A stretch of 63,278 nt of DNA, filler included, from Reclinomonas americana ATCC 50394 (GCA_048213135.1; 14 parts of 14 records of this genome joined end to end with filler, not necessarily neighbours in it), one strand, 5' to 3'; shown: positions 1-63,278, numbered from the whole stretch's first letter. Numbers and translations are program-made. The notes: a model not told the origin generated them from the sequence alone.

Positions 1-38627: not shown

Positions 38628-39722
38628 ATGTCGCGCGCTGCTCACCCTCTCTTCCTTCTGAACAAGGTACTCGAGGGACACACTGGACAAGTGCTGTCTC
38701 TTGCTGTCACTCCCGATGGTCAGCAAGTTGTGAGTGGAGGTTCCGATAACACTGTGCGCGTGTGGTCGCTGGCAACTGGTGAGCAAGTGCGACAGTTGGT
38801 GGGACACAGCGACTGGGTGCAGTGTGTGGCTGTCACTCCCAATGGTCGGTTCATTGTGAGTGGCGATTGGGATGGCATTGTGCGTGTGTGGTCACTGGCA
38901 ACTGGTGAAGAGGTGCGACGGTTGGAAGGGCACGAAAGTAAGGTGTGGTCGGTCGCCGTTACTCCCGACAGTGAGCATCTTGTTAGTGGTGGTTGGGACA
39001 GCACGCTACGAGTGCGGTCACTGGTGACTGGAGAAGAGGTGCGTCGTTGGGAGGTTGGATGGGGTGTGTTCTCCGTCGCTGTCACTCCCGATGGGCAGCA
39101 CATCGTGAGTGGAGGTGAGGACGAGATGGCAACGTTGTGGTCGATGGAGAGTGGTGAGGAGGTACGACGGTTCGAAGGGCATGACTATGAGGTGTGGTCT
39201 TTGGCTGTCACTGCCGACGGGCAACACATCGTGACTGGCAGTCACGACGACACAGTTCGGGTGTGGTCACTGGCGAGTGGGGAAGAATTGCGATGCCTGC
39301 ACGGACACACTACGTTTGTGCGAAGTGTTGCCGTTACTCCTGATGGCACTTTCGTCGTCAGTGGGAGTTATGACAAGACAGTGCGGGTGTGGGCCTTGGC
39401 GAGCGGAGAAGAAGTGCAGCAGTTGGAGGGTCACACTGAAGTGGTGGAGTGTGTTGCTGTCGCTCCCAATGGCGAGTACGTCGTGAGTGGGAGTCAAGAC
39501 AGCACCGTGCGAGTGTGGTCCACGCCCCGCGGCCTCGCTCAGCATGAACTCCAAATAGCGCAGTCGGCGATGCTGGCTGTGCAGGAGTTGCAACGGGAGG
39601 TCGAAGAAGAAGAAGAGGCGGATTCGCGATGCCTGCCGGAGATGGTGTTGCGGTGCTTCATCGTGGAGGAGGCGGAGGTCGTGCGGTTCCGATGCTCCGC
39701 GGATCCCGAGTGGCAAGTGTGA
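38628..39722 (+). CDS. Intronless 7xWD40 protein with conserved C-terminal tail, array copy a
   Basis: ATG at 38628; seven GH..V..VAVTPDG..VSG..D.TVRVW repeats; tail RCLPEMVLRCFIVEEAEV. Confidence 0.9.
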   Translation: MSRAAHPLFLLNKVLEGHTGQVLSLAVTPDGQQVVSGGSDNTVRVWSLATGEQVRQLVGHSDWVQCVAVTPNGRFIVSGDWDGIVRVWSLATGEEVRRLEGHESKVWSVAVTPDSEHLVSGGWDSTLRVRSLVTGEEVRRWEVGWGVFSVAVTPDGQHIVSGGEDEMATLWSMESGEEVRRFEGHDYEVWSLAVTADGQHIVTGSHDDTVRVWSLASGEELRCLHGHTTFVRSVAVTPDGTFVVSGSYDKTVRVWALASGEEVQQLEGHTEVVECVAVAPNGEYVVSGSQDSTVRVWSTPRGLAQHELQIAQSAMLAVQELQREVEEEEEADSRCLPEMVLRCFIVEEAEVVRFRCSADPEWQV

Positions 39723-40079
39723 TGCACTTCAGATGGTGATGCGCGAACGCCTGGAGCATTATTTGCTGCCTCTCTCGCTTTTCTTGTGGCCCTGGGCCGC
39801 CCGGCCGAAGTGAGCGCGGAAGTGACTCGTTCTTATTATCTTTCTCTTCCTCTTTTCTCTCCTCCCTATCACACTCTCAATCCCCCTTTTTCTCAGCCTC
39901 ATCCGAGCTTGTAATGTAACTATGCCGTGCCTCTGCTTGTGCACGGTTTGCGAGCTTTCTGCAACAAGGAAGTCCCTTGGTCCGAAGACGATGACCTTCT
40001 TCAGATGTCAACGTCGATGAATCCTGCTGTCCTCGCTTGGTCTCACACACGGCCGGCACACATTCCGTCACTTGCCCCC

Positions 40080-40791
40080 ATGTCACGCACTGCTTGCCCT
40101 CTCTTCTTGCTGAACAAGGTGCTGGAGGGACGCGCTGGAGAGGTGCGAGCAGTGGCTCTCACTCCCAATGGTCAGCATGTGGTGAGTGGAAGCAGCGACC
40201 ATGTCGTGCGCGTGTGGTCACTGGTGACTGGTGAGCAAGTGCGACGGTTGGAGGGACACACCAACTGGGTGAGTTGTGTGGCTGTCACTCCCGACAGTCG
40301 GCACATCGTGAGTGGGAGCATCGATGAGACTGTGCGCNNNNNNNNNNNNNNNNNNNNNNNNNNNNNNNNNNNNNNNNNNNNTTAATTAATTAANNNNNNN
40401 NNNNNNNNNNNNNNNNNNNNNNNNNNNNNNNNNNNNNAGCGGGGACAAAACATTGCGAGTGTGGTCACTGGGTGGCGTCGAGGTGCGACGGTTGAAGGCG
40501 CACACTGACGTGGTGGAGTGTGTTGCCGTCACTCCCAATGGCGAGCATATCGTGAGTGGGAGTCGAGACAGCACCATCCGAGTGTGGTCCACGCCCCGCG
40601 GCCTCGCTCAGCATGAACTCCGAATAGCGCAGTCGGCAATGCTGGCTGTGCAGGAGTTGCAACGGGAGGTCGAAGAAGAGGAAGAGGCGGATTCGCGATG
40701 CCTGCCGGAGATGGTACTGCGGTGCTTCATTGTCGAGGATGCAGAAGTTGTGCTGTTCCGATGCTCCGCGGATCCCGAGTGGCAAGTGTGA
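40080..40791 (+). CDS. Intronless WD40 array copy b (interrupted by assembly gap)
   Basis: N-terminal repeats before the gap at 40338-40437, last repeat and tail after it; the two halves could belong to different copies. Confidence 0.75.
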
Positions 40792-41159
40792 TGCATTTCA
40801 GATGGTGGTGCACGAATGCCTGGAGCTTTGTTTGCTGCCTCTCTCGCTTTTCTTGTGGCCCTTGGCTGCCCGGTCTGTTTTCCGAAGTGAGCGCGGAAGT
40901 GACTCGTTCTAGTAACTTTCTTTTCTCTCCCTCTTTCTCGCGCTTTCTCTCTCCCTATCACTCAATCCCCTTTTTCTCAGCCTAATCCGAGCTTGCAATG
41001 TAACTATGCCGCGCCTCTGCTTGTGCACGGTTTGCTAGCTTTCTGCAACAGGGACGTCCCTTGGTCCGAAGAAGATGACCGTCTTCAAATGTCAACGTCG
41101 ATGAATCCTGCTGTCCTCGCTTGGTCTCACACGCCGGCCGGCTCTTACTCCGTCGCCCC

Positions 41160-42257
41160 ATGTCACGCGCTGCTTGCCCTCTCTTCCTCTGCAGCAGGGT
41201 ACTGGAGGGACACACTGGCCAGGTACGATCCGTGGCCGTCACTCCCGACGGCAAACACATTGTGAGTGGCAGCCTCGACAACACAGTGCGCGTGTGGTCA
41301 CTGGCGACTGGCGAGCAAGTGCGACAGTTGGTGGGACACACCGACTGGGTGCAGTGTGTAGCTGTCACTCCCAATGGTCGGCACGTCGTGAGTGGCAGCG
41401 ACGATGAAACAGTGCGAGTGTGGTCACTGGCAAGTGGAACAGAGGTGCGACGGTTGCTGGGCCACACTGGCAAGGTGTGGTCGGTCGCCGTTTCCCCCAA
41501 TAGTCAGCGCATTGTGAGTGGCGGGAAAGACAACACGGTACGAGTGTGGTCACTGGCGGCGGGGAAAGAGTTGCGGCGCTTGCCGATTCGATACGGCGCG
41601 TTCTGCGTCGCCGTCACTCCGGATGGGCAGCACGTTGTAAGTGGGGGCGGTGATGAGACAGTGGCGTTGTGGTCCATGGCGAGTGCGGAACAAGTACGGC
41701 TGTTCGAGGGACATTTCTGTGAGGTGTGGTCTGTTGCCGTTACAGCCGACGGGCAACACATCGTGAGCGGCGGTTTGGACAGTGCGATGCGTGTGTGGTC
41801 TCTGGCGGGCAGAGAAGAAGTCTGCTGCCTGAACGGGCACACTGATGCCGTGCTGTCTATCGCTCTCACTCCCGATGGTAGTCACGTCGTCAGCGGGAGC
41901 CACGACAAGACAGTGCGGGTGTGGTCACTGACGAGCGCAGAGGAAGTGTGTCGCCTAGAGGGACACACGGAGTGGGTGCAGTGCGTGGCTGTCACTTTCG
42001 ATGGTCAGCACATTGTAAGTGGGGGTGTGGACAAGACAGTGCGCGTGTGGTCCACGCCGTGCGGCCTCGCTCAGCAGGAGCTCCGCATGGCGCAGTCCGC
42101 CCTGCATGCAGTGCAGGAGTTGCAGCGGGTGGAAGAAGAAGAGGACGGCGAGGTGGGTTTGCGATGTCTGCCGGAGGTGGTGCTGCGCTGCTTTATTGTC
42201 GAGGAGGCGGAGGTTGTGGTGTTTCGCTGCTCCGCGAATCCCGAATGGCACTTGTGA
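41160..42257 (+). CDS. Intronless 7xWD40 array copy c
   Basis: Same architecture as copy a; uninterrupted ORF. Confidence 0.9.
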   Translation: MSRAACPLFLCSRVLEGHTGQVRSVAVTPDGKHIVSGSLDNTVRVWSLATGEQVRQLVGHTDWVQCVAVTPNGRHVVSGSDDETVRVWSLASGTEVRRLLGHTGKVWSVAVSPNSQRIVSGGKDNTVRVWSLAAGKELRRLPIRYGAFCVAVTPDGQHVVSGGGDETVALWSMASAEQVRLFEGHFCEVWSVAVTADGQHIVSGGLDSAMRVWSLAGREEVCCLNGHTDAVLSIALTPDGSHVVSGSHDKTVRVWSLTSAEEVCRLEGHTEWVQCVAVTFDGQHIVSGGVDKTVRVWSTPCGLAQQELRMAQSALHAVQELQRVEEEEDGEVGLRCLPEVVLRCFIVEEAEVVVFRCSANPEWHL

Positions 42258-42600
42258 ATGTAGCGAAGGCCTTCTTCTGTTGCCTGTCTCTCTCTCTCTT
42301 CTTTGGTTGGTCTTTGGCCCTTGGTGATTATCCTCGCCCTTTTCGTGAGCGTGACACTGACTCGTTCACTTCTTCTGCTTCTCGCGATTTGTGTCTCCCT
42401 TTTCTAGTTTAATGCCGCGTCGTTGCATAAACCCCCTTTCGTTGTCATCGTTACGTGAAGCAAGCTCTCGCGCGACGCCAGCCTCTCTGCACGTGCCATT
42501 TAAAAAGGCCTGCTCGACGTCGGCCAAGCCTTTCATCGCAGGACATTCATCATCCTCGTCCGTCACTCGTCGCCGTGCATTGAACCACCGTTGCATTCGA

Positions 42601-43695
42601 ATGTCAAGCGAGACTCGCCCTCTCTTCGTCTGCAGCAGGGTACTTCAGGGACACACAGGCTTTGTGTATTCTCTCGCGGTCACTCCCGACTGTCAACATG
42701 TTGTGAGCGCAAGTGAGGATACGACGGTGCGTGTGTGGTCACTGCTGACGGGAGAAGAAGTGCGACAGCTGGAGGGACACACTGACTGGGTCATGTCGGT
42801 CGCCGTTACCGCCGATGGTCAACACGTCTTGAGTGCGAGCTATGACAAATCAGTGGTGGTGTGGGTGCTGGCGACGGGCGAACTCGTGCGTCGGTTGGAG
42901 GGCCACACTGGAGGGTTGTGGTCGGTTGCTGTCACTCCCGATAGTCAGCACGTTGTGAGCACTGGCTGGGATAGCACGGTGCGAGTGTGGTCATTGGCAA
43001 GCGGCGAGGAGGTGCGACGATGCGAGGGACACCAAGGAGGTGTGTTCTCTGTCGCCGTCACTCCCGACGGCCAGCACATTGTGAGCGGAGGTGATGATGA
43101 GACAGTGCGAGTGTGGTCCCTCGCGACTGGTGACCAGGTGCGCCAAGTGATGGGGCACACTGATTGGGTGTCGTCGGTGACCGTCACCGCAGATGGTCAG
43201 CATATCGTGAGCGGAAGTGATGACCAGACTGTGCGAATGTGGTTGCTGGAGAGCGGCGAGGAGGTACGACGGCTGAGGGGGCACAATGAATGGGTGAACT
43301 CTGCTGTCGTCACTCTCGATGGTCAGTACATCGTCAGTGCGAGTCGTGACCTAACCGTGCGAGTGTGGTCGACGGTTAAAGGCGAAGAACTGCTGCGGTT
43401 GGAGGGTCACACTGACTGCGTGACATCTGTGGCTGTCGCGGCCAATGGTCAACACATCGTAAGTGGAAGCAACGACAAGACGGTACGTGTGTGGTCCACA
43501 CCGTGTGGCCTCGCTCGACTGGAGCTCCGCGTGGCGCAGTCAGCCCTGCAAGCAGTACAAGAGTTGCAGCAGGAGGAGGAGGAGGAGGAGGAGGAATCGC
43601 GGTGCCTGCCGGAGGTGGTGCTGCGCTGTTTCATGGTCGAGGAGGCGGAGGTTGTGGTGTTCCGGTGCTCCGCGAATCCCGAGTGGCACTTGTGA
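42601..43695 (+). CDS. Intronless 7xWD40 array copy d
   Basis: Same architecture; most regular repeats. Confidence 0.9.
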   Translation: MSSETRPLFVCSRVLQGHTGFVYSLAVTPDCQHVVSASEDTTVRVWSLLTGEEVRQLEGHTDWVMSVAVTADGQHVLSASYDKSVVVWVLATGELVRRLEGHTGGLWSVAVTPDSQHVVSTGWDSTVRVWSLASGEEVRRCEGHQGGVFSVAVTPDGQHIVSGGDDETVRVWSLATGDQVRQVMGHTDWVSSVTVTADGQHIVSGSDDQTVRMWLLESGEEVRRLRGHNEWVNSAVVTLDGQYIVSASRDLTVRVWSTVKGEELLRLEGHTDCVTSVAVAANGQHIVSGSNDKTVRVWSTPCGLARLELRVAQSALQAVQELQQEEEEEEEESRCLPEVVLRCFMVEEAEVVVFRCSANPEWHL

Positions 43696-43948
43696 AGCTG
43701 CCTGAATGAAGGGTCTTCAGAGCTTGTCTCTCTCTTTCTCTCAATCTGGAGGCGATGAATGAATCCCCATTTCGTATCGTTTGCGTTGCGAGAAGTAAGC
43801 ACTCACAAATCCTCTCTGGAATTGCTTTCCAGCTCGAAAGATCTGCCCTTTAATTTGATCTGCTCGACGTCTTCCTTCGCCGCAGGACTTTTCATCATCC
43901 CACTCCGCGGCCGGCTTTTTCCGAGAATTGAACCACCGTTGCATTCGA

Positions 43949-45037
43949 ATGTCACACGCCACTCACCCTCTCTTCCTCTGCACCACGGTGCTACAGGGAC
44001 ACACTAAGCATGTGTGTTCTCTCGCGGTCACACCTGACGGCCAGCATGTGGTGAGCGGTGGTGATGATGGCACAGTGCGCGTGTGGTCACTGGCGAGTGG
44101 GAAGGAGGTTCTACGATTCGAAGGACACACTGGAGGAGTGCGCAGTGTCGGTGTTGCTCCCGACGGTCAGTGCGTCGTGTGCGGGAGTCAGGGCGACGAC
44201 ACAGTGCGTGTGTGGTCTCTCGCGAGCGGCGACGAAATACGACGGTGGAAAGCCAATGCGCTGTGTCTCGCCATCACGCCCGACGGTCAGCACGTCGTGA
44301 CTGCCAGTCCAGACAACACGGTGCGAGTCTGGTCACTGGCGACGGGTAACGAGTTGCACCGATTTGTAGTTCGAAAAAGTGCGTGCTTCATGGCCGTCAC
44401 TCCCGACGGCCTGCACGTGGTGTGTCACAGCAGTTCTGGTGATGGCACACTGCGAGTGATGTCATTGGCCAGTGGCGAAGAAGAGCAGCGATTGCAGACA
44501 GACGCTGGTGTGTTTTGTCTCTCTCCGGATGGCCAACACGTTGTGATCGGGAGTGGCAGTCTTTTCGGGGGCGGCGACGTGCAAGTGTTGTCGATGGTGG
44601 ACGGGAAACAAATCCGACTGCTGGAGGGGCACACTGAATGGGTACTCTCTGTCACTGTCACCCCCGACAGTCAGCACATTGTGAGTGGCAGCTGGGACAA
44701 AACAGCGCGACTGTGGTCTCTGGCGACAGGAGAGGAAGTGCAACGGTTGGAGGGACACACCAACCGCGTTACATCAGTCGCCGTCACTCCCGATGGTCAA
44801 CACATCGTCAGTGGGAGCTGGGATAAGACGGTGCGCGTGTGGTCCACGCCGTGTGGCCTCGCTCGGCGCGAGGTCGATGTTGCGCGCATGGCCATGCTAG
44901 CAGTGCAAGAGTTGCAGCAGGAGGGGGAGGAGGAGGAATCGCGGTGCCTGCCGGAGATGGTGCTGCGCTGTTTCATGGTGGAGGAAGCGGAGGTCGTGGT
45001 GTTCCGGTGCTCAGCAAATCCCGAGTGGCACTTCTGA
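43949..45037 (+). CDS. Intronless 7xWD40 array copy e
   Basis: Same architecture; middle blades divergent, with indels. Confidence 0.9.
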   Translation: MSHATHPLFLCTTVLQGHTKHVCSLAVTPDGQHVVSGGDDGTVRVWSLASGKEVLRFEGHTGGVRSVGVAPDGQCVVCGSQGDDTVRVWSLASGDEIRRWKANALCLAITPDGQHVVTASPDNTVRVWSLATGNELHRFVVRKSACFMAVTPDGLHVVCHSSSGDGTLRVMSLASGEEEQRLQTDAGVFCLSPDGQHVVIGSGSLFGGGDVQVLSMVDGKQIRLLEGHTEWVLSVTVTPDSQHIVSGSWDKTARLWSLATGEEVQRLEGHTNRVTSVAVTPDGQHIVSGSWDKTVRVWSTPCGLARREVDVARMAMLAVQELQQEGEEEESRCLPEMVLRCFMVEEAEVVVFRCSANPEWHF

Positions 45038-45357
45038 AGGAAAATAGGGTGGGGCGAAGGCCTTCTTTTGTTGCCGTTCTCCCTCTTCTTTGGTTGGTCT
45101 TGGATCCTTGATGCTTATCGTCGCCCTTTCGTGAGCACGGCGCACTCGTCCTCTTCATCTGTTTCTCTCTCGCCTCTCCATCTCTCCCTCCCTCCTTTCT
45201 CTTCCAAGCCGGAGGTGAGGAATGAAACTCCACCTTGTATCGCGATCGTCGGCCTCGTACGAGAAGCAAGCACTTGCACATAGAGCTCTGCTCGACGGTC
45301 GACGTCGTCCTCCGTCACGATCTCACCACTCTCCTCCCCCGCGCCCTTATTCACCTC

Positions 45358-46461
45358 ATGTCCATCCCCGCAACTCGCTTCGTCTACCAGCGCCTGATAG
45401 CAGGTCACACTGGCATGGTGTACTCTGTCGCCCTCACTCCCGATGACCAGCGCATCGTGAGCGGGAGCTGGGATCACACCGTGCGTGTGTGGTCACTGGC
45501 GACTGGCGCCGAGCTGCAACGCTTTGTGGGGCACGCCGCGTGGGTGTCGACAGTCGCTGTCACTCCCAATGGCGAGTTCGCCGTGAGTGGCAGCTGGGAT
45601 AAGACAGTGCGTGTGTGGTCGTTGGCGAGTGGTGAGCAAGTGCGCCAGTTGGAGGGGCACACTGGAGCCGTCTTGGCCGTCACCGTCACTCCCAGTGGGC
45701 TGCACGTGGTGAGTGTCAGTGTTGACAAGACCGTGCGCGTGTGGTCGCTGGAGAGCGGCGACGAGGAGCGCCGCTTGGAGGGACACACGGACTTGGTGTT
45801 GTCTGTCGCCGTCACCCCCAGCGGCGAGCACATTGTGAGCGGAAGCGATGACAAGACCATACGAGTGTGGTCGTTTGTGACGGGCGAGGAGGTACGACGG
45901 TTGGAGGGGCACACAGGAGAAGTGCACTCAGTCGCCGTCACTCCCGACAGTCGACTCATAGTGAGTGGTGGGTCTGATAAAACTGTGCGCGTGTGGTCGC
46001 TGGCGTGTGGCGAGCAAGTGCGCCGGTTGGACGGCCACGATGCCTCGGTGTTCTCTGTCGCAGTCACTCGCGACGGACGGTACATTGTGAGTGCCAGTGA
46101 GGACAAGACTGTGCGGGTGTGGACTGTGGCCGGAGGTGAGCGGGTGGAATTCTTGTACGGGCGCACGCAGATTATGTTCTGTGTTGCGGTGGCTCGCCAC
46201 GGTCAGCACATTGTCAGCGGGAGTAACGACAAGATAATGCGGGCGTGGTCCACCGAGTGCGGTCTCGCCTTGATTGAGCACGATGCGGCACGCGCGGCCA
46301 TGCAAGCTGTGCAGGCGATGCAGCAGGAGAGCGAGAAGGAGGAGGAGGAGGAGCCAGGTGATCCGCGATGCCTGCCAGAGATGGTACTGCGCTGCTTCAT
46401 CGTTGAAGAGGCGGCTGTCGTCGTGCACCGATGCCTTGCGGATCCTCAGCGGCACCTGTGA
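45358..46461 (+). CDS. Intronless 7xWD40 array copy f
   Basis: Same architecture; most divergent tail, but RCLPEMVLRCFIVEEA is retained. Confidence 0.9.
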   Translation: MSIPATRFVYQRLIAGHTGMVYSVALTPDDQRIVSGSWDHTVRVWSLATGAELQRFVGHAAWVSTVAVTPNGEFAVSGSWDKTVRVWSLASGEQVRQLEGHTGAVLAVTVTPSGLHVVSVSVDKTVRVWSLESGDEERRLEGHTDLVLSVAVTPSGEHIVSGSDDKTIRVWSFVTGEEVRRLEGHTGEVHSVAVTPDSRLIVSGGSDKTVRVWSLACGEQVRRLDGHDASVFSVAVTRDGRYIVSASEDKTVRVWTVAGGERVEFLYGRTQIMFCVAVARHGQHIVSGSNDKIMRAWSTECGLALIEHDAARAAMQAVQAMQQESEKEEEEEPGDPRCLPEMVLRCFIVEEAAVVVHRCLADPQRHL

Positions 46462-46650
46462 AACGTACCGGAAGCAACCGGTGGGGCGACAAAGAACATG
46501 GCTTCCTGATCGTTCCTCTTTCTCCCTCCATTTCTGTTTCTCTCTCCCTCTCTCCTTCTAGCAAGCCGGAAAGCGGTGAATGAAAACCTTTCCTCGACGT
46601 CGTCCTCCTCGTCCGTCTCTCTTACTCACACACTCACACCCATCGACGGA

Positions 46651-47512
46651 ATGTCAAGCGCCGCGTCAGTCATTCTCCACAGCCGCGTGCTGGAGGGACA
46701 CGCGGGCGCGGTGTGGTGCGTCGCCATCACTCCCGACGATCAGTGGATTGTGAGTNNNNNNNNNNNNNNNNNNNNNNNNNNNNNNNNNNNNNNNNNNNNT
46801 TAATTAATTAANNNNNNNNNNNNNNNNNNNNNNNNNNNNNNNNNNNNNNNNNNNNGCTGTGCGATGTCTCACAATCACTGTTGATGGGCAGCACGTGGTG
46901 AGTGGCGGATATGACTGCGCGATATGCGTATGGTCACTGGCGACTGGCGAGAAAGTGCGAGAATGGGCGTCACATGATGAGGTCTCATTCTCTCTCGCCG
47001 TCACGCCGAATGGTCAGCACGTTGTGAGCGGGAGTGGCAAGTTGTTCAGAGACGGCGCCGTGCGAGTGTGGTCACTGGCAACTGGCGACGACGTGCGCGT
47101 CTTGGCGAGTGCCACTGGAGTGGTATACTCTGTTGTTGTCACTGTCGACGGTCGGTACGTCGTGAGCGGAGACGGTGACCATGCTGTCCGACTGTTTTCA
47201 CTGGCGGCGGATGGTGACGAAGTGCGACGGCTGGATGGCCATAGTGCCGCGGTCACAGCCGTTGCCGTCACTCGCGATGGCCAGCACATTGTGAGTGCTG
47301 ACCGGACAATCCGAGTGTGGTCCACTCCGCGTGGTCTTGCCCAGGGAGAGGTGGACGGAGCTCGTGTGGCCTTGCAGGCAGTGCAGGAGCTGCAGCAGGA
47401 GGGCGAGGCAGATTCGCGATGCTTGCCGGAGATGGTGCTGCGGTGCTTCATTGTGGAGGAGGCTTATGCTGTGCTGTTCAGATGCGGCACAGATCCCCGT
47501 CTGCATTTGTGA
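46651..47512 (+). CDS. Intronless WD40 array copy g (interrupted by assembly gap)
   Basis: Start before the gap at 46756-46855, C-terminal blades and tail after it. Confidence 0.75.
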
Positions 47513-47668
47513 GGCGACTGGTGGTGGCCACGTTCCTCTCCATTCTCTTGCACGCTAGAGGCGATGAATAAAACCCCACTTCGTACGAGAAGCAAGACGT
47601 CGCTCAACACGTCCAGGAAAATGGTCCTCGTCCGTCTCACTCACACACCGACACCGACTCACCATCAA

Positions 47669-48754
47669 ATGTCAAGCGCTGCTTCTGTCATTCTCGACAG
47701 CCTCGTGCTGGAGGGACACGAGGGCGGGGTGTGCAGTGTCGCCATCACTCCCGACGATCAGCATGTTGTGAGCGGGGGTGTTGACAGCGCAGTGTCTGTG
47801 TGGTCACTGGCGACTGGGAAGGAGGTTCGGCGATTCGAAGCACGTGGTGGTGGAGTGCTTTGTGTCGCCGTTGCTCCCGATGGCCAGCACATTGTGTACG
47901 GGAGTGTGGATGGCATTGTTCAAGTGTGGTCTATGGCGAGCGGTGACGAGGTGCGGTGGTGGAGGGCCGACGCATCGTCGTTCGCCATCACGCCCGATGG
48001 TCAGCACGTGGTGACTGGCGGTATTGACACGCATGTCCATGTGTGGTCTCTGGCGACTGGTGCAGAAGTGCAAGTGTTTCGCGGCCACACGAAACATGTG
48101 CGTTGTGTTACGATCACTCCTGACGGGCAGCACGTGGTGAGTGGCGGATATGACAGGACGATATGCGTATGGTCACTGGCCACTGGCGAGAAAGTGCGAG
48201 AGTGGGAATCAGATGATGAGGTCTTGTTCGCTCTCGCCGTCACTCCGGATGGTCAGCACGTTGTGAGCGGGAGTGGCAAGAGGTACAGTGTCGGCGCAGT
48301 GCGAGTGTGGTCGCTGGCGACTGGCGAACAAGTGCGCTGCTCGACGAGTGCCACTCGAGAGGTATTCTCCGTTGTTGTCACAGTCGATGGTCGGTACGTC
48401 GTGAGCGGAGACGGCGACGAGGCTGTCCGACTGTGGTCACTGGCGGATGGTGAAGAAGTGCGACGGCTGGATGGCCATTTGGCCGCGGTGACAACCGTTG
48501 CTGTCACTCGCAATGGCCAGCACATTGTGAGTGCGGATGGTTGCCAGACAATCCGAGTGTGGTCCACTCCGCATGGTCTTGCCCAGCGAGAGGTGGACGG
48601 AGCTCGTGTGGCCTTGCAGGCAGTGCAGGAGCTGCAGCAGGAGATCGAGGCGGATTCGCGATGCTTGCCGGAGATGGTGCTGCGGTGCTTCATTGTGGAG
48701 GAGGCTGAGGTTGTGCTGTTCCGGTGCAGCACAGATCCCCGTCTGCACTTGTGA
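47669..48754 (+). CDS. Intronless 7xWD40 array copy h
   Basis: Same architecture; close paralogue of g and i. Confidence 0.9.
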   Translation: MSSAASVILDSLVLEGHEGGVCSVAITPDDQHVVSGGVDSAVSVWSLATGKEVRRFEARGGGVLCVAVAPDGQHIVYGSVDGIVQVWSMASGDEVRWWRADASSFAITPDGQHVVTGGIDTHVHVWSLATGAEVQVFRGHTKHVRCVTITPDGQHVVSGGYDRTICVWSLATGEKVREWESDDEVLFALAVTPDGQHVVSGSGKRYSVGAVRVWSLATGEQVRCSTSATREVFSVVVTVDGRYVVSGDGDEAVRLWSLADGEEVRRLDGHLAAVTTVAVTRNGQHIVSADGCQTIRVWSTPHGLAQREVDGARVALQAVQELQQEIEADSRCLPEMVLRCFIVEEAEVVLFRCSTDPRLHL

Positions 48755-48919
48755 GGCGACTGGTGGTGGCCACGTTCCTCTCCTTTCTCTTGCACGCTGG
48801 ATGCGATGAATAAAACCCCACTTCGTACGAGAAGCAAGACGTCGCTCAACACGTCCAGGAAAATGGTCCTCGTCCGTCTCACTCACACCGACACCGACAC
48901 CGACTCACACCATCATCAA

Positions 48920-60936: not shown

Positions 60937-61513
60937 CTGGTCACCCACCATCCTGTACATTGTGCAAAACGAGCTGGAGGGCGTCTTCAATTTTTACGAC
61001 GACAGCCGCGAGCGCTTCTACCACTCCAAGCTCTTCCGCTTGGTGCGCCACGCCACCCTCCGCATGCAGGACGACCTGCGTGTGCTGGTCTACGACTCGA
61101 CCGATGCGTACGTGGCCTTCCTCTCGCGCATGAACGACAAGGCGTCGGTGATGTATGCCTTTGCCGACGACGAATTCATCACGGAGCCCGTCATTCGGCC
61201 ACCACTGCTCACCACCAAGATTGTCGTGCACGGCGACACGCTGGCGTTCCAACCGTCGTTTGCCGAGATTATGGACGAGCTGTTGGCACTGATCGAGTGC
61301 TACGTGGCGGAGTCAAAGACCGTGCCGCAGGTTGGTTGTGGGAGCGAGGGGTGATGTTGTGGATGACGTGGCGTTTCACTCATCACATTGCTTTTTTGCA
61401 GATCCTGCCGCCGCTGATGATTCTCCTGAATCTGGAGGAGGCGTACCTGCCAGGCGTGGAGATCTCCGACGTGCACATTGTGGCCGCCATGGAGGAGATT
61501 CGTGGCATTGTCG
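60937..61513 (+). CDS. Axonemal inner-arm dynein heavy chain N-terminal stem fragment (DNAH1-like), partial
   Basis: FNFYDDSRERFYHSKLFRLV...MQDDLRVLVYDS...PPLL...AFQPSF...KTVPQ|ILPPLM resembles the stem of single-headed inner-arm dyneins (recognised from memory; the motor domain is not in the window). Confidence 0.6.
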
Positions 61514-61789
61514 GTGCGTGCCGCCACCCACAGTGTGGAGAACTTCTTTGTCTCTCTCTCTCTCTCTNNNNNNNNNNNNNNNNNNNNNNNNNNNNNNNNN
61601 NNNNNNNNNNNTTAATTAATTAANNNNNNNNNNNNNNNNNNNNNNNNNNNNNNNNNNNNNNNNNNNNCGAACGAGAGAAGAGACGAGAGACGAGACGAGA
61701 CGAGAGAGAGAGACGAGAGAGAGAGAGAAAGAGAGAGAGAGGGAGAGGGGAGAGAGAGAGAGAGAGAGAGTTGGAGAGAGGCCAGCCAC

Positions 61790-63001
61790 ACCATAGGAGA
61801 CCACTTGCGGATCGACAAGAAGAAATAGGAACGATTACGTACGCACAATGCTTCAATATACCTCTGACACATACAAGTCGCCGTTCGACGCATCAATGTC
61901 GACGCCATTTGGACTGCAAAAGGAGGTCAACATAGATGAGTTATCACCGTGCAAGTCTCCGCAACGACTGTGAATTTCGAAAGTACTCACTTGCGAAACA
62001 AGGCAGCTCCAGAATCTCCATCGACGAATCCAGGAGAGCCAGGTTTACCAGCAACACTAGTCACCACGCCAGTTTGTGACACCATGCGAATCATGTGATT
62101 TCTGCACCACAACGCGGCGAGTCAGTATAAACGTCTACCGCAGGGTAAAAGCGAGATGGATACTTCGCAACTCAGTTGCAACATAGTAGTTTCCGGCAGC
62201 GTCCACAGCTCCGCGCTGAGGGTGGCAGAAGCACGTCAGCACAAAGGGTCACAAATTAACGAGGACGCAGAGCGCACACAAACACACACATTGGGGCGAG
62301 TGAAACGCGCGGCTGACCCAATGTCATCGACCCAACCAGACGAGCTGGGCAAGCCAGCGAGCAACGACACCGCGGGCAGCATGTCGAACGAGGTCAGCAC
62401 AAAGCTGCCGCCCGCATTGATGGATCCGCTCAACAACGCCGATGCGCTGTCGATTTGCGAGGATCCTACCGTGGTCACCGTGACAGCTGGAAGGCGCGAT
62501 TGTGAAACCAACAGCAGAGAGCATACACTTTCACACGTGGCCCACTCACCGAGTGTGGTAAATTTACGAGACGAAAACTTGTTGGTGGTGCCGGCAGAAG
62601 AAGGAGGCACTGCAATCCGTGAAAAAGAAAAGTGAGAAGAAACGAGCTGAATTCTGTCGCAGCCACGCATGACAATCCATCACCGTCTGCATCGGCGTGG
62701 GCGTCTGCAGGCACCACCTGCAACGACAAGACATCCTCGGCTACCAAGACGGCACCGCGAGTGGCACGCACACGCACATCCAGCGTCGCGTGCGACACCG
62801 GTCGGGAGAGCCACAATTGCTTGCGATTGGCAATCCGCACAGAAGCAGCGTCGGCTCCGCCAGTCACCGACCACGTGAGGTCGGTCGTGTCGCCATCAAG
62901 CTTGTCGGTGCTGTCGACATGCAGCGTGCCCAACGGCACAGACGGGCTCCACTTGCCGTCCTGATAACTCAGCGGTTCGAAGCGAATGGTGGCCACGGTG
63001 G
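61790..63001 (-). CDS. NHL-repeat protein with upstream cadherin/Ig-like module, partial at both ends
   Basis: Small exons: LLAGLPSSSGWVDDIGSAARFTRP, AVDAAGNYYVA, NHMIRMVSQTGVVTSVAGKPGSPGFVDGDSGAALF, PNGVDIDASNGDLYVSE; upstream exon LTWSVTGGADAASVRI...LDVRVRAT. Confidence 0.7.
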
Positions 63002-63278
63002 CTGGCGAGAGAGGAAAGGGGGGAAGGGAAAGGGTGAGGGGGGAAGGAAAAGGAAGAGGGGAGAGGAAGGGGGGAGAGGAAGGGGGAAGAGGGGAAGGGG
63101 GAAGAGGGGAGAGGGGGAAAGGGGAAGGGGGAAAGGGAAGGGGGAAGGGAAGGGGAAGGGAAAGGGAAGGGAGGAAGGGGAGGCGAGACGGGGAGGCGAG
63201 ACGGGGAGGCGAGACGGGGAGGAAAGGGAGGAGAAGGGAGGAGAGTGAAGGGGAAGGAGAAGAGAGAGAGAGAGAGAG

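Follow-up and report, generated by a model that had tools for sequence, protein, structure and literature searches.

The DNA analysed here (the window, 63,278 nt in all) is from Reclinomonas americana ATCC 50394 (GCA_048213135.1) and consists of 14 records joined with filler. It reads as eukaryotic nuclear in character, with a GC content of 50-62%, CT-rich spacers, and 44-N runs that occur in 13 pairs. Between 38.6 and 50.0 kb it carries nine copies of a single WD40 gene family, arranged head to tail and all on the plus strand: copy 1 at 38628..39722, copy 2 at 40080..40791, copy 3 at 41160..42257 (365 aa), copy 4 at 42601..43695, copy 5 at 43949..45037 (362 aa), copy 6 at 45358..46461 (367 aa), copy 7 at 46651..47512, copy 8 at 47669..48754, and copy 9 at 48920..50005. 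Seven of the nine are intact, each in one uninterrupted open frame; only the ends of copies 2 and 7 can be read because N runs interrupt both (40338-40437 and 46756-46855, respectively). A Met-Ser start is conserved, and the alignment of the intact copies begins there; it is the point from which the spans of copies 1, 4, 8, and 9 are given and from which the proteins count 362-367 aa. Some copies have in-frame ATGs further upstream that would give longer frames but are not conserved, and in copy 1 the Met-Ser ATG at 38628 is a likelier start than the one upstream at 38394. The 3' flanks are common to copies 1 and 2 and, separately, to copies 7-9.

Each of the three full copies scanned has seven WD40 stretches recognized by PF00400 (E 1e-78 to 2e-74), copy 1 with its seven repeats followed by a C-terminal tail among them, and a Pfam scan of the last 70 residues of three full copies found no domain. 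The array proteins are composed of propeller and tail alone, with neither an NTPase nor an N-terminal effector domain.

The tail had been singled out in copy 1 at 39520..39722 by an earlier note on this DNA, and the segment is indeed the end of that gene, comprising codons 39519-39719 (67 aa) and a stop at 39720-39722. Its counterparts, likewise on the plus strand, lie at 40588..40788 (copy 2, 67 aa), 42051..42254 (copy 3, 68 aa, the sequence used for tail-only folding), 43495..43692 (copy 4, 66 aa), 44843..45034 (copy 5, 64 aa), 46249..46458 (copy 6, 70 aa, with the longest linker), 47321..47509 (copy 7, 63 aa), 48563..48751 (copy 8, 63 aa), and 49814..50002 (copy 9, 63 aa). A six-frame motif search of the window returned exactly these nine, all on the plus strand, with stops ending at 39722, 40791, 42257, 43695, 45037, 46461, 47512, 48754, and 50005. 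An HMM of 13 tails (the nine and the four from outside the window described below), run with filters off over all stop-to-stop frames of at least 25 aa, recovered the identical nine (E 4e-36 to 2e-31) and, over those frames, nothing beyond them below E 0.5.

Alignment of the nine tails confirms a common layout of a helix, an acidic linker of variable length, and the segment RCLPE[MV]VLRCF[IM]VE[ED]A...[FH]RC..[DN]P. The motif given previously holds except in the stretch written there as VEEA, which in copy 2 reads VEDA. Over a tail length of 63-70 aa, 30 columns are invariant. In helix 1, GLA..E...A..A..AVQ.[LM]Q, these include G5, L6, A7, E10, A14, A17, A20, V21, Q22, and Q25, with position 24 being Leu or Met. 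The linker is Glu-rich and varies in length by up to 7 residues. In the region of helix 2 the invariant columns include R38, C39, L40, P41, E42, V44, L45, R46, C47, and F48, followed toward the C terminus by V50, E51, A53, V56, R59, C60, and P64. Three Arg-Cys pairs are thus invariant across the nine copies, and a late His is replaced by Gln in copies 1 and 2. Six of the nine copies end in -HL, and a peroxisomal PTS1 signal was considered and set aside: by the PTS1 consensus, position -3, which is W, L, or R, does not fit, and the C termini of the relatives are different.

That the tail is more conserved than the propeller, as had been noted, is borne out by direct comparison. Among the seven copies free of gaps, 18 of 23 columns are invariant in the core from RCLPE to FRC (23 aa), against a maximum of 12 in 23-column windows of the propeller (0 of 284 reach 18), and mean column entropy is 0.19 in the core versus 0.93 in the propeller. 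This conservation is selected at the protein level, and more strongly than that of the propeller. Across the nine copies, 27 of the 30 invariant amino acid columns are written with at least two synonymous codons. By the Nei-Gojobori method, averaged over the 21 pairings among the seven intact copies and with the tail taken as the last 33 codons, pS and pN are 0.41 and 0.12 in the tail and 0.55 and 0.27 in the propeller. Codon diversity and pN/pS therefore leave gene conversion or recent duplication unable to explain the conservation of the tail, and on the same figures these causes, together with chance, are rejected as its origin.

Variation among the paralogous propellers peaks at six repeat positions, 16-18, 20, 36, and 38 (GH-T-x-x-V-x-S; G-x-D-x-T), which follow GH or flank the Asp in the B-C turn; these we take to be the ligand-contact positions of the WD40 top face. 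With pN/pS of about 0.9 at the six positions versus about 0.4 elsewhere, for sites picked post hoc and a divergence near saturation, the positions can be called relaxed or diversified. Such values do not establish positive selection, which was set aside as an account of the hot spots since pN/pS is about 0.9 and not above 1 at sites chosen after the fact. The picture of a constant tail carried on differing propellers is consistent with these data, the variability being concentrated at six positions of the repeat.

In an AlphaFold2 model of full-length copy 3, for which the alignment consisted of the seven paralogues, the repeats form a closed seven-bladed propeller of 28 strands (pLDDT 94-98 over residues 11-300), with the tail following it. 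The propeller is complete without the tail and is closed by the N-terminal strand; the tail is therefore an appended module. The same run places tail helices at residues 300-328 and 337-357, where the pLDDT means of 10-residue blocks fall from 77 to 46, and a tail-only run with 13 sequences places them at residues 3-32 and 40-62 (mean pLDDT 88.7, pTM 0.74). The two runs agree on equivalent residues, the tail-only model having helices of 30 and 23 residues joined by a loop. From these models the tail is predicted to be an antiparallel two-helix hairpin, a prediction resting on a shallow alignment of 13 sequences and on a program that tends to draw a hairpin from any helix-linker-helix sequence. 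A homodimer prediction for the tail, computed from two copies with the alignment unused and the fold of the partner itself uncertain, scored 0.00 in both runs, a value that bears on pairing in neither direction.

Relatives outside the window are few. When 1.84 billion representative proteins were searched exhaustively with a profile of the nine tails, four matched: P0001, an EST-derived 116-aa protein of Reclinomonas americana from EukProt (E 5e-26); P0002, of 381 aa (E 2e-06); P0003, of 394 aa (E 1e-04); and P0004, a fragment of 57 aa (E 1.5e-04). Identity between P0001 and the array copies does not exceed 70%, and P0001, as it stems from a Reclinomonas americana EST, shows that a related gene is transcribed. 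In long tblastn alignments the propellers of P0002 and P0003 are only about 21-28% identical to those of the array. Beta-propeller Pfam domains lie ahead of the tail in P0001-P0003, P0004 being a fragment only; the front of the protein is visible in these three informative relatives and is a propeller in all three, so the tail follows a propeller there too. Over the 13 tails, E10, R38, L40, L45, C47, F48, and E51 are invariant, and the shared core reduces to R-x-L-(P)-x-[MV]-[VI]-L-[RE]-C-F-x-x-E-[ED] together with the Ala stripe of helix 1. P0002-P0004 end 9-12 residues past VLRCF..E[ED], and P0003 does not have the LP found in the other 12 tails.

Further searches with the tail gave the same picture. 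A word-indexed search with a tail-only alignment, in which 8000 candidates among proteins of 124-2000 aa were scored, found P0002 and P0003 alone, and one of proteins of 200-639 aa produced seven candidates, none of which scored. No tail was found on ankyrin, LRR, or kelch proteins in the 124-2000 aa word-indexed search, where a blank is weak evidence, and a search of the ESM Atlas for look-alikes of the tail gave no usable match. The tail family is probably jakobid. It is sampled here by the window and the four outside proteins, and no description of the tail was seen among the papers listed on the Reclinomonas americana nuclear genome and on jakobid WD40 proteins.

The earlier note had read the tail as a divergent box of the F-box, PRANC, SOCS, or cullin-box kind, an identity that finds no counterpart in either profiles or structures. 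None of the nine tails matches the F-box, F-box-like, PRANC, or SOCS_box profiles, or any model akin to them, at E<=10 (the accessions for F-box and PRANC being PF00646, PF12937, and PF09372); F-box models do not match the copy 1 tail at E<=1, and P0001-P0004 match none of these profiles at E<=0.01, with the proviso that HMMER filters may conceal very weak matches. The few Pfam matches that are listed for the tails (E 0.15-0.26) are unrelated to these boxes. The Foldseek comparison that the note itself had proposed gave 216 matches in the PDB and 469 in BFVD at E<=10, with none at E<=0.001 in either. The matches listed are generic alpha-hairpins, those from the PDB being AcrA/MexA-type hairpins, F-BAR domains, and designed helical hairpins; no poxvirus ankyrin protein is present among the best 50 of the 469 BFVD matches, and no F-box protein is among the PDB and BFVD matches listed. 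Neither of the two similarities, by profile or by structure, whose lack the note had named as one part of the case against its own reading was found. An F-box comprises about 40-50 aa folded as three helices, whereas both AlphaFold2 runs predict two, and the distant relatives, counted from the LP, have only some 25 residues left and are so too short for a three-helix F-box.

The short motifs that suggested a box do occur. All tails but that of P0003 (12 of 13) carry the pattern LPxx(hydrophobic)Lxx(hydrophobic), which is fairly rare in the open frames of the window, with 14 matches in 45,794 residues, nine of them in the array tails. The Cul2-box pattern, hydrophobic-Pxx-hydrophobic-xxx-hydrophobic, is likewise approximated in 12 of 13 tails, but its presence says little because it arises by chance once per 432 residues of window open frames; it is also seen in 7% of shuffled tails. 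The BC-box consensus [STPA]Lxxx[CSA]xxx[LIVA] is found in 0 of 13 tails. PRANC lies C-terminal to a repeat domain, as does the tail, which also resembles F-box and PRANC domains in having L-P-x-E and then hydrophobic residues at a helix N terminus; it differs from them in the lack of any profile or fold match and in its two long predicted helices rather than three short ones. On these sequence comparisons and predicted models, homology to an F-box or cullin box fails each test run and is not supported, and a tail that binds Skp1-Cul1 or ElonginBC-Cul2/5 by such descent seems very unlikely. What stands of the earlier description is the tail itself, its constraint, and the suggestion that it may be a new domain: having no Pfam family, no sequence relative in the PDB, and four relatives in 1.84 billion proteins, it is, as judged from sequence, best called a new and previously undescribed domain.

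The reading that we tentatively prefer is that the tail is a lineage-restricted C-terminal docking or assembly hairpin of proteins of about 365 aa, each a seven-bladed WD40 propeller with this tail appended. Helix 1 would fold back, by way of the flexible acidic loop, on helix 2, which would start at an N-cap provided by LP and carry [MV]VLRCF[IM]VE[ED]A. Small residues of helix 1 (A7, A14, A17, A20/V21, L24) would pack against V44, L45, F48, V55/56, and F58 of helix 2, and the spacing of the former seems to fit mutual packing with the bulky residues of the latter. Such packing would leave the conserved R38, C39, E42, R46, C47, E51, R59, and C60 exposed. We infer from this arrangement a docking role in which the hairpin, as the constant part, would bring each paralogue onto one common partner or assembly; with propellers that differ most at the six repeat positions, the paralogues may thus be receptors that can stand in for one another in serving a single downstream machine. 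Among several candidate partners is a cullin-RING adaptor. Two points count on the other side: the conserved residues may serve mostly to pack the hairpin itself, so that little conserved surface may remain for docking, and the pLDDT of the tail segment is only about 50 in the full-length run, which lowers confidence in the hairpin.

The principal alternative to docking, which we regard as somewhat unlikely, is that the tail is an oligomerisation module and that the hairpins of two copies, of the same or of different paralogues, form a four-helix bundle giving dimeric or mixed propellers. Two amphipathic helices in which conserved Ala, Val, Leu, and Phe recur at heptad-like intervals would suit this arrangement, as would the coiled-coil hairpins among the Foldseek matches listed, and a tail nearly identical across nine co-located paralogues would permit mixed assemblies. 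However, a hairpin whose hydrophobic stripes are already satisfied by each other would not require a second one, and the invariant Glu E51 inside a hydrophobic stripe would be unusual in a bundle core. Coronins, in which a propeller is followed by a C-terminal coiled coil that mediates oligomerisation, share with the array proteins the order of seven-bladed WD40 propeller, flexible linker, and short C-terminal helical assembly element, but their coiled coil is a single helix where the tail is predicted to be a hairpin; the coronin family is absent among the best 25 of the 62 Pfam matches for the full protein. Quite improbable in our judgement is that the proteins are cullin-RING receptors by analogy rather than homology, with a C-terminal helix-loop-helix that would dock a ligase adaptor much as the DCAF H-box docks into DDB1. 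A predicted helix-loop-helix does directly adjoin a seven-bladed WD40 propeller, and a constant tail with a variable propeller would suit a family of substrate receptors. Against this, there is no significant sequence or fold match to DCAF, DDB2, or another ligase component, the repeats end in RVWS and not in a WDxR motif, and no ubiquitin-system gene is among the 79 of 153 frames of at least 130 aa outside the array that were scanned. The order is also reversed: in PMC6821201, DCAFs are described as binding DDB1 through a helix-loop-helix H-box that likewise stands beside a seven-bladed WD40 propeller but lies N-terminal to it, and the whole H-box of DCAF1 is roughly 30 aa, a length that helix 1 of the tail takes up alone. 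A broader version of the docking idea, which we think unlikely, is that jakobids and a few relatives evolved an adaptor system of their own, in which tandemly expanding minimal WD40 receptors, their top faces diversified, would be joined by a new hairpin to a single effector common to all, perhaps a cullin-RING ligase engaged through a box unrelated to the F-box, SOCS box, or H-box. Such a system of variable receptor and constant handle would have arisen independently of the known substrate-receptor families.

Other readings attribute the conservation to the cysteines or to the DNA. The segment might form a zinc site from C39, C47, C60, and the late His, as in a bL36-like ribbon, or might hold lipidated Arg-Cys pairs at a membrane. 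The invariance of the three Arg-Cys pairs in the nine copies would fit, and a PDB sequence search with the tail gave a single match, to a bL36-type ribosomal protein, in which the aligned stretch is C..IV....V...C..DP. That match has an E value of 1.9 and is not significant, the late His is not kept in copies 1 and 2, P0003 and P0004 retain C47 alone, P0001 has no third Cys, and both structure runs are helical with no ribbon; taken together these points make a role of this type highly improbable. The bL36-like zinc ribbon in particular was rejected on its E value, the loss of Cys in the relatives, and the predicted helices. That the conservation is a by-product of 3'-end homogenisation of tandem repeats at the DNA level, or of a nucleotide signal, with no protein function, would accord with a pS somewhat lower in the last 33 codons than in the propeller and with the 3' flanks that copies 1-2 have in common, as do copies 7-9. 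We consider it scarcely credible, as the great majority of the invariant residues are encoded by more than one codon, the tail core has a lower pN/pS than the propeller, and the motif is retained in relatives with very different propellers. The slightly lower pS in the tail leaves room for a small share of gene conversion or recent duplication.

The array repeats, very regular at 42 aa and with variability concentrated at a few positions, resemble the WD40 repeats, highly conserved internally, of HET-E/NWD proteins and bacterial STAND NTPases, from which the array proteins differ in having no NTPase or N-terminal effector domain. A profile that included the full-length P0001-P0003, and hence WD40 columns, gave 198 matches of 691-2000 aa, all ordinary long WD40 proteins of the HET-E, nSTAND1, and caspase-WD40 kinds and uninformative on the tail. 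The Pex7-like WD40 proteins Gcp1-Gcp3 are reported in PMC8134430 as confined to jakobids, heteroloboseans, and a small number of other protists, and they share with the array proteins the WD40 fold, a patchy distribution that includes jakobids, and, in some, a C-terminal signal. They differ as single-copy relatives of Pex7 from the tandem HIC-type repeats of the array, and in 10 of the 11 supplementary files of PMC8134430 the motifs VLRCF, LPEMV, and ILRCF occur 0 times, for which reason Gcp1-Gcp3 were not retained as members of the same family.

Few protein-binding platforms are as common as WD40 propellers, and it is the handle attached to them, an F-box, SOCS box, or H-box for instance, that links a family to a machine. 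The handle described here is more constrained than its propeller, belongs to no described family, and occurs only in a deep eukaryotic branch that has been little studied. The identity of its partner would reveal either a receptor-to-effector connection invented in jakobids or a simple assembly element; should it be only a dimerisation hairpin, the interest would be local. In either case, the alignment of 13 sequences gives a definition of the new domain with which jakobid genomes can be annotated.

As to the surroundings of the array, tRNA and Rfam scans of the window gave no match, and a megablast of one copy against plasmids, uninformative for a eukaryote, gave none. Among the 79 outside-array frames that were scanned, the longer of overlapping frames having been taken, there are fragments of ordinary genes, namely glycosyltransferase 4, GNAT, flavoprotein, pyridine-nucleotide oxidoreductase, arylesterase/SGL, and one unrelated WD40 gene.

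Differences among the paralogues of the tandem WD40 array (window 38628-50005) cluster at six positions of each repeat (16-18, 20, 36, and 38, numbered within a repeat unit of 42-44 amino acids), which sit in the GH-T-x-x-V-x-S and G-x-D-x-T segments. At these six positions pN/pS is about 0.9, compared with about 0.4 elsewhere. Such a pattern is also known from fungal HET-E/NWD and bacterial STAND proteins, whose WD40 repeats show high internal conservation.

To judge from the sequence, copies 1 and 2, and likewise copies 7-9, represent recently duplicated subsets of the array. Sequence directly following the stop codon is common to copies 1 and 2 (approximately 39723-39790 and 40792-40860) and, separately, to copies 7, 8, and 9 (approximately 47513-47575, 48755-48815, and 50006-50070), and an in-frame stretch beginning MNKTPLRTRSK is found upstream of both copies 8 and 9. 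Thirteen pairs of 44-N runs, with 12 bases between the members of each pair, occur in window 5325-61667. Because two of these pairs lie inside array genes, in copy 2 (40338-40381 and 40394-40437) and in copy 7 (46756-46799 and 46812-46855), the true array may be longer than in the assembly or differently arranged.

The conserved C-terminal tails of these proteins end in -HL (WHL, RHL, or LHL) in six of the nine copies (window 39690-39719 and equivalent places), in WQV in copies 1 and 2, and in WHF in copy 5. Set against the consensus of the PTS1 peroxisomal signal, the -HL ends fit at the final two residues but not at the third-last. Within the tail, residues 45-65 (39654-39710; C-F-I-V-..-V-V-.-F-R-C-S-A-D-P) bear a weak, non-significant resemblance (E 1.9) to bL36, a zinc-ribbon ribosomal protein, as chain AG of the mitoribosome structure 6z1p.

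Among the other genes of the window is a fragment of an ordinary, unrelated WD40 gene (3455-4913) on the minus strand, with a long low-complexity stretch of Ser, Leu, and Pro ahead of it; the tail HMM, run over the window's frames, found no array-type tail in the gene. On the plus strand, an open frame with no Pfam match (20970-21689) is separated by a CT-rich low-complexity stretch from a neighboring one (21836-22543) in which Pfam recognizes a GNAT acetyltransferase domain, though only its C-terminal half. The two could belong to a single gene, divided either by an intron or by a frameshift in the assembly; the array genes, in contrast, run without such an interruption. A further plus-strand frame (2-943), extending past the window start, contains a domain that Pfam identifies as Peptidase_S74, "chaperone of endosialidase" (E 5e-08). 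Phage tail spikes and bacterial proteins are the best-known carriers of this domain, and its presence in a protist nuclear contig is unexpected.
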